Shown piece after piece: positions 1-64,000 of a DNA stretch of 64,000 nucleotides. The DNA is taken from the NCBI GenBank assembly GCA_039208735.1, contig JBCCQY010000011.1, positions 31,563-95,562 of the forward strand. The letters are read 5' to 3'. Within the stretch, counting starts at the first letter, position 1; every line of letters begins with the position of its first letter. The DNA is from Myxococcota bacterium (GTDB lineage: Bacteria > Myxococcota_A > UBA796 > GCA-2862545). The notes under the pieces were generated by a model. It did no database searches. It was given only the letters and a program-made list of their open reading frames with translations, and was not told the DNA's origin. Both the position numbers and the translations under genes were made by a program.

Positions 1-2
1 AT

Positions 3-1955
3 TACGTCCCCTCCGGTCAGCGCCAGCTCACCCTGACCCTGCCCCGTTGTGGAAACCCCAAACCCCCCCAATGGAATCCACGTCCAGTGGCCCAACCGGT
101 AGGACCGCCGCATGGGAACTCGCCGTTCGACCAGCGGCGGAGGCTGGTCAGGGCCGGCACGTTTGAGGATGTCCCCAGAACCGGGAAGGGGACGGTCGAC
201 GGGTTCGTCCAACCGATGGATCGCTCCGCCGTCTGGGGTCATCGTCGTGACCCACCAGGTCCCGTCGGGTCCCACCTCAGGCGCCTCGGCGCCCCCCACC
301 AAGGTCCGAGGGATGGCATCCCCAAGGTCCACAGGGCCCGCGGGGGCGTCGGCAGGGCCAAGGTCGTAAACCGCCAGTTCCCCTCGCCAGGCGACTTCCG
401 CCACCACGTGCCCTTCGGGGGTGAATGCCAGATGGCGGAGTTGCGGTCCGTCGAGGGACACGGGGTGCCAGCGTGGCTGGCCTTTTTGCCGGTCCCAATA
501 CATCCAACCGTAGCCGCGGCCCCGGTTCTCGAGCCAGACCAGCCCTTGGCCGTTCGGGGTCACGCGCGGATGGTCTACCTGGGGGGTCAGCCCGGGCTCG
601 GAAACGGGGGTGAGGTCGCCCGTCGCCAAGTCGACCTCCACGATTTGGGTCTCGCCCCAACGCTGGCGCACGGCGACGGCCCAGGTTCCGGAGGGGGCGG
701 GATCGGCCGACCGGACATCGGCCCTTCGGGTCACCCGGCGCTCCGTTTCCTCATCCACATTCCAAAGGTAAAGGTCGGACCGGAAACGGCCTTTGCGATC
801 GGGAACCCGAGATTCGAACAAAATCGTCGAGTCGTCCACGAAACGCGGGTTGCGCGCGACCCGGCGGCGATGAACCCGGACCCGGTCGATGGCGTGAGGA
901 ACGTACGGGGGCGGAATCGCCGCGACGTCTTCCGGATCTGCCCGGAGTTGACGTTCGATCGCAGCTTGTCGCTCGGACTCGAAGTCCTCGGGCGGCATTG
1001 CGGAAAACACCACCAGGGAAGACCGGCCATTCCGCGAAAAGACCGGCACCGCGATGCGTTCTCCATCGGGGCTCACCGAGAGATGACCCAGGCCCGCTGG
1101 ACGTTCGAAGACCCGATTTGAGCGATCGGGCCAGGGCGTTGGCCACGCTTCGGCCATGACTTCCGCGACGAACCGACCGTACGCCACTTGGGGCGACTCG
1201 CCGAAGAGGCCCGCGAATGCGGATTTGAAGCTTCGATCCTGCCTAGCAGTAAGCCGGGCCCACAGGTCCCGGAGCGCGCCCTGGTGATGCTGAGCTTCGA
1301 TCCAGTCGAGGAAGGCGGCCCCTACGAGGTACGCAAAACCTCCACCGCGATGACGGTTCGCGCCAGAAAGTTCGCCATAGACGGGAAATCGCCCCGTACG
1401 CGCGAGCAGGCGCAGCCAGACGAGCGACGCATCATCATTGGGGCGGCCGGCCCCGGTAAGTCGGCCTTCCACCACGGTGGCGTAGCCTTCGACCACCCAG
1501 CGGGGGATCTTCGTGGGGACGGGTCCCCAGCCCGTCGTGCGCTGAAGGAATCGCCGAAGACCATTTCGGGACTCCAACGTCAGGTGCACGATGTGGGTGT
1601 CTTCGTGCACGACCAGATTCTCGACCCAGTCCCGCTGATGGCCAATCACCGAGTCGGCGGGCGGCGGACTCGTGAACAGCCGCATTCTTGGTCCGCGACT
1701 GTCGGGAAGGGCTTGGCCGTTGGACGCCGCGAACGGATCCACAATGAGCACGTCCACCGGATGGTCTGGCACCACCCCGACCTCGGCGGCCACACGTTCG
1801 CGCATGGCCTCGATGCGTTCACCCACATCCGTGGCATAGGCCTTGGCCGCTCGCGGGTAGTGGATGCGGAAGTGAGGGGTTTGGAGGGTTCGCCAGCGAC
1901 CGGGAGCCACCGGTTGGGCGAGGGCACCAAGAATGACGAAAAGGGCAATGAGCAT
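3..1955 (-). CDS. Secreted zinc metallopeptidase (MA-clan/gluzincin-like) with TolB/PD40-like beta-propeller; 3' end runs off the window
   Basis: Not in the ORF track because it has no stop in the window. Manual translation from ATG 1955 gives a signal peptide (MLIALFVILGALAQ), then WRTLQTPHFRIHYP, HEDTH (HExxH) and PRWVVEGYAT (third Zn ligand), followed by propeller motifs SVSPDGERIA, DLYLWNV and HPRVTPNGQGL. Confidence 0.8.
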   Translation of the reverse strand, partial: MLIALFVILGALAQPVAPGRWRTLQTPHFRIHYPRAAKAYATDVGERIEAMRERVAAEVGVVPDHPVDVLIVDPFAASNGQALPDSRGPRMRLFTSPPPADSVIGHQRDWVENLVVHEDTHIVHLTLESRNGLRRFLQRTTGWGPVPTKIPRWVVEGYATVVEGRLTGAGRPNDDASLVWLRLLARTGRFPVYGELSGANRHRGGGFAYLVGAAFLDWIEAQHHQGALRDLWARLTARQDRSFKSAFAGLFGESPQVAYGRFVAEVMAEAWPTPWPDRSNRVFERPAGLGHLSVSPDGERIAVPVFSRNGRSSLVVFSAMPPEDFESERQAAIERQLRADPEDVAAIPPPYVPHAIDRVRVHRRRVARNPRFVDDSTILFESRVPDRKGRFRSDLYLWNVDEETERRVTRRADVRSADPAPSGTWAVAVRQRWGETQIVEVDLATGDLTPVSEPGLTPQVDHPRVTPNGQGLVWLENRGRGYGWMYWDRQKGQPRWHPVSLDGPQLRHLAFTPEGHVVAEVAWRGELAVYDLGPADAPAGPVDLGDAIPRTLVGGAEAPEVGPDGTWWVTTMTPDGGAIHRLDEPVDRPLPGSGDILKRAGPDQPPPLVERRVPMRRSYRLGHWTWIPLGGFGVSTTGQGQGELALTGGDV

Positions 1956-1979
1956 GGCCCTGGCTGTATTGCGGACGGC

Positions 1980-3344
1980 CTACGACGGCCGACGGCGCTG
2001 CACCATGAGGGCAAAGGAACGGCCCGCGAGGTCGTCGGCATCCAGGCCCGACGGGGCGAGTTCCTCGAGGCTCAACGCCCCCGCGTCCACCATGCGGAGC
2101 ACCTTGGTGAGCAGCTCCTGTCCACGCCACAGCAAGTCAGGCCGGGCTTCGGCCCCTGCGAGGCACCGCAGCAGGGTTTCGGCCATTCCGTCTGTCACCT
2201 CGGGCCAGGTGCTTCGAGCGTAGGCAAAGTAGGCGGCCCATCGAGCCGGGAGCTGCCGCGGGTCATCGTCGGTGCCCCACGAGACGCCTTGCTTCAGCAG
2301 TGCGTGGACGCGATCGGCGCCCCGGCGCCAGACCTCATGGACCTCCGCGAACCGTTCCGCCCGTTCCGCGGGGCTGACCGCTTCCGGATCGAGGTCTCGG
2401 AGGTTCGGCGACCGGCCCGCGGACAGCTGAATGGAGGTTTCCGAAACTTGGGCCCGCGCGGTGGCGAGGACCAAGTCCGCAACCGCGGTGCCGTGGGTCT
2501 GGCGAAGGCTCTCGAGGTCGACGCGAACCGACCGAAGACGGCCTCGACTTACCGATGTCGACAGCGGATAACGGGCGTTCGCGAGGACCGCGGCGGGCCG
2601 GGTGATGTGCCACTCGAGGCCCACCGTTCCAAGTGGCCAGCCCACCGAGCGCTCGAGATGGTCCAGCAATGGGGTCAAGGCTCCGATGACGCGATCGCTT
2701 AGATCGTCGACGGTCAGCTGGAGCGCGGGGAAAGGCGTCTGGTGGTGGTCGCGCCAGTCGCGGAACATCGTGACCAGCCGTTCGACGGTACGTGGGGCAT
2801 CGGTTGCCGCCAGTGAACCAAGCTCCAGCGTGATCTGGTCCGGCAGGTTGCGCTGCTCCGCGTCGATGGCGAACGCCCGGGCGATCGCGACGGCGATGTC
2901 GGGTCCTGAGGCGGCGGCCGCGGCGCTTGTGAGCTGGACGCGCAGGTCCTGGATCGACCGCGACGCGAGGCGTTCGGTGACTCGTCGGTAGACCTCATGG
3001 GCGAGTTTTGCCTCCGGCCATTGCGCTTCCGTGGCCGCATCGCGGCGCTCCAGTCCAGAGAGGATCTCGTCGACGCGCTTCGGGTCGGTGGGAAGGACTT
3101 CCCAGCCCGGCAAGCGCAAGGCGCGCCACAACTCCACACAGTCGGGCGCAAAGGTCTGCATCGCCAACATCGCGGAGCGATTTGCCCGGCTCATGAAGTC
3201 GGGCTGCAGATCGGTTCCATTGACCACAAAGGATTCGACCCACAGCGGCTTGGGGGCTGCAGGAGGGTCATGGGAGCGTGCGGTCCTCTGAGTGAGGACT
3301 TCCAGCGCCGCAGACAGAACATCCGGATCGAGACGGTTGGCCAT
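1980..3344 (-). CDS. Divergent DUF6986-like (aldolase/citrate lyase-like fold) protein
   Basis: Segments 'EVYRRVTERLASRSIQDLRV', 'PRQLPARWAAYFAY' and 'DAGALSLEEL' resemble, from memory, the DUF6986 family. Several core motifs are eroded. Confidence 0.5.
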   Translation of the reverse strand: MANRLDPDVLSAALEVLTQRTARSHDPPAAPKPLWVESFVVNGTDLQPDFMSRANRSAMLAMQTFAPDCVELWRALRLPGWEVLPTDPKRVDEILSGLERRDAATEAQWPEAKLAHEVYRRVTERLASRSIQDLRVQLTSAAAAASGPDIAVAIARAFAIDAEQRNLPDQITLELGSLAATDAPRTVERLVTMFRDWRDHHQTPFPALQLTVDDLSDRVIGALTPLLDHLERSVGWPLGTVGLEWHITRPAAVLANARYPLSTSVSRGRLRSVRVDLESLRQTHGTAVADLVLATARAQVSETSIQLSAGRSPNLRDLDPEAVSPAERAERFAEVHEVWRRGADRVHALLKQGVSWGTDDDPRQLPARWAAYFAYARSTWPEVTDGMAETLLRCLAGAEARPDLLWRGQELLTKVLRMVDAGALSLEELAPSGLDADDLAGRSFALMVQRRRPS

Positions 3345-3391
3345 GCCGAAGAATCCCGACCGCGCAGCGCGGTGTCAAGCTACGTGCGGGC

Positions 3392-4636
3392 ATGCACACA
3401 CTGGCTCACGATACGGCGCTGGTCCTGGTGATGGTGGGGTTACCGGCTCGCGGCAAGACCTTCATGGCGCGAAAGATTGCGCGGTACCTCAATTGGCTCG
3501 GCGTGACGTCGCGAGTGTTCAATGTTGGCAATTATCGCCGACATTACTTGGGCTCGGCCCAGCCCGCGACGTTCTTCGACCCTAAGAATCCAGAAGGATT
3601 CGACAAACGCCGGCAAATGGCGATGGCAGCCCTCGACGATCTCCTCACCTGGCTCAAAGACCAGGCGGGTCGTGCGGTGGCGATCTACGACGCGACCAAC
3701 GTGACCCGACAACGCCGCCAGTGGCTTCGCCAGCAGCTGGCCAACCATGGCATTGAACCTGTTTTTGTGGAGTCGATGAGTTCTGACCGAGGGCTCATTG
3801 AACACAACATTCGGCAAACCAAGTTGTCGATGCCGGACTATGCCAACGTCGAGCCCGAGGAGGCGGTGCGCGACTTTCGTGAGCGTATTGCCCACTACCA
3901 AAGTGCGTATGAGCCGGTCGACGTCGACGAGGGACCGCATGTCAAGGTCATCGACGTGGGCGAGCGCGTGAACCTGCATCGCATTCACGGCAGCTTGCTC
4001 TCCCGGATCGTGTTTTTCCTGATGAACCTGCACATCGTTCCTCGACCGGTGTTTCTCACCCGGCATGGAGAGTCCGATTTCAACGTGCAGGGTCGACTTG
4101 GCGGTGACCCTGATCTGACGGCGCGAGGTCGTTCGTTTGCGCGCGACCTGGCCCAGTTTTTTACGCAGCGACTCGCCGAACCCCCCATCGTGTTCACGAG
4201 TACGTTGAAGCGGGCACGGCAGACCGCAGAGGCGCTGCCGTTCGAGGTCAACTCCATCAAGAACCTCGATGAGATCGATGCGGGGGTCTGCGATGGGTGG
4301 ACCTACGCCGACATGATGGAACGTTTGCCTGAAGAATATGCCTCGCGCCAGGCCGATAAGCTCCGCTATCGGTATCCTCGGGGCGAGTCCTACGAAGATG
4401 TCATCCAACGGCTCGATCCGGTCATCATCGAGGTTGAACGGCAGCGTTCACCGGTCATCATTGTGGCTCACCAGGCGGTGATTCGGTGTCTGTACGGCTA
4501 CCTGACCGACCAAGCGCTCGAAACGTCGCCGCACCTCGCCGTGCCGCTGCACACGGTGACCGAACTTGTGCCCCGTGCTTACGGGGCTGGAGAGAGCCGG
4601 ACAAGCTTCATTGTACCGGACAGACCGTTGGGTTGA
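3392..4636 (+). CDS. Bifunctional 6-phosphofructo-2-kinase/fructose-2,6-bisphosphatase (eukaryote-type)
   Basis: Kinase domain: MVGLPARGKT P-loop, FNVGNYRR, YDATN, MPDY and DFRERI. Histidine phosphatase domain: RHGES, LDEIDAG, DKLRYRYPRGESYEDV and HQAVIRC. Confidence 0.93.
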   Translation: MHTLAHDTALVLVMVGLPARGKTFMARKIARYLNWLGVTSRVFNVGNYRRHYLGSAQPATFFDPKNPEGFDKRRQMAMAALDDLLTWLKDQAGRAVAIYDATNVTRQRRQWLRQQLANHGIEPVFVESMSSDRGLIEHNIRQTKLSMPDYANVEPEEAVRDFRERIAHYQSAYEPVDVDEGPHVKVIDVGERVNLHRIHGSLLSRIVFFLMNLHIVPRPVFLTRHGESDFNVQGRLGGDPDLTARGRSFARDLAQFFTQRLAEPPIVFTSTLKRARQTAEALPFEVNSIKNLDEIDAGVCDGWTYADMMERLPEEYASRQADKLRYRYPRGESYEDVIQRLDPVIIEVERQRSPVIIVAHQAVIRCLYGYLTDQALETSPHLAVPLHTVTELVPRAYGAGESRTSFIVPDRPLG

Positions 4637-5300
4637 AGCTCACGCACTCGCGCGTTTCATGCGCATTGGCCCAGGTTGTCGCAGCTTCGGTGCCCTGAAA
4701 GGTGATGCGGCACTTCTCGTTGGGCGGCACCCCTTGGACGGTGGCCGCCATCTTTCCAGGACCTTCGGGGAAGAATCGGCCCCGGCGTTGGAATCCGCTC
4801 GATGGGCAGTCCACCTCGATCGACACAAAGCCCCGATCTGAGGAGCTGAAGATCTTGATGGGACCTGGCTTGGGGGCCACGGGGCCGGCGTCCGGAACCG
4901 GATCCGGCTCGTTGTCGACGATGTCTCCGCCGTAGCCAGCATCCGCGATGTGGCGAGGATTGCTCGGCGTGAGAATCGGCTTGGGACCTTCGGGTTCGTA
5001 GCCTTCAAGCAGGACGAGGGCGATGAGGAGCGCCGTGGTCACGCCGGTGACGAGCCCTGTGCCCAGGACAAGCCAGGGGGCGCGTCCCGCAGGCCGGCGA
5101 TCCGGAGCGCCGGAGAGCGTGGAGGGGTCCGCCTGATGGGGCGTGAACGGGGCTCGTGGGTCGACGGGCGGGGATGCCGAGGGGGACCTTGCTGGCGTGG
5201 ATGAAGCGGGCTTTGCAGCCGGGTCGGGCTTGCGGGACAAGCGTCTTCCCGGGGCCCCCTTGGGTCCGAACTCGTCGTCGTTGCTGGGCCGCCGTGCCAT
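4608..5300 (-). CDS. Single-pass membrane protein with Pro-rich N-terminus and Cys-containing C-terminal domain
   Basis: 230 aa ORF with one hydrophobic helix (WLVLGTGLVTGVTTALLIALVLL) and four C-terminal Cys. It follows the SDR gene on the same strand. Confidence 0.6.
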   Translation of the reverse strand: MARRPSNDDEFGPKGAPGRRLSRKPDPAAKPASSTPARSPSASPPVDPRAPFTPHQADPSTLSGAPDRRPAGRAPWLVLGTGLVTGVTTALLIALVLLEGYEPEGPKPILTPSNPRHIADAGYGGDIVDNEPDPVPDAGPVAPKPGPIKIFSSSDRGFVSIEVDCPSSGFQRRGRFFPEGPGKMAATVQGVPPNEKCRITFQGTEAATTWANAHETRECVSFNPTVCPVQ

Positions 5301-5322
5301 GCCGCCTCCCCGCCGCAGGAAC

Positions 5323-6147
5323 TTACACGAAGAAGTCAGGCGTCAAGGGAGTGCCTGGCGATACCGCGTACTTGTCCAAGTCGGTTTCGCCCGCCTTGAG
5401 GAGCACCTCTTCGTCGATGAAGAAGTTGCCGGTGACGGCAACGTCTTGGGTGAGGATCCAGTGGGCGGCATCGGCCATGCATTCGGGGGTTCGGCTGCTG
5501 TTCATCAGTGCGTCCCCACCCAGCATGTTGACCGCCGCGGTGGCGATGGTCGTCTTGGGCCAAAGGGCATTCACCGCAATCTTATTGCGGAATTCGCCAG
5601 CCATGCCGAGTACGCACATGCTCATGCCGAACTTGCTCATGGTGTAGGCCACATGGGGGGCAAACCAGCGCTCCTCCATGTTCAACGGCGGCGAGAGATT
5701 CAGGATCTTCGCGTGGTCGGATTTCAGAAGGTGGGGCAAACAGGCCTGCGACGTGGCGAAGGTACCTCGGACATTGACCCCAAACATAAGGTCAAACCGC
5801 TTCATTGCCGTGTCAGCCGTGCTGGTGAGCTGAATCGCGGACGCATTGTTGACGCAGATGTCCAGTCCGCCGAAGCGGTCAACGGCCTCTTGGACGGCTT
5901 GCGCGATGCGATCGGGGTCGCGCACATCCACCACCAAAGGCAACGCCTGCCCGCCAGCCGCTTCGATGGCCTCGGCGGCGGTGTAGATGGTGCCTTCCAA
6001 CTTGGGGTGAGGCGTGGCTGTCTTTGCGGCGATCACGACGTTTGCACCGTCCTTTGCGGCTCGCACAGCGATCGCCTTGCCGATCCCACGGCTCGCCCCG
6101 GTGATGAACAAGGTCTTCCCCTTGAGGCTCGTGACTTCTCCGCTCAC
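5323..6147 (-). CDS. Short-chain dehydrogenase, HSDL2-like
   Basis: TGASRGIG, AAKTATPHPKLEGTIYTAA, NNAS, YTMSK and VNALWP motifs. Likely GTG start at 6147. Confidence 0.9.
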   Translation of the reverse strand: MSGEVTSLKGKTLFITGASRGIGKAIAVRAAKDGANVVIAAKTATPHPKLEGTIYTAAEAIEAAGGQALPLVVDVRDPDRIAQAVQEAVDRFGGLDICVNNASAIQLTSTADTAMKRFDLMFGVNVRGTFATSQACLPHLLKSDHAKILNLSPPLNMEERWFAPHVAYTMSKFGMSMCVLGMAGEFRNKIAVNALWPKTTIATAAVNMLGGDALMNSSRTPECMADAAHWILTQDVAVTGNFFIDEEVLLKAGETDLDKYAVSPGTPLTPDFFV

Positions 6148-6241
6148 TGGCGCTCCCGTGTGATGCTGGACTCCGAAGCGTACCCCGTCGACGGGGTTAG
6201 AGGGCCGGATGCCGAGCATCGGCTCGGGCCACGGAGCGAAA

Positions 6242-7897
6242 ATGGCGAGTCAAACCCGCGTCCAACACATCCAATCCTTCCATCGGCACCCCGATTCGTA
6301 CAAGCATTGGTCGCTCGAGGTCGACGGCGCCACCGCCACATTGGCCCTCGACGTGAAGGAAGATCAGGGCTTGCGTCCTGACGACTACGTTCTCAAGCAG
6401 AACAGCTACGACCTCGGGGTCGACATGGAGCTGGCCGATGCCATCGAACGGCTTCGGTTCGAGCACCCCCAGGTGCGCACGGTCATCATCACGTCCTCAC
6501 AGCCCAAGGTCTTTTGCGCCGGCGCGAACATTCGCATGCTCGCCACGTCGACCCATGGGTTCAAGGTCAACTTCTGCCGCTACACCAACGAAACGCGATG
6601 CGGCCTCGAAGATGCCTCTGCGAATTCCGGATTGCGGAGCATTGCAGCCCTCAACGGAACGGCTGCAGGGGGCGGCTACGAGTTGGCACTGGCCTGCGAC
6701 GAGATCTTCCTCATCGATGACGGCTCCTCCGCCGTGAGCCTGCCCGAAGTGCCCCTGCTGGGCGTTCTTCCCGGCACCGGCGGACTGACCCGCCTCGTTG
6801 ACAAGCGCCGCGTGCGCCGTGACGTGGCCGATCTCTTCTGCACCAAGGCGGAAGGGTTCCGGGCTCGAGATGCCGTGCGGTTCCAGCTCGTCGATGGTGC
6901 GTTCCCCCGCTCCAAGTGGGAAGATGGCATCGCAGGCGAGGCGGCGAAGACCCAAGGATCCGACGACACGATCAAGGGCATTCAACTCACCGAAGTGAAG
7001 AGCGAAGTCTCGGAAGACGGCCACACGCGTACCTATGGGTCCGTGTCATTGACCCTCGACGAGACCCTGCGCACGGCAACCATCACGGTGCGTGCTCCGG
7101 AAGGGCCGGCTCCTTCGATCGAGGACCTGCACGCCCAGGGCGATCAGGCCTGGGTCTTCCGCGCCTACCGCGAACTCGACGACGTGCTGCTGCGGCTGCG
7201 GTTCAACCACGACACCGTAGGCACCATCCTGTTGCGGACCGAAGGTGATGCTGACGCCGTCGTGGCCCATGACGCCACCGTGCTTGACCACCCAGACGAT
7301 TGGTTGGCCCGTGAAATCCGGCTCTTCCAGGCTCGTGTCTTCCGCCGCCTCGACAACACGGCCCGTTCGATGTTCGCCCTTATCGACGAGGGAAGTTGCT
7401 TTGCGGGGTCGCTGTTCGAAATCACGCTGGCGGCTGACCGTTCTTACATGCTCGATGATGAAGACGGAGCCGTGACCATTCGCGTGACGCAAGCGTCTGC
7501 CGGCGCCTACCCGATGTCGACTGGTCTTACGCGATTGCAGGCCCGGTACCAAAACGATGAGGCGTTGGTGAACCGGGCTCTCACGACGGACGGCCCGCTC
7601 GACGCACAGACCGCTCTCGATTTGGGGCTGGTCACGTTGGCGCCTGACGACATTGACTGGGAAGACGAGATCCGCATCGCGGTGGAGGAGCGCGTCAGCC
7701 TTTCGCCCGATGCGTTGACGGGGATGGAGCAGAACTTGCGTTTCGTGGGTCGAGAGACCTGCGACTCGAAGATCTTCGGCCGGCTGTCCGCATGGCAGAA
7801 TTGGATCTTCCAGCGCCCCAACGCGGTTGGTGACGAAGGAGCGCTTACGTTGTACGGCCATCCGACGCGGCCGTCCTTCGACTGGCGACGGACCTGA
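6242..7897 (+). CDS. boxC: 2,3-epoxybenzoyl-CoA dihydrolase
   Basis: Tandem crotonase domains with NSYDLGVDMELADA, KVNFCRYTNETR, LPEVPLLGVLPGTGG and IFGRLSAWQNWIFQRPNAVG. It lies immediately upstream of boxB. Confidence 0.93.
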   Translation: MASQTRVQHIQSFHRHPDSYKHWSLEVDGATATLALDVKEDQGLRPDDYVLKQNSYDLGVDMELADAIERLRFEHPQVRTVIITSSQPKVFCAGANIRMLATSTHGFKVNFCRYTNETRCGLEDASANSGLRSIAALNGTAAGGGYELALACDEIFLIDDGSSAVSLPEVPLLGVLPGTGGLTRLVDKRRVRRDVADLFCTKAEGFRARDAVRFQLVDGAFPRSKWEDGIAGEAAKTQGSDDTIKGIQLTEVKSEVSEDGHTRTYGSVSLTLDETLRTATITVRAPEGPAPSIEDLHAQGDQAWVFRAYRELDDVLLRLRFNHDTVGTILLRTEGDADAVVAHDATVLDHPDDWLAREIRLFQARVFRRLDNTARSMFALIDEGSCFAGSLFEITLAADRSYMLDDEDGAVTIRVTQASAGAYPMSTGLTRLQARYQNDEALVNRALTTDGPLDAQTALDLGLVTLAPDDIDWEDEIRIAVEERVSLSPDALTGMEQNLRFVGRETCDSKIFGRLSAWQNWIFQRPNAVGDEGALTLYGHPTRPSFDWRRT

Positions 7898-7946
7898 CAG
7901 GGGCGATGTCGGTCATGTTACCCTGCCCACTTGCAGGAGACGATTC

Positions 7947-9362
7947 ATGGCCGGCATCGACTATAATGAACGGATTCCGAACAACGTTGGGCTGTCGGAC
8001 AACCGGCGTCTACAGCGGGCACTCGAGAAGTGGCAACCGGCGTACCTCGACTGGTGGCGCCAAATGGGGCCCGAGGGCTGGCAGGAAAAGGACGTTTACC
8101 TGCGTACGGCGGTGAGCGTTGACAAGGGTGGTTGGGCCCATTTCGACTACGTTCAGATGCCCGACTACCGCTGGGGCATTTTCCTCGCCGACGCCGAGCC
8201 CGACCGGACGATCGGATTTGGCGACCACGCGGGACAGCCTGCGTGGCAGGAAGTGCCCGGCGAGTACCGCAACATGCTGCGCCGCATCATCGTCACCCAA
8301 GGCGACACAGAGCCTGCGAGTGTCGAGCAGCAGCGTATTCTCGGGGCCACGGCACCGTCGTTGTACGACCTGCGCAATCTGTTTCAGGTCAACGTGGAGG
8401 AAGGCCGTCACCTGTGGGCCATGGTCTACCTGTTGCACGGCTTCTTTGGCCGTGATGGCCGCGATGAGGCCGAAGAGTTGTTGGCCCGTCGCGCTGGAGA
8501 TGCGGACAAGCCCCGCATCCTCGATGCCTTCAATCAGGAATGTCCCGACTGGTTGACCTTCTTCTGTTTCACCACGTTCACCGACCGTGACGGGAAGTTC
8601 CAGCTCGGTGCCCTGGCAGAGTCCGCGTTCGACCCGCTGTCACGCACGTGCCGCTTCATGCTTACCGAAGAGGCCCATCACCTCTTTGTCGGTCAGACCG
8701 GCGTAGAGCGGGTGCTTCGGCGGGCGGTGCAGCTCGCCAAGGAAAACCCAGGGGTGTCGGTTCGTGATCAGGGCGGCATCCCACTCGAGATCGTCCAGAA
8801 GTTCGTGAACTTCTGGTTCAGCTACAGCCTCGATCTGTTTGGCTCGGAGATCTCTTCAAATGCGGCTGACTTCTTCGCGAGTGGGCTCAAGGGGCGTTGG
8901 CGCGAGAATCAGTACGAAGACCACCTCGTGACCGAGGGACACTACACGATGTCCCAGCTCGAAGGCGGCAAGCTCATCGACGTCGATGTGCCCATGCGGA
9001 ACGCGATGAACGAGGTCCTGCGGGACGAGTATGTGAAGGACTGCGAGAAGGTCCTCGAAAAGTGGAATCGCGCGCTGGTGGCCGAAGGGGAGACCGACTT
9101 CGAAATCACGCTGCCATCGGTTCGTTTCCATCGCCGACAGGGCATCTATGCAGACGCACACTTCGATACCGCGGGCAACCCCATCTCGGCCGAAGCGTTT
9201 GAAGCGAAGCGCGCGTCCTGGCTTCCCACGGACGAAGAACGGGACTACGTCCGTTCGCTGATGGCGCCCTGCTACGAGACGGGAAAGATGGCGAACTGGA
9301 TCGCGGCGCCGCGCAAGGGCATCAACGGGCAGGAACTCAGCTACGAGTACGTCCGGCTCTAA
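7947..9362 (+). CDS. boxB: Benzoyl-CoA 2,3-epoxidase diiron subunit
   Basis: IPNNV, QGDTEPASVEQQ, EEGRHLWAM, TDRDGKFQL and EEAHH (diiron ligands). RBS AGGAG before ATG 7947. Confidence 0.95.
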   Translation: MAGIDYNERIPNNVGLSDNRRLQRALEKWQPAYLDWWRQMGPEGWQEKDVYLRTAVSVDKGGWAHFDYVQMPDYRWGIFLADAEPDRTIGFGDHAGQPAWQEVPGEYRNMLRRIIVTQGDTEPASVEQQRILGATAPSLYDLRNLFQVNVEEGRHLWAMVYLLHGFFGRDGRDEAEELLARRAGDADKPRILDAFNQECPDWLTFFCFTTFTDRDGKFQLGALAESAFDPLSRTCRFMLTEEAHHLFVGQTGVERVLRRAVQLAKENPGVSVRDQGGIPLEIVQKFVNFWFSYSLDLFGSEISSNAADFFASGLKGRWRENQYEDHLVTEGHYTMSQLEGGKLIDVDVPMRNAMNEVLRDEYVKDCEKVLEKWNRALVAEGETDFEITLPSVRFHRRQGIYADAHFDTAGNPISAEAFEAKRASWLPTDEERDYVRSLMAPCYETGKMANWIAAPRKGINGQELSYEYVRL

Positions 9363-10924
9363 TCTTCGGCGAGTTCGCCACCGCTCATGGTCTCGGCGAG
9401 ATGGCCTCCGGTGGGCGGCGCGATGGCCAGGTTCCCCGCGCCGCCAGCCCGCTGCCGAATGAGTTCGGCGGCGGCCCGACACTGTTCACGGACGAGCCCG
9501 TCGCCAAACCACCCCGATGAACGCTCACGAAGCGCAGGAATCGCGCGGGGCGAACCGGCGGTGGTCAAGGCCGAAACGGCTGCCAAGCGGACGGCCCGCG
9601 TTCCTCGGTCAAGCCAATACAGCAGGGTGTCATCGACCATCGCCCCGCCTTCGCCGAGCCGTTGGATGAGCGCTACGGCATCTGGTTCGCCGTGTGGCCT
9701 CAGTTTCGCGAGCCACCAGGCGTATTCCTGGGGGATGGCGGCGATGAGGGCGGCGACGAGCGCACTGGAGTGCCGCGCGGCCTGGGCGATCGGCCGCACC
9801 CGACCCACATTCTCATGCCGTAGATCGTCGACGACGCGTCCTGCGAGGGCCAGTGCCGCGGCTCGTCGGATGCCCGAACCCGGAAGCCGAAGCCACTGCG
9901 TGAGTCGCTCATCGGACTCCGGATGCGCAAACGCGGCAAGGACCTTGGCGAGCCTTCGCGCTTCGGAGGAGGAGCGAGGGTGCAGCTGTTGGAGCAGCGA
10001 CCGGGATGAGGAGGGAGGACGATCGGGCAGCGAACGCAGTAAATCGCGTACAAAATGTGGATCTTCGACCAACCCTGGCGTCGACCAAAGACGGTCCACC
10101 ACCGCCAATCGCTCCGAATCGTGGTCGAGCTGGTTGAACAGTGAGCCGACGTATTGTGCGGCGGGGCGTGCATCGCCACTGTGCCAGGCCTCAATGACCC
10201 GCTCGCTGATTCGAGCATCGAGAGGGTCGCCGAGTTCGAACCACGTCGACAACACCACAGGGTAGGGCGGCATCGCGGCGAGCAAGGACAGCGGAGGCTC
10301 TTGGGTCCGTTCGATGAGGGCTTCGCAGGCAAGTTCGGCCTGCGATGCGGTGAGGTCGGGCAGCAATTCGAGCACCCGACGCGACAACGCAGCCTGGACC
10401 CCAGGCGCTTCATCTTCCCTCAGCCACCGCTGCAGCAAGGCCTCGATCGACGGTTCGTGGCCGAGGCTCACCGCGATGCTCACGAGCTCCTGGACCGCAG
10501 CGGTCGCCGCGTGTGGATCGGCAAACCGGACCGTCACTGCGGGCTCGAGCGTGGCCTCTTGAGCTCCGATGGTGGCCGACAGCCGACCCACGACCTCGGC
10601 CAGTGCTTGGCGTTGTCGTTGCCCAAGGCGATGGAGAACCGCACGTCCCCCCGCGAGAATGGCGACCTGGTCGTCGAAGGCATCGTCTCCCGTGCGCCAT
10701 TGGGGTGCGGTGGGCACTTTGTCCCGGGGCACGAGCAAAAACGACTCTCCGACAGGCTCTGGGCGTACCACGATCCGAACCGTCAGCGGATTGCGCCAGG
10801 CACGGTAGTGCGCTTCAAGGCGGTGGCTGGCCGCCTGGTAGGCATAGAGGAGACCGTCTTCGACGACCCCGACCGGAACGAGGCCGAGGCGTGCGAAAAC
10901 CGTGGGCCAGAGCGTGTCGGACAT
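9359..10924 (-). CDS. Hypothetical protein with C-terminal HEAT-like repeats
   Basis: Long ORF with 'RAVRLAAVSALTTAGSPRAIPAL' HEAT-like segments. Likely ATG at 10924. Confidence 0.6.
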   Translation of the reverse strand: MSDTLWPTVFARLGLVPVGVVEDGLLYAYQAASHRLEAHYRAWRNPLTVRIVVRPEPVGESFLLVPRDKVPTAPQWRTGDDAFDDQVAILAGGRAVLHRLGQRQRQALAEVVGRLSATIGAQEATLEPAVTVRFADPHAATAAVQELVSIAVSLGHEPSIEALLQRWLREDEAPGVQAALSRRVLELLPDLTASQAELACEALIERTQEPPLSLLAAMPPYPVVLSTWFELGDPLDARISERVIEAWHSGDARPAAQYVGSLFNQLDHDSERLAVVDRLWSTPGLVEDPHFVRDLLRSLPDRPPSSSRSLLQQLHPRSSSEARRLAKVLAAFAHPESDERLTQWLRLPGSGIRRAAALALAGRVVDDLRHENVGRVRPIAQAARHSSALVAALIAAIPQEYAWWLAKLRPHGEPDAVALIQRLGEGGAMVDDTLLYWLDRGTRAVRLAAVSALTTAGSPRAIPALRERSSGWFGDGLVREQCRAAAELIRQRAGGAGNLAIAPPTGGHLAETMSGGELAED

Positions 10925-11274
10925 GCGTGGAGCATAGCAGGGCAGTCGTCCAACAGGTCGCCCGCGCCAACTTCGCGCCACGAAAGAGGACGAAGTCTGG
11001 CCGCCATGGCCAGCGTTTCGCGTCTCGCAAGAAGAATTTCTCACGATCCGACAGAATGCGACCGGACGGAACGTAAGGTTCAGGTAAGACTATCTGCCGA
11101 TGTTCAAAACGAGAAAATGTCAAGTTTTCACTGAACCCGGGCATAGACTAGCGCCGTGGGGGTTCGTGTGATTGACTTGCGCACCCGTGAGCGGGCCACT
11201 ACCTGCACGGGTCTGATCGAACGACCGTGTTGGCCCGTTCGATTTCGTATCTATTCTGTGCCCTGGGAGTGATG

Positions 11275-12282
11275 ATGGCGATCGAGTCTTTCGTTCCCCG
11301 CCAGAAAAAGTCGGAACGACTTTCAGCGGATCAAGAAAAGGAAATGGCTCGGCGGATTCATTCGGCCGAGCGGCGGGCTCGAGAAGCCATCGACGGCATC
11401 GGCTGCGCATCCGAGATCTTGACTCGTAAACCCAAGCGGGCGGAACGGACTCGCGCGGGCATGGTCGATCGACTCGAAGAGGCGGTTTACGAAGTGTGGC
11501 GGCAGTTCCGCAACCACCCTACCCACAAGATGTCCGCGCGTACGGCCAAGCAGGCGTGGGCGGAAGCTGAAGCGGTGCGCTGGGAGCTTGCGATGAGCGG
11601 GCGACGAATTGCGCACGGCGAAGCGCGCAAGCTCGCGGGCCCGTTTATGGACGAGGCCGATCTGGTGCAGGAAGGCTACATCGGCCTGCTGCGCGCGGCG
11701 AAGCGCTTCGATCCTGATCGTGGGATCCGGTTTTCGACCTATGCGCGTTGGTGGGTTCGCGCCCAGATGACGCGAGCCATCGACCACACCGGTCGTCCGG
11801 TCCGTTTGCCGGGGTGTGCGGTCGAACAGACGCGGAACTTGCGTAAGGCGATCAAGCGGTTCGAAGATCTTGGGGCGGATTACACGGTTTCTGATCTCGC
11901 TGACGAAGTGGGCATCGATAAGAAGCGCGCGGAGTTTTTGCTCTCCCAGGGCCAGACCGTCTCTCTCGACCAGCCGGTTGATGATGGTCCCCGTGCGCGG
12001 TCGCTCGAGCACTTCCTCGCCGACGAGACCGCCGCCGACCCCGACGACGAAGCGATTCACGCCCAAGAGATCCGGCGCATGCTGGAGGCGTTCCACAGCG
12101 TCCTCTCCGAGCGCCACCGCTACGTGTTGTCCCGTCGCTACGGCCTCGAAGACAACCAGTTCCGTACGTTGTCGCAAGTGGGCAAGGGCATGAACTTGTC
12201 CCGCGAGCGCGTTCGCCAAATCGAACGGGAGGCGCTGATGCGGCTCCGTGAACAGGCGAATATCCGCGACGCCCAGCGCTGA
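11275..12282 (+). CDS. Alternative sigma-70 family factor (RpoD/RpoS-like, no region 1.1)
   Basis: DLVQEGYIGL, FDPDRGIRFSTYARWWVR, VRLP, SLDQPV and LSRERVRQIEREAL. GGGAG RBS. Confidence 0.92.
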   Translation: MAIESFVPRQKKSERLSADQEKEMARRIHSAERRAREAIDGIGCASEILTRKPKRAERTRAGMVDRLEEAVYEVWRQFRNHPTHKMSARTAKQAWAEAEAVRWELAMSGRRIAHGEARKLAGPFMDEADLVQEGYIGLLRAAKRFDPDRGIRFSTYARWWVRAQMTRAIDHTGRPVRLPGCAVEQTRNLRKAIKRFEDLGADYTVSDLADEVGIDKKRAEFLLSQGQTVSLDQPVDDGPRARSLEHFLADETAADPDDEAIHAQEIRRMLEAFHSVLSERHRYVLSRRYGLEDNQFRTLSQVGKGMNLSRERVRQIEREALMRLREQANIRDAQR

Positions 12283-12295
12283 TCATGGGCTCTAA

Positions 12296-12322
12296 CGCCC
12301 GCCCTCACGATACGGGTGGGCG
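12296..12322 (+). terminator. GC-rich hairpin downstream of the sigma gene (possible terminator or RNA stability element)
   Basis: CGCCCGCCC-9 nt-GGGTGGGCG starting 13 nt after the stop codon. No U-tract. Confidence 0.3.
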
Positions 12323-12411
12323 CAAAGAGGCCCTGCGTCAGACTCGCCAACAATGCCTCCGCCCGCTTCGCGAAGCGGTCGCGGGGAGCTATAGGGCTGC
12401 ATGGATGGAAG

Positions 12412-13248
12412 ATGACCGTTCGCCCTAATGCCGCCGATCGTCAGGCGGTCGAAGCGCTTTTGGACCTTGCCGAGGAGGCGCTCGAAGCTGGCGATGCGAC
12501 CCAGGCCCTTCATCTGTGTGGTCAGGTCCTTCAGTGGGCTCCTGACCACGCCGGTGCGATCTTCGTTTCCGCTGAGGCCCATCGTGACCTTGGGGCCAAC
12601 GAAGAAGCCGAGGAACGCTACCAGGAAGTGACCCGCCAGCGGCCGAACTACGCGCCCGCATGGGCAGGCCTTGCGTCAACCCGTTTCGACCGTCTTCAGT
12701 TCGAGCTTGCGCGGGTGGCCGCCCTTCGCGCCATTCGGCTCGACCCACGCCTTGGAGATGCCTACTACCTTCGCGCGATGATTCGGGAACGTCGCCTCGA
12801 CCTCGATGGCGCGGACCGCGACTTTCTGCGGGCCTGGCGCCTCGACCCCATGTCGTGGCCCCGTCCCATGCCCCTGACCGATGCGATGATCGAGTCGTTG
12901 GTGCATGAGGCCACACAGCCGCTTCACCCTGCGATTCGCAGCTACCTCACCCAGGTCCCGATTCTGGTCGAGGACGTGCCGAGCGCAGAGATATGTCTGC
13001 AGTTCGACCCCATTGCGCCCCCGGGCGAGCTGTTGGGGTTGTTCAATGGCCACAGCCTGACCGATCGGTCCGATGAGGATCCGTGGTCGGCCATGCCGGC
13101 TACGATCGTCCTGTATCGGCGCAATCTGCAGCGGTTTGCCTGGCACCGTGAGACCTTGCTCGAGCAACTCCGCATCACCGTCCTGCACGAAGTGGGACAC
13201 TTCCTCGGTCTCAACGAAGACGAGGTCGAGGCCCGAGGACTCGGATGA
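12412..13248 (+). CDS. TPR-repeat protein with C-terminal zincin-like (Zincin_1/DUF1025) metallopeptidase
   Basis: N-terminal TPRs. C-terminal LLGLFNG, IVLYRRN, ITVLHEVGHFLGL (HExxH) and EARGL. Confidence 0.85.
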   Translation: MTVRPNAADRQAVEALLDLAEEALEAGDATQALHLCGQVLQWAPDHAGAIFVSAEAHRDLGANEEAEERYQEVTRQRPNYAPAWAGLASTRFDRLQFELARVAALRAIRLDPRLGDAYYLRAMIRERRLDLDGADRDFLRAWRLDPMSWPRPMPLTDAMIESLVHEATQPLHPAIRSYLTQVPILVEDVPSAEICLQFDPIAPPGELLGLFNGHSLTDRSDEDPWSAMPATIVLYRRNLQRFAWHRETLLEQLRITVLHEVGHFLGLNEDEVEARGLG

Positions 13249-13289
13249 CCGTGGCGCACCAATCGCAACGCGTTACAGCTTCGTCGACT

Positions 13290-13362
13290 GGGGGATTAGC
13301 TCAGTTGGGAGAGCGCAGCGTTCGCAATGCTGAGGTCAGGGGTTCGACTCCCCTATCCTCCA
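13290..13362 (+). tRNA. tRNA-Ala (anticodon CGC), CCA not encoded
   Basis: Full cloverleaf: GGGGGAT/ATCCTCC acceptor stem with the G3:U70 Ala determinant, D-arm GCTC..GAGC, anticodon arm CAGCG-TTCGCAA-TGCTG, T-arm AGGGG-TTCGACT-CCCCT, discriminator A. Confidence 0.97.
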
Positions 13363-13376
13363 CTGTCTGACACCAC

Positions 13377-14291
13377 GTGATGGTTCGTACCGGTTTCGCC
13401 GACACCAAAGACGGCCTTGATTTGTACTGGCGACACGCTGGTAATGGTGGTCCCCAACCCACTATTGTGTGTTGCAATGGCCTTGGCGTCTCGACGTTCT
13501 TCTTCAAGTACATCGTCGAGCGGTTCGCCCAGACCCACGGTGTGTTGGTGTGGGACTACCGAGGCCACGGTCGTTCTGCGATTCCCGCGGAGCCCATCGA
13601 AGAGGCGGACCTCTCGATCGAGACGTGTGCAGAAGACCTCGATCGCGTACTTGAAGTGGCCGGAGTGGATGGCCCCATCGTACTCGTGGGCCACTCCATG
13701 GGGTGTCAGGTCCTGCTCGAATACACGCATCGGCACCCTGACCGTATCGCAGGCATGATCCTGTTGTTTGGGACACCCGGTCGACCGATCGACACGTTCC
13801 TCAACACATCGTTGTCGCGGCCTGCCTTTACGCTGCTTCGACGCGCGGTATCGTTGGGAGGACCGCGGGCGTCGCGTTGGTTGCGGCCATTGTATGAGTC
13901 ACCGCTGATGGCACCCTTGGCCGCGGTGGTGGGCTTCGTCGACCTCGAGTACATCGCCGACAAAGACCTGAAGGAGTACCTCGATCACCTCGGGCACTTG
14001 GACCCCCGCATCTTCCTGCGGATGGCGACGTTGGCCGGCGAGCATGATGCGGTGCCCTATTTGCCTTCCATCGAAGCCCCTGCGTTGGTCGTGGCGGGAG
14101 GGCGCGATAGCTTCACGCCGCTGTTCCTGTCTGAGAACATGGCGCAGGCGCTTCCCCATTCCGAGTTGATGGTTCTACACGATGCCACGCATGCGGCCAT
14201 CGTCGAGCATCCTCATGCGATCAATGCGCGTATCGCGCTGTTCTTGGAGCGCTCTGCGGCCCCTCATGCCGCAAGCCTGGAGAAGTCTTGA
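13377..14291 (+). CDS. Alpha/beta hydrolase
   Basis: WDYRGHGRS, GHSMG nucleophile elbow, GGRDSFTP (Asp) and ATHAA (His). Confidence 0.9.
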   Translation: MMVRTGFADTKDGLDLYWRHAGNGGPQPTIVCCNGLGVSTFFFKYIVERFAQTHGVLVWDYRGHGRSAIPAEPIEEADLSIETCAEDLDRVLEVAGVDGPIVLVGHSMGCQVLLEYTHRHPDRIAGMILLFGTPGRPIDTFLNTSLSRPAFTLLRRAVSLGGPRASRWLRPLYESPLMAPLAAVVGFVDLEYIADKDLKEYLDHLGHLDPRIFLRMATLAGEHDAVPYLPSIEAPALVVAGGRDSFTPLFLSENMAQALPHSELMVLHDATHAAIVEHPHAINARIALFLERSAAPHAASLEKS

Positions 14292-15022
14292 ACGCAGTGA
14301 TTCTGGGAGCCACGAAGGGCATGGGCCGAGCGTTGGCTCGCCGCATGGCCAGTCGGGGTGACCGGCTTTACCTGCTCGCGAGGGACGTCGACGATGCGAC
14401 CCGCTCCGCAGCAGACCTTCGTGAGCGCGGAGCGCCCGACGTTGGCGTGGGGCCGTGTAACCTCGAAGATCCGGACTCGTTTGCTCCGGCCCTGGCCGAA
14501 GCCTGGGAGGCGCTGGACCGCGTCGATGCCGTGGTCGTCACTGCGGGCCTCTTCGGCACGCAAGAAGCCCTCGAAGAGGACCTCGACCTTGCCCGCCGCG
14601 TGCTGGTGATCAACCACGCTCACACGGTGATCTTCTGCGAGCACGCTCGCCGAAGGTTGCTTGAACAGGGCGGGGGAACGCTGTGTGTGTTCTCATCCGT
14701 GGCTGGTGATCGGGGTCGCAAGCCGGTCGCGCTGTATGGCTCGAGCAAAGCAGGGCTCTCGCACTATCTCGAAAGCCTCGATCACAAATATCGCAGCGAC
14801 GGCCTCGTCACCCTCTGCGTCAAGCCAGGGTTCGTGAAGACCACGATGACGGCGGGTCTCAAACCGCCCCCGTTTGCGGGGGAGCCCGCCGACGTCGCCC
14901 GACGGGTACTCGCCGCGATCGACGGGAAGGCCCCGTTGGTCTATGCGCCATGGATTTGGGGCTGGATCATGTGGGTCATTCGCCTGCTTCCCCGGGCGGT
15001 CATGCGACGCGTCGGGTTTTAG
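14288..15022 (+). CDS. Short-chain dehydrogenase (DprE2-like subfamily)
   Basis: GATKGMG, SSVAGDRGR, YGSSK and VKPGFVKTTMT. Overlaps the stop codon of the upstream gene. Confidence 0.88.
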   Translation: MNAVILGATKGMGRALARRMASRGDRLYLLARDVDDATRSAADLRERGAPDVGVGPCNLEDPDSFAPALAEAWEALDRVDAVVVTAGLFGTQEALEEDLDLARRVLVINHAHTVIFCEHARRRLLEQGGGTLCVFSSVAGDRGRKPVALYGSSKAGLSHYLESLDHKYRSDGLVTLCVKPGFVKTTMTAGLKPPPFAGEPADVARRVLAAIDGKAPLVYAPWIWGWIMWVIRLLPRAVMRRVGF

Positions 15023-15026
15023 GCGC

Positions 15027-15056
15027 TGTCACCTTTTTGGCTTGCCCCGCGACATC
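15027..15056 (+). promoter_or_regulatory. Putative ECF-sigma promoter (autoregulatory)
   Basis: TGTCACC (15027-15033), 16-nt spacer, then CGAC (15050-15053), lying in the 55-bp gap before the ECF gene. Resembles TGTCAC-N16-CGTC/CGAC ECF promoters. Confidence 0.55.
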
Positions 15057-15077
15057 GGTCGAAGGAGGAAGCAAGCC

Positions 15078-16370
15078 ATGTCGCTGAACCCCCAAGTCGA
15101 GGCGGCACGACGAGGTCGACGCGAGGCATTCGAAGGCCTGGTTCGCGCCCACGCCGTGGCCGTCCATGCCGTGGCCCTACGCATCGTCAAGGACCCGGTG
15201 GCCGCAGATGACGTTGTGCAGGAGACCTTTCTCGCCGCATGGCGAGGACTCCCCAAATTGCGCGACGCAGAGCGCTTTTCAGGGTGGGTCCTCGGGATTG
15301 CGCGCCGTCGGGCTCAGGACTTGGCCCGCCGTAGTCGGGACGTGCCCGTTGCCGACATGCAGGTCGCGGAGTCCTCACCGCCACCCGAACAGCGGCTGAT
15401 GTTGGAAGAATCCGCAGGAACGTTGTGGTCGGCCGTCGAGTTGCTCTCACCCGGCCAGCGGGACGCGGTGTTGCTGTACTACCGCGAGGGACGCTCGGTG
15501 GCCGAGGTCGCCGAGCAACTCGAGGTCCCTGAACCCACGGTTCGCAAACGGTTGTCGCGGGCTCGCGCTGATCTCCGGCGCGACGCAGAACTTGTGGCTC
15601 AACGGGCTGCTGTCACCGTCGGGGCCTTGGTGGCCGCGAGCGTGACGCGTCGGGCATGGGCGGTCGGGCTTGGGCTTTCCGCCGCCGTCTGCATGATGCT
15701 GGGAGTCGGCGTGGCCCAGACCGTGCAGGGGGTAGCCGAGTCGTTGCCGCCAAGTACTCCTCCGAACGGTCCCACTGTCGTGGAGGGGCAGGTACCGCAA
15801 GGTACGCCGCCCGCCAGCACCCGCGGACGAGCCCACATCGAAGCCGCGTTGCTCGCGGCGGAAGATGCGCGGTTCTATGAACACGGCGGGGTGGACGGCC
15901 GTGCGATCTTGAGGGCAACGTTCCACAACCTGACTTCGGATCGTGGGATGCAAGGCGGAAGTACGCTCACGCAACAGCTCGCAAAGCAACGCCTCCAAGG
16001 CCGGACGGCCTCGCGCCTCGAGGGCAAGATCGCGGAGACGTTGTACGCCTGGAAGTTGGAGACAGACCTGGACAAAGCGACGATCCTGGACCGCTACCTA
16101 AGCGAGGTGTGGTTCGGCGGAACCACGCGAGGCATCGACGCTGCAGCGGCGGACTTTTTCCACACGACGCCCGAGGCCTTAAGCGTGGGTCAAGCCGCGA
16201 TGCTGGCCGCACTGCCTGCGGGCCCTGCTGCCTACAACCCCCGGACTGCGCCGGTCGCCGCCCGGGCGCGTCGGGCTTGGGTGCTCGCACAAATGGTGGA
16301 CCGGGGTTGGCTCGATCCTTCTGAGGCCGCTCGCGCCAACGCCGAACCCCTCACCGCAGATTCGGACTGA
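15078..16370 (+). CDS. ECF sigma factor fused via a TM helix to a peptidoglycan glycosyltransferase (GT51) domain
   Basis: AAGGAGG RBS. Sigma2: DDVVQETFLAAW...FSGWVLGIARR. Sigma4: LSPGQRDAVLLYYREG...TVRKRLSRAR. Hydrophobic helix, then GT51 motifs EDARFYEHGG, GGSTLTQQLAK, KIAE, KATILDRYL and QAAMLAAL, all in one frame. Confidence 0.88.
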   Translation: MSLNPQVEAARRGRREAFEGLVRAHAVAVHAVALRIVKDPVAADDVVQETFLAAWRGLPKLRDAERFSGWVLGIARRRAQDLARRSRDVPVADMQVAESSPPPEQRLMLEESAGTLWSAVELLSPGQRDAVLLYYREGRSVAEVAEQLEVPEPTVRKRLSRARADLRRDAELVAQRAAVTVGALVAASVTRRAWAVGLGLSAAVCMMLGVGVAQTVQGVAESLPPSTPPNGPTVVEGQVPQGTPPASTRGRAHIEAALLAAEDARFYEHGGVDGRAILRATFHNLTSDRGMQGGSTLTQQLAKQRLQGRTASRLEGKIAETLYAWKLETDLDKATILDRYLSEVWFGGTTRGIDAAAADFFHTTPEALSVGQAAMLAALPAGPAAYNPRTAPVAARARRAWVLAQMVDRGWLDPSEAARANAEPLTADSD

Positions 16371-16378
16371 GCCGTTGG

Positions 16379-17422
16379 TCAACGCGACGGATCGATCTGC
16401 AGCGTGTAGCTCGGAGGTGGCTTTGCACGGCTGCGGACGGCGATCAAGACAGGCCCCGGACCCGTAACTGCCACCACCGCGCGCCTGCCTCGGCGAACCA
16501 CGGACGGTTGCTCTGCTTGCCGGACTTCAACCTCGAGGCGCCCGCGGGCATCTGGGTGGCGTTCGATCACCACCCGATGTGGCCCTGGCGCCAATTCTGG
16601 AAGTCGCACGTGGTCCACGCCGCCCTGCAGGGTGCCGCGGTACCGGATGCCGCGCTCCACAATGGCGGCGCGTTCCGGTTCGTCGTTGGGCTCGACCACA
16701 AAGGCGCCAGGGGACTCCTCGACGGCGAAACGGTAGCGTGGCGCCCCAAACACCGGTCGTAGCAGCACGGTCATGGGCTCCCCGGCCAGGACCCCGATGG
16801 TTTTGGTCACCTGCCCGTCCACGAGCATCGGGGGCAGGGCCTCGCCCCCACGCCACATTGCGGTGAACCATGCCGCGCCACCCTCCAGTTCGAGACCGAG
16901 GGACAGATGGCCCGTGTCAGGGCCGGGAATGACCACGAACGCATCGTCGTCGCTAAGCTCCCCCTGAACGAGGACCCCCGTGGGAAGGATGTGCCCGGCT
17001 TCGGGAGGGTTGGGCTCGAGTTCCCAGCGTTCGGTGCCCCATTCCACGGCGAGTCGGTAGGGCACGTGCTCTCGCCCCCCTTGGCGCGTGAGGACGAAGC
17101 CGTAGCGCTTTCCAGGGTGTACTCCAAGCGTTCGAGCTTCGCGCAGATCGTCGGCGCGAGCTTCGTCAACGATGCGCCCGCCCTGCCACACTTGAGCCAG
17201 GAGCGCGGTGGCATCGTGGTCAAAGTCCACCGTGTAGGTCAAGCGGTGAGCCCCCGGGGGAATGCGCATGGCGTAGCGATGAACATCGCCGATGCCTTCG
17301 AGGGTCGCCACGGCGGGGGCGTCAGGCCGAATCAGGCGCGCCGACGAGCGGAGGGGAGGAGGATGGTCGGGAGGCGGCGGAGGCTCGGCACACGCCACGA
17401 GCAGGGAGAGCCAGGTCATCAC
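16379..17422 (-). CDS. Lipoprotein with PPC-like (pre-peptidase C-terminal) beta-domains
   Basis: Lipobox LVAC, repeated ELEPN / VEPND motifs and 'YTLQI'-type domain ends. Confidence 0.65.
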   Translation of the reverse strand: MMTWLSLLVACAEPPPPPDHPPPLRSSARLIRPDAPAVATLEGIGDVHRYAMRIPPGAHRLTYTVDFDHDATALLAQVWQGGRIVDEARADDLREARTLGVHPGKRYGFVLTRQGGREHVPYRLAVEWGTERWELEPNPPEAGHILPTGVLVQGELSDDDAFVVIPGPDTGHLSLGLELEGGAAWFTAMWRGGEALPPMLVDGQVTKTIGVLAGEPMTVLLRPVFGAPRYRFAVEESPGAFVVEPNDEPERAAIVERGIRYRGTLQGGVDHVRLPELAPGPHRVVIERHPDARGRLEVEVRQAEQPSVVRRGRRAVVAVTGPGPVLIAVRSRAKPPPSYTLQIDPSR

Positions 17423-17435
17423 GCCGCCACCGTAC

Positions 17436-18950
17436 TCATTTGTCGGGCAGCTTGAGTCCCTTCAGGAGGTCTCCGAACGTGCCAAAGCTGCTGGACTTGG
17501 CCTGAGACTGGTGTTGCCGCCAACCACGGTCCGCTTCGGAGGGATCGTCGAGGAGCGAGACGGTGACGCGAGACCCGTCTTCCCGCAGGATGCGGGCGGT
17601 GACCTCTCGGCCACGTCGAAAGCGCTGCGCAAGGACCGTTCCAGGGGGCAAGGCCACTTCTCCAGAGGGAAGGAAGGCCTGACGACCATCGCCCAACTGC
17701 AGAACCACGCCCGCAGGGTTGACCTCGACGACGGTACCCGTCACCTCGGCCCCCACCGGGACGACTTCCGCATCCCCAAGGACTGGCGCCAACGACAGAC
17801 GCCGCCGATCGTGATCCACCTCGAGCAAGCGCACCTGAAGCGTGTCACCCTTTTTGTAGGTACTTCCAGCGAGACGGGAGATGTGGGCCAAGCCCTCGAG
17901 ACCCGGGGCCAGCTCCACAAACACGCCAAACTCCATCGTGTTCGTGACCGTGCCCGGGTACACCCCTCCGCCCATGAATTCGGTTCCCACGGCACTCCAG
18001 GGGTCGTCCTCGAGGGCCTTCGCGGACAGGGTGAGCTTGCGGGCCACCGCATCGACATTCAGCACGATGACCTCGACCGCCTGGCCCGGCTTCACGACCT
18101 GGCGCGGATCGTCGATGCGACCCCAGCCGATCTCGGACTTTGGCACAAGGCCATCCACGCCTCCGATGTCGACAAAGAAGCCGAAGGGCTGCACCGACGT
18201 CACGAGGCCACGATGGCTCTGTCCCTCTTCGAGGGTTGGCCACAGTGCGCGAGCCTTCTCTTCGGCTTCCTTCTCTTGCAAGGCGCGTCGGGACAACACG
18301 ACGCGGTCGCCGGTCTCAAGCACCTCAAACTGGAGCACCTGGCCGATGTAGCCATCCGGGTCCACGCCCTGACGACGCGACATCTGCGAAGCGGGTACGA
18401 AGGCGCGAACCGGGCCCACGCGCACGGTAAACCCACCCTTGTTCCGCGACTCGACCTTTCCTTCCACCGGAAGGCCGGCCGCTTGCGCGTCTGCGAGGTG
18501 TTCCGCCGCGGCGGCTCCCGTGAGCTTGCTCGTGAGCAAGACGAGCCCATCGTCGGCGCGCACCACAAACGCGGTGATCTCGTCGCCTGCCTTGGCGTCC
18601 GGATCGGGAAGGTCGCCCCGTTCGAGCTGCCCCTCGGACTTGCCCCCCAGATCGATGAACGCTGTGTCCCGTCCGATGCGCGTGATTTTGCCCGTCACTT
18701 TGGTGCCGGGCTCGAGGGAGACCCGTTGGCTTGAGCCATCCATCAAGGCGGCCAGCTCGTCGGGGTTCATCGATGCGAGAAGCTCGAGATCCGACAGATC
18801 GAGCTTTCCACCCTCCACTTCGCCGGTAGCAGGTCCATCGTCCACCGGCGATGCAGCCGGCGTCTCGACCGGCGTCTCTGGTTCGGGCTTGCGCTCTGGG
18901 CGACGGGGTTGACCGGCGGGCACGCGGCGCGGCGGTTTCGGATTGGCCAT
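17436..18950 (-). CDS. Ribosomal protein S1-like multi-S1-domain protein (probable paralog)
   Basis: About five S1 repeats (FIDLGGKSEG, RAFVPASQ, FGFFVDIGGVDGLV, FGVFVELAPGLEGLAHIS) and a C-terminal FGTFGDLL. Confidence 0.85.
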   Translation of the reverse strand: MANPKPPRRVPAGQPRRPERKPEPETPVETPAASPVDDGPATGEVEGGKLDLSDLELLASMNPDELAALMDGSSQRVSLEPGTKVTGKITRIGRDTAFIDLGGKSEGQLERGDLPDPDAKAGDEITAFVVRADDGLVLLTSKLTGAAAAEHLADAQAAGLPVEGKVESRNKGGFTVRVGPVRAFVPASQMSRRQGVDPDGYIGQVLQFEVLETGDRVVLSRRALQEKEAEEKARALWPTLEEGQSHRGLVTSVQPFGFFVDIGGVDGLVPKSEIGWGRIDDPRQVVKPGQAVEVIVLNVDAVARKLTLSAKALEDDPWSAVGTEFMGGGVYPGTVTNTMEFGVFVELAPGLEGLAHISRLAGSTYKKGDTLQVRLLEVDHDRRRLSLAPVLGDAEVVPVGAEVTGTVVEVNPAGVVLQLGDGRQAFLPSGEVALPPGTVLAQRFRRGREVTARILREDGSRVTVSLLDDPSEADRGWRQHQSQAKSSSFGTFGDLLKGLKLPDK

Positions 18951-18962
18951 GGGTTCCTCGGT

Positions 18963-21099
<2,137 letters not shown>

Positions 21100-21241
21100 G
21101 GTCTTCCGAATGGGAGTTAAGGCGGCTCCCTGACCGCATAGCGGTCTCCGCTGGGCGTGAAATTCGCGCCGACGGCTTGACCCTTTGGCTGGGGTGATTC
21201 CCCTTAGCCGAACCGTAGACTGCGACGACTGCGAGGCGAGG

Positions 21242-21526
21242 GTGGAAGCAATCCTCTCAAATCCCCTGTTCCCCTTATTGATCGGAATTGGGATCTTCTA
21301 TTTTCTGGTGATCCGACCGGCCAACCAGGAACGGGAGGCCAAGGAGAAGCTCCTGGCCTCGCTAGCCAAGGATGACAAAGTCGTGACGGCCGCAGGTCTG
21401 TGGGGCACTGTGGTGAGCGTGTCCGACCACACGGTCGAACTTCAGATCGCCGACAAGGCGCGTGTGACCGTCGACAAAAGTAGCGTGGCACGTCGCCAGG
21501 GCGAGCCCGAGAAGCCCACGTCGTAG
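21242..21526 (+). CDS. yajC: Preprotein translocase subunit YajC
   Basis: N-terminal TM FYFLVIRP and LAKDDKVVTAAGLWG. Upstream of secD. Confidence 0.92.
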   Translation: MEAILSNPLFPLLIGIGIFYFLVIRPANQEREAKEKLLASLAKDDKVVTAAGLWGTVVSVSDHTVELQIADKARVTVDKSSVARRQGEPEKPTS

Positions 21527-21535
21527 GGAGACGAA

Positions 21536-23962
21536 GTGGAAAGCATGAACTGGCTTCGACTGGGCGCCATCGCGGCCCTGGTGCTGGGTTCCATCTACGT
21601 TCTATTGCCCGCCGCATTGGTGGACGACACGGATGCTCGAGTTGAGAGCTTCCAGAACGAAGTTGGCCAGCCAGAGAGCACGAAGCGACTGCCATTGACG
21701 GTGACCGCAGGCGATGCTGCGGAGGTCATCGCGGCCATCCAGACGCGTCTCGGCGTCGCCTCCGTCGACGTGGCGTCGATCGAGGCGGACGGTGATGAGG
21801 GTCTGGTCATCGACCTAGGGGATGCCTCGTTCGACACCGTTTCGGGGTTGCTCGGCAAGCCTGGCGCGGCCGTGGTCGTCGCATTGGACGACCTTTCGGT
21901 CGACGAACAGGACGATGACAGCGTTTCCGACGCGGTCAAGGAGGCGGTGGAGGCAGCAGGGCTTCCGGTGGATGCGACGTCCAAGAAGCTCGGTGCCGTC
22001 GTGCGAGCCGTGGCTCTCGACGACCTTGCACTTGCGGAACTCCAGAGTCGAGCCGTCATGGGGTTGCAGCAAGCGGAGGCCGAGGACGGCAAGCCCGCGT
22101 CGCTCGTGGCGGTTCTCGCGCCCAGCGACGACGAAGCGACGGCGAAGGCCCGCGTGCTGCTCATCAATGGCAAGCCCGCGGGCCTCGTGCTTGAAGAGGA
22201 TGCGGTGGTGCCGTTGACCGATGCGGTCCGCCCTGACTTGGCGAAGTTGGTTTCGCTGGCAGGTACGGTCTCGCCGAAACGCAGCAAGACCGTCAAGACC
22301 GAAGCCGTCGAAGATGACTCGCTTGAGAATGTTCCGCCTTGGCTTGCGGCCATCCTCCCCGACACCCAGGTCAACCTGGGCCTTGACCTGCAGGGAGGCA
22401 TCGACCTCACGTTGCAGGTCGAACTCGATGCGGCGGTCCTCAACCAGGCCAAGCGCGACACCCAGGGCCTTGTGGAGAAGGCCAAAGAGGATGACCTGAT
22501 CCTCGATTCGGTGACTCGAATGTTCGGTGAGCCCACCCTCGAGGTGGTTTCCGACGCTGAACTCGGCAAGATCACCACCTTCATGCGGAACCAGCTCGGG
22601 GCCCAGAACTACCAGTACGTCGAGTCCGACGGCACGACCCACCGCTATGAGATGACCGACGAACGGCGCGCCGAGGTCGAAGAGCAGTCGATGAACCAGG
22701 TGCTCGAAACGCTGCGGAAGCGGATCGACGCCACCGGCGTCAAGGAGCCTGCCATCGTCCGCAAAGGCAGCGGCCGCATCAATGTGCAGCTGCCAGGCCT
22801 CGAAGACCCCAAGGTAGCCCTCGACGTCATCGGTCAGGCTGCGGTCCTCGAATTCCATATGGTCGACATGGAGTTTGACGACGCTCTGCTCGAAGAGGTC
22901 CTCGACAGTGCTCAGGACCAGCTTCCCCAAAGCGAGTTCTTCGACGACGAGCTGCTGAACAAGTGGCTACACGACACGGGGCGCCTCGACCGCGACCGCA
23001 TCGTGTTGTGGAGCGAGCCCGGCAACGAAGAACAATGGGCCGGTGCGGTCGACATTTGGCCGCGTGAACTCAACAACGATGGGGTTCTTGAAGCAGCCCC
23101 CATGGTCCTCTTCGATAAGATCGAGTTGACCGGCAACGACATCAACGATGCTGGGGTCGGATTTGACCAGAACAACCAGGCCGGCGTTTCCATCGACTTC
23201 AAGCCGCGCGGCGGACAGGTCTTCTGCGACCTCACCAAGGATGCGGTAGGTCAGCGGTTCGCCATTGTGCTTGACCGCATCATCATGAGCGCGCCGAGCA
23301 TTCGGGAGCGCATCTGCGGCGGGTCGGCTCGGATCGACATGAATGCTTCCGTCGATCCCCTCTCGGAGTCCAAGGCGTTGGCGCTGGTGCTACGCACGGG
23401 GGCCCTCGACGCACCGGTGGTGGTAGCCAGTGTCAGTCAGGTCGGAGCCTCGCTAGGGGCCGACGCGATTCGGGCCGGGGCGACGGGAGCCGTCGTCGGG
23501 GTGCTCATCGTGCTGCTCTTCATGGCCCTGTGGTACCGGACGGCGGGACTCATCGCGGATTTCGCCATCGTCGTGAACATTTTGCTCGTCCTCGCGGCCC
23601 TCGCGAGCTTCGGCGCGACGCTCACGCTCCCCGGTATTGCTGGTATTGCCTTGACCGTTGGTATGGCGGTCGACGCCAACATCATCATCTACGAGCGAGT
23701 CCGCGAGGAGCTACGGCTCGGCGTACAGCCTCGCAAGGCGGTGGATGTGGGCTTCGAAAAGGCGGTGGTGGCGGTTCTTGACGCCAACATCACCACGGCC
23801 ATCGCCGGTATCGTCCTGTACTCGTACGGCACGGGGCCCATCAAGGGCTTCGCCGTCACCCTGCTCATTGGGATCGGCACCACCCTGGTGACCGCTCTCT
23901 TCGTCACCCGAACGATCATGGAGCTCGTCACGCGCAGCTCCACGGCCCGTCTGCGGATCTGA
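21536..23962 (+). CDS. secD: Protein translocase subunit SecD (extended N-terminal periplasmic region)
   Basis: LGLDLQGG, LTLPGIAGIALTVGMAVDANIIIYERVREE, DANITT and GPIKGFAVTL. Confidence 0.96.
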   Translation: MESMNWLRLGAIAALVLGSIYVLLPAALVDDTDARVESFQNEVGQPESTKRLPLTVTAGDAAEVIAAIQTRLGVASVDVASIEADGDEGLVIDLGDASFDTVSGLLGKPGAAVVVALDDLSVDEQDDDSVSDAVKEAVEAAGLPVDATSKKLGAVVRAVALDDLALAELQSRAVMGLQQAEAEDGKPASLVAVLAPSDDEATAKARVLLINGKPAGLVLEEDAVVPLTDAVRPDLAKLVSLAGTVSPKRSKTVKTEAVEDDSLENVPPWLAAILPDTQVNLGLDLQGGIDLTLQVELDAAVLNQAKRDTQGLVEKAKEDDLILDSVTRMFGEPTLEVVSDAELGKITTFMRNQLGAQNYQYVESDGTTHRYEMTDERRAEVEEQSMNQVLETLRKRIDATGVKEPAIVRKGSGRINVQLPGLEDPKVALDVIGQAAVLEFHMVDMEFDDALLEEVLDSAQDQLPQSEFFDDELLNKWLHDTGRLDRDRIVLWSEPGNEEQWAGAVDIWPRELNNDGVLEAAPMVLFDKIELTGNDINDAGVGFDQNNQAGVSIDFKPRGGQVFCDLTKDAVGQRFAIVLDRIIMSAPSIRERICGGSARIDMNASVDPLSESKALALVLRTGALDAPVVVASVSQVGASLGADAIRAGATGAVVGVLIVLLFMALWYRTAGLIADFAIVVNILLVLAALASFGATLTLPGIAGIALTVGMAVDANIIIYERVREELRLGVQPRKAVDVGFEKAVVAVLDANITTAIAGIVLYSYGTGPIKGFAVTLLIGIGTTLVTALFVTRTIMELVTRSSTARLRI

Positions 23963-23969
23963 GGCGAAC

Positions 23970-25223
23970 ATGTTCGAAGAGATCAAACGGCGACTCGACG
24001 GGTTCGAATTCGACTTCGTCTCGTTGCGGAATCGACTGGGCGCCGCGAGTGCCATCTTGGTGGCTCTGTCGTGGGTGTTGTTCGCGGCGATTGGCCCGAA
24101 TTGGGGCATCGACTTTACAGGCGGCACCCAGATCCAGCTGAAGTTTGCAGAGCCCATTGAGATCGGCGAGATGCGTCGCGCGCTGACGACGATCGGGGTG
24201 GCTGGCGACTCCATTCAGTCGGTCAACGGCGAGGATTCGGGCGAGTTTATCGTGCGGATCCAAGACCCTCGCTTTGGGATGGAGGGTCTGGAGGACGACG
24301 TCCGCAACGCTCTCGAATCGACCTTCGGCAACGACTTCGTCGATGGCGAGATCCAGTCGAGCGTCGAGGTCTCGGCGCGCTTCGTGGTGAATTACAACGG
24401 CGAGCCTCGACCGTTCCAGGAGTTGGGCAAGGAACTCGAAGGAGCGCTGCCCCAGCTGTCCGCGGTGGGACCGGGGAGCGACGAGAATCAGATCGTCCTC
24501 ACCGTGGGAGGGATTGATCAGCGCATTAAGGCGCGAATCAAGGAGGCCATCAATCAGCCGTTCGAGGTGACCGAGTTGTCGGCGGTGGGGCCCAAGGTGG
24601 GCGGTGAACTCCGTCGCCAGGGCTTCATCTCGATTGCCGCGACCTTGGCCCTGGTGCTGCTGTACGTGGCCTTCAGGTTCGACGTGGGCTTTGCCCCAGG
24701 AGCGGTGGTGGCGTTGTTCCACGACGTGTCACTGACCGTCGGGGTCTTCGTCGCCCTGCAGCTCGAATTCAACCTGCCCATGATCGGCGCCCTGCTCACC
24801 ATTGTCGGGTACTCGCTCAACGACACGATCGTCATTTACGACCGCATTCGCGAGAATCGCGAGCGTCACCGACGAACCGACCTGCCCGGCCTCATCAACG
24901 TCTCCATTAGCGAGACGTTGACGCGAACCGTCGCAACGTCGCTCACCACGATGCTCGCCATCATCGCCTTCCTCGCCATCGGCGGCCCGGTCATCCGGAA
25001 CTTCGCGTTCGCCATGCTGCTCGGCATCGTCTTTGGTACCTACTCGACGATCTTCGTGGCATCGCCCATGATTCTTGTCATGGAGCGGGTCAAGCCCTAC
25101 CTCCAGCAGCTCATCGCGATCAACGAAGAAGAAGAGGACGATGACGGCGGTCCGCCCATGACCGAAAGCGAGAAGCGTCGCCGGGCCCGCGAAGAGGCCG
25201 AGCGCCCCGATGCTCCGGCTTAG
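23970..25223 (+). CDS. secF: Protein translocase subunit SecF
   Basis: GIDFTGG, VGPKVG, HDV, GYSLNDTIVIYDRIREN and GTYSTIFVA. Confidence 0.96.
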   Translation: MFEEIKRRLDGFEFDFVSLRNRLGAASAILVALSWVLFAAIGPNWGIDFTGGTQIQLKFAEPIEIGEMRRALTTIGVAGDSIQSVNGEDSGEFIVRIQDPRFGMEGLEDDVRNALESTFGNDFVDGEIQSSVEVSARFVVNYNGEPRPFQELGKELEGALPQLSAVGPGSDENQIVLTVGGIDQRIKARIKEAINQPFEVTELSAVGPKVGGELRRQGFISIAATLALVLLYVAFRFDVGFAPGAVVALFHDVSLTVGVFVALQLEFNLPMIGALLTIVGYSLNDTIVIYDRIRENRERHRRTDLPGLINVSISETLTRTVATSLTTMLAIIAFLAIGGPVIRNFAFAMLLGIVFGTYSTIFVASPMILVMERVKPYLQQLIAINEEEEDDDGGPPMTESEKRRRAREEAERPDAPA

Positions 25224-25621
25224 TCTTCGTGGGCTAAGCGAGCGATGAGTCGCTCACAGACCGCGCGGAGCAAGGAGTAGTTCTTGTTCCGCGCGGGACA
25301 GTGCTCCTCTTCGTAGTCGAGCACCACGAGCCACGATCGCTGGTGCTCAACGCTGTTGTAGGGATGTTGGTAGGCCGCGGCGGCGAGGTCGCGGAGCGTG
25401 GCGTCCGCATCTTCCGGCAAATGGGGCGCCCGGGAGACCGGCGTGCAGCCAGGCTTGAAGTGCTCTTCGACCCGCTGCCGGACGAGCTGGGGAAACGACT
25501 GCCATCGTCGAAAGAAGAGGTCGGCCATGGCCTTAGCGGCAGCGCGGGTTTCGATGCGCCCATTGCGGGCCTGATGTTCCGCCATCAAGAAGCGTTCGAA
25601 GGTCGAAACGGGATCGCCCAT
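25220..25621 (-). CDS. Hypothetical protein
   Basis: 133 aa ORF filling the gap between secF and the hydrolase gene, with protein-like composition. Confidence 0.55.
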   Translation of the reverse strand: MGDPVSTFERFLMAEHQARNGRIETRAAAKAMADLFFRRWQSFPQLVRQRVEEHFKPGCTPVSRAPHLPEDADATLRDLAAAAYQHPYNSVEHQRSWLVVLDYEEEHCPARNKNYSLLRAVCERLIARLAHED

Positions 25622-25657
25622 CCGCGATTCGTACCGACCCCACCGCGGGTCGTCGAA

Positions 25658-26383
25658 TCAGCGGTGGGTGGCGAGGAACTCGCGGACCTGGGTCTGCACG
25701 GCGTCCGCGTGGTGTGGGGCCTTCCATTCGCGAACAAAGGTGACGTGAGGCAGCTGTTCTGCGAGAAGTTCCGAGACATCTAGAGGATGGAAGGAATCGT
25801 TGCCGGCGAACAAGAGTACCGGGGTTCGAATGGCGGCTGCCTCATCGGGGGTCACGGTGAAGACGAAGGTCCCACCGAACATCGCGGCGCGAAACCGTTG
25901 CCATCGATCCTCGTCGGCTTCGGGATGGTCGGCCTCGATCTCGGATCGCCAGGCGTCGAATCGCTGATCGAGCGCATCCTGGTTCTCACTCTTGCCAAGG
26001 GGCTGAAACAGTACGGCGGCGGCCACCTGCTCGGCTCTCGCGCGGCAAAGCGCAAGCCCGTAAGGACCCCCAATGCACATGCCGAGGACTGCGAAGCGCG
26101 GAAGGTTCAGGTGGTCCACCAGCGCCAATTGATCGGCGAGGTACGTCGACCAGTCGTGATCGGGCTCGATCGGACCCTTCGATGCACCTGCGTTGCGCTG
26201 ATCCATCGCGATCAGGCGCACCCGGTCAAGGTAGCCGTGGGGGTCGATCCACCCACGTTGCCAGGCTTGAATGGTCGAAGTCATCCCCCCGGGGGCAAGC
26301 AACAAAACCGGGAAGGCATCGGGGGAACCCGTGATCTGGTAGTGGAGGACTACGTCTCGGGACGTGTCGTGAAAGCTCGGCAT
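25658..26383 (-). CDS. Alpha/beta hydrolase with Cys at the nucleophile elbow
   Basis: LLLAPGG, MDQRNAG, GMCIGG and GNDSFHP. Confidence 0.82.
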   Translation of the reverse strand: MPSFHDTSRDVVLHYQITGSPDAFPVLLLAPGGMTSTIQAWQRGWIDPHGYLDRVRLIAMDQRNAGASKGPIEPDHDWSTYLADQLALVDHLNLPRFAVLGMCIGGPYGLALCRARAEQVAAAVLFQPLGKSENQDALDQRFDAWRSEIEADHPEADEDRWQRFRAAMFGGTFVFTVTPDEAAAIRTPVLLFAGNDSFHPLDVSELLAEQLPHVTFVREWKAPHHADAVQTQVREFLATHR

Positions 26384-26526
26384 GCGGGGAGCATACCCGT
26401 CGTGGGGCCTGAAGCACGAACCGCGATGTGCCGATACGGAAGCCAGGGGGAATCACGGGTGTCGGCCATGCCACCACCGCACGATCACCTGGTTGCGCCC
26501 GAGCCCACGAGCCGTCGGGGGAGGAT

Positions 26527-28545
26527 ATGCTGCCGCCCGGAGTGCCTACGGGAGCCGAAGTGAGCGCATCGAGCGACGATCTCTCGCATTCGGAACACCG
26601 ATTCCAGATTCACAGCTGCCTGGGGCGCGGCGGATTTGGAGAGGTGTACCGAGCGGTGATGATCAGCCCCGGTGGGGTGCGGTCAGAAGTGGCGGTCAAG
26701 GTACTCCGGGCCGACATCGACCCGGGGTCTGAGGCGGTGGCCCGCTTGCGGGATGAGGGCCGTGTCCTCGGCGCCATTCGGCATCCTTCGATCCTCCATG
26801 TCCACGATTTGGTCTTGTTGGAAGGCCGGGTGGCGCTGGTCACCGAGTACGTCGAGGGGCAGGATCTCGACCGATGCATCGTCGCCGAGCCTTCTTTGCC
26901 CCCTCGTGCGCTGGTCATGGCGTTGTCAGACGTGGCCTCGGCCCTCGATGCGGCATGGTCCTCTCGTTCGCCGATCACGGGCCATCCCATTGAGCTGGTC
27001 CACCGTGACATCAAGCCAGCCAACATTCGGCTCGGCCGGCACGGGGAAGTGAAGCTTCTCGACTTTGGCGTTGCGCGGGCCGTCGACATGCAGCGCGAAG
27101 CCCATACTGCCGATCACGCCATGATGGGCAGCTACCTCTACATGGCGCCGGAGCGGTTTGCCGACGATATCGTAGAGCCCGCTTCTGACATGTTCGCGCT
27201 GGGCTGTGTGCTGTACGAAGGCCTGGCTCGCCAGCGCTACTTCCACGGCATGAGCCTCAAGACGATCTACGGGGTCATGCTTTCGAACCGAAAGCTGCAG
27301 TTTCACCAGGACCAGCGGATTCAGGCCCTGCCCCCCTTGCATGAGGACCTCGAACTCCTCCTGCGCGATCTGTTGGCGGCGGACCCAGATCAACGGCCTA
27401 GTCCGGCTGAAGTCGCGCGGCGTGGTGAAGATCTAGCCGATGACCTGACCGGAAGTTCCTTGAAGCGGTGGGCTCGCCTGCGGGAGTGGCCGGCGGAGCC
27501 TCCGAACGTGGCAGGGTCGCTCGATGAAGGTCAGGAACTCGTGGCCCAGGGCTACCCGGAGCGCACGCCAGCCGCCGCCCAGACCCCGGCTCCCAGGCCG
27601 CTGCGCACCCTTCCCCCCAATGTGAGGCTCACGCCGCCTCCGGTGAAAGAAAAGCGCCGTCCCCCAACCCCAGTCGAAGCACAGGACACCGACATTAGGC
27701 CCGTTCCTGAGCCACTCGACGCGCCCGCGGCGCTCGCTGCGATCGCGGACGTCGCCGAGGCGGTGCCGGCGACGGTCAGCGTGATCGACGAAGACTTGGA
27801 TGACGTTGGCCTCGATGAGCCAGGGGATGAATCGCTCGACCCCGACACCGAGGAAGCGGAAGAACCCGAACCGATCCCCTACTTCGAGGTCAGCGACGTC
27901 CATGTGCCGCCCGAGCCCATTCCCGAGGTGGGCTTGGATTCCATTGACGATGCGATCGTTCAGCTGCGCCAGGACCGTACTCGTTCCGTGATGTGGGGCA
28001 TCACGGCGATCGTGTTGGTGTTGGCTGCAGGTGTGGCCCTCGCTTGGATGCTCTTTGGGGAAGAGTTCATGGAAGAGGTCGAGGTCAACATGGCCTCAGG
28101 CGAGGTTCGGAGGCCGTTGACGAACGATCCCCGGCCCGTGGTACCGCTCCCCATCACGCCGGAGGCCGCAGCCGCCGCGCAAGCGCCCGAACCTGCTCCT
28201 GAACCCGAACCCGCTCCGGAGCCCGAACCCGCTCCGGAGCCGGAAGCCACTCCGGAGCCCGAACCCACTCCGGAGCCCGAGCCCGACGTGGAGAGCATCC
28301 ACAAAGCTGGCTGGGCAGCTGTTGATCGGGGTGAATTCAGCAAGGCCCTTGGGTTGTTCGACGAGGCGGTCGAACGTGATCCGAATCATCCCGATGGGTT
28401 GTACGGGCGGGGCTATACGCTGATGAAGCAGGGCAAGGAGGAAGAGGCCAGCGACGCTCTATGCGCCGCGATCGAAGTCGCGAGCGCATCGCTACGCCGA
28501 GAAGTCCGCAGCATCATGCAGGGCAACGGGTTGTCCTGCCCCTGA
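26527..28545 (+). CDS. Membrane Ser/Thr protein kinase with C-terminal TPR
   Basis: GRGGFG, VAVK, HRDIKPAN, DFG and YMAPE motifs, then an acidic Pro-rich linker, a TM helix and a TPR. GGAGG RBS. Confidence 0.92.
   Translation: MLPPGVPTGAEVSASSDDLSHSEHRFQIHSCLGRGGFGEVYRAVMISPGGVRSEVAVKVLRADIDPGSEAVARLRDEGRVLGAIRHPSILHVHDLVLLEGRVALVTEYVEGQDLDRCIVAEPSLPPRALVMALSDVASALDAAWSSRSPITGHPIELVHRDIKPANIRLGRHGEVKLLDFGVARAVDMQREAHTADHAMMGSYLYMAPERFADDIVEPASDMFALGCVLYEGLARQRYFHGMSLKTIYGVMLSNRKLQFHQDQRIQALPPLHEDLELLLRDLLAADPDQRPSPAEVARRGEDLADDLTGSSLKRWARLREWPAEPPNVAGSLDEGQELVAQGYPERTPAAAQTPAPRPLRTLPPNVRLTPPPVKEKRRPPTPVEAQDTDIRPVPEPLDAPAALAAIADVAEAVPATVSVIDEDLDDVGLDEPGDESLDPDTEEAEEPEPIPYFEVSDVHVPPEPIPEVGLDSIDDAIVQLRQDRTRSVMWGITAIVLVLAAGVALAWMLFGEEFMEEVEVNMASGEVRRPLTNDPRPVVPLPITPEAAAAAQAPEPAPEPEPAPEPEPAPEPEATPEPEPTPEPEPDVESIHKAGWAAVDRGEFSKALGLFDEAVERDPNHPDGLYGRGYTLMKQGKEEEASDALCAAIEVASASLRREVRSIMQGNGLSCP
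28186..28284 (+). repeat. 18-bp tandem repeat (about 5.5 copies) encoding a PEPAPE-type linker
   Basis: Unit consensus CCCGAACCC(G/A)CTCCGGAG, within the kinase CDS. Confidence 0.9.
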
Positions 28546-28549
28546 CGGT

Positions 28550-30247
28550 CTACTCGTCCTCGGGAGGTGGATTGCGACGCGCACGTCGGCGTCGCCTTCG
28601 GGGCAGGCTGTCGTCGGGCGAAGCCGGTGGATCGTCCTCGGTGTGTCCAGGAGGGCGGGCTCCTCGCCGCGCTCGCGGCGGCAGCGGCAGCTCAGGAGCG
28701 GGTCCGAGGTCTCCGACTTCCGTTTCCTGATCTTCAGGCTGGGGGATGTGGCGCTGGGGCGCTCTGCCTTCTCCCTCGGTCGGTGTGCGTCGGGGACGTC
28801 TCGGCTCTGCTCGGGCCCCGATTTCGGGAGGCGATTCGGTGACGGCGGCTGGCGTCTTGGTGCGACGAGGCTTTCGGCGTCGACGAGCAAAGGTTCCCGT
28901 TTCATCGTCGCTCGTTCCCACTGACGGTGGTGGCAACTCCTCGGCCGGGCTCGGGATGCGGTCGCCGATGGGTGTGGGGCGGGCGAACGTCCCTGTGCGC
29001 TGTCGTCGACGCGGCCGTTCGGGCACCGGGTCGGGCTTGGGAAGAATGTCGGGCCGGGGTGGAGCGGACGATTTGCGAGGCGCATCGCCAGGGTCCGACA
29101 TCGGTTTGCGGCGGGCGCGTCGAATCGCTCCCGTGGTCTCGGGAGGGCTCGCTTCTTCTTCGGTCGGCTCGGGCGCTTGACCTGCGGCATCTGGAAGGGG
29201 GGAGCGGATGGCCTGGCGTCGCCGGCGCAGTCCGGTGGCCGAGGTGTCCTCGGAGCCTCCTCGATCGGGTTTGGACCAGCGTTCATCGGGCTCATCATCC
29301 GGGCGGTTGCTCCTGGACAAAAGTCCGGTGGCCACCGAGACCAATCCGCCCGCTCGCCTCGATGCGACTCGCTTATGGCCCAACACGTCTTCCATCACCT
29401 GCTCGAGCGTGGGTCCCTCCGCATTGTCGAGTTCCCGATGAAGCGCTTCGACAAGCGCAGGTCCGGTCAGTCGCGCCTCTGCCTCAGGGCTCAAGGATTT
29501 GGCGAACAACGCGGCCATCGGACGCGAAAGGCCCAGCCGGTGGACGCGCCGAACGGTGTCGCCCTCTCGGACGGCGGTAAAGAGTGCATCGGTACTTTGG
29601 TCGTCGTGAACTCGGCGACCCGTGGCGACCTCCGCAACCATCAACATCAGGGCAAAGGTGTCGGCGGCGAGCTCTTCGGGCTCCTGTTCGAGTCGCTCCG
29701 GAGGAACGTACCGAATTGCGTCTGGAGGGGGCACCTTGTTCGGGTCTCGTTGGTGCGCGATGATCTCGACCTGAGGCACGCCGTAGCCGAAAACCTGCAG
29801 CTCACCATCCGGCTTCAGGGCGATGCGCCACGGGTTGAGACTGCCGTGCGAAAAGCACCCCGTCTTGGCACCTGTGTCGCTCGCTTCCACGAGGATCTGC
29901 CCGCCGAGAACACCGATTTCAAGTGCGGCACGCAGTCCAATAGGCTGCTTGCGGTCCTTGGCCATCCGAAGCAGCTCGCGCACCGTCCACATGGGCCCCG
30001 TCGGGTACACGAAGACGCCCGTGATGAGGTCGTGATGCTTCAGCTCCACGAGGCCTGTGACCATCGGGTACTCGAGGAACGACAACACCCCACGAAAGTT
30101 GAGGCCGAGGTCGGCATCTTCGAGAAACGGGTCGTACAGGACGATGGCTGTATGCTTGAGTTCGCTTTCGTCGATGAGTTCGACGAGCGTAGAGCCGGAG
30201 TCCTTGAACTGGCGCCCGGTCGGTCGCAACCCGAAATACTGCTTCAC
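28550..30247 (-). CDS. Pseudokinase with long Arg/Pro-rich disordered tail
   Basis: Kinase C-lobe remnants: HGSLNPWRI (for HRDxKPxN), FGYG (for DFG), YVPPE and ADTFAL. No Gly-loop or VAxK motif. Confidence 0.72.
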   Translation of the reverse strand: MKQYFGLRPTGRQFKDSGSTLVELIDESELKHTAIVLYDPFLEDADLGLNFRGVLSFLEYPMVTGLVELKHHDLITGVFVYPTGPMWTVRELLRMAKDRKQPIGLRAALEIGVLGGQILVEASDTGAKTGCFSHGSLNPWRIALKPDGELQVFGYGVPQVEIIAHQRDPNKVPPPDAIRYVPPERLEQEPEELAADTFALMLMVAEVATGRRVHDDQSTDALFTAVREGDTVRRVHRLGLSRPMAALFAKSLSPEAEARLTGPALVEALHRELDNAEGPTLEQVMEDVLGHKRVASRRAGGLVSVATGLLSRSNRPDDEPDERWSKPDRGGSEDTSATGLRRRRQAIRSPLPDAAGQAPEPTEEEASPPETTGAIRRARRKPMSDPGDAPRKSSAPPRPDILPKPDPVPERPRRRQRTGTFARPTPIGDRIPSPAEELPPPSVGTSDDETGTFARRRRKPRRTKTPAAVTESPPEIGARAEPRRPRRTPTEGEGRAPQRHIPQPEDQETEVGDLGPAPELPLPPRARRGARPPGHTEDDPPASPDDSLPRRRRRRARRNPPPEDE

Positions 30248-30271
30248 GCCGAGTGTCCTCTCCGAGAACGC

Positions 30272-30721
30272 CTAGCCGAGATGGCGCTCGAGCAACCCTG
30301 CCACATCCGGCATCGCGCTCGCGACCTCTGCCTCGGCGCGTCCTCGCAGCGACCGGTAGATCGACACCAGGACCGCGTTCTTGGCCCGATCCGCCATGCC
30401 GTCCGTGACGGAGAGCAGGTCGTTTGCGATCGTCGGGGCGTGCATCGTGAAATAGGCGACCCGATTGTCCGTTTCGCGGGCGACCGCCCAATGGGTTTCG
30501 AGGATCGGTGCGAAATGGGGGGCCAGGCGCGCTACCGCGAGCCCGACAATTCCGGGTTGTACGCGCTGAAATGCACTGAACCCCGTACGGATGGCCATGC
30601 CCGTGAGGCCGCGGCTTTGAGCGACTCGGTCTGCGAGGACATCCTCGGCATCCCGAAAGAGCGCCTCACGCGCGGCGGGGTTCTCGAGAAGCTCTGGTAT
30701 CGTCGAACCGTTAGAAGTCAT
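30272..30721 (-). CDS. DUF6918-like helical protein
   Basis: 'GLTGMAIRTGF...QPG', 'NDLLSVTD' and 'YRSLRGRA...V..AMP' resemble this family from memory. Confidence 0.6.
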   Translation of the reverse strand: MTSNGSTIPELLENPAAREALFRDAEDVLADRVAQSRGLTGMAIRTGFSAFQRVQPGIVGLAVARLAPHFAPILETHWAVARETDNRVAYFTMHAPTIANDLLSVTDGMADRAKNAVLVSIYRSLRGRAEAEVASAMPDVAGLLERHLG

Positions 30722-30872
30722 TCGCATTCCCGGGAGTGGGTTGTCATCCGTTCTGGATTGGGCGCATCCACTCTCTGACTCCATCCCCCAGTCGGATAGG
30801 CTCGACAAGGGGGCGACCCCTTTCCCCGGTGGCCTGGCATGGCGTACCATGCACGAGCCGTCAGGGACGCGA

Positions 30873-32564
30873 ATGGACTCAGAGAAGCCGCTGGACCACT
30901 CTTCTTCCACTCCCCTATCTGCTGTCCGACGCGACCTCGCCGATGGTCGCTACATCCTCGTGCGCAAGGTGGCCGAAGGGGGCACGGCGTACGTCTACCT
31001 CGGCTACGACACGTGGACTGAGACGTGGCGGGCCATCAAGACCCTGCTCCCCGAATATGCGAAGCGGCCCGCGCTTCGTCATCGCTTCGAACGGGAAGCG
31101 ACCACGATGAAGACGCTGTCTCACGACAACATCATCGCGGTCTTCGACGCGGGGATCGACAGCGAAACCGTCTTCATGGTGATGGAGTTCGCAGAAGGTG
31201 GCTCGGTGATCGACTGGGTCGAGGCCAACGGTCCCATGCCGCCTCGCATGGCCACAGACGTCGTCCTGCAGCTTTGTCGGGGCATCGATGCGGCTCACCG
31301 ACAAGGCGTCATCCACCGCGACATCAAGCCTCAAAACCTCCTTGTCGACCGTCACGGGTCTTGCAAGGTGACCGATTTTGGCATCGCCCAGGTGTTGGAA
31401 GACACCCGGATGACGATGACCGGGACGGTGATGGGGACCATGGGCTACATGGCGCCCGAGCAGAACGAAAGCGCCAAGCACGCCGACGAACGTGCCGATG
31501 TCTACTCGATCGCCGCCACCTACTACACCTTGATCAAGGGTGAAGCGGCCACTCACCTGTTCATGGCTGATGAGCAGGATTTCGACGGGATTCCGGAAAG
31601 TCTCGCCGCAATCATTCGCGGCGGGTCCTCTTACAAGCGCGAAAATCGCTACCAGACGGTCCGTGAGATGATGGGGGAGCTTGAGGGGGCCTTGCGTCTC
31701 CTGGCTCCCGATCCGCTGGACACCCCGCCGCTCATCGCGCCCGACATGCCGAACCTCGAGGACTTCACGCCTCCGAGTTTCGATGCCAGCGTGGGGTCAC
31801 AGTCGGGTGGCGCAATGGTGCCCGTGGGCAAGGTTCAGCTCGAGGAAGAAGAGCCTCCACCGCCTGTCCATCGCGACTACGTGATCGGCGTCGACGATGT
31901 TTCCTACGAAGAGGTGGGGGACCCACAGTCGCTCGAGAAGCCAACCACACCACAGATCGAGATGGAACTCGATCGGCTCGACCGTCTCGACCGACAGCTT
32001 GAGTTTCGACGCACCCCTCCGGCCCCCGCTCGAGCTGCGTCACCAGGGCGTCATCGAGAGGCCATCCGGGCGGTCGTGCTCGTCATCGCGACCGTCGCCT
32101 CCCTCGGCATCCTCATCGTGGTGCTGACGGCCACGCTGTCCGCGAGCCGAATCCAACGCCTCGAGGCGGAGGCCGACTTTTACCACGGTCGCCTCATGCG
32201 CACGGCCCTGGAGATCGGGCAGTCCAGCATCGTTCCCCTTCTCGACAACATGGCCATGGCCGACCGAATGTCGGATGGCTACCACGACATGCGCCAGCAC
32301 ATCTTCCAACTCGGAGAGTCGCACGACCGTCGTGGCCAGCAAACGCTGATTCGTCGCATTCAGACGTTGGCGGACGGCCGGGTGGTTCCGAGCTGTTTTC
32401 GGCTCACGCTGGAAGGTGGCAAGCAGGGGCCGTGCATCACGACGGGCCACTGGGAAGACGATCTCGACGAAGACATTCGCGAGTATGACCGGATTCAGAG
32501 CGAGATCAGCAAGGAACGGGCCACGACCAGCGGTCGCATGGCGGGGTGCGCGGGCTTTGATTGA
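30873..32564 (+). CDS. Membrane Ser/Thr protein kinase
   Basis: AEGGTAYVY, RAIK, HRDIKPQN, DFG, GTMGYMAPE and ADVYS. TM helix in the C-terminal third. Confidence 0.92.
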   Translation: MDSEKPLDHSSSTPLSAVRRDLADGRYILVRKVAEGGTAYVYLGYDTWTETWRAIKTLLPEYAKRPALRHRFEREATTMKTLSHDNIIAVFDAGIDSETVFMVMEFAEGGSVIDWVEANGPMPPRMATDVVLQLCRGIDAAHRQGVIHRDIKPQNLLVDRHGSCKVTDFGIAQVLEDTRMTMTGTVMGTMGYMAPEQNESAKHADERADVYSIAATYYTLIKGEAATHLFMADEQDFDGIPESLAAIIRGGSSYKRENRYQTVREMMGELEGALRLLAPDPLDTPPLIAPDMPNLEDFTPPSFDASVGSQSGGAMVPVGKVQLEEEEPPPPVHRDYVIGVDDVSYEEVGDPQSLEKPTTPQIEMELDRLDRLDRQLEFRRTPPAPARAASPGRHREAIRAVVLVIATVASLGILIVVLTATLSASRIQRLEAEADFYHGRLMRTALEIGQSSIVPLLDNMAMADRMSDGYHDMRQHIFQLGESHDRRGQQTLIRRIQTLADGRVVPSCFRLTLEGGKQGPCITTGHWEDDLDEDIREYDRIQSEISKERATTSGRMAGCAGFD

Positions 32565-32574
32565 GCCTACCGCG

Positions 32575-33561
32575 CTAATCGCCGAGCGGTGCCGTCCATA
32601 GGTGCTCGAGAGCCGCTTGGGCTGGCTCATCGAGCGGCTTGGCGCGATGCGCGAGCGCGACCCGAACCGTCTGGTCGGTCAGGGGGCCGACCGACAGCGC
32701 CATGGTTGCGCTCCGTGCGCCTCGCCATCCCGCCGGACTGTCGGGAGCCTTGGCAAAGGACGGGATTTCCCTCACGGGAACGGGAATCGCGCTGCGGCGG
32801 AAGGCCACGAGCCCAAGGCGGCTGTCGAGATCGCCCGCAAGCCATTGCACGAGGTCATTGGTGAGTAGCGCCGTCGCGTCACCTGGTCCGAGCGCCTGAA
32901 CCACAGCGTCTCGCGGAAAGTCCAGTCGGAGCAGGGTGACGGAACCTGTTTCGGTCGACACCCGCTGTTTTCGCCCCGTCCAGGTCAAATCGATCCAGGC
33001 GTCTCCATGACGAACCGAGAGCTTGCCGTTCACACGCTCGGCAGGGGGAGGAGCGGCTGGATCGTCACCCGGAGGAGGAGGGAGCAGTTTTGCTTCCGCC
33101 GAACCAACCACCTTACCGCCGTCGTACGTGGGGACCTCGTGGATGACGCCGTTGGCATCCACCTGTTGAGCCGTTCCCGTGGTCTTGTGTTCCGTGACCG
33201 AGACCGACAGCGTCGCGGGCTCCGCACCCGGGCGACACAGCTGCAGGGCACTCACCACCCGCTGGGACAGCCGGTCTGGGCTCTGTTTCACCATGAAGTC
33301 GCCCCGGCTGCCATTCGGCCCCAACAGCGTGACTTCGAAGCGTTCTCCCGTCGCTAATGGCAGACGGGACTCGGCGCTCAACCCCCACTCGGGGACGCGA
33401 AGGCGGATGCGTCGCTTGCCCTTGGAACCCGGCAGTTTGCAACGGACCGCCCACATCGTGGCCTTTGCACAGTCCAGCGTGCTCGTAGCTGCGCCTTCGG
33501 CGAGGATCTCGCACGCGCGGGCGTCCGGCACGAGCAGCCACAGCCACCCGAGCCCGATCAC
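32575..33561 (-). CDS. Hypothetical secreted protein
   Basis: GTG start overlaps the upstream TGA (GTGA). Signal-like N-terminus (IGLGWLWLLVPDARAC). Confidence 0.6.
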   Translation of the reverse strand: MIGLGWLWLLVPDARACEILAEGAATSTLDCAKATMWAVRCKLPGSKGKRRIRLRVPEWGLSAESRLPLATGERFEVTLLGPNGSRGDFMVKQSPDRLSQRVVSALQLCRPGAEPATLSVSVTEHKTTGTAQQVDANGVIHEVPTYDGGKVVGSAEAKLLPPPPGDDPAAPPPAERVNGKLSVRHGDAWIDLTWTGRKQRVSTETGSVTLLRLDFPRDAVVQALGPGDATALLTNDLVQWLAGDLDSRLGLVAFRRSAIPVPVREIPSFAKAPDSPAGWRGARSATMALSVGPLTDQTVRVALAHRAKPLDEPAQAALEHLWTAPLGD

Positions 33562-33905
33562 GACAGCTCGTCCTCGGGGGCGGGGAGGGCTCCCCACGCC
33601 GCGATGAGCGCCCATCCGGCGGCTTCACCGAGTGTGCCCGCAGCCCAGCCCTGAACTCCGGACTGCGGAAGTTCGACGGCCACGATCCAGTCCTCGCCTT
33701 GGACGACCACGTCCGACAGCGTCCCCAACTCGGCGAGCATGCCAAGCATGGCCCCTGCGGTTGGAAAGTCGTCGAGGTCGGGCAGCGTCTCGTTCGGTGA
33801 CCACAGGTCGAGATCGACGACGCGCACGCCATCGGAGGCCCGCATGCCTTCGCGCCACGACCACCGAGGGTGGGCTACCAGTTGCTGGGCGAGATCGATA
33901 TTCAC
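33558..33905 (-). CDS. Small hypothetical protein with a phage-protein-like motif
   Basis: GTGA overlaps at both ends. Contains WSWREGM...LPDLDDFPTAGAMLGML. Confidence 0.6.
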   Translation of the reverse strand: MNIDLAQQLVAHPRWSWREGMRASDGVRVVDLDLWSPNETLPDLDDFPTAGAMLGMLAELGTLSDVVVQGEDWIVAVELPQSGVQGWAAGTLGEAAGWALIAAWGALPAPEDELS

Positions 33906-34522
33906 TCGGTGCTCCAGGTGCGCTCGACGAGCCACGCGACGAGTCGGTCGTAGCGCCATGGGTCGAGGCATTCGCTGCCTAGAGCAGCGTCTCTCGGTAA
34001 GCCTAGCTCGTCACAGACGCGCCGGGCACACCGCAACCGAGCCCGCTTTCCTGAAGGGAATCGAAGTCCGATGACGACGGAAGATCCGGCCTCCATCGCA
34101 GCGATGAGCTCCTCGATGGACCCATCTGGCTCGGCCTGACAGTAAAACGTCCGGCCGCCCTGAGCGGCACGAACCTGGGCGAGTTCGGCCAGGAGTGACA
34201 CCGCACCACTGCGGTTGCGAAGCCACACTGGACCATCGAGAATGAGATCGCGGCCGCCCAGCAATTCGTCGGACCATGCCCCTTCACGAACCCGCTGGAG
34301 CAGCATGGTGTCGATCGCACGTGCATCGAACGTTCGGTGATCCTCGCTTGCGAGTACTGAGGCCACGCTCGTCTTCCCCACTCCGGGAGGGCCCAAGACG
34401 AATACGACCCGACGCTGTTTGAGCAGCCTCGGCAACGGGCGGAGTCCCATGAATTCGGAACTCGTTCCGGTCAGCAATGCAGGCGAGTAGAATCCGCCGC
34501 TCTCGTCGATCAACGCGCTCAT
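33902..34522 (-). CDS. Small P-loop NTPase resembling the DnaA/Hda AAA+ domain
   Basis: Walker A GPPGVGKT and a degenerate Walker B (LILDG). Downstream spacing resembles DnaA domain III. Confidence 0.6.
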   Translation of the reverse strand: MSALIDESGGFYSPALLTGTSSEFMGLRPLPRLLKQRRVVFVLGPPGVGKTSVASVLASEDHRTFDARAIDTMLLQRVREGAWSDELLGGRDLILDGPVWLRNRSGAVSLLAELAQVRAAQGGRTFYCQAEPDGSIEELIAAMEAGSSVVIGLRFPSGKRARLRCARRVCDELGLPRDAALGSECLDPWRYDRLVAWLVERTWSTE

Positions 34523-34525
34523 CCT

Positions 34526-34945
34526 CTACGCCATGGTCCGAGCGTTCTGATCGATGTACGTCACGATCTCGGCAATCGGCGTACCCGGCGGAAAGACGGC
34601 GGCAACCCCAGCTTCGGTGAGTGCATCGACGTCCCGGGCCGGAATGATCCCTCCGGCGATGACCAGCGTGTCGCCCATTCCCACTGAATCCAGCGCCTGC
34701 ACCACGGCGGGCAACAGCCTTAGGTGAGCTCCCGAAAGCACCGACAGCCCCACCACGTCGACATCCTCTTCCAAGGCGGTCTGGGCGATTTGAGCGGGCG
34801 TGCGGTGCAGGCCCGAATACACGACCTCCATGCCCGCATCTCGCAACCCCCGGGCTACGACGAGCGCACCCCGGTCATGGCCATCGAGGCCGGGTTTGGC
34901 GATGAGGACCCTTCGAGGACGAGATTCTTGGGCCGGCTCTGTCAT
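34526..34945 (-). CDS. Cobalamin-binding small subunit of an acyl-CoA mutase (methylmalonyl/isobutyryl-CoA mutase C-terminal domain)
   Basis: AKPGLDGHDRG (DxHxxG), GLSVLSGAH, GGIIP and FPPGT. Confidence 0.93.
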   Translation of the reverse strand: MTEPAQESRPRRVLIAKPGLDGHDRGALVVARGLRDAGMEVVYSGLHRTPAQIAQTALEEDVDVVGLSVLSGAHLRLLPAVVQALDSVGMGDTLVIAGGIIPARDVDALTEAGVAAVFPPGTPIAEIVTYIDQNARTMA

Positions 34946-36078
34946 GAAAGCAATGCCTTCGCGATCACAATGCGCTGGATCTCCGAGGTCCCCTCATAAA
35001 GCGTCGTGATGCGCGCGTCACGATAGAGACGTTCGACCTCGTATTCCTGGCTGTAGCCGTAGCCGCCGAAGATCTGCACGGCTTCGTAGGCGCAGAAGTT
35101 GGCCGTCTCGGAGGCAAACAGTTTGGCCATCGAGCATTCGAGGGAGGCTCGCTCGCCACGATCCTTGGCCGAAGCGGCCCGCCAGGTGAGCAACCGCGCC
35201 GCGTCGACGCGACTCTTCATATCGGCGAGCTTCCACTGGATGGCCTGGTGGGACGCGATGGGCTTGCCAAACGAGTGCCGTTCCTTGGCGTATTCGACGG
35301 ACAAATCGAGCGCGCGCTGTGCGATGCCTAGGGCCTGCGCGGCAATGCCAATTCGGCCCCCATCGAGCGTGGCCATCGCGACCCGGAACCCGTCGCGTTC
35401 CTCGTGAAGGAGGTTCGCAGCGGGTACACGCAGGTCGTTGTAGACCAATTCGGCGGTCGAAGAACAGCGAATGCCCATCTTCTCTTCGATCTTGCCTACG
35501 GAAAAGCCGGGAAAATCCGACTCCAAGATGAACGCGCAGACCCCGCGATGACGGGCTTCGACGTCCAGGTTGGCGTAGGTCACGATGATCGAGGCCTGGG
35601 GGCCGTTCGTGATCCACATCTTGTTGCCATTGAGCACGAAGTCGTCGCCTTGGCGCTCGGCGCGGGTCTTCTGGGAACCGGCGTCCGAACCCGATTGAGG
35701 CTCGGTCAACGCGTAGCAACCGATCTTCTCACCGGTGGCGAGAGGGGTGAGGTACTTGTGCTTTTGCTCTTCGGTTCCGAAGTTTAGGATGGGCCAGCCC
35801 GCAAGGCTGTTCTGCACACTCATGATGGTGCCCACGCCCGCATCCGCGTAGCAGATCTCTTCGAGGGCCAGCACGTAGGACAGAACGTCGAGCCCGGCTC
35901 CGCCGTATTGCTCCGGAACGAACATCCCGAGGAAGCCTTGCTCGGCGAGCTGGGCAATCAACTCGGCAGGGAAAGCGTGCGTCTTGTCACGCTCTCCGGC
36001 ACCAGGCAGGACCTCGTTGCGCGCGAAATCGCGGGCATGGTCGCGAATGGCGCGATGGTCGTCGGACAACTCGAACAT
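34942..36078 (-). CDS. Acyl-CoA dehydrogenase (short/branched-chain type)
   Basis: ALTEPQSGSD, LNGNKMWITN, KMGIR, GGRIGIAAQALG and LYEGTSEIQR. GGAGG RBS. Confidence 0.95.
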   Translation of the reverse strand: MFELSDDHRAIRDHARDFARNEVLPGAGERDKTHAFPAELIAQLAEQGFLGMFVPEQYGGAGLDVLSYVLALEEICYADAGVGTIMSVQNSLAGWPILNFGTEEQKHKYLTPLATGEKIGCYALTEPQSGSDAGSQKTRAERQGDDFVLNGNKMWITNGPQASIIVTYANLDVEARHRGVCAFILESDFPGFSVGKIEEKMGIRCSSTAELVYNDLRVPAANLLHEERDGFRVAMATLDGGRIGIAAQALGIAQRALDLSVEYAKERHSFGKPIASHQAIQWKLADMKSRVDAARLLTWRAASAKDRGERASLECSMAKLFASETANFCAYEAVQIFGGYGYSQEYEVERLYRDARITTLYEGTSEIQRIVIAKALLS

Positions 36079-36175
36079 CGGGATTCCTCCAGAAACAGCA
36101 CAGCTCAGCACGGCATCGACGGACGACCAACATCCGTAACCCGCCCCCCCTCTGTTCAGCCGGTGGCCGCCCGGA

Positions 36176-36946
36176 TCAACGACCGGTGAATGCGGCCTTG
36201 CGTTTCTCGAGGAACGCCGTCATTCCTTCGGTCTGATCCTCGGTTGAGAAACACAATCCGAAGGCAACACGTTCCGCCGATTGTCCTGCAGTAAGGCCAC
36301 CATCACCGTGATCAAGAATCAACCTCTTGCACATCGAGAGGGCGACCGGAGCGAGCGCACTGATCTGTTGCGCTGCTTCCAGCGTGGCCTGCTGGGCATC
36401 GTCTTCGATGCGCGACACTAAACCAATTCGCAACGCCTCTTCGGCCCCCACCATGCGTCCCGAGAGGCAAAGGTCGAGGGCTACGGCGTGGCCGGCTCGG
36501 CGAACCAGGCGCTGGGACCCTCCAAAGCCCGGCACGACCCCCAACGTGACCTCGGGCTGGCCGAAACGAGCTTTAGGACCTGCAATTACGATGTCACAGG
36601 CCATCGCGATCTCGCAGCCACCGCCCAAGGCGAAGCCGTGAACTGCAGCCAGGACGGGCACCGGCAACGCCGAGAGCCGGTCGAGGACGGCCTGCCCACG
36701 GGCGGCAAAGCCCTCGGCCTGCACCGGTGTCAGCGTCCGCATGAATCCAATGTCGGCGCCGGCCACGAACGCACGATCCCCTGCACCCTTCAACACGACG
36801 GCTCGGAGTTCGGCGTCGCCTTCGAGCTGGGTTGCCGCGGCTTCGAGGGCGGCCAGGACGTCTTCGTTGATCGCGTTTAGTGATTCGGGACGATTGAACG
36901 TAAGGATCGCAATGGGGCCTTGGCGTTCGTGAAGGAGGACGCTCAT
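36176..36946 (-). CDS. crt: Enoyl-CoA hydratase (crotonase)
   Basis: [17 protein letters not shown] and [19 protein letters not shown]. Confidence 0.9.
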
Positions 36947-37809
36947 GCCTTATCTCCGTCGTAGCGGTAGAATCCGCGGCCCGACTTGCGGCCGAGCCAA
37001 CCCGCTTCCACGTACTTCGCGAGCAAGGGGCTGGGGCGGTATTTGCTGTCGCCGCCAAGTCCGTCGCGTAGAACTTCCATGATCGCCAAGCAGGTGTCGA
37101 GGCCAATGAAGTCGGCAAGGGTGAGCGGCCCCATGGGCACGTTGGTGCCGAGCTTCATGGCGACATCGATGTCCTCGACGGTGCCGATGCCTTCGTAGAC
37201 CGCTTGTACGGCCTCGTTGATGTAGGGCATGAGGATGCGGTTCACGATGAACCCAGGCATGTCGCGCGCTTCCACCGTGGTCTTACCCATCTGCTGAGCG
37301 ATCGATTCGACGGTTGAAAAGGTTTCATCGCTCGTGGGCAACCCGCGGATCAGCTCGATGAGTTTCATCACGGGAACGGGATTCATGAAGTGCATGCCGA
37401 TGACACGATCGGGGCGCTGGGTCACCGCCGCGAGGCCGGTCACCGAGATGGAGGAGGTGTTGGTGGCGAGGATGGTTTCGGGATCGACTCTCGCGGAAAG
37501 ATCGCTGAAGATCTTGTGCTTGAGCGCTTCGTTTTCGGTCGCAGCTTCGATGACCAGCTGCGCTTCGGCGAACCCGTCGAGCGACGTCGTCGTCGTGATG
37601 CGCCCTTGGGCTGCCGTGGCGGCCTCTTCGCTGATCTTGTCCTTTGCGACAAGTCTCGACAGGCTGTGGCCGATCGATCCCTTCGCGCGCGTGAGTGCAT
37701 CATCAGAGATGTCCTGCAGCACCACTCCAAAACCCGACATCGCCGCAACCTGCGCAATTCCGGAGCCCATCTGTCCCGCGCCCACAACGCCGATTCGCTC
37801 AACCGTCAC
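36943..37809 (-). CDS. hbd: 3-hydroxybutyryl-CoA dehydrogenase
   Basis: [35 protein letters not shown] and [12 protein letters not shown] start at 37809. Confidence 0.93.
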
Positions 37810-37959
37810 GTTCGGTCTCCCCTGTGCTTTGCAATGGGCCGCGTAACGCTCGGGGGCGCAGTGGCACACCAGCCAAGGCTCCAACATCGGGATACTCGCC
37901 CCGCGTTCGCCGTGCCGCGTCCGAGGGGACCAATACACAGGCCGGTCGGAGGTCACGCC

Positions 37960-40900
37960 GTGCGTCGCTCGTCATCGTTGCTGTTTGGGGCTGCGTTTAC
38001 GCTCCTGCTGGGGGGATGCATCCAGACCGTTCCGCTCGGCCCCCAGTTGGGCGATTGTGCGGAACCCCCACCCGACGGACGAACGTTTACCTACGGCGAC
38101 ATTGGCATCGGGACGTGCCTGTCCGGTCCTGCGGACATCGAGTTCTTCGAGGAGGGCGGGCGCACGTGGCTCGCGGTCTCCAATGCCGACCCCTACCGCA
38201 CGTTCATCACGGGCAGCGTACTCGCCATCGATTGGGATGCGGTGGTCGACCAGATCGACCCAGATGCCTCGTTTCCCTCACGCATCTTGCTGAATGACAC
38301 CATCGCGACTGCGGCGGTGTTCACAGACGACGACGAACTGGACGAAGACACCGACGGGGGCAACCCGTTCCTCGGGGGTATTGGTCGCCCTGCGGGCTCG
38401 TCATCGCTGCTCGTGGCGGGTCGCCTGACCGAAGGGTCGAACATCCGAGCGGGCCGGGACGAGCTGTTCGTCATCGATACGAGCGGGTTGCCCGACCGGC
38501 TCGAGAAGGTCGACGAATTGCTGCTCCGCGACGATCCGTATCCCGTCGTCTTCGATGCGGATGCCGACCGGACCTACGTGGGCAACCTCACCGATCACTC
38601 GATCAGCATCGTCGAGCGTGACCCCGACGGAGGCCCCAATGGGTTTGCCCCGGTCGACGCGTCGACGGGCCAGGGGGTTGGCCGACCCCAGGTGCGCGAT
38701 CCCGACGGGAGTGGTTCGCTCATCGAGTTGGCGTTTGTCGAAGAAACGGCTCGGCGCGAGATCGAGAACGAGGTCTACACGATGACCTACATCTCGGGCA
38801 CGCGACGGCTCTTCGTGCCCACGCCAGGTGAAGAGCAGACCACACTCATTCGGTACTACTCAGGCGATGGCGTTTCGTTCATCACTTCGGGATTTGGGCC
38901 CGAACAAGGGGTGATCGCCGTAGGCTCGACGGAGGTCGACGACCTGCTGGTGGAAGGGCAGCCGTTCATCACGCTCGATGGCGATGGCGTGCCACTCATG
39001 GTGCTCGCCCGCGACCTCACGATCGACGAGACAAACCCATTGTTTGCGGTGCTCGCCCAGCCTGCCACCGAGGTGGGCGGCCTGTGGAACGAGCCTCTTG
39101 CCCTCATCGTTTCGTCCGATCCGTTGTCGGCACCATCGTTGGTGGGCGGCATCGAGGGACAGGTCCTCGTCGTCACCGTCGAAACCGAAAATGGGCCGCG
39201 GATTCAGCGTTCGTCGGATGCGTTTGGCAACCTCCAGTTCAGCACCCTCGAAAGTGCGTTCGCGCCGGACGTGCCCGATATCGATCGGGCGGACCCTTAC
39301 GTGCTGTTTGACGAGCGGGTTCGTCGATACCGCATGTGGAGCACCGAAATCCTGGCGGACGGTCGTCGGCGCATCGTGCACGCCGTGAGCCGTGACGCGT
39401 TGGAGTTCGATGAGCCCGTGGCCGTCATCGATACCGACGTTTCGGTGGCCGCTCCTACGGTCAACGTCATCGACGCCCAATACCAGATGTGGTTTGCCAT
39501 GGAGACGACGACGGGCTGGGACATCGCACACGCCCGCAGCGCCGATGGCATCACGTTCGGCACCCCTCGGGTGATCTTCGAAGATGTGGCGGCCAAGGGG
39601 GCACCACCGCCACGGGTCGCGGTGCTTTCGGAGCAGGTCAATGCGTATCGGGCAGAGGGGGCAAACTTCGGGCGATTCCAGAACTTCGTCGTCGGAGGGG
39701 CGGGCGGTCGCACCGACTTCGGCGGATTCGTGCTTTCGGTCGTGCACGGTCACGAGGTTTCGAACGACGTCGTGGTTCGCGAAAGCGGGGATGCGCCGAT
39801 TGCCAAGCTGGGCTTGCTTCCAGGATCGGTCGCCGAGGTAGGTGGGCGAACCCTTGTGTATGCGACCGCGCTCGATGGTCCGACCCCCGACAGCGTTGAC
39901 GGGGTGGTGCCGGTGGGTTGTCGTCCGGGCTTCGACCAGACCCCACGTCTGGTGGTCCTCGAGCAGGAAGCGGATGGTGACATCGCGTTCGTTGGTTCGC
40001 TCACCGAAGACCTCGACCTCCGGGCTGACCAGATGGCCCTGTCGCCCGCGGTGATAGCCGATGACCAAGGTGTCGTGCTCATCTACGCCGTCCAAGGCCC
40101 CACCCAGACGTTCCTCCAGCGTGCCACGTCGACCGATGGCGTGACCTTTACGGTCGACACGACGGACGTGGTGAACGCTGCGGCCGAGGCCAACGGTTTT
40201 GACGGCAATGGGCGGCTGCCCCACGCGTTCGAAACCACGGAAGATGGCCGCATCCGCCTTTGGTACACCGCCGACAATGGAACGACCTGCACCATCGGAA
40301 CGCTCGTTGCGGACTCAGCTCGCGGGACATTCAGTGCCGATGGACCCCAGCCGGCCTTCGACGTCGGTTTGGTGGGAGCCTTCGACGGTGAAGGAGTCCG
40401 AGATCCAGCACCCGCCACCGTCGATGGCCAACCCGTGCTCGTCTATTCGGGCCTGCTCGATGGCGTCTGGCGCCTGGGGACGGCTCGGTTCGACGAAGCG
40501 ACGGCCAGCTGGGTGCGGGACGAGGACCCACTCGAGCCGCTACCCCAGCCGTCAGCCCCGGGGTTGACCAACGCGTTTTCGTCGTTCGGCACAGATTCCC
40601 CGGCGGTGGTGCCGGTTGCGGATGGTGATCCTGAGCTGCTGTACGCGGGGTACGACGGTCTGGCGCGTCGCATGGGTCGTGCGGAGCTGGCATGGATGGG
40701 AGGGCGCCCGGTCATCTTCCCCGTGCCTCGACAAGCGACGGCTGGCGACTTCGTCACGTTCGAGACAGAGCGCCAAGGGAGCCTTGCTGGATTCCCCGAA
40801 ACCGTGATCGAGCTTGCGCAGCAGACCGCCCGGTTTGTGACCGATGGCGAGGGCATGGCGGGCCTCACGCTCGACCCCGAGCGTGGGTTCCTCTACGTGA

Positions 40901-41547
40901 CGTCCAAGACGTCATCGTTGTCGGCGTCCGACCGTATCACCGTGGTGGATGTCCGCGACGACAGTTCCGCAGGCTTTTCGGATGCCAACGTGCTGGATCT
41001 CGAAGGGGTCGTCGAGGTCGATCTTGCGTTTGGCACGGTTGGCGGCTTCCGCAATTCGCTCGTCGACCCCGTGCGCAACGCGCTCTACCTCACCATGACG
41101 GAGCCCGACGGCGTGGCGGTCGTCAACCTCGATGACTTCGTCGACAACGGCGAAAAAGAGGTCACCGTGGTCACCGCCGAAGCGGTGCTCCCCTTGCCCG
41201 ACTTGGTTCGCGACGCAGGGGCGGAAAGCGACCGGACCTTCATTGGCGGTGCCGGCATGACGCTCGCACCCGACGGGCGAACCTTGGTGGTGACCCACTT
41301 CCGGGGCAATGGTGTGGCGATGTTCGACCTTGAGCTGGGTGCATATGGCGAACAGATCGCCTGGATCCCGAACATTGGCGAGAATCCCCATGTGGTGGAG
41401 CTTTCGCCGGACGGCCGCTATGGCGTGGTCGCAAACTACGTCGGCGAAGTCGACGGCAACCAGTCGAGCAGCACCTTGGCGGTGCTCGATCTCGATCCCA
41501 CCAGTCCCTCCTTCCGGGACGTCGTTGCATGGATCGCCAACCGATGA
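37960..41547 (+). CDS. Large acidic lipoprotein: YVTN/YncE-like beta-propeller with inserted glycoside hydrolase-like (GH32/43/130-type) propeller domains
   Basis: GGAGG RBS plus GTG, lipobox LGGC. Propeller blades at both termini ([36 protein letters not shown]). Central [25 protein letters not shown] and VRDPAP motifs. Confidence 0.72.
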
Positions 41548-43412
41548 CGCCGGTACTGCTTACCTTTCTCGTCGCTTGCAACCAGTTCGAACCGCCGGCT
41601 GGCGCCTTTGAAGTGCCTCGGGCGGTCGCAGTGCTGCAGCCAGAACTGGGCGGACCCTTTGAGGAGCCGATCGGCTTTGTGGCGAACGGTCAGGGTGGCC
41701 AGATTGCCTTGCTCGCGCTGAAGCAAGGCCGTTTTCTCACCGACGACCTGACCGGCGCGTTCTTGCCCGCGAATCAGCTTGCCACGGGCGACCGGCGGCT
41801 GTTGACGTCCGTGGCGGTCCATGCCGATGGGCTGGACCGGGTGACGGTGTTTGCGGGTGACCTGGCGTTTGGCGAACTGCTCGTGTTGCCCTACCTCGAG
41901 CCCTGCGAATCCTTCGTGTGTGAGGGGACTGTACCTTCCGTCACGGGTGGCGACGGGTTCCAACCGGGCGTGAAGAATGGTTGGACCACGACTGAGACCT
42001 GGACGCTGACCCCCGATGGTCAGGGACGCTGGAACGTTGAGGGCTCGCGGAGCGGACTCCAACCTGAGCCCGTGGTGCCCGGAGAACCTTGGTCCGCTGA
42101 AGACCGTCGTCTTCAGCTCGTGGCTCGTGCGCCGAACGGCAACGATGAAGTGGTGACCATCGAGACCGACAATGGCCTACGGGCGATCGACGTGGGGGGC
42201 GCTCCGCTGGCGCTCAAACTCGCGCCAGACCATAGCGTCATGGGCCTGATCGTACAGGACCGAAAGCTTGATGTGCCGCGGTTGTTCTGGTTTGACCCGG
42301 CTACGGAAGCGGTCTTGGGTGAGGTCACCCTCCCCGTGGGGGCTGAGCCGCATCGTCTCTCGGTATCGGAAGGGGGCGGCCTTCTCGTGGCGGATCGCAC
42401 TCGAAACGCTTTTTACGAGGTGCCTTGGGGCGAGACCAAGGCGGTCGAGTTTCCCACCCCGTGGCCCGTTCTCGACGTGGCTGGGGTACGCATCGACACG
42501 GATGGAGACGGCCTCGAAGACGCGAACCTGCGCTACGTCGTGCCCCTCGATGCGGCCTCGTTGTGGCGCTACGATCCTCAATCCATGGCGATCGTAGACG
42601 TGAATCCTGCCCTTGCGGGGGATCAGGGAATCGTCTTCGATGCGCCGGTCCAAGGCATCGAAGCGATGCCGTTGCCCTACCTCGCGCCTGAACTTGGCGA
42701 TGATGAAGAGCGGGTGGTCACGACGGCCGTGGCAGTGAGCCTGTCAGACGGTCGGACGGTGTTCGCCCACGAAGACACGGGGTGCTTGGTTCAGGATCCG
42801 CAGGGGCCCCGTACGAGCATTACGACGGCCGCAGGTACGGCATCGTCCGACATCAATGCCGGAGACATTCCTGCCGAAGCCAACTTTTTGGCTCGCTTTG
42901 CCATTCCGCTCGACGGCCTGCCGAATGTCATCGTGGTGAACGATTGCGCCGGCATCGCAAAAACTGAGGCCTGGGGCATCCGTTTTGACCAGCTGACCGG
43001 CACTTGGGAGGCCGACGGTGCGATCTCCGGCATCCAGAATGCTCGGGTGATCGAGGACCAGCGCTACGTCTCGGATGACGGAGGGATCAGTTTCTTGCTG
43101 GGTTCTGGGTCGACGCCGAGTGTGGATGGTTGGGTGTTCACGTTCTCGGTGGTGTCGGGGATTGCGGCAGCCACCGGAGACGTCGATGGGGACGGCCTTC
43201 GCGAAGGGAACCTTTCGGTGTCAGGCGATCCTGTGTTCTTCTTTTACCGAGTTGGCCAGCCGGGGCCGGTTCCGGACGGAGAAGATGACGTCGATGGCTA
43301 CAACCCCAACATTCGACCCTTCGTGCTGGTGCCGGGGTCGTCGACCAATCGGGTGGGACGGGTCGATCCGTCAGATGAAATTGCCCCGTTGGTCGAGGTG
43401 AGTTGGGAGTAG
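41544..43412 (+). CDS. Acidic beta-propeller lipoprotein with two inserted beta-sandwich repeats
   Basis: ATGA overlap with the upstream gene and lipobox LVAC. Repeats TETWTLT..WNVEGSRSGLQ and TEAWGIR..WEADGAISGIQ. Confidence 0.7.
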   Translation: MTPVLLTFLVACNQFEPPAGAFEVPRAVAVLQPELGGPFEEPIGFVANGQGGQIALLALKQGRFLTDDLTGAFLPANQLATGDRRLLTSVAVHADGLDRVTVFAGDLAFGELLVLPYLEPCESFVCEGTVPSVTGGDGFQPGVKNGWTTTETWTLTPDGQGRWNVEGSRSGLQPEPVVPGEPWSAEDRRLQLVARAPNGNDEVVTIETDNGLRAIDVGGAPLALKLAPDHSVMGLIVQDRKLDVPRLFWFDPATEAVLGEVTLPVGAEPHRLSVSEGGGLLVADRTRNAFYEVPWGETKAVEFPTPWPVLDVAGVRIDTDGDGLEDANLRYVVPLDAASLWRYDPQSMAIVDVNPALAGDQGIVFDAPVQGIEAMPLPYLAPELGDDEERVVTTAVAVSLSDGRTVFAHEDTGCLVQDPQGPRTSITTAAGTASSDINAGDIPAEANFLARFAIPLDGLPNVIVVNDCAGIAKTEAWGIRFDQLTGTWEADGAISGIQNARVIEDQRYVSDDGGISFLLGSGSTPSVDGWVFTFSVVSGIAAATGDVDGDGLREGNLSVSGDPVFFFYRVGQPGPVPDGEDDVDGYNPNIRPFVLVPGSSTNRVGRVDPSDEIAPLVEVSWE

Positions 43413-43414
43413 GG

Positions 43415-46400
43415 ATGGCGGCGCCCGACGCAGATGGCAAATTGGCTCGGAGCCCTTCTGGGCCTTCGGTGCCGATGCGCCTCGCGACGGTCGACGCGCC
43501 GGATCCCTTCCACGTCGAACCGGGGGCGATTCTGCTTTCGCGCCGGTTCTGCGTCATCGGTCCCCAACGGCATCGCGCCGGGGGCTGGCAGGTCACCGCC
43601 ACCGACCTCAAGCGCCGGTTCGGCGTCCTGCCGCATTACCGCCTCGAACTTGTGTTCATGATGGTCTCGGAAGCAGAGCGCGACCGCATGTTTGCCGCGA
43701 TCGATGCGATGGCGGAAGCGGTACCCCGGGTCTACGCGGTGTTGGCCACCGATGATGGGGTCGTCCTCGTCACGCACCCCTTTGAGCCGCTACCGACGGA
43801 ACTCACCGTCGACCAGCATCGCCAAGCCGCACACGACCTGGCTCGGTTGTTGGCGCGGCTGCACGAAGCCGGCTGGAGCCGGATTCGTTGGAATGATGAG
43901 GCCTGGCGAATCGACGATGCAGGCCGGGTGCAGTTTGCCGACTGGTCGTGGTTGCGGGACGTCGAGCGCGCCAAGCACCCGGCGGCGCAGCGAGATGACG
44001 TCACCGCCCTTCAGCGCCTATTCCAAGGTCCGTTGTGGCCGACGGGAGCGCGCCGTGAGGTGTCGTCGGCCGCGGAGTTGCTTGCGGGCCTCGGGCCTGC
44101 GGAAGCGGAGGCCGGCCCCACCTTTGTGCTCGGCCGAGATCTCCCCTTTGTCGGCCGGTCCGAGGCCTTGGCGGTCATTGAACAAGCCGTCGACCACGCG
44201 CGTGAGGACGGGCCGACCTTGCTCACCATTGCGGGGCCTTCCGGTGTCGGCAAGACCGATCTGTTGACCCATGCGGCGACTCGACTCGACGCTGAAGCGG
44301 TCGTGGTTCGCTGCACAAAACCACACCTTGGCGGACTACTCGTCGCGTTGGCCGATGCGTTTGAGACCCTCGATAGCGTGCGGCGCCGGGAGATCCGGGA
44401 CCGGATCTGCCTAGAAGTCGGCGATGGCAGCCAGGAGCTGTCGATTTTCGATCGCCGTTTCGAAGCGTGGTTCGGAGGGCCTCCCCCCCGACAGCGTGTC
44501 GTTCGAGAGTATCCGCGGCGACTCACCCGCTTGGTGGCCTTGCTCGCCGCGGTCGGATCGGCCAAGCACCCCTTGGTCCTTCTGATCGATCGCTTTGATG
44601 AAGTGTCGGGGGCTATCCGCAATCTTTGCGATCGGCTCCTCGGCGATGGTGAGGCCCACGCCACCGCGATCGTTCGTGCGATGACGTCGACCACTGGCGA
44701 GGCCGTAACCTTGACCCCGCTCGCGGTGAGTGAGGTCGAAGAGTGGCTCCGGGGCACGCTACCGGGCTCGGTTCACGATGCTTCTGCGATGGCACAGTGG
44801 CTGTACGAGGAGGTTGGGAGTTGGCCGGGAGACCTGGTGGCCGGACTCCAGCGGGCCATTTCCGCCGGGGCCATTGCGGAACGATCGGGTTGGCGATTGG
44901 TTCGCACCCCGGAGTTGCGGCCTCCCGCGCTTGACGAACTCGGTGATGATGCCCGATGGCTCGCGCTGCTGCTCGCCGTCGAAGGGGGACGCGGAGGCAT
45001 TCGCTCGCTGCAGCGGCTGGCCCGGTGGCCGATCGATCGATTGCGCGAGGGGTTGACCGAGCTTCGACGAACGGGGTTTGTGCGTGCCGAGGGCAACGCG
45101 CTGGTCTGGATCATGCCTCGGCACCGGCAGGAGGTCGTGGCCAAAGCGTCGGCGGAGCAATGTCGCCATGCGCATCGGGCCATGGCTCGCTACCTCTCGC
45201 GAAAGGTGGATGTGTCGACCTCCGCCCTCGTGTCCCATGAAGATCGCGGGCAGGTCGACGGCATCGATGCGGCATTGGCGCTTCGGCACCTCCGAGCCGC
45301 GGAAGAGCAGATGCGCCACCTCAACTTCGAACGGGCTCAGTGGCACTACGAGCGAGCCGCGGCGCGGGACCTCGAGCCCTCCGTGCAGCGTCGAGCCCAA
45401 CGTGGACGCGCGGACGCGCTACTGCTCACGGGCTGTGTCGATAAGGCCATTGTGGCCTATCGGGGGGCCCTGACGCATGCGGGCGGACCGGAAGATGTGC
45501 TGGCGATTGCCGACCGCGCCACGCATGCCCTTGCGGTACGGAACCCCCAGGCCACGATGGAACTCGTGAACGAAGCACTTGGCCGCATCGGGCGACCTGT
45601 CCCAGGTGGGTGGTTGTCCATGGGCTGGGAGGCGTTGCGGACGTGGCTTGGCGTTGGGCCGTCGTTAGGCCCTGCGGCGCTCCGGTCGTTGGGCGTGTTG
45701 CATCGTACGGTCGTCGAGCATTTGCCGTTGATCGAGGCCCATCGGTTGCCCATCCTGTGGTTCCGAGGGCTGGTGGTGGCCGGGCAGACGCAGGATGAAG
45801 CGGCGCTGCGACGAAGCCGCATTCAGTTTGCGCGGGGACCCGTTCGCACCTTTGCCCCCCGGTGGGCCCAACAGATCCTCACGCGCGCCCTCGAAGGGGC
45901 TCAGCGCGACGATGATGCGGTGGGAGAAGGGCTTGCGTGGTTTGGGCGGGCCGAGTTGTGGTGGCCCACCGGACGGGCCGCGGATGCTCGCCACGCCCTT
46001 GAGCGCGCCATCGAACGGTTTCGCGTGGGCGGAGAGCCCGCACTGCAGGCCCGTGCAGAAGCGGCCTTGCTCGTTCATCAGCTGTTCTGTGCTTCGTTGG
46101 ACCACGTTGAGGTGCGCCTCGAGAGCCTGCGGCGCGTGGCTCGCAAGCAACACCAGCAGGATTTTGGGCCCCTGATCGACGCGATTCAGCGTTGGATTCG
46201 CGTCCGTGGAGACCGATCGCCAGGAACGCCCGTCGAGCCCACTGGCGATCCGCCCATGACGGTGATGGGAGTGTGGGCCGACGCGATCGCTGCGCTCGCT
46301 TGGGTGGAAGCCGACGAGGTCGTGGTGGCTCAGCGCTACGCGGAACGGGCATGGGAAGCCCGGCAGCGGTTTGCGGTCCGACCACCGGCGCTAGACTTGG

Positions 46401-47491
46401 CATTGGTAGCGGTCGCTTGGGTGGCGGTTCGTCGCGGACGGCCCTTCATCCAGCCAGCCGAGCGGTGGCTCACCGCGTTGCGTCACCAGGCACGGGAAAA
46501 CCCCACCCTGGAGCCGTTCGGATGGCTCGTCGAAGCGCACCTCGCCATTGCCGAGGATGCTAGCGCCCGGGCCCAACATGCCCTCGACCGGGTCTTGCAG
46601 ACCGCTGCGGTGCAGCGTCAACGGTGGGTGGCGCTGGATGGACATGCCTTGTTGGCCCGGTTCTGGGCCACCGGTGCGCCGCATCAGGCGGAGCGGCAAC
46701 GTGAGTTGACCGAGCAGCTAAGGGCGGAACTTGTCGGCTTCACCCCACCGCCTCCAGCGGGGCCGTTGCCGCTTCCGGAGCCGCTGTCGGAAGAGGCGGT
46801 ACGTCTCGACCATCTGGTCCACGACATGCTCGAGACCCTCCGTCCCCACTTGGATGGGCGCGACGTCGAAACGGCGCTGCTCGCCGGACAGCGCACCACG
46901 GTGCCGCGTGAAGCGCTCGAGCTGCTGTTCGTCAGTATGATGCTGCTCGTCCATGAGGTGGTAGAAGGTCCGAAGCTGTCCATCTCCCTCGAGCCGCGTC
47001 CCGACGATGTTGTGGCCATCAAGATCGTCGCTGGCCCACCGTCTGAAGAGCCGAATGCCTTGGCCATCGCGGAATGCGACAACGTCGCCAACCAGATTGG
47101 TGCGCGCCTGACCATCGAAACATCCCCTCGCGCCCTGCTCATCGAGGCAGCGGTCCCGGCTGACCGCGTGGTGGTGCTGCATCGGGGCCTCGTTGCGATC
47201 TGCGTGGATGACCTCCGCGTCGAGCGGATGCTCGTCGAACAGCTGCGCCATCTGGGGTGGGACGCGATGATTCCCCATCCTGATGATTCGCTCGATGTTG
47301 AGGTGGTGGGTGGCTTTGTGACCCCAGGGCACCGGCTCAATCTTCCGCCCGATGCATGGACGATTTGGGTGGTGCCTCGCAGTGAGGGATGGCAGCACCG
47401 AAGCGAGCTTCCGCTTCCTTTTGTGCTCGATGAATTGCGCACCCTCCTCGATCCCCTCCCTTCGAGAACCTCTGTGCAGGTGGACGAGTGA
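43415..47491 (+). CDS. Multidomain STAND-like ATPase: degenerate kinase + AAA ATPase + TPR-like + degenerate HATPase-like and receiver-like domains
   Basis: FVGRSEAL, Walker A GPSGVGKT, Walker B-like LVLLIDRFD and helical repeats. Eroded kinase region (LARLHEAG..FADW) and a receiver-like tail (VAICVDD...LPFVLDELRTLL). Confidence 0.72.
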   Translation: MAAPDADGKLARSPSGPSVPMRLATVDAPDPFHVEPGAILLSRRFCVIGPQRHRAGGWQVTATDLKRRFGVLPHYRLELVFMMVSEAERDRMFAAIDAMAEAVPRVYAVLATDDGVVLVTHPFEPLPTELTVDQHRQAAHDLARLLARLHEAGWSRIRWNDEAWRIDDAGRVQFADWSWLRDVERAKHPAAQRDDVTALQRLFQGPLWPTGARREVSSAAELLAGLGPAEAEAGPTFVLGRDLPFVGRSEALAVIEQAVDHAREDGPTLLTIAGPSGVGKTDLLTHAATRLDAEAVVVRCTKPHLGGLLVALADAFETLDSVRRREIRDRICLEVGDGSQELSIFDRRFEAWFGGPPPRQRVVREYPRRLTRLVALLAAVGSAKHPLVLLIDRFDEVSGAIRNLCDRLLGDGEAHATAIVRAMTSTTGEAVTLTPLAVSEVEEWLRGTLPGSVHDASAMAQWLYEEVGSWPGDLVAGLQRAISAGAIAERSGWRLVRTPELRPPALDELGDDARWLALLLAVEGGRGGIRSLQRLARWPIDRLREGLTELRRTGFVRAEGNALVWIMPRHRQEVVAKASAEQCRHAHRAMARYLSRKVDVSTSALVSHEDRGQVDGIDAALALRHLRAAEEQMRHLNFERAQWHYERAAARDLEPSVQRRAQRGRADALLLTGCVDKAIVAYRGALTHAGGPEDVLAIADRATHALAVRNPQATMELVNEALGRIGRPVPGGWLSMGWEALRTWLGVGPSLGPAALRSLGVLHRTVVEHLPLIEAHRLPILWFRGLVVAGQTQDEAALRRSRIQFARGPVRTFAPRWAQQILTRALEGAQRDDDAVGEGLAWFGRAELWWPTGRAADARHALERAIERFRVGGEPALQARAEAALLVHQLFCASLDHVEVRLESLRRVARKQHQQDFGPLIDAIQRWIRVRGDRSPGTPVEPTGDPPMTVMGVWADAIAALAWVEADEVVVAQRYAERAWEARQRFAVRPPALDLALVAVAWVAVRRGRPFIQPAERWLTALRHQARENPTLEPFGWLVEAHLAIAEDASARAQHALDRVLQTAAVQRQRWVALDGHALLARFWATGAPHQAERQRELTEQLRAELVGFTPPPPAGPLPLPEPLSEEAVRLDHLVHDMLETLRPHLDGRDVETALLAGQRTTVPREALELLFVSMMLLVHEVVEGPKLSISLEPRPDDVVAIKIVAGPPSEEPNALAIAECDNVANQIGARLTIETSPRALLIEAAVPADRVVVLHRGLVAICVDDLRVERMLVEQLRHLGWDAMIPHPDDSLDVEVVGGFVTPGHRLNLPPDAWTIWVVPRSEGWQHRSELPLPFVLDELRTLLDPLPSRTSVQVDE

Positions 47492-47532
47492 TCAGGGAGT
47501 ATGCAACTGGACACGCGCCGAGCGTATGCAAA

Positions 47533-47548
47533 CGACTACGCGTAGTCG
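47533..47548. promoter_or_regulatory. Perfect 16-bp palindrome, candidate activator-binding site
   Basis: CGACTACG|CGTAGTCG, about 65-80 bp upstream of a sigma54-like promoter. Two GTATGCAA direct repeats lie just upstream. Confidence 0.45.
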
Positions 47549-47611
47549 GACGGCTACGCCTTTTCCATTGCCGAGGTGCCGAAAACTAACCTTCCCCCAA
47601 TGTCACGACGC

Positions 47612-47627
47612 TGGCATGACCCTTGCG
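47612..47627 (+). promoter_or_regulatory. Sigma54 (-24/-12) promoter for the FliA-like gene
   Basis: TGGCATGACCCTTGCG, with GG (47613-14) and GC (47625-26) separated by exactly 10 nt. Followed by the GGAGG RBS and ATG 47653. Confidence 0.65.
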
Positions 47628-47652
47628 TATGCGGGGTCGGGGAGGTTGACTC

Positions 47653-48366
47653 ATGGCAACCACAAAGCAGAAGCGGACGCGCAACAACGTCGTGCTGCGT
47701 CACTACGCTCTCGTGCAGCGCATCGCACGCCAGATCCACAGCCGCCTTCCACAGAGCGTGGAACTGGATGACCTCATCAGTGTTGGAGTGGTCGGCCTCA
47801 TCGAAAGCATCGCCCGGTACAACCCCTCTCGGGGCGTGCCGTTCGATACCTACGCCCGTCATCGGATCCGCGGCGCAATTCTGGACGCGCTCCGTGCGGT
47901 CGATTGGGTTCCTCACTCGGTCCGCCGCAAAGCGCAGGCCATTGAGCACACGCGTCGGACCCTGCGGACGGTGCACGGCCGGACCCCGACGGATCGCGAA
48001 ATGGCGGAACGCTTGGGCATCGAACTGTCGGACTACCGTAACCTGGTTCGCGACTCGGAGATCCGTCAGTTGCTGAGCCTCGATGCGCCAGCGGCCAACG
48101 ACAACCCGACGCCGCTTGTCGAACAGGTGGCCGGCGAAGTCGACCTCGAGAACTCCACGGGGGAGAACGAGCTGCGTACCCTTGTGATGACCGCGGTGAC
48201 GAAGCTTCCCGAGCGGGAAGCCACCGCGATCACGCTCTACTACTTCCATGAGCTGCCGCTAAAGGAAGTGGGCAAGCACCTGGGCGTCACGGAGTCCCGC
48301 GCGTGCCAGCTGTGTGGGCAGGGCGTCAAACGACTCCGTCGCAAGCTCGGCCACCTGCCGGCCTAG
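47653..48366 (+). CDS. fliA: FliA/WhiG-family (sigma-28) RNA polymerase sigma factor
   Basis: RLPQSVELDDLISVGVVGL, FDTYARHRIRGAILDALRAVDWVPHSVR, LPEREATAITLYYFHEL and GVTESRACQL. Confidence 0.9.
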   Translation: MATTKQKRTRNNVVLRHYALVQRIARQIHSRLPQSVELDDLISVGVVGLIESIARYNPSRGVPFDTYARHRIRGAILDALRAVDWVPHSVRRKAQAIEHTRRTLRTVHGRTPTDREMAERLGIELSDYRNLVRDSEIRQLLSLDAPAANDNPTPLVEQVAGEVDLENSTGENELRTLVMTAVTKLPEREATAITLYYFHELPLKEVGKHLGVTESRACQLCGQGVKRLRRKLGHLPA

Positions 48367-48464
48367 CGTCCTCCGGTTCGTCGGTGGCGTCTCGCCCGAA
48401 CTCTCTTACGACGTCGTCGTGAGTCAGTCCTCCACCCTCGAGCGAGTCGCTCCGGCAACCCGGA

Positions 48465-49436
48465 CTAGCGGTACTCCCCTGCAATATCGGTCTGAAGGTA
48501 CTGTTTGCGAGAGGTCGCGTCGTTGAAGGCGGCCAACGCATGCATGAGCTTGGGCACGGCCGCGGGAATTCGCATGGCCCCGCCATCGGTGGCCCCCGCA
48601 TCCAAGAGCGGACGTGAGTTTTCGTACATTGCCAGGTTTGTTCGGCCTCCCCATTGCGTGACCACGAGCACTTCAAGGCCGCGTTGCACGGCCCGTTCGA
48701 TGACCTTCGCAACGCCGTTCTTCGGGGTCGTTCCCGCGCCGAAGGCCGCCATCACGACCCCGCGCAGGGAATCGTCCTGTAGGCGATGCTCAAGTCGTTG
48801 TGGCGAGAGCTGGGGCAAGACGTAGATCAAGTCTACCGAAGGGTCGAAAACGGGGTTGCAACGAAAGGGCCCCATCACCCAATGAATGTGGGCGCCTAAG
48901 GCGATGTCCGTGCCCAACGTGGCCAACGGAGGAACCCCGGGACTTGCAAATGCCCGGTAGCTCCTTGCATCTCCCTTGACCGCGCGGCACCCTCGAAACA
49001 ACAGGCCATCGAAGCAAATCGCGACTTCGGGGATGGGCTCGGTCGCCACGGCCACCGCATCGGCGAGGTTGCGTCGCGCATCGGAGCGCAAGGCGTTGAG
49101 GGGACGTTGGGCCCCGGTGAGCACGACCGGCCGATCCAGGCCGCGCAGCGTCATAGCAAGGGCCGACGCCGTATAGGCCATGGTGTCCGTCCCATGGACG
49201 ATGACAAAGCCATCCCAGTCTCGACGTTCGGCTGCGATGATGCGCGCCAACGCTTGCCACTGGGGATGCCCGATATCGGACGAATCCAGGTTGCATACGA
49301 TGCGCACGTCGACGATCGCAAGCCGCGCGAGTTCGGGTACGTGATCGAGCAGCTGGGCACCAAACGCTCCGGGCTGGAGAGGTGAGCCCTCCATGCCCAG
49401 GGTTCCTCCCGTATGCAGTAGCAAGACTCGTTTCAC
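48465..49436 (-). CDS. ansA: Type I (cytoplasmic) L-asparaginase
   Basis: HTGGT, DSSD, HGTDTMAY and VVLTGAQRP. No signal peptide. Confidence 0.9.
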   Translation of the reverse strand: MKRVLLLHTGGTLGMEGSPLQPGAFGAQLLDHVPELARLAIVDVRIVCNLDSSDIGHPQWQALARIIAAERRDWDGFVIVHGTDTMAYTASALAMTLRGLDRPVVLTGAQRPLNALRSDARRNLADAVAVATEPIPEVAICFDGLLFRGCRAVKGDARSYRAFASPGVPPLATLGTDIALGAHIHWVMGPFRCNPVFDPSVDLIYVLPQLSPQRLEHRLQDDSLRGVVMAAFGAGTTPKNGVAKVIERAVQRGLEVLVVTQWGGRTNLAMYENSRPLLDAGATDGGAMRIPAAVPKLMHALAAFNDATSRKQYLQTDIAGEYR

Positions 49437-49514
49437 GGGCTCCTCATTTCGGTGGCCGGCGCATCATTGCACACAGGCAGGGCACAGCGACGCCGCCTCG
49501 GGTAGACTCCCGCC

Positions 49515-50177
49515 ATGTACGGTGTGATTGAGGGCGAGCCGTTCCAGGTGTTCGCACGACGAGACAGCAACGGGCCAGGGCTCGTCATCCGCTTCGAGTG
49601 CAAAGAAGGCATGGGGATCCTTGGGATCCGCAAGATGGGTCGCAAGGACCCAACGCCTTCTGCGGTCTACGAAGAGGAAGATATCGAGCCGTCGGCCCTA
49701 AGGGCGGGACGGTTTGTCCACGTCTTGGGCACGGGCCAGCGTCAGAGCTACGCGCTGTCCAGGATCTCGCCCGATATCGTGGCGAAGCTCCCGGCCGATT
49801 CATGGACCGAGTTGAAGCCGCAAACCGAGTACGGGTTTCGCTACTTGGTGGTGCCCGAGGACGGCATTGTCGAGGCCATCGTTCCCGAGCCGGTGGTGCC
49901 CAAGGCACGCGACGATGAGAAAACGGCCCCAACCTCGAGCGGTCCACCGGCTACGGCGCGGCCCTCAGGAACGGTTCAGGTGCCGATGAATCCTTCGCTT
50001 GCCCAAGCGGCGCTCGACCAGCTCTCCAAGGAGCAGGCCCTCGAATACCTGAGAGCCGAGATGGCGAAGGTCGAAGATCTCAGCCGCAAAGTGGCGGAAC
50101 TCGAAGCGTCCCTTCGCCGTAGCGCGGGTCGTGAGCAGGATCTCCTCGAGGTGCTGGCCCGCTGGCGCCGGGGCTGA
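49515..50177 (+). CDS. Hypothetical protein with C-terminal coiled coil
   Basis: 220 aa: globular N-terminal domain, Pro-rich linker and a heptad-like C-terminus. Confidence 0.65.
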   Translation: MYGVIEGEPFQVFARRDSNGPGLVIRFECKEGMGILGIRKMGRKDPTPSAVYEEEDIEPSALRAGRFVHVLGTGQRQSYALSRISPDIVAKLPADSWTELKPQTEYGFRYLVVPEDGIVEAIVPEPVVPKARDDEKTAPTSSGPPATARPSGTVQVPMNPSLAQAALDQLSKEQALEYLRAEMAKVEDLSRKVAELEASLRRSAGREQDLLEVLARWRRG

Positions 50178-50186
50178 ACGAAGCGG

Positions 50187-50861
50187 TCAGACCACCAGGC
50201 TGATCAGCGTGAGCAAAAGGCCAAACATGCCGAGCTGAAAGCCGCCGCCCAACGCCAGGGCGACGTCGGTGCGCTTGGAGAACGACGCGAACATCATGCC
50301 CAGCATGCCCATTTCGACGATGTTGATCGCGAACAAGCTTGTGAACTGCAAAAACGACATGTCGGCGAACGGGACCAAGTAGGCGCTGACGTTGTGGATC
50401 AAGGCCCATACGCCAAGGCCGCCAACCATCGCTGCGAGCACCGGATCCCGCGATGACGACGACAGATCGATGCGGGGACGTTCGACCAGAACGCCGATGA
50501 TCGCCACGAACGACGCGATCGCGAACGATGGCAGGTCGAACCAGAACGTGTTGATGAGGCCCGGGTTGACCCCCGTGATCGCGGCCAACGAAGGGAGCAG
50601 GACGTAGCAAAGCCCAAAGGTAAGAGCGAGCCACGAGGCCATGGCCCCGCCAAGCGCCCGGGACGGTAGCTCCCGTTCCCCCGCCGTGAGCTGCCGCAGA
50701 CGCTCCCGCGAACCGGCCAGGGGGGCTTCCTTCGTACGGGTAGCTTCAAGGCGTCGTCTGGCCCGAGCTTGCTCGGCTTGATTGCGTTCCTGGTCCAACC
50801 GAGAGGTCGTGCTGACGCGATCAAGTCGAGTGGCCATGAGGGGCTCCGTGGCGAGGGACAC
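50187..50861 (-). CDS. Polytopic membrane protein
   Basis: About five hydrophobic helices after a charged N-terminus. Confidence 0.7.
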   Translation of the reverse strand: MSLATEPLMATRLDRVSTTSRLDQERNQAEQARARRRLEATRTKEAPLAGSRERLRQLTAGERELPSRALGGAMASWLALTFGLCYVLLPSLAAITGVNPGLINTFWFDLPSFAIASFVAIIGVLVERPRIDLSSSSRDPVLAAMVGGLGVWALIHNVSAYLVPFADMSFLQFTSLFAINIVEMGMLGMMFASFSKRTDVALALGGGFQLGMFGLLLTLISLVV

Positions 50862-50975
50862 TGGTCCTACTTCTTCTTCATACGACCACAGCCCCGCGAT
50901 CGGGTGTATCGGGATGTCACCAACATGTTCATCGCGACAGTGCTAAGTGGCAGCGCCGTGTAGGTGGAGCTTCGA

Positions 50976-51905
50976 ATGCAACGACCAGCGTCCACAATCG
51001 ATGCTCCGAGCCCCCCGCCAAATTTGGTGATGTTCGGACTCGCGGCGCTGTTCTTGGTGTGCGCCACGATCGGCAGCCTAGTCACGCTCTACCTTGGCTG
51101 GCGGCAGGTCGAAGACGCGATGGCGGGCTGGCTCGTTCTTGGGATGTTCTTCGGCATCCCCTTCGTCGGATTCTTGGGCGCCGCGGCGGTCGATGCGGAT
51201 CGTCGATGGGGGCGCCCAATGCGCATGGCTTGGTGGTTGGTGGCCTGGGGACTCACCATGATCGTCCATTGGGGACCCGTCGCGGTGTGGCCGTTAGTGC
51301 TGGTTCTCGCTGCGTTCGTGGAACCTCATCGCTTCGAGCAGCACGCGATCGACGCCCTTTGGTCGACCGGGGCGCTGGGCGGCGTAGGGCTCGGCCTGGG
51401 TGCGGTGTACCTCGGTCGTCGGCGCCTGGCCGAGCCCCTCGACCAACTCCTGCCACTATCGGAGCGCCCGAAGACAGCCATCGTGCCGAGTTTGTGGTCC
51501 GGTGTCGCCATTGCGTGTGGCTCGGCCATGTTCTCGATGGTCTGGCTCGTCTTCATGGCCGAGGAAGGATGGCGCGATGGAGGAATGGCCTGGCTTCTGA
51601 CCTGGGTCTTCGGTGCGTTGGCGATGGCCGTGACCTACGGGAGCTGGCTGTCCACCTGCGGCGCAAAGCGCAATCCGGCCCTTCGCGCGGTGGGCAGCGC
51701 GTTGGTCGGCCAGGCCTTGGTGCCCTTCTTCTTCGCTCTTGCCTCGACGCTGTCTCGCGACCCCGAGCTGCAGTACGCCTATCTGGTCGCGACGGTGGGG
51801 TTGGCGACGGTGGGCGCATTCGTATGGGGATTCGCTCGTCCCATGGAAGCCACCGAAGCCGCAGGGGCGAACCCGGTCACCAACGCTTCTGAATCCGTTG
51901 GATGA
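50976..51905 (+). CDS. Polytopic membrane protein
   Basis: About eight to nine hydrophobic segments. Confidence 0.65.
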   Translation: MQRPASTIDAPSPPPNLVMFGLAALFLVCATIGSLVTLYLGWRQVEDAMAGWLVLGMFFGIPFVGFLGAAAVDADRRWGRPMRMAWWLVAWGLTMIVHWGPVAVWPLVLVLAAFVEPHRFEQHAIDALWSTGALGGVGLGLGAVYLGRRRLAEPLDQLLPLSERPKTAIVPSLWSGVAIACGSAMFSMVWLVFMAEEGWRDGGMAWLLTWVFGALAMAVTYGSWLSTCGAKRNPALRAVGSALVGQALVPFFFALASTLSRDPELQYAYLVATVGLATVGAFVWGFARPMEATEAAGANPVTNASESVG

Positions 51906-52902
51906 AGGTGTAGGGGTAGCCGAGGTCGAATTCAGAGGCTTCATCGAGGCGGGTCATCCACTCGTCCGGGATCTCAAGCGCGGCGGCACCAAGGTTGTCG
52001 TCGAGCTGTTCCACGGACCGTGCCCCAAAGATCACGGACGTGACGGCAGGCTTGGCGAGTAGCCAGGCCAAGGAGACCTGGGCTGGCGTAGCCCCGAGTG
52101 CCGCCGCACAAGCATCCACGGCCTCTAGGATGCGCCAGTTGCGTGGCTGATCGAAGGTCTTGAGCCGCTCTTCCCATTTGGCGAGTCGGGAGCCTTCAGG
52201 GGGCGGCTGGCTTCTACGGTATTTTCCAGTGAGAAAGCCCGAGGCGAGGGGCGACCACGGAATGATGCCCAGACCGTAGCGTTCGCAGAGCGGCACATGT
52301 TCTCGTTCAAGCTCTCGAATCACCAACGAGTACTGCATTTGCAGCGCGACGAATCGTTCAAGCGACTGGCTCCGGCTCGTCCAGAGGCTGTCGACGAGGC
52401 GGTAAGCGGCATAGTTGCTAGCTCCCAGGTAAAGTACCTTGCCGGCCCGAACCAGATCGTCGAGTGCTCGTAGGGTCTCCTCTTCCGGCGTCTCGATGTC
52501 CTGCATGTGGATCTGGTATAGGTCGATGCGGTCGGTCTGGAGCCGCTTCAGGCTGTCGTCGACCGCCTGCACGATGCGACGGCGGCTTGCTCCCGTTCCC
52601 AACGGGCCGCTGCCCATCCGAAAGCGAAACTTGGTGGCGAGGACGACTTCGTCTCGGCGCCCGGTTCGGGTAAACCACTTGCCGATGATGCGTTCAGACA
52701 AGCCGTCCTGACCGTACACATCGGCGGTGTCCCAGAAGTTGACGCCGGCGTCGAGGGCGCGGTCCATAATGGCGAACGCGGTCTCCTCGTCACTGCCCAC
52801 TTGGTGCATGAAGGAGCCTTCATTGGCCTCGCCGAAGGTCATGGTACCCAGGCAGAGGGTCGAGACCTTGAGGCCGCTGTGGCCGAGGTTGCGATAGTGC
52901 AT
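51877..52902 (-). CDS. Aldo/keto reductase
   Basis: LCLGTMTFG, DTADVYG, LATK, IDLYQIH and WSPLASGFLTGKY. Confidence 0.95.
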   Translation of the reverse strand: MHYRNLGHSGLKVSTLCLGTMTFGEANEGSFMHQVGSDEETAFAIMDRALDAGVNFWDTADVYGQDGLSERIIGKWFTRTGRRDEVVLATKFRFRMGSGPLGTGASRRRIVQAVDDSLKRLQTDRIDLYQIHMQDIETPEEETLRALDDLVRAGKVLYLGASNYAAYRLVDSLWTSRSQSLERFVALQMQYSLVIRELEREHVPLCERYGLGIIPWSPLASGFLTGKYRRSQPPPEGSRLAKWEERLKTFDQPRNWRILEAVDACAAALGATPAQVSLAWLLAKPAVTSVIFGARSVEQLDDNLGAAALEIPDEWMTRLDEASEFDLGYPYTFIQRIQKRW

Positions 52903-52948
52903 CGAATCGCCTCCAGTCGGCCAGCCTACTGGCTACGCGGTCGAGGCT

Positions 52949-55501
52949 CTATTCGACGTAGCCGAGTTCCTTCAACATCTCGCGATTTTCGCCCATCTCC
53001 TGCGCTTCGCCTTCCAGCGCCCGGATCCGGTCGATCTCGCTTGGGGGCGGGGCGATGACCGTGCTGGCTTCGACCACCATCGAGTCCTGTTTGGTCCGCC
53101 AGATGGCTCGGTCTCGAGACATGATGACGGTCAACGGCTGGCCTTCGCGCTCGAGAATCACTTCACTGGGTCGAATCTCGAGGTCGAACACCACCGCGAT
53201 TTGCCCCCGTACGATGGCCTTTGACGACGGAGTGAAGGTCAGCGTCTTCTTGTCGTCGGACAGCGCCACTGTGCCGACGTCCGCCTTCGTCCGACGCGGG
53301 GATTGTCCCCATACCTGGTTCGCGGGATTGCGGATCTCGGCTTCGGGATTCACGATCAAGGCAGCCAGCGCAGGCTTGGGCAGCTTCAAGACGAACGGGG
53401 AGCGGTCTTTGGAGGCGGTCAGCGCCACGTTGATGCGCCACCCTCGGGCGAGCTTGGCGTTGTGGGCTTCGCTTGCGGCCTTGCGCCATGGCTCGAGACC
53501 GGTCTTACGAGCCAGATCGACCTGTTCACCGGGATCCGTTGCGAGATCGTAGAGTTCCTCCCGTCCGGATGCCGTTTCAAAGATGTACTTGTGGCCCTTG
53601 TGCACCACACCCCATTGTTCGAGTCCGTACCGTAGGTGAGCGATGCCGATCGGACGTTCGGGCCAGGGTTTGGGCTCGGCTGGTGGCAGGAGGAGGGACT
53701 TAAGGTTCCGCCCGTCGACGGCCGGCCACTTGGCTTCCTCGAGCCCCAAGAACGCGTACAGCGTAGGCCCGATGTCCATGAGCGTGGCCGGCGTCTCGAT
53801 CCGCATCGTGTTCGCTTGGCCTGCGTTCGACCGGAACATCAACAGGCCCCGCGTCACGTCGTCATACAACGTGTGGTTGTGCTCGAAGCCGCCGTGCTCG
53901 AAGAACTCTTCGCCATGGTCGTTGTGCATGACGGTCAATGTGGGCTCACCCAGTCGGTCGATCTGGTCGAAGAGACGGCCCAAGTGGTCGTCGGTGAACC
54001 GCATTTCGGCGTCGTACAAACCGATGATGTGAGCCTTGCGCTGTTCGCTTAGATCGCCACGTTTCAGCCACTGATTGACCGTCCAGCGGTTGAAACTGTT
54101 GGGCAAGGTCGGGTCGGGATCGGTGACGAATTGCCGTTCGTAGCGACTCGGTGCTCGGTACATCAGGTGGGGGTCCATGATGTGCAGGAACAGGAACAAA
54201 TCCCGGTCGGGGTAGCGAGCGAGGAACTCGAGGGCTCGATCCACTTGCACGTCGACCTGGGCTTCCGGATCGAACTGCCATTCGTCGAACCCCTTGTGAA
54301 ACCCAAAGCGGGGCTGCAGGTGGATGTTGGCCACGATGCCCGCGGTGGCGAATCCCTGGGCCGAGAACACTTCGGCGATGTTGGTCGCGCCTACGGCGTT
54401 CAGCGGGTCGCGGCCCGTGGTCGAGGAGCGGAAGGACGGACGGGTCCGCGGAGCCGGGGTCCAGGCATTCACGAACACCGAGGAGCCCGCCAGCACCTTG
54501 TCGAGCTTGGGTGTGGTGGGCTTGTCGTAGCCATAGAAGCCAAAATGGTCGGGTCGTGTGGTGTCCAATCCGATGAGGATGACCCGTCTGACCGGGGCCA
54601 CGTTGTCGCCCCAGACGGTCGGGGAGCCGACGAACACATGGTCGAAGTCCCGCGTGCCATACCCTTCACTTTCCAGCCGCAATCGGACCTTTCGGCCGGC
54701 ATAGGTCGAAAGATCAACCTGCCAGCGTTCGAAGGGGGCGCCCGGCGTCACAAATCGACGGTCCAGAGGCTTCGATGACCCGTTCTCGATGACCGACAGC
54801 GCGACATACGCACCGTCAGACCTTAGGTTTGCGAGTTCGAGGGGCGCGATTGCGGTCCACCCCTCGAACCGCCCGCCCGCGGGCACCACGATGTCCCACT
54901 CCGCGATGCCGGGAGCGGGAAGAACCAGACCTTGCCGCGTTTGGCGAAACAGGGTCACGTCGGTCCGCACAAAGGCGAAGGGGTCTTGGCCGGGGTCGCT
55001 GCCAAAGTCGCGGGCGAGCAAGCGCTCTCGAACCGACTCGTAGCTGACCGTGACCTTGGGTTTGGGTTGATCTTGGGGCCATGACAAGAGCAGGCGGCCT
55101 TTGCGGACCGCGTAGCTCTGCCCGGCCAGGTTGGGGGCGTACCGCACGGGTTTGTCGTTGGCGAAGACCTCGAACCCCCGGGGGGCTCCGAGAGGACTGA
55201 AGCGCTTCACATCGATCGGTGAAGGGGCCTGCCAGTGCCGATGCGTCCCGGTGCTGCCTCGTGCTTCGGACAGTTCAAGGGGGAACGTGCTGACGGGGGA
55301 GTAGCCCTCGGGAAGCGTGGTCTTTGGCAGTTCGTACCGACCTCGGATCGTCCACAGCTGGAACGTGGGCGATGCACCCGTCGTCCGGAGTCCGGGGTCG
55401 GTGAAGGTCTCGGTGGGTTTCCCGGCGGGTCCTTCGAAGGGGGTGCTCGGCGAGCAACCCAGCTGGACACCGAGCCAAAGCGAGGTCAGCACGATCGGCA
55501 T
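52949..55501 (-). CDS. Exported sulfatase-like hydrolase (alkaline phosphatase superfamily) with N-terminal beta-sandwich
   Basis: LDTTRPDH, TPAPRTRPS (Thr at the nucleophile position), DPH, DHGEEFFEHG and EELYDLATDPGE. Lipobox-like QLGC. ATG at 55501. Confidence 0.85.
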   Translation of the reverse strand: MPIVLTSLWLGVQLGCSPSTPFEGPAGKPTETFTDPGLRTTGASPTFQLWTIRGRYELPKTTLPEGYSPVSTFPLELSEARGSTGTHRHWQAPSPIDVKRFSPLGAPRGFEVFANDKPVRYAPNLAGQSYAVRKGRLLLSWPQDQPKPKVTVSYESVRERLLARDFGSDPGQDPFAFVRTDVTLFRQTRQGLVLPAPGIAEWDIVVPAGGRFEGWTAIAPLELANLRSDGAYVALSVIENGSSKPLDRRFVTPGAPFERWQVDLSTYAGRKVRLRLESEGYGTRDFDHVFVGSPTVWGDNVAPVRRVILIGLDTTRPDHFGFYGYDKPTTPKLDKVLAGSSVFVNAWTPAPRTRPSFRSSTTGRDPLNAVGATNIAEVFSAQGFATAGIVANIHLQPRFGFHKGFDEWQFDPEAQVDVQVDRALEFLARYPDRDLFLFLHIMDPHLMYRAPSRYERQFVTDPDPTLPNSFNRWTVNQWLKRGDLSEQRKAHIIGLYDAEMRFTDDHLGRLFDQIDRLGEPTLTVMHNDHGEEFFEHGGFEHNHTLYDDVTRGLLMFRSNAGQANTMRIETPATLMDIGPTLYAFLGLEEAKWPAVDGRNLKSLLLPPAEPKPWPERPIGIAHLRYGLEQWGVVHKGHKYIFETASGREELYDLATDPGEQVDLARKTGLEPWRKAASEAHNAKLARGWRINVALTASKDRSPFVLKLPKPALAALIVNPEAEIRNPANQVWGQSPRRTKADVGTVALSDDKKTLTFTPSSKAIVRGQIAVVFDLEIRPSEVILEREGQPLTVIMSRDRAIWRTKQDSMVVEASTVIAPPPSEIDRIRALEGEAQEMGENREMLKELGYVE

Positions 55502-55530
55502 ATAATTCGTCCTCTCCAACAGGAGGCTGG

Positions 55531-56061
55531 ATGACCGTAGCAGTCCAGGACTACGACCACGTTCCCTACACCTTCGCCACATGGGTGTTCTCCCTTCACG
55601 TGGCCGGCGTCCGGGCTTCCGACGCCATCGTAGCCGAGCAGTGCCAACGGGTGCTCGAAGCAACGGAGGCCGGCGAGGGCAACGCGGCCGGCGAGGTCCT
55701 CGTGGCGAGGGTTCGCGAGCTGCTTGCAGGCGAAGATGCAGAAGCGCTCGGCCAAGCGGCCATGGCGTTGTACGGCGACCGGGTCCAGCGTGACCTAGGA
55801 GCTGGCGATCGCATGGTTCGAACGGCTCGAATTCGCAAGTATCAGTTCTCTTCACAGCTCCCTTGGTTGGCCCGCATCTGGGAACGCCAAGGCCAGACCG
55901 TCGAGCCCAGCTGGTTGCTCGTCGAGCGCGTGACCGATGAGGTCACCGCCGCCGACCCGAATCCCTGGAATGAGATCGACGAAGAGCGACGTTTGCCCGT
56001 AGCGGACTTCCATGTCTTGTGGGAGCTCGACGACTGCGCCAATCTCTACGTGTCGCGGTAG
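55531..56061 (+). CDS. Hypothetical protein, possible inactive C39 peptidase-like fold
   Basis: AGGAGG RBS. The pattern LPWL...SWLLV...VTAADP...FHVLW resembles a C39 C-terminal half without the catalytic His/Cys. Confidence 0.55.
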   Translation: MTVAVQDYDHVPYTFATWVFSLHVAGVRASDAIVAEQCQRVLEATEAGEGNAAGEVLVARVRELLAGEDAEALGQAAMALYGDRVQRDLGAGDRMVRTARIRKYQFSSQLPWLARIWERQGQTVEPSWLLVERVTDEVTAADPNPWNEIDEERRLPVADFHVLWELDDCANLYVSR

Positions 56062-56071
56062 GACCAAGGAC

Positions 56072-56947
56072 GTGGCGCTGCGGTTCACCACCGGCGGCGC
56101 CGTAGGGGCGCCAACGACGTTGCAGATCCGCGTGGGACCCGGAGCGCCGGGCCGGATTCGGGTCGGCGTGTCCGCCCCGTCTCGGGCCCTTTCAGAGGCT
56201 GAAGTCCTCTCGAATGCGGCCCATTTTCGGAATCCCGGACCCCGCAGTGCGCCTGTCGAACGGGTCGTGCTGTCCGGGGTGCCAGACGATTGGCTTGCCC
56301 AGCGCCTACTTGCCGTGATCCAGGGCCTACGGGAGCACGGTCTTAGCACCGTAGTGTTGCACCTCACGGGTGAGCAGCTCGCTGGGATCGCGGGCCTCGA
56401 TGGATGTGACCTTGTCGTGACCTCCGAAGTGCCATCGAGCCTGCCGCCGCCTGGCGAGCGGGTTGACGGCTCGGCTGTCGCCCTCACCTTGCCGCTCACC
56501 AACCGGGTTCTCGAACGGCTTGGAGAGGTCCTCGATGCGGCGGAACGGTTTGGACCAGCCCGTGTGACCTGGGTGTGGCCCTTTCCCGATGGAACGGCGG
56601 CCCGCCCGGTTGCGGCATCGAAGGCGGCCAATACCCTTGCTCAACACCTCGGCCGATGGACTGACGCCCCCTTTCCATGGGGGATCAAGGGGCTTCCCCG
56701 GTGCACGCTGAGCCCCTTGGCGAGCGTTGTGTCTTTGACGGACCGGATTTGGCGGACGCGCAACCGCTATTATGTGGATTCCGAACATCAAGGCAAGGAA
56801 GCGTTGATGTTCGAGCCTGACCTGGTCCGTCTGGTCAAATCGGACCGCTGTCGTTTCTGTGCGGTGGATAACCGCTGCGACGGGGTGGCCGACCGATGGT
56901 TGGCTGAGGGTCTGGTGACCACGCTGACGCCCCTGGAGTTCCCATGA
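56072..56947 (+). CDS. Radical SAM-like protein lacking the CxxxCxxC motif
   Basis: LSEAEV...VVLSG core remnants, IKGLPRC and a C-terminal CRFCAVDNRCDGV Cys cluster. Confidence 0.55.
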   Translation: MALRFTTGGAVGAPTTLQIRVGPGAPGRIRVGVSAPSRALSEAEVLSNAAHFRNPGPRSAPVERVVLSGVPDDWLAQRLLAVIQGLREHGLSTVVLHLTGEQLAGIAGLDGCDLVVTSEVPSSLPPPGERVDGSAVALTLPLTNRVLERLGEVLDAAERFGPARVTWVWPFPDGTAARPVAASKAANTLAQHLGRWTDAPFPWGIKGLPRCTLSPLASVVSLTDRIWRTRNRYYVDSEHQGKEALMFEPDLVRLVKSDRCRFCAVDNRCDGVADRWLAEGLVTTLTPLEFP

Positions 56948-58344
56948 AAACCCCTTCCCGCGTGCTCATCATTGACGACGACGAGCAGGCTCGAATGGGG
57001 GTTTCGAAGCTCGTAGAGTCCCAAGGCTACGATGTCACCTGCGCGCGAGATGGGCGAGAGGGACTCGACATCCTTGAAAGCGAGCAGATCGATGTCGTGC
57101 TGGTCGACATGCACATGCCTCGCATGGGGGGGCTGGAAGTCCTGCAAGAGGCAAGGAATAAGGCTCCAAACTCGGTATGCATTGTGGTCTCGGCCGATGG
57201 CCACGTGGACCTGGCCAACGAGTGCCTGGATCTCGGGGCGTTTGACTACCTTGAAAAACCCATTTCAAACTTCCATCACTTCGACCTGAAGCTCCAACGC
57301 GCCGCCGAGATGGCGCAGTTGCGATGGGAGACCGCCCTCGGGCGAGATGACCCAGCTGAATTGCGACTGATCGGCAACAGCGAAGGGATGGTGGCCGTAC
57401 GACGGCTCATCCGACAGGTGGCGGCTACCCCTGCGATCGTTCAGATCCACGGTGAGAGTGGAACGGGCAAGGAAGTGGTGGCTCGTCTCATCCATGAAAT
57501 GAGCGGGAAGCCAGGCAACTTCGTGGACGTCAACTGTGGCGCACTGCCGTCCACGCTCGAGGAAGACCACCTCTTCGGTCACGTCAAGGGCGCATTTTCC
57601 GGTGCGATCCGTGACTATGAAGGCGTGTTCGGCGGCGCTGACGAGGGCACGATCTTCCTCGATGAGATTGGCGACATGCCGAGCAGCCTCCAAGTCAAGC
57701 TGTTGCGCGCCATCCAAGACCGGACCTACCGTCCGATTGGAAGCATGAAAGCGCTGGAGGTCACGGCCCGATTCATCACGGCGACCCATCGCGACCTAGA
57801 AGCCGAGGTTCGTGCCGGTCGGTTTCGGCAAGACCTGCTGTTTCGCCTCGACGTGGTCAACATCGAGCTGCCGCCCCTACGGGCTCGCCGTGAGGACATT
57901 CGACCGCTCGCGTTGCGGTTCGTCCACGAGTTCAACCAGCGCTACCGCAAGACCATTCGCTTCATCGATCCAGACGCCATGCGGTTGCTCGAGGATGCGC
58001 CGTGGCCAGGCAACGTGCGGCAACTGCGCAACGAGATCGAGCGAGCCATCGCCATCGGTGACGGTGACACGCTCACGCCGGATCAGCTCTTCGAGCGGTC
58101 GCGTCCGGGCGATCCCCCGCCTGCGGTCGGCCCCGCCATCGATCCTGCGATCCTCGGAATGTCATGGACGTCCGCCAAAGATGAGGTCATCGCCCGATTT
58201 GCCAAGGTCTACCTCACTCACCACCTCGAACGGACCGGATGGGTGATTGCTCGGGCGGCGGAAAGCGCACGAATGGCCAGGCCAAACTTCAGCAAGCTCA
58301 TGAAGAAGTACGGCGTGACGGTTCCCGACCCCGACGAAAAGTAG
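56944..58344 (+). CDS. Sigma54-dependent response regulator (NtrC family)
   Basis: Receiver domain (IIDDD, DMHMP, KP), GESGTGKE, GAFSGA, FLDEIG, FRQDLLFRL, WPGNVRQL and a C-terminal HTH. Confidence 0.95.
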   Translation: MKTPSRVLIIDDDEQARMGVSKLVESQGYDVTCARDGREGLDILESEQIDVVLVDMHMPRMGGLEVLQEARNKAPNSVCIVVSADGHVDLANECLDLGAFDYLEKPISNFHHFDLKLQRAAEMAQLRWETALGRDDPAELRLIGNSEGMVAVRRLIRQVAATPAIVQIHGESGTGKEVVARLIHEMSGKPGNFVDVNCGALPSTLEEDHLFGHVKGAFSGAIRDYEGVFGGADEGTIFLDEIGDMPSSLQVKLLRAIQDRTYRPIGSMKALEVTARFITATHRDLEAEVRAGRFRQDLLFRLDVVNIELPPLRARREDIRPLALRFVHEFNQRYRKTIRFIDPDAMRLLEDAPWPGNVRQLRNEIERAIAIGDGDTLTPDQLFERSRPGDPPPAVGPAIDPAILGMSWTSAKDEVIARFAKVYLTHHLERTGWVIARAAESARMARPNFSKLMKKYGVTVPDPDEK

Positions 58345-58420
58345 GTCTTTCGCTGATAGTCAGCCGTAAGAAAATGAACGGCGTTAAAAGGGTGGTCTCT
58401 TTCATCGGGAGTCGACCGCC

Positions 58421-59485
58421 ATGGAGCCCTTCGTTGAGATGAACGCTCTCGGCCATGAGCAGATCATGCTCTGCCGGAACCCCGACGTCGGCCTAAAGGC
58501 CATCATCGCGATCCATGACACAACCCTCGGGCCTTCGCTCGGGGGTTGTCGCCTTTACAACTATGCATCTGACGCGGATGCACTTCGGGATGTGCTTCGG
58601 TTGTCCCGGGGGATGACCTACAAGGCCGCGGTGGCTGGCCTCGACATTGGAGGTGGGAAGTCCGTGATCATTGGCGATCCATCCATCAAGAGTGAGCCGT
58701 TGTTCCGCGCCTTTGGTCGGCACATCCAGTCGCTCGGGGGTCGCTACATCACCGCCGAGGACATGAACACGAATGTGGAGGACATGAACTTCATCGCCCG
58801 CGAAACGTCCTTCGTGATGGGGGCTGGAGCCCACCTTGGAGGGAGTGGAAACCCTTCCCCGATCACCGCTTGGGGCGTGTTTCACGGCATCCGTGCGTGT
58901 CTCGAGGTGGCGTATGGTAGCGCTGACGTCACCGATCGGACGGTGGCCATCCAGGGGGTGGGCAATGTGGGCTACCACCTGGCCCGCTACCTCCACGAGC
59001 ACGGCGCTCGCATCGTGGTGAGCGACATCAACATGCGCAACGTACGTCGCGCGGTCGAGGAGTTCGGGGCGAAGGTGGTGGAAGGCGAAGACATCTTCGA
59101 AGTCGAATGCGATGTGTTTGCCCCTTGCGCCATTGGAGGCATCGTCAACGAGCGGACCATTCCCATGCTGCGGTGTCCGATCGTTGCCGGTGGCGCCAAC
59201 AACATCCTTGAGGACGAAGAGGCCGACGCGGTTCGTCTTGGGGAGCGCGAGATTCTCTACGGACCGGATTACGTGCTCAATGCGGGCGGATTGATGAGTG
59301 TGTACTCCGAGTTGAAGGGCTGGCCACGTGACAAGGCCCTCGATGACGCCGAGAACATCTTCAATACCGTCAAGCGCGTTCTTCACAGGGCCCGCGCCGA
59401 AGAAGTGTCCACGGTCACGGCGAGCAATCGTCTTGCTGTGGAGCGCATCGAGGCGATGGCCCAACTCAAGCGTCTGAGGGTCTAA
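58421..59485 (+). CDS. ldh: Leucine (Leu/Phe/Val) dehydrogenase
   Basis: IHDTTLGPSLGG, GMTYK, GGGK, ITAED, GVGNVG, GGANN and NAGG. Confidence 0.9.
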   Translation: MEPFVEMNALGHEQIMLCRNPDVGLKAIIAIHDTTLGPSLGGCRLYNYASDADALRDVLRLSRGMTYKAAVAGLDIGGGKSVIIGDPSIKSEPLFRAFGRHIQSLGGRYITAEDMNTNVEDMNFIARETSFVMGAGAHLGGSGNPSPITAWGVFHGIRACLEVAYGSADVTDRTVAIQGVGNVGYHLARYLHEHGARIVVSDINMRNVRRAVEEFGAKVVEGEDIFEVECDVFAPCAIGGIVNERTIPMLRCPIVAGGANNILEDEEADAVRLGEREILYGPDYVLNAGGLMSVYSELKGWPRDKALDDAENIFNTVKRVLHRARAEEVSTVTASNRLAVERIEAMAQLKRLRV

Positions 59486-59488
59486 TCC

Positions 59489-60316
59489 ATGGCCGTGCAC
59501 ATCCTGGTCCCACTCGACAACTCCGCCTACTGCGCATCGGCCTCGGAGATCGCATTGCAGATCGCCGCGGCCCAGCCCTCGCGGGTCACGGCGCTGCGCG
59601 TGGTCAACGTTCGCCCAAAGAGCGGCAACATCCTCGATGATCTATCGGGTCATCTCGGGTTCGAGCCCGCGGTGGTTCCCGAAGATGTCGCCCGTGAACG
59701 CGACAACGAGGCGGCGGCGATGGTCTCGGACTGGGTTCAGCGTGCACGGGAACGGGGCATCGAGGCCCATGGCAGCGTCGAAGTGGGCGGGGTGGCCCAG
59801 ACGGTCAAGAAGTACGCCGCCGACGCGGATTTAGTGGTCATGGGGCTGCGTGGCGAGACCGAAGAGCGGTTCCCCAAGCAGGGTGGTGAGATGGCCGGTT
59901 GGATTACCCAGCAGGTCAACATCTCCGTCCTCTTTGGCACGCCCGAGGCCAATGCCATCACCAATGTGGCGGTGGGGTACGACGGGTCAGAAGGTGCCCG
60001 GCATGCCGTCCGAGAGGTGCGCCGGTTTCTCGCCCCGTTGGGCATCCCCATTCACGCCGTGTACGTCTCGAAGGACGGGTCGGGCGACGAGGCCCTGTCC
60101 GAGGTGGATGAGCAGCTCCCCGACAGCACCGTCCACCACCACGTGGTGCGTGGCGAATCCGTCGAAGAAGCGCTGATCGACAAGGCCATCGAGCTGAATG
60201 CCGAAGTGTTGGTCCTCGGCTTTCAGGGCCGCAACGCAGTCAAGGATTTCCTCTTTGGAACTTGTACGGAGCGGGTACTGTTGTCCGGGCAGCTCGCGGT
60301 GATGGTCACTCACTGA
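59489..60316 (+). CDS. Universal stress protein (tandem Usp domains)
   Basis: ILVPLDNS, DLVVMG, VAVGYDGS and FLFGTCTERV. Confidence 0.9.
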   Translation: MAVHILVPLDNSAYCASASEIALQIAAAQPSRVTALRVVNVRPKSGNILDDLSGHLGFEPAVVPEDVARERDNEAAAMVSDWVQRARERGIEAHGSVEVGGVAQTVKKYAADADLVVMGLRGETEERFPKQGGEMAGWITQQVNISVLFGTPEANAITNVAVGYDGSEGARHAVREVRRFLAPLGIPIHAVYVSKDGSGDEALSEVDEQLPDSTVHHHVVRGESVEEALIDKAIELNAEVLVLGFQGRNAVKDFLFGTCTERVLLSGQLAVMVTH

Positions 60317-60341
60317 CCGCTTCACGGGTTATGCGCGACGT

Positions 60342-61178
60342 GTGCGCATCGAACCTGCCATTCCGGGCGGAGCGGGCGAACCTGCCGCTCCTTTCACGGT
60401 TCACACCGACGTCTTCGAGGGTCCCCTCGATCTGCTTTTGTACTTGGTGAAGCGGGACGGCATCGACCTACGAGATCTCTCGGTGGCCCATATTGCCGAT
60501 GCATACCTCGAGTATCTCGGTCGTATGCAAGCGCTCGACCTGTCTTTGGCGGCGGACTGGCTCGTGATGGCCGCCACCCTCATTCACCTCAAGAGCCTTG
60601 AACTCTTCCCACGGGCCTCGGCAGAAATCCTCGATGATGAAGAAGCGCTCGACCCGAAGGAGCAGCTTCGTCGTCAGCTCGAGGACTACGAACGCGTCAA
60701 GGCCGCGGCAGAGGCCCTGGAGTCCCGCCCGTGGGCAGGTCGTGACTTCTATGCGCGGGCGCCCCTCGAACGTCGCCGAGGTCCGCGTCCGGTTCGCACC
60801 GACCTGTCGCCCTTTGGATTGCTCGACCTCTACCATGCGATGTTGGTGCGCAAAGACAAGGTGGATGCTGTCGTACAGATGCACAACAGTGGCCCCGACG
60901 TTGGGGAGTGCTGTGCGCGCGTGCTCAATCGCCTGGGCAAGGTCAACGCCACGATTGACCTCGTTCCATTGCTGCGCTCCTTGCCCACGGGCGCAGAACG
61001 GGTCGTGACGTTCGTGGGCACGCTCGAGATGTGTCGATTGCACTGGCTCGAGGTCGAACAAGAGGTCCATCTCGGCCCCGTGACCGTGCGGCAGGTTCGA
61101 CCCACCGACAAGATGGATCTCGCCCTCATTTTGGGGGATGAGCACGCAGGCGACGTGGGAGCGCGGCTTGTCGGATAA
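60342..61178 (+). CDS. scpA: Segregation and condensation protein A
   Basis: FEGPLDLLLYLV, WLVMAATLIHLKS and VVTFVGTLEM. Confidence 0.93.
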   Translation: MRIEPAIPGGAGEPAAPFTVHTDVFEGPLDLLLYLVKRDGIDLRDLSVAHIADAYLEYLGRMQALDLSLAADWLVMAATLIHLKSLELFPRASAEILDDEEALDPKEQLRRQLEDYERVKAAAEALESRPWAGRDFYARAPLERRRGPRPVRTDLSPFGLLDLYHAMLVRKDKVDAVVQMHNSGPDVGECCARVLNRLGKVNATIDLVPLLRSLPTGAERVVTFVGTLEMCRLHWLEVEQEVHLGPVTVRQVRPTDKMDLALILGDEHAGDVGARLVG

Positions 61179-61800
61179 CGGGATCATCGCATTTCCCGGT
61201 CGCGATGGCGGGGTGGATCAAGAGGTGGTCGCGGCGGTAGAGGCCTGTTTGTTCGCATCGGGGGACCCTGTGAAGGTGCGGGTCCTCGCCGAAGCGGTGC
61301 GGCAACCCACGTCGGTGGTGCGAGCGGTGCTGGCTCATCTCGCCCAACGCAACCAGGCTGGCGGCATCGTGCTCGAACGGATCGGAGAGGGCTGGCGGTA
61401 CCGCACGGCGGAGCGTTTCGCGTCGACGATCCAGCGCTTGACGGGCACGCGGCCGACCAAGCTCTCCCAGGCAGCCCTTGAGGTGCTTGCGGTCATTGCG
61501 TACCGTCAGCCCGTGACCCGACCGGCGATCGAAGCGCTGCGGGGGGTCGACAGTGGCGGTGTCCTCAAGACCCTGCTGGACCGGGGACTTGTGCGGTCCG
61601 CGGGTCGTGCCGAAGACCCTGGACGACCGCTGCTCTACCGCACGACCACACGGTTTCTTGAGACGTTTGGACTCGCGAACCTCAAGGCACTACCCACCCT
61701 TTCGGAACGGGCGTCGCTCGTCCGCACGCAAGACGATGAGGCGATCGTCGATGGGGACGAAGTTGAACTGGAACCTGCGATCGTGGGTGGGGAGGAATGA
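61138..61800 (+). CDS. scpB: Segregation and condensation protein B
   Basis: EACLFASG, LSQAALEVLAVIAYRQPVTR, RGVDS and GRPLLYRTT. Confidence 0.95.
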   Translation: MSTQATWERGLSDNGIIAFPGRDGGVDQEVVAAVEACLFASGDPVKVRVLAEAVRQPTSVVRAVLAHLAQRNQAGGIVLERIGEGWRYRTAERFASTIQRLTGTRPTKLSQAALEVLAVIAYRQPVTRPAIEALRGVDSGGVLKTLLDRGLVRSAGRAEDPGRPLLYRTTTRFLETFGLANLKALPTLSERASLVRTQDDEAIVDGDEVELEPAIVGGEE

Positions 61801-61816
61801 GGGGCACGCGAGCCAC

Positions 61817-63091
61817 TTAGTTGCGCAGGGGCTCGCACTTGGAGTCATACGTGTCGTGGGCACAGCCAAACTCGGCGCACAAGCGAAAGAGTTCCCCTGC
61901 CGTCCAAGCCTCCTCTGGTCGAAAGCCGACGTTGGGATTTCCACATTCGGTGAGTCGTTGGCGAACTTCATCCATGGTGAGGGCCTCGGAGTGGTCTCCG
62001 AGCGAGTAGCGGGGACCGTCCGCTTCTGGAGGCGCGCGGTGAAGCTGCACCATCTGGCGACTGCGCTGGATGAACGTCCGTAATCTGTTCTGGTGTCTGG
62101 TGAGGCCGGCCACCCGGACATCTCGAGTGGGGGTGAGTCCAAGCCAGAAGAATTCGTTACCACCGGGTGGAAGCTTGAGGCGCTCGTTTGGCGCGACGGC
62201 GGCCACGTTGATGATGTTGAACCTGCCTTTCTGATCCGCGGGTCCCAAGATGCCGCGCCGCGCCCACTTCCCCACCGGGAGGGTTGGATCGGCGAACGGC
62301 ACGTCGGCGGGGTCGATATTCCGTGTGGTCCACCAAAGCCGTTCCTCGGCGTAAAAGACGGCGATGGTTGCCGACGCAAGCAACGCGCCCACCGAGCTGC
62401 ACATGATGGCGAGAGCCCGTGCCTCGTCCACGGCGAGCTCCCGATGGGGACTCCCAAACCCTGCGAGAAGGCTGTGGATAAACCCCCCGGCTATCACGAC
62501 GTGAATCCACCATTCGGAGTTTTGGAGATGAGGAAGAGAGGGTTGGGCCCACACCAGCATGGCTCCACCCATCGCGAGCAACGCACTGGTCCGACGAAGC
62601 CGATGAGCCCGTGCGCCAGAGCGTATCGCAAGCAGGGCCAATGGAAGTTGCATCAACCAGTAGCCAGCGGGGCCCCAGACCTCGGGGCGGCCTCGATCAA
62701 GGCTGGCCCACACGGAGGAGCCAAGAATGGCAAAGACGATGAGTCCCAGCAGCACCGTGGAGTGGCCCAGGCCTTGCGGGCGCGGAGGATGGTTCGGGTC
62801 TCCCCCCTTGGGTTCTCGCGCGACCAGCCCCAACAAGGCGAATCCGCACGCGGTGAGCAGACACCAGATGCCCATTAGTCGTGCCAAGAGCACCATGGTT
62901 TCATCGATCTCGGTCCCTCGAGAGGAAAGGAGCGAAACGGCCGGAGCAGCTAGGGCCAGACCGACCCCAACCACCAACCAAGCCGGCGGGTCCCAACGGC
63001 GCACGATCATCACCAGGGGGCTTACGAGCAGCACCATGGCGAACGTCACGTACCACCAGACCGCTGGGTCCATCCAATCGATGCTCCGCAA
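61817..63091 (-). CDS. Membrane protein with about 8 TM helices and a soluble C-terminal domain
   Basis: 424 aa ORF: hydrophobic N-terminal two thirds and a C-terminal domain with four Cys. Confidence 0.65.
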   Translation of the reverse strand: MRSIDWMDPAVWWYVTFAMVLLVSPLVMIVRRWDPPAWLVVGVGLALAAPAVSLLSSRGTEIDETMVLLARLMGIWCLLTACGFALLGLVAREPKGGDPNHPPRPQGLGHSTVLLGLIVFAILGSSVWASLDRGRPEVWGPAGYWLMQLPLALLAIRSGARAHRLRRTSALLAMGGAMLVWAQPSLPHLQNSEWWIHVVIAGGFIHSLLAGFGSPHRELAVDEARALAIMCSSVGALLASATIAVFYAEERLWWTTRNIDPADVPFADPTLPVGKWARRGILGPADQKGRFNIINVAAVAPNERLKLPPGGNEFFWLGLTPTRDVRVAGLTRHQNRLRTFIQRSRQMVQLHRAPPEADGPRYSLGDHSEALTMDEVRQRLTECGNPNVGFRPEEAWTAGELFRLCAEFGCAHDTYDSKCEPLRN

Positions 63092-63193
63092 CCTACCTCC
63101 CCTACCTTCGATAGGTTACAGCTCGCATCCCGGCAACGACGCCGGACCCTCCCTCGGATTCGTCGGGACGACGCGCCGAGGTGGAGAACATCG

Positions 63194-64000
63194 ATGTCTC
63201 GTTCACCGAATGGAACGCCGCGCGAAGTGCGGCTCGCGAAACTGATTGCACGCCGCGGTCTGGCCTCGCGCCGGGGCGCTGAAGCTTGGATTGCCGAAGG
63301 GCGAGTGACGGTAAACGGGGAGGTTGCGGACGGCACCCAGCCCGTTGATCCTCAAGCGGACGAAGTGCGTGTCGACAGCCGCCCTCTTCCCCCCAAGCCT
63401 CCGTTGATGGTGTACGCGCTGTACAAGCCGCGGGGGGTCATCACAAGCCGTGACGATCCGGAAGGGCGCACCAGTGTCTTCGACTTGTTGGAGGGGATTG
63501 GCGGCCGGGTCGAAGCCGTGGGACGGCTTGACTTTGACACCGAGGGATTGCTGCTGCTCACCAACGATGGAGAACTGGCCCACGCGCTGACCCACCCCAC
63601 GCGGAGGGTGCCCAAGCGCTACCTCGCCAAGGTCTACCGGACGCCCGATGCACGCGATCTGCAAGCCATCGAGCGAGGGGTGATGCTCGAGGATGGACGA
63701 ACCCAACCTGCCAAGGCTCGCATCGTTGAGGCGACCGACAAGGAAAACGCCTGGGTTGAAATCACGGTCACCGAAGGCCGTAATCGACTCATTCGGCGCA
63801 TGATGGGGACGCTTGGGCACCCCGTTTCGAAGCTGCGGCGTGAGAGTTTCGCCACCATCAGCCTTCGGGGGATGGAACGGGGCGACTTGCGGCCGCTGAC
63901 CGGGGCGGAGATCCAACGCCTCCGTGACATCGCGGAAGGTCATACACCGGCTCGCGCAGGAAAACGTCGTCGCGCGGGTTTTGCTCGGCCAAAGCCGAAG
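63194..64000 (+). CDS. rluB: rRNA pseudouridine synthase (RluB/RsuA family); 3' end runs off the window
   Basis: Not in the ORF track. Manual translation gives the S4 domain RLAKLIARRGLASRR..GRVTVNG, YKPRG, GRLDFDTEGLLLLTNDG (catalytic Asp) and EGRNRLIRRM. Adjacent to scpAB. Confidence 0.9.
   Translation, partial: MSRSPNGTPREVRLAKLIARRGLASRRGAEAWIAEGRVTVNGEVADGTQPVDPQADEVRVDSRPLPPKPPLMVYALYKPRGVITSRDDPEGRTSVFDLLEGIGGRVEAVGRLDFDTEGLLLLTNDGELAHALTHPTRRVPKRYLAKVYRTPDARDLQAIERGVMLEDGRTQPAKARIVEATDKENAWVEITVTEGRNRLIRRMMGTLGHPVSKLRRESFATISLRGMERGDLRPLTGAEIQRLRDIAEGHTPARAGKRRRAGFARPKPK

Follow-up and report, generated by a model that had tools for sequence, protein, structure and literature searches.

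An intact, tail-less PFK-2/FBPase-2 of the eukaryotic PFKFB family in a Myxococcota genome, with candidate fructose-2,6-bisphosphate targets

Fructose-2,6-bisphosphate (Fru-2,6-P2) is taught as a eukaryotic switch between glycolysis and gluconeogenesis. One gene in a 64,000-nucleotide stretch of a Myxococcota genome bin (G000; the stretch is hereafter the window) nevertheless reads as a complete 6-phosphofructo-2-kinase/fructose-2,6-bisphosphatase (PFK-2/FBPase-2), which raises the question of whether a bacterium carries this enzyme natively and encodes anything that could respond to its product. Here, we describe the domains, active-site residues, native status and phylum-wide spread of the gene, together with the presence and sequence features of two candidate targets, and then weigh what the system might do.

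The gene is a single open reading frame from ATG to TGA with no internal stops and no introns, and its product (P0001) has the bifunctional PFKFB architecture, an N-terminal PF01591 kinase fused to a C-terminal PF00300 phosphatase. Pfam assigns 6PF2K at E 1.3e-74 (250.7 bits against a cut-off of 27) and His_Phos_1 at E 5e-40. A sequence-only reading of this DNA had described both catalytic domains as intact and in the eukaryotic order; indeed, all eight motifs that it quoted are found in the order it gave. The features of the gene, in window coordinates, are:

3392 to 4636, plus strand: bifunctional PFK-2/FBPase-2 gene (P0001), 414 aa, without N- or C-terminal regulatory tails
3404 to 4039, plus strand: 6-phosphofructo-2-kinase domain (PF01591, residues 5-216)
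3437 to 3460, plus strand: Walker A / P-loop, residues 16-23 (K22 in 119/120 homologs, with a gap in the other one)
3518 to 3541, plus strand: putative fructose-6-phosphate-binding loop, residues 43-50 (N44, R49, R50; 120/120 homologs)
3689 to 3700, plus strand: Walker B-like motif, residues 100-103 (D100, T102, N103; 120/120 homologs)
4049 to 4582, plus strand: fructose-2,6-bisphosphatase domain (PF00300, residues 220-397)
4061 to 4075, plus strand: RHG motif with predicted phospho-histidine H225 (120/120 homologs)
4271 to 4285, plus strand: motif with predicted general acid E294 (120/120 homologs)
4367 to 4393, plus strand: putative 6-phosphate pocket segment, residues 326-334, beside R319 and K323 (R319, K323 and Y334 in 120/120 homologs)
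4469 to 4480, plus strand: second catalytic histidine motif, H360 (120/120 homologs)

Conservation was assessed at 32 active-site positions, picked by analogy with the mammalian enzyme, in the 120 top homologs, which are 55-100% identical to P0001 and so show conservation within the near clade. At 24 of the 32 positions the residue is invariant in all 120, three more are broken just by one sequence's gap, and these residues match the rat enzyme. Aligned to 1bif, the kinase site retains the Walker A Lys and Thr, the Mg-binding Asp and the Fru-6-P-binding Arg, Thr, Asn, Lys and Tyr, all conserved across the 120 homologs, while the phosphatase site retains H225, E294, H360, R274, R319, K323, Y305, Y334 and R365 in every one of them. 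We take the roles of the kinase-site residues, including residues 43-50 as the Fru-6-P-binding loop, of E294 as general acid and of residues 326-334, R319 and K323 as the 6-phosphate pocket to be those of the mammalian enzyme. The role of the RHG histidine in this enzyme class is stated in the accessible text of PMC9721465. From the domains and residues, P0001 is predicted to have both activities, Fru-2,6-P2 synthesis and hydrolysis.

In a PDB search with P0001, the best 12 matches were all mammalian PFKFB isozymes, and the top bacterial phosphatase reached just E 9e-15. The rat testis enzyme (1bif/3bif) aligns without a break (query 10-399 to 39-429 of 468; E 1.9e-120), leaving only about nine N-terminal and 15 C-terminal residues outside the core, so the phosphorylation tails of the animal isozymes are absent. 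The phosphatase half also matches the isolated rat FBPase-2 domain 1c7z (E 6.8e-57), and the Atlas model of P0001 superposes on PFKFB clusters with TM 0.89-0.96. Animal PFKFB1-4 (1bif/3bif, liver 1k6m, human PFKFB3 2axn/6ibz, PFKFB2 5htk) share the domains, their order and the catalytic and substrate residues with P0001 (E 1.9e-120 to 4.9e-110), but P0001 is bacterial, intronless and free of kinase-regulated tails. The terminal extensions that mark the animal and plant subfamilies (phosphorylation tails, or a carbohydrate-binding module in plants and protists) are likewise absent from P0001, whose core occupies residues 5-397 of 414; the eukaryotic homolog rows are longer, and some carry the carbohydrate-binding module. 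P0001 is predicted to work like the animal and plant PFKFB isozymes, yet falls outside those subfamilies.

Homology to PFKFB could in principle hide a different activity: the substrate might be another sugar phosphate, or one half only might be active (as a repair phosphatase, or as a kinase for a seven-carbon analogue), and no glycolytic Fru-2,6-P2 signal would arise. Broad specificity is a trait of histidine phosphatases, and many homologs carry the JGI label "broad specificity phosphatase PhoE/predicted kinase"; the uninformative neighbourhood of PFK-2 in most genomes speaks for this alternative too, as do reviews that still call the metabolite eukaryotic (PMC9721465). Against it, the residues that bind substrate in both halves are conserved to the same degree as those for catalysis and agree with the rat enzyme, and PFK-2 genes are repeatedly paired with a PFK gene (see below). 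We consider such a substrate or half-activity improbable. Synthesis of Fru-2,6-P2 by P0001 is, on our assessment, very probable.

A eukaryote-type enzyme in a metagenomic bin might instead be an artefact, whether through contaminating eukaryotic DNA, a chimeric assembly or the recent transfer of a non-functional gene. The source bin has 6.15% contamination, and among the six locus genes for which GC and GC3 were measured, PFK-2 is lowest in both. The sequence-only reading had judged its GC content to match the neighbours; the values are similar, but the gene lies slightly below all five (GC 59.8% vs 61.2-67.7%; GC3 0.715 vs 0.738-0.792). The two genes that adjoin it are, for context:

1980 to 3344, minus strand: DUF6986 gene, divergent, starting 47 bp from the PFK-2 start and syntenic in the related loci L001 and L003
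4608 to 5300, minus strand: convergent open reading frame without assigned function, overlapping PFK-2 with its 3' end

The neighbours of PFK-2 are bacterial (DUF6986, an SDR, boxC, boxB and a sigma-70 factor), and L001, from another genome, is colinear with window positions 1-4622 (68% DNA identity) and 5324-10938 (78%), about 11 kb in total. Orthologs of PFK-2, full-length or cut by contig ends, occur in 21/24 relatives of the same family (the three misses are 71-89% complete), and the nearest tree neighbours come from same-genus genomes. When the 173 contigs of at least 20 kb are ordered by closeness to the mean tetranucleotide profile of the genome, the contig with this locus (C11) comes 5th. 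Contamination and chimerism are ruled out by the orthologs, the tree neighbours, the L001 colinearity and this profile, and an artefact of any of the three kinds is vanishingly improbable against the bacterial boxC, boxB and sigma-70 flanks. The earlier claim that the gene is native is thus borne out by the 11-kb colinearity and the family orthologs, and a chimeric contig, which that reading had named as a possible refutation, was checked for and not found. Assembled contigs of run X1 also span the stretch, although X1 may be its source and is then not independent; runs X2-X4 yield pieces only. Scans for promoters and terminators at the locus each returned none, which is uninformative. We classify the gene as an intact, native, tail-less member of the eukaryotic PFKFB family.

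No sugar-metabolism or glycolytic gene or operon was found among the adjacent genes scanned at this locus. The boxC and boxB genes (window 6209-9362, plus strand), of the aerobic benzoyl-CoA epoxidase route, score above NCBIfam cut-offs and are syntenic in L001; boxA was not among the adjacent genes scanned. The L001 record is titled "uncultured Enterobacteriaceae bacterium" despite its 11-kb colinearity with the window, and the label is probably wrong.

Beyond the family, PFK-2 orthologs were found in 2/16 genomes from other families of the same order. Across the phylum, PF01591 scores above its cut-off in 82 of 401 sampled genomes (about a fifth) and in 0/14 control genomes, with 28/29 genomes positive in family f20 and 10/29 in family f14. 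Where relatives of P0001 carry names, these denote metagenome bins of Myxococcota or Deltaproteobacteria, and Myxococcota make up most of the top Atlas cluster. The sequence-only reading had allowed that annotated bacterial homologs may exist, and at NCBI the name "6-phosphofructo-2-kinase/fructose-2,6-bisphosphatase" is already attached to Myxococcota proteins; the rarity that it implied is tempered, since the gene is present in roughly one in five sampled genomes of the phylum and a Desulfovibrio exception is cited. The Desulfovibrio case of Rider et al. 2004 reportedly rested on genome sequence alone. In the accessible text of PMC9721465, which cites Rider et al. 2004, the metabolite is given as not found in bacteria except Desulfovibrio desulfuricans. 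The PFK-2/FBPase-2 homolog of that species belongs to the same enzyme family as P0001, whereas the gene described here is conserved through whole families and is accompanied by candidate receptors.

Tail-less PFK-2/FBPase-2 proteins also form another bacterial clade, the second one, which is divergent (P0380, P0431-P0460; about 31 clusters, about 400 aa), includes records named Candidatus Wolfebacteria and Deltaproteobacteria and falls outside the Myxococcota clade in the best tree. Two other tail-less homologs, P0333 and P0382, are rich in Lys, Asn and Ile, and a protist, a giant virus or a bacterium may be their source. Scans that detect close relatives only returned no relative of P0001 or P0333 in viral contigs and no relative in plasmids.

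If P0001 makes Fru-2,6-P2, the genome should be asked for proteins that might bind it. A PFK-domain search of G000 yielded a 709-aa tandem PFK-1 (P0122; G000:C22:18438-20567) with two PFK domains in one frame. It scores 783.6 on the eukaryote-type model TIGR02478 (cut-off 708.4) and aligns to human PFKP with E 7e-171. An AlphaFold model of the protein, with pLDDT 93.5, fits human PFK at TM 0.97. Like the eukaryotic tandem ATP-PFK-1 enzymes (TIGR02478 / IPR009161; human PFKP, PFKL and PFKM; yeast Pfk1/2), P0122 combines a catalytic N-terminal half, which retains the ATP-type catalytic motifs, with an effector C-terminal half that is without them. In the latter, R451, S500, N502, R536, R625, H631, Q634 and R691 align to the mammalian Fru-2,6-P2 site and are present in 48/48 close homologs; the site departs from the mammalian and other eukaryotic enzymes in having Arg545 in place of Gly and Asp599 in place of Glu. 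The residue list and numbering applied to P0122 are those of the mammalian F' (Fru-2,6-P2) site, in which the serine is taken to be important. In the available text, PMC12203962 treats the tandem arrangement as a eukaryotic trait and identifies F', in the C-terminal half, with the Fru-2,6-P2 site, and PMC10778546 describes S529/S530 as an inhibitory O-GlcNAc site. Both candidate targets, P0122 and the class I FBPase described below, lie on contigs other than that of PFK-2; same-genus orthologs of P0122 exist, which argues against mis-binning.

Bacterial tandem PFK-1s fall into two types by effector-site residue: a mammalian-type serine (48/48 in the P0122 type) or Asn/Asp (70/73 rows of the other type). 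Full-length serine-type enzymes occur in ten genomes (G000, G001, G003, G016, G017, G024, G527, G531, G318 and G519), and all ten also carry PFK-2, although they span two families where PFK-2 is already common (it is frequent in f1, the family of G000). The Asn/Asp type, which also occurs in Chloroflexota, was found in three genomes of family f59, with PFK-2 in 0/3. Altogether, the co-occurrence of PFK-2 with the serine type as opposed to the Asn/Asp type is suggestive within these three families only. In G540, the N-terminal half of a serine-type PFK-1 lies at a contig end, and PFK-2 was not found. Tandem eukaryote-type PFK-1 with Asn/Asp at the effector serine is common in Chloroflexota, Actinomycetota and f59 (P0191, P0196, P0217, P0230, P0234; L064-L066).

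Tandem PFK-1 is present in 9/49 f1 genomes and 2/141 f14 genomes, and in just 5/82 PFK-2 genomes of the phylum sample (77/82 have none, with only two candidates scored per genome). On these counts, it cannot be the general Fru-2,6-P2 target. Class I FBPase is inhibited by Fru-2,6-P2, and G000 encodes one (contig C118; PF00316 / PRK09293, 405 bits against a cut-off of 368) whose putative sugar-phosphate-site residues align with those of the human and E. coli proteins. FBPase I occurs in 74/82 PFK-2 genomes vs 136/319 without PFK-2, an association that kinship inflates, and was not detected in 8/82 PFK-2 genomes. Across the phylum it fits better than tandem PFK-1 as a general target. G000 also has a single-domain PfkA on contig C41 and one pyruvate kinase on contig C40, and no GlpX-type FBPase was found in it. 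A further PFK gene (G000:C90; L061:4637-5900) is broken in two by a frameshift some 200 codons in and may be a pseudogene or an assembly error.

The difference between these counts raises the possibility that Fru-2,6-P2 is made but in reality acts solely on class I FBPase or on some other enzyme, with the tandem PFK-1 site binding Fru-1,6-P2 or Fru-6-P and the co-occurrence reflecting shared ancestry. Besides the 74/82 and 5/82 frequencies, the catalytic-type Arg545 in the P0122 site speaks for it, as does family f14, where a reversible PPi-type PFK is found in 2/10 PFK-2-positive vs 15/19 PFK-2-negative genomes, as expected if PFK-2 serves an ATP-PFK/FBPase cycle. It is harder to reconcile with an effector serine that is invariant in the P0122 type and replaced in nearly all rows of the other, or with the lack of PFK-2 in the three phylum genomes that have the Asn/Asp type. 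We regard a target set without tandem PFK-1 as unlikely, if less so than a different substrate for P0001, and retain P0122 as a candidate receptor in G000.

A third kind of candidate comes from gene order. PFK-2 lies head-to-head with a Thermotoga-like PPi-type PFK in 6/9 PFK-2-positive genomes of family f36 and in 1/2 in family f31, making 7 of 85 genomes with loci examined, where the flanks covered 1.5-7 kb and were often ended by contig ends. Like the plant Fru-2,6-P2-activated PPi-PFK (PFP), this partner is PPi-type, but it belongs to a Thermotoga/9dqm-like short clade and not to the plant clade. PPi-type PFK was rejected as a general partner, as there is no phylum-wide association (19/82 PFK-2 genomes vs 99/319 others), and the Thermotoga-like form was not found in G000. 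The only Thermotoga-like PPi-PFK among 20 sampled f1 relatives (G010:C232:31587-32801) is in a genome that is 89% complete and has no detected PFK-2. At the phosphate-donor motif of PFK, we take Gly to mark the ATP type and Asp the PPi type. In genus g122, the PFK paired with PFK-2 (L075:2293-3534 and L104:4793-6025) carries the ATP-type Gly where its relatives from L074 and L076 carry the PPi-type Asp, suggesting that the phosphate donor changed within the pair. G035 has a pfkA gene (L072:3210-4247) at a distance of about 5 kb from PFK-2. According to the accessible text of PMC12203962, every bacterial PPi-PFK that has been characterised is non-allosteric.

In our preferred reading, which we hold to be probable, Fru-2,6-P2 acts as a switch on the cycle between Fru-6-P and Fru-1,6-P2, with tandem PFK-1 and class I FBPase as its targets. 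The kinase half of P0001 would make Fru-2,6-P2 from Fru-6-P and ATP, driven by high Fru-6-P, and the phosphatase half would remove it. The metabolite would activate the tandem PFK-1 P0122 and inhibit class I FBPase, ligand binding by both being predicted from their site residues. A fall in hexose phosphate would let the phosphatase reset the signal. Because the regulatory tails are absent, we infer that the balance between kinase and phosphatase would be set by metabolite levels and not by phosphorylation. Across the phylum, FBPase I would be the most general candidate target, tandem PFK-1 an extra reader in G000 and some relatives, and the adjacent PPi-type PFK a candidate reader in f36. The sequence-only reading had proposed that this lineage may use Fru-2,6-P2 signalling; that proposal keeps its "may" and gains plausible receptors in the same genome.

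The same reading held that the gene bears on the origin of the eukaryotic enzyme, which is not established here, as the trees are unrooted and weak in their backbone. The tree set (LG+G4) comprised 83 rows, namely 34 from the Myxococcota clade, seven from the second bacterial clade and 42 eukaryotic or unnamed, after 13 of 150 representatives were dropped for poor coverage; names were looked up for 30 of the 150, and most of the others are unnamed. The eukaryotic rows include amoebozoans, fungi, a bird, Pygsuia, Sulcionema, Spironema, Rhodelphis, Chlorokybus and Cyanidiococcus. FastTree places 83/85 genome sequences together with support 99, and in the best IQ-TREE LG+G4 tree 32/34 Myxococcota-clade rows group weakly (SH-aLRT 21), adjoining unnamed proteins with eukaryote-like N-terminal extensions, with the second bacterial clade elsewhere. 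Topology tests did not reject Myxococcota monophyly (p-AU 0.20), nor did they reject all bacteria on one side (p-AU 0.069), though the latter tree scores worse than the best one by 64 log-likelihood units.

These unrooted trees would be compatible both with a bacterial donor and with an ancient transfer out of a eukaryote into a myxobacterial ancestor. A bolder history, in which the switch arose in bacteria and Myxococcota hold the ancestral tail-less PFK-2/FBPase-2, run it as a second-messenger system with several readers (tandem PFK-1, FBPase I, PPi-PFK) and passed the system to a stem eukaryote, is conceivable but doubtful. A single myxobacterial donor of the whole circuit is weighed against by the Chloroflexota tandem PFK-1 P0191, which is closer to mammalian PFK than P0122 is (793-817 vs 556-574 bits). 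Myxococcota recur among the sister groups of eukaryotic central-metabolism genes in the accessible part of PMC11976288; that study analysed PFK-1, and in its searchable supplements PFKFB appears just as a homologous KO (K19028, 13.6% bacterial members).

A literature search, with most subscription papers outside it, found no phylum-wide or functional study of bacterial PFK-2, and PMC11793985 and PMC12965863, in their accessible text, mention PFK-2 in a eukaryotic setting only. What appears to be new is not a first bacterial homolog but a widespread, native bacterial variant of a known eukaryotic enzyme, accompanied by credible candidate receptors. P0001 represents a naturally minimal PFKFB core without regulatory tails, and the Myxococcota homologs supply prokaryotic sequences for asking where the eukaryotic system arose. 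A conserved and intact writer-eraser, present in roughly one in five sampled genomes of the phylum and accompanied in G000 by a candidate reader of eukaryotic type, leads to the prediction that Fru-2,6-P2 is an unrecognised signalling metabolite in bacteria.

Follow-up and report, generated by a model that had tools for sequence, protein, structure and literature searches.

How an ECF sigma factor and a peptidoglycan glycosyltransferase (GT51) domain come to share a single polypeptide, and what such a protein would do, is the question raised by one gene within a 64,000-nucleotide stretch of a Myxococcota genome (hereafter the window; contig C11 of genome G000). The sequence-only reading described one ORF holding sigma2 and sigma4 domains, a hydrophobic helix and, beyond a Pro-rich linker, a GT51 domain, and this description is borne out by frame, Pfam and hydropathy (Table 1). 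The ORF listing of the window places the fusion in one open frame (14874-16370, plus strand), and Pfam detects Sigma70_r2, Sigma70_r4_2 and Transgly in the product, P0001. The gene start had been put at 15027, a position that takes in the promoter and not coding sequence; the credible ATG lies at 15078, 10 nt past AAGGAGG, giving a product of 430 aa.

The sigma portion of P0001 comprises regions 2 and 4 without sigma3 by Pfam, and scores 99.8 bits against TIGR02937 (cut-off 42.9). The Transgly match (aa 253-406, E 6e-48) begins at profile position 25 of 178, the Pro-rich linker replacing the N-terminal part, and the C-terminus of P0001 falls at the point where a class A PBP runs on into its transpeptidase. 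Pfam finds no transpeptidase domain in P0001, in agreement with the earlier description, and the protein scores far under the NCBIfam cut-offs for PBP1A (182 vs 509) and MtgA (104 vs 183). The GT51 motifs read from the letters (EDARFYEHGG, GGSTLTQQLAK, GKIAE and YLS) are all found in the translation. An AlphaFold2 model (alignment of 16 sequences; mean pLDDT 79.5, pTM 0.50) resembles both the GT51 structures of Aquifex PBP1A (3nb6, 3d3h, 2oqo) and ECF sigma structures, and comparison with the ESM Atlas returned one sigma cluster at 0.75 and otherwise ordinary PBP clusters.

Table 1. Features of the fusion locus, in coordinates of the window.
Feature	Position	Strand	Basis or remark
Candidate autoregulatory ECF promoter	15028..15053	+	-35 GTCACC 15028-15033, 16-nt T-tract spacer, -10 CGAC 15050-15053; putative function
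Ribosome-binding site AAGGAGG	15062..15068	+	sequence
ECF sigma-TM-GT51 fusion gene, P0001, 430 aa	15078..16370	+	ORF, Pfam, homologues
Sigma region 2, aa 21-87	15138..15338	+	PF04542 (Sigma70_r2) E 5e-17; alignment A1 identity 0.56
Sigma region 4, aa 116-166, clade motif RKRLSRAR	15423..15575	+	PF08281 (Sigma70_r4_2) E 2e-15; identity 0.66
Short apolar helix H1, aa 178-191, and A-x-A, aa 193-195	15609..15662	+	common to the whole ECF clade
Transmembrane helix H2, aa 195-213, predicted N-in/C-out	15660..15716	+	hydropathy, positive-inside bias
Pro-rich linker, aa 214-250, of variable length and sequence	15717..15827	+	identity 0.25; pLDDT <50 at aa 231-249
GT51 peptidoglycan glycosyltransferase domain, aa 253 to ~425	15834..16352	+	PF00912, 2oqo E 1e-33, fold match, identity 0.56
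Catalytic Glu262 (motif I), retained	15861..15863	+	23/23 family A rows
Ser342 in place of motif IV Asn (YxN)	16101..16103	+	Asn 0/23 family A, 305/332 control GT51

The gene is flanked upstream by an SDR gene ending at 15022 and downstream by a convergent ORF (16379-17419) with no Pfam or NCBIfam match. That no anti-sigma gene lies next to the fusion, as had been proposed for this locus, holds for these flanks and for all six fusion loci read (neighbours outside the window being judged by eye), among which the gene neighbourhood is not conserved. Within P0001 itself, Pfam gives no match to a ZAS or FecR-type anti-sigma domain between sigma and the membrane helix, a region occupied only by a 30-aa segment containing H1. 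A scan for sigma-70 promoters and terminators returned nothing above chance level.

A fusion of this kind could be an artefact, or a neutral fusion in decay: the source assembly, a MAG, has 6.15% contamination, the architecture is patchily present (6/49 genomes of the family), and a few copies (P0148, L115 and P0154) are garbled or cut. The search for the same architecture in other genomes weighs heavily against such an origin. Fifteen other proteins (from 8000 scored candidates) carry the same four Pfam domains in 421-494 aa, with a best-segment identity of 39-50%; four further full-length members and several partial ones came from a profile search across 1.84 billion representatives, and genome G432 supplied one more, bringing the set that we call family A to 21 full-length proteins including P0001. 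The junction itself (15580-15840) is bridged in run X3, from a study other than that of the possible source run X1, by one contig that covers 15432-15940 with 33 substitutions and no gap (two runs of small share, X2 and X5, cover pieces of the window only). Given 20 other full-length copies and this independent contig, the fusion is real and conserved, not a misassembly.

Mean pairwise identity in alignment A1 is as high in the GT51 domain (0.56) as in sigma2 (0.56), with 0.66 in sigma4, 0.30 in the membrane helix and 0.25 in the linker. Among the 40 of 103 rows listed for X3, the differences at aa 257-408 are all at third codon positions (7/7), and those at aa 226-253 are so in 7/15 cases. 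The GT51 domain thus bears what appear to be signs of purifying selection, and these, together with full-length copies at ~40-50% identity, a conserved promoter and a second origin of the architecture (both below), make an artefactual or decaying fusion, a reading already largely refuted, extremely improbable.

Family A is narrowly distributed, being found, among GTDB genomes, in the family of the P0001 host only. At E 1e-78 a search of 182 genomes of the class recovered full-length fusions in G000, G418, G419, G429 and G432 and one cut by a contig end in G431 (the match in G422 is a paralogue, in its sigma part only); all these genomes belong to that family, and at the same threshold no match lies in the 133 genomes of other families in the class. 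In a 401-genome sample of the phylum no other genome gave a match better than E 1e-70, and the matches listed span one half of the protein only. A DNA search of genome contigs returned at least one fusion among the 80 loci listed, the rest leaning to ordinary PBPs, and a fusion-specific DNA pattern, which does match locus L032, found 0 stretches in metagenome contigs. Those family A proteins that have NCBI labels are from MAGs named as Myxococcota, Myxococcales, Deltaproteobacteria and Alphaproteobacteria, which points to a probably Myxococcota-related lineage. In a quick tree of 87 rows the family A GT51 domains form one clade (SH-aLRT 99).

For such a protein to couple the cell wall to transcription, its two domains would have to lie on opposite faces of the membrane. 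Of the two apolar segments that separate them, H2 (aa 195-213, Kyte-Doolittle 2.07) is the more favourable for membrane insertion in 15/16 proteins on an approximate scale, and H1 is an uncharged run of 12-19 aa in 22/24 family A proteins, with low pLDDT. In 22/24 the residues ahead of H2 have a higher net charge than those that follow it, and this bias leads us to predict, from hydropathy and charge and not from a trained predictor, a single transmembrane helix with sigma in the cytoplasm and GT51 on the outer side of the inner membrane, the arrangement that the original proposal required. H2, with LP-x-I after it, is similar to the N-in anchor of PBP1A.

A different topology is suggested by the fact that nearly all members of the sigma clade carry, after sigma4, a basic stretch, an apolar run of 12-19 aa, in many cases a Pro, and A-x-A, whose middle residue varies. 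H1 and A-x-A might then form an internal signal peptide, at which signal peptidase would split sigma from GT51 into separate products, either constitutively or in response to a signal, or the topology might be inverted to leave GT51 in the cytoplasm; the anti-sigma RsiP is cut by signal peptidase, according to the accessible part of PMC8844934. Against this stand the charge bias, which sets A-x-A on the cytoplasmic side, the likeness of H2 and LP-x-I to the N-in anchor of PBP1A, and the shortening of H1 within P0001's own subclade, and we regard processing or inversion at H1 as very unlikely.

The sigma domain of P0001 belongs to a set of proteins whose C-termini differ widely. The same sigma and H1 elsewhere bear multi-TM extensions, TMs with a YhfC protease domain (for example on contig C5 of this genome), or one TM with an unknown domain, and these module types intermix inside one group of the sigma tree (SH-aLRT 93), in which family A requires four changes, none imposed by strong branches. 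Because the clade holds other modules in the same slot, the extension appears to behave as an exchangeable input. The closest non-GT relatives found (P0126-P0137, P0140 and P0141; 372-383 aa, multi-TM) group with family A (SH-aLRT 93) and were called ECF263-like by size and TM content only; on these grounds we assign the sigma of the fusion to an ECF263-like, module-swapping clade.

P0001 is not placed in ECF263 proper, from which it differs in three described features. Both are ECFs with a membrane-bound C-terminal extension, as far as the accessible part of PMC7826278 describes the group, but the ECF263 extension has 5-7 TMs (described as 5/7) where the fusion has one TM and GT51; ECF263 has a DUF2007 gene at -1, none being seen at the fusion loci (SDR in the window, other genes elsewhere); and the ECF263 promoter, TGCAC(A/C)...CGTC, is related, not identical, to GTCAC(C/G)...CG(A/T)C of the fusion.

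We then ask whether the family A GT51 domain is an enzyme. Its fold and motifs I, II, III and V are present in P0001. Motifs I and II are invariant at the catalytic Glu and at their Asp, Phe, His, Ser, Thr and Gln residues in 23/23 family A rows, and the motif III Glu is present in 21/23, P0001 having G in place of R316 in this motif. The alterations first noticed in motifs III and IV (GKIAE, YLS) are thus seen, and that of motif IV extends family-wide: the Tyr of YxN is kept in 23/23 rows and the Asn in 0/23, compared with Asn in 305/332 control GT51 domains (controls picked by similarity to the fusions and hence biased towards them). Position 381 is Ala or Ser in 22/23 rows and mostly K, Q or R in the controls, and the 22 measurable rows of the 23 stop 10-33 residues past motif V, with no transpeptidase after GT51. 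Mutagenesis of E. coli PBP1b reportedly showed that neither glutamate is dispensable and that the Asn of motif IV is important. Loss of this Asn is nevertheless not proof of inactivity, since it is also missing from 27/332 controls and from three of seven other GT51 domains encoded in this genome.

The intact motifs I and II and catalytic Glu (23/23) lend themselves to a reading in which GT51 works as an active monofunctional polymerase and is the output of the system: through autoregulation the gene would raise the supply of a glycosyltransferase for repair, or of a sink for moenomycin or lipid II, and catalytic engagement would also provide the signal. Paralogues of the clade do have an enzyme, the YhfC protease domain, as part of their extension. 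The family-wide loss of the motif IV Asn, Ala/Ser at position 381, and the Pro-rich linker standing in place of the N-terminal part of the Pfam profile all speak against it. The genome also encodes eight other GT51 genes, and therefore has no need of the fusion as a polymerase. We consider this reading unlikely, with the qualification that it overlaps with the sensor reading set out below: a weakly active domain might signal too.

A second, separate fusion informs on the same point. Family B (P0151 and seven relatives, 456-520 aa) has the order sigma2-sigma4-TM-linker-GT51, its sigma is a different ECF type in a separate clade of the sigma tree (support 100, with a long-branch warning for family B), and its GT51 domain nests among PBP1A sequences, the closest labelled one being from Polyangia. 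By these placements the sigma-GT51 fusion arose twice independently, in uncultured bacteria. In family B the catalytic Glu is replaced by Gln in 7/8 proteins and the motif III Glu by Gln in 8/8, where the similarity-picked controls have Glu in 332/332 and 327/332, respectively. The catalytic Gln is the equivalent of E100Q in S. aureus MGT, a variant crystallised with moenomycin bound (accessible part of PMC6053601). Convergence, lost catalytic residues and a kept cleft form the strongest argument of this analysis, and suggest that the sigma-fused GT51 domain is a receptor; an independent family without both glutamates likewise weighs against an active polymerase, family B bearing on family A by convergence only. 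In a stricter first look family B was found in 1/401 genomes of the class of G505 (gene located in G884); it was not found in the 401-genome phylum sample, and none was evident among the 80 metagenome loci listed, in which ordinary PBPs dominate.

The DNA ahead of the fusion genes points to their control. GTCACC and CGAC, separated by 15/16 nt beginning with a T-tract, precede 5/5 full-length fusion genes having upstream DNA, and the same motif lies ahead of nine other clade genes, of which some have an altered -10. G418, G419, G429 and G432 each contain a single match to the strict pattern, always at the fusion gene; it is not in G431, and the reversed control gave one match across five genomes. 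A relaxed pattern with a ribosome-binding site gave 17 matches in 12/49 family genomes (reversed control 0), namely 11 clade ECF genes (10 previously identified, and one in G038), two other genes, and four off gene starts; these counts carry the caveat that the pattern was derived from sites that it recovers and that clade paralogues have it too. With an ECF-type promoter on 5/5 full-length genes, the fusion gene is likely to be autoregulated, and cross-regulation among paralogous ECFs is possible. The fusion promoter resembles that of ECF41 (TGTCACA/CGTC) and, less so, that of ECF263 (accessible part of PMC7826278). That the fusion gene is the only strict match per genome also fits a polymerase that is its own output, for which ECF41, with a very small regulon that is essentially its own locus in the same source, offers a precedent.

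Targets beyond the gene itself are few and differ among genomes. In this genome none was found: upstream matches number 43 sense vs 46 antisense (home-made gene calls), a weight-matrix search shows no enrichment, its top matches falling in coding DNA, and none of its three GDPD or seven CPBP-like genes has the GTCAC motif. In G419, motif and ribosome-binding site lie ahead of a GDPD-family lipoprotein gene; in G431, the GDPD orthologue (61% identical) begins at an ATG overlapping the fusion stop codon; and in G432, motif and ribosome-binding site precede an Rce1-like (CPBP) membrane protease gene, for which the remaining 48 genomes of the family gave no orthologue at E 1e-20. The GDPD orthologue is present in only 2/6 fusion genomes (it was not found in G000) and in two genomes without a detected fusion. 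Since it is tied to the fusion by two kinds of link in two genomes (promoter and gene overlap), we take the GDPD lipoprotein as a real lead to the regulon.

Taken together, these observations are consistent with a one-protein, membrane-tethered ECF sensor, in which GT51 serves mainly as a receptor whose ligand would be lipid II, nascent glycan or a mimic of the moenomycin type, the sigma factor probably being released by proteolysis; we hold this reading to be somewhat better than evenly probable. The sequence shows sigma2-sigma4 joined, by way of a TM helix and then a flexible linker, to a GT51 domain that was taken from a class A PBP and cut off ahead of the transpeptidase. At the outer side of the inner membrane the GT51 cleft would bind lipid II, lipid-linked nascent glycan or a moenomycin-type mimic, acting chiefly as receptor, any polymerase activity being reduced or incidental. 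If IutY and ECF52 are a guide, changed occupancy may expose the linker to a site-1 cut, followed by an RseP-type cut in the Ala/Gly-rich helix, and the freed sigma would transcribe from GTCAC(C/G)-N15/16-CG(A/T)C promoters. Its outputs would be its own gene, in positive feedback, and a very small, genome-specific envelope set, such as the GDPD lipoprotein and the CPBP membrane protease. An RseP-like M50 protease is encoded in this genome. The idea of a lipid II, glycan or antibiotic sensor, already put forward from the letters, thus gains support from the conserved autoregulatory promoter, the module-swapping clade and the independent Glu-to-Gln fusion, while the catalytic Glu kept in 23/23 family A rows counts against it.

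The sensor might work without proteolysis, the sigma factor acting while tethered or through a conformational switch via H1, as membrane-bound transcription activators do: no protease gene is conserved beside the fusion, H1 is conserved clade-wide, the multi-TM relatives seem less obviously fit for two-step cutting, and certain ECF extensions work via conformational change (accessible part of PMC8999054). A predicted complex between sigma (aa 1-176) and H1 (aa 177-212) of P0006, with alignment A4, scored 0.09 and 0.14 (mark 0.32). The Ala/Gly-rich H2, moreover, is presumably akin to the substrates of site-2 proteases, a general likeness that argues for cutting. So does the characterised single-TM fusion IutY, which is freed by Prc and RseP (PMC8999054, in its accessible part), and we think a sensor without proteolysis quite unlikely.

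We also entertain a more ambitious, and doubtful, extension of the receptor reading. GT51 would have been recruited twice as a sigma-borne receptor reading cleft occupancy (a pseudoenzyme in family B, partly degenerate in family A), and in some genomes would induce a phosphodiester-cutting GDPD, making a sense-and-destroy circuit, undescribed in the literature searched, whose substrate, if it exists, would be phosphoglycolipid (moenomycin-type) antibiotics or lipid-linked wall intermediates. Moenomycin has a sugar-phosphate-glycerate phosphodiester; that GDPD cleaves it is speculation, and no such report was found in the literature searched. As to the ligand, moenomycin acts in M. xanthus via inhibited PBP1a2 (accessible part of PMC10475089), and because it thus acts on a myxobacterium it is a plausible ligand for this lineage.

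The nearest precedents are one-protein sigma/anti-sigma hybrids, a proteolysis-activated kind that takes in IutY, ECF48, ECF52 and ECF53. In the accessible part of PMC8999054, IutY (ECF243) and SCO4117 (ECF52) are such hybrids, proteolytic release of ECF52 being proposed there. Like the fusion they place sigma, a TM and an extracytoplasmic domain on one chain without a separate anti-sigma, and SCO4117 likewise has a Pro-rich region ahead of its outer domain; unlike them, the fusion has no detected FecR-type or zinc-finger anti-sigma domain, and its outer domain is a cell-wall enzyme domain in place of a signalling or carbohydrate-binding module. In the PbpP-RsiP-sigmaP system of Bacillus thuringiensis an ECF is under the control of a PBP that detects a drug directed at the wall (accessible part of PMC8092216); a PBP-derived domain takes part in ECF control in both cases, but there with three proteins and a beta-lactam-binding domain, here with one protein and a glycosyltransferase domain. 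With class A PBP1A, MtgA and SgtB the fusion shares GT51 fold, motifs I-V and membrane anchor, and differs in having a sigma factor, no transpeptidase and no motif IV Asn. ECF57, as far as its available description goes, has TM-containing extensions like the fusion; unlike ECF41 and ECF57, the fusion is without SnoaL, WD40 or the conserved Cys pair, and is not from Planctomycetes. Lipocone domains, too, have been found in sensor positions (accessible part of PMC12419801).

The earlier statement that no sigma-GT51 fusion had been described stands as far as the ECF classification text is searchable. The accessible main text of the ECF reclassification (bioRxiv 10.1101/2019.12.11.873521) makes no mention of a transglycosylase or glycosyltransferase, and the accessible supplement (PMC7826278) uses such terms only for neighbouring genes, further tables of which may bear on the point; a full-text literature search, its coverage leaving out most subscription papers, returned no description of such a fusion. 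A one-component ECF with GT51 in the sensor slot, of two origins, is apparently an architecture undescribed so far.

Little is understood of the means by which Gram-negative bacteria monitor glycan polymerisation or lipid II at the outer membrane face, that is not the outer membrane but the outward side of the inner one, and the ECF wall sensors known so far rely on anti-sigmas or a separate PBP. Here GT51, YhfC protease and unknown domains replace one another as the membrane module of a single ECF scaffold, and GT51, known until now as polymerase and drug target, would take on the part of a receptor, family B being, if this is true, a natural GT51 pseudoenzyme. A sigma factor with its own GT51 cleft and a 26-bp promoter would, if the reading is true, be a single-gene, portable reporter of lipid II flux and of glycosyltransferase inhibitors.

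The segment that directly follows sigma4 in the fusion protein resembles a signal peptide, and it is kept in all members of the ECF263-like clade, whichever C-terminal module comes next.

Features of the window and of related loci (P, proteins; L, loci; G000, the genome of the window)
Feature	Location	Strand	Remarks
Signal-peptide-like segment	window 15609-15662		directly after sigma4; basic stretch, apolar run, Pro, A-x-A
Two genes	window 6242-9362	+	
Further sigma factor, sigma70-type	window 11275-12282	+	regions 2 and 4
tRNA-Ala, alpha/beta hydrolase, SDR	window 13290-15022	+	
346-aa ORF	window 16379-17419	-	convergent on fusion gene; lipoprotein-like N-terminus
S1-repeat protein, then tgt, queA, yajC, secD, secF	window 17436-25223		first by Pfam, others by eye
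Further sigma factor, FliA-like	window 47653-48366	+	by eye
GDPD-family lipoprotein	L250:1546-2448; L125:846-1739	+; +	
Rce1-like (CPBP) membrane protease	L231:1543-2139	+	G432; clade promoter and RBS
Family B sigma-TM-GT51	P0151, P0285-P0291; L279:1501-3045	- (L279)	
ECF-multi-TM-YhfC paralogue	L031:6473-8284 = G000:C5:112469-114283	-	PF10086, E 1e-15
Relatives of ECF-YhfC paralogue	P0152, P0237, P0269, L130, L134		
Long-extension ECFs, in or near the clade	P0153, P0155, P0179, P0188, P0260, L136; G000:C106:1815-3341; G000:C2:11084-12580		

Upstream of the fusion gene, the SDR is related to DprE2/PRK07102, and a relative in run X3, from another study, also carries the SDR, with the same GTCACCTTT motif after it (a loose end). 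The convergent ORF on the other side has no match in Pfam or NCBIfam; the S1-repeat-to-secF genes form a housekeeping block. Elsewhere in the window, the two genes at the left resemble boxC and boxB of benzoyl-CoA epoxidation, the sole Pfam match of the pair being a weak one of the second gene to PaaA_PaaC.

Within the window's family, the GDPD-family lipoprotein gene carries the clade promoter (GTCACC/CGAC) in one genome (G419) and is translationally coupled to the fusion in another (G431). For the Rce1-like protease of G432, no orthologue was found in the 48 other family genomes. In G418, a relaxed form of the promoter pattern occurs four times within an 18-bp tandem repeat (G418:C438:57-136).

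A second set of sigma-GT51 fusions, family B, has an origin independent of that of the window's fusion and its full-length relatives (family A), and has Gln in place of both the catalytic Glu and the Glu of motif III. In genome G884, the family B gene comes after a HAD-like gene and an ABC transporter, with remnants of transposases and integrases nearby (all labeled by eye); the AAC...TGTCT upstream of it, a single example, is a possible promoter. Two proteins with two Transgly domains each (P0150, P0156) look like chimeric assemblies.

The long-extension ECFs, in the members examined, comprise one TM helix, a Pro-rich linker and an outer domain for which Pfam gave no informative match. The paralogue encoded at L031 is an ECF of the fusion's clade whose fused part consists of several TM helices plus an intramembrane protease domain (YhfC), and the -35 motif of the clade promoter recurs at its gene; the term "YhfC" is absent from the searched text of the ECF classification supplement (PMC7826278). 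This paralogue represents a sigma factor with its own membrane protease in the same chain.
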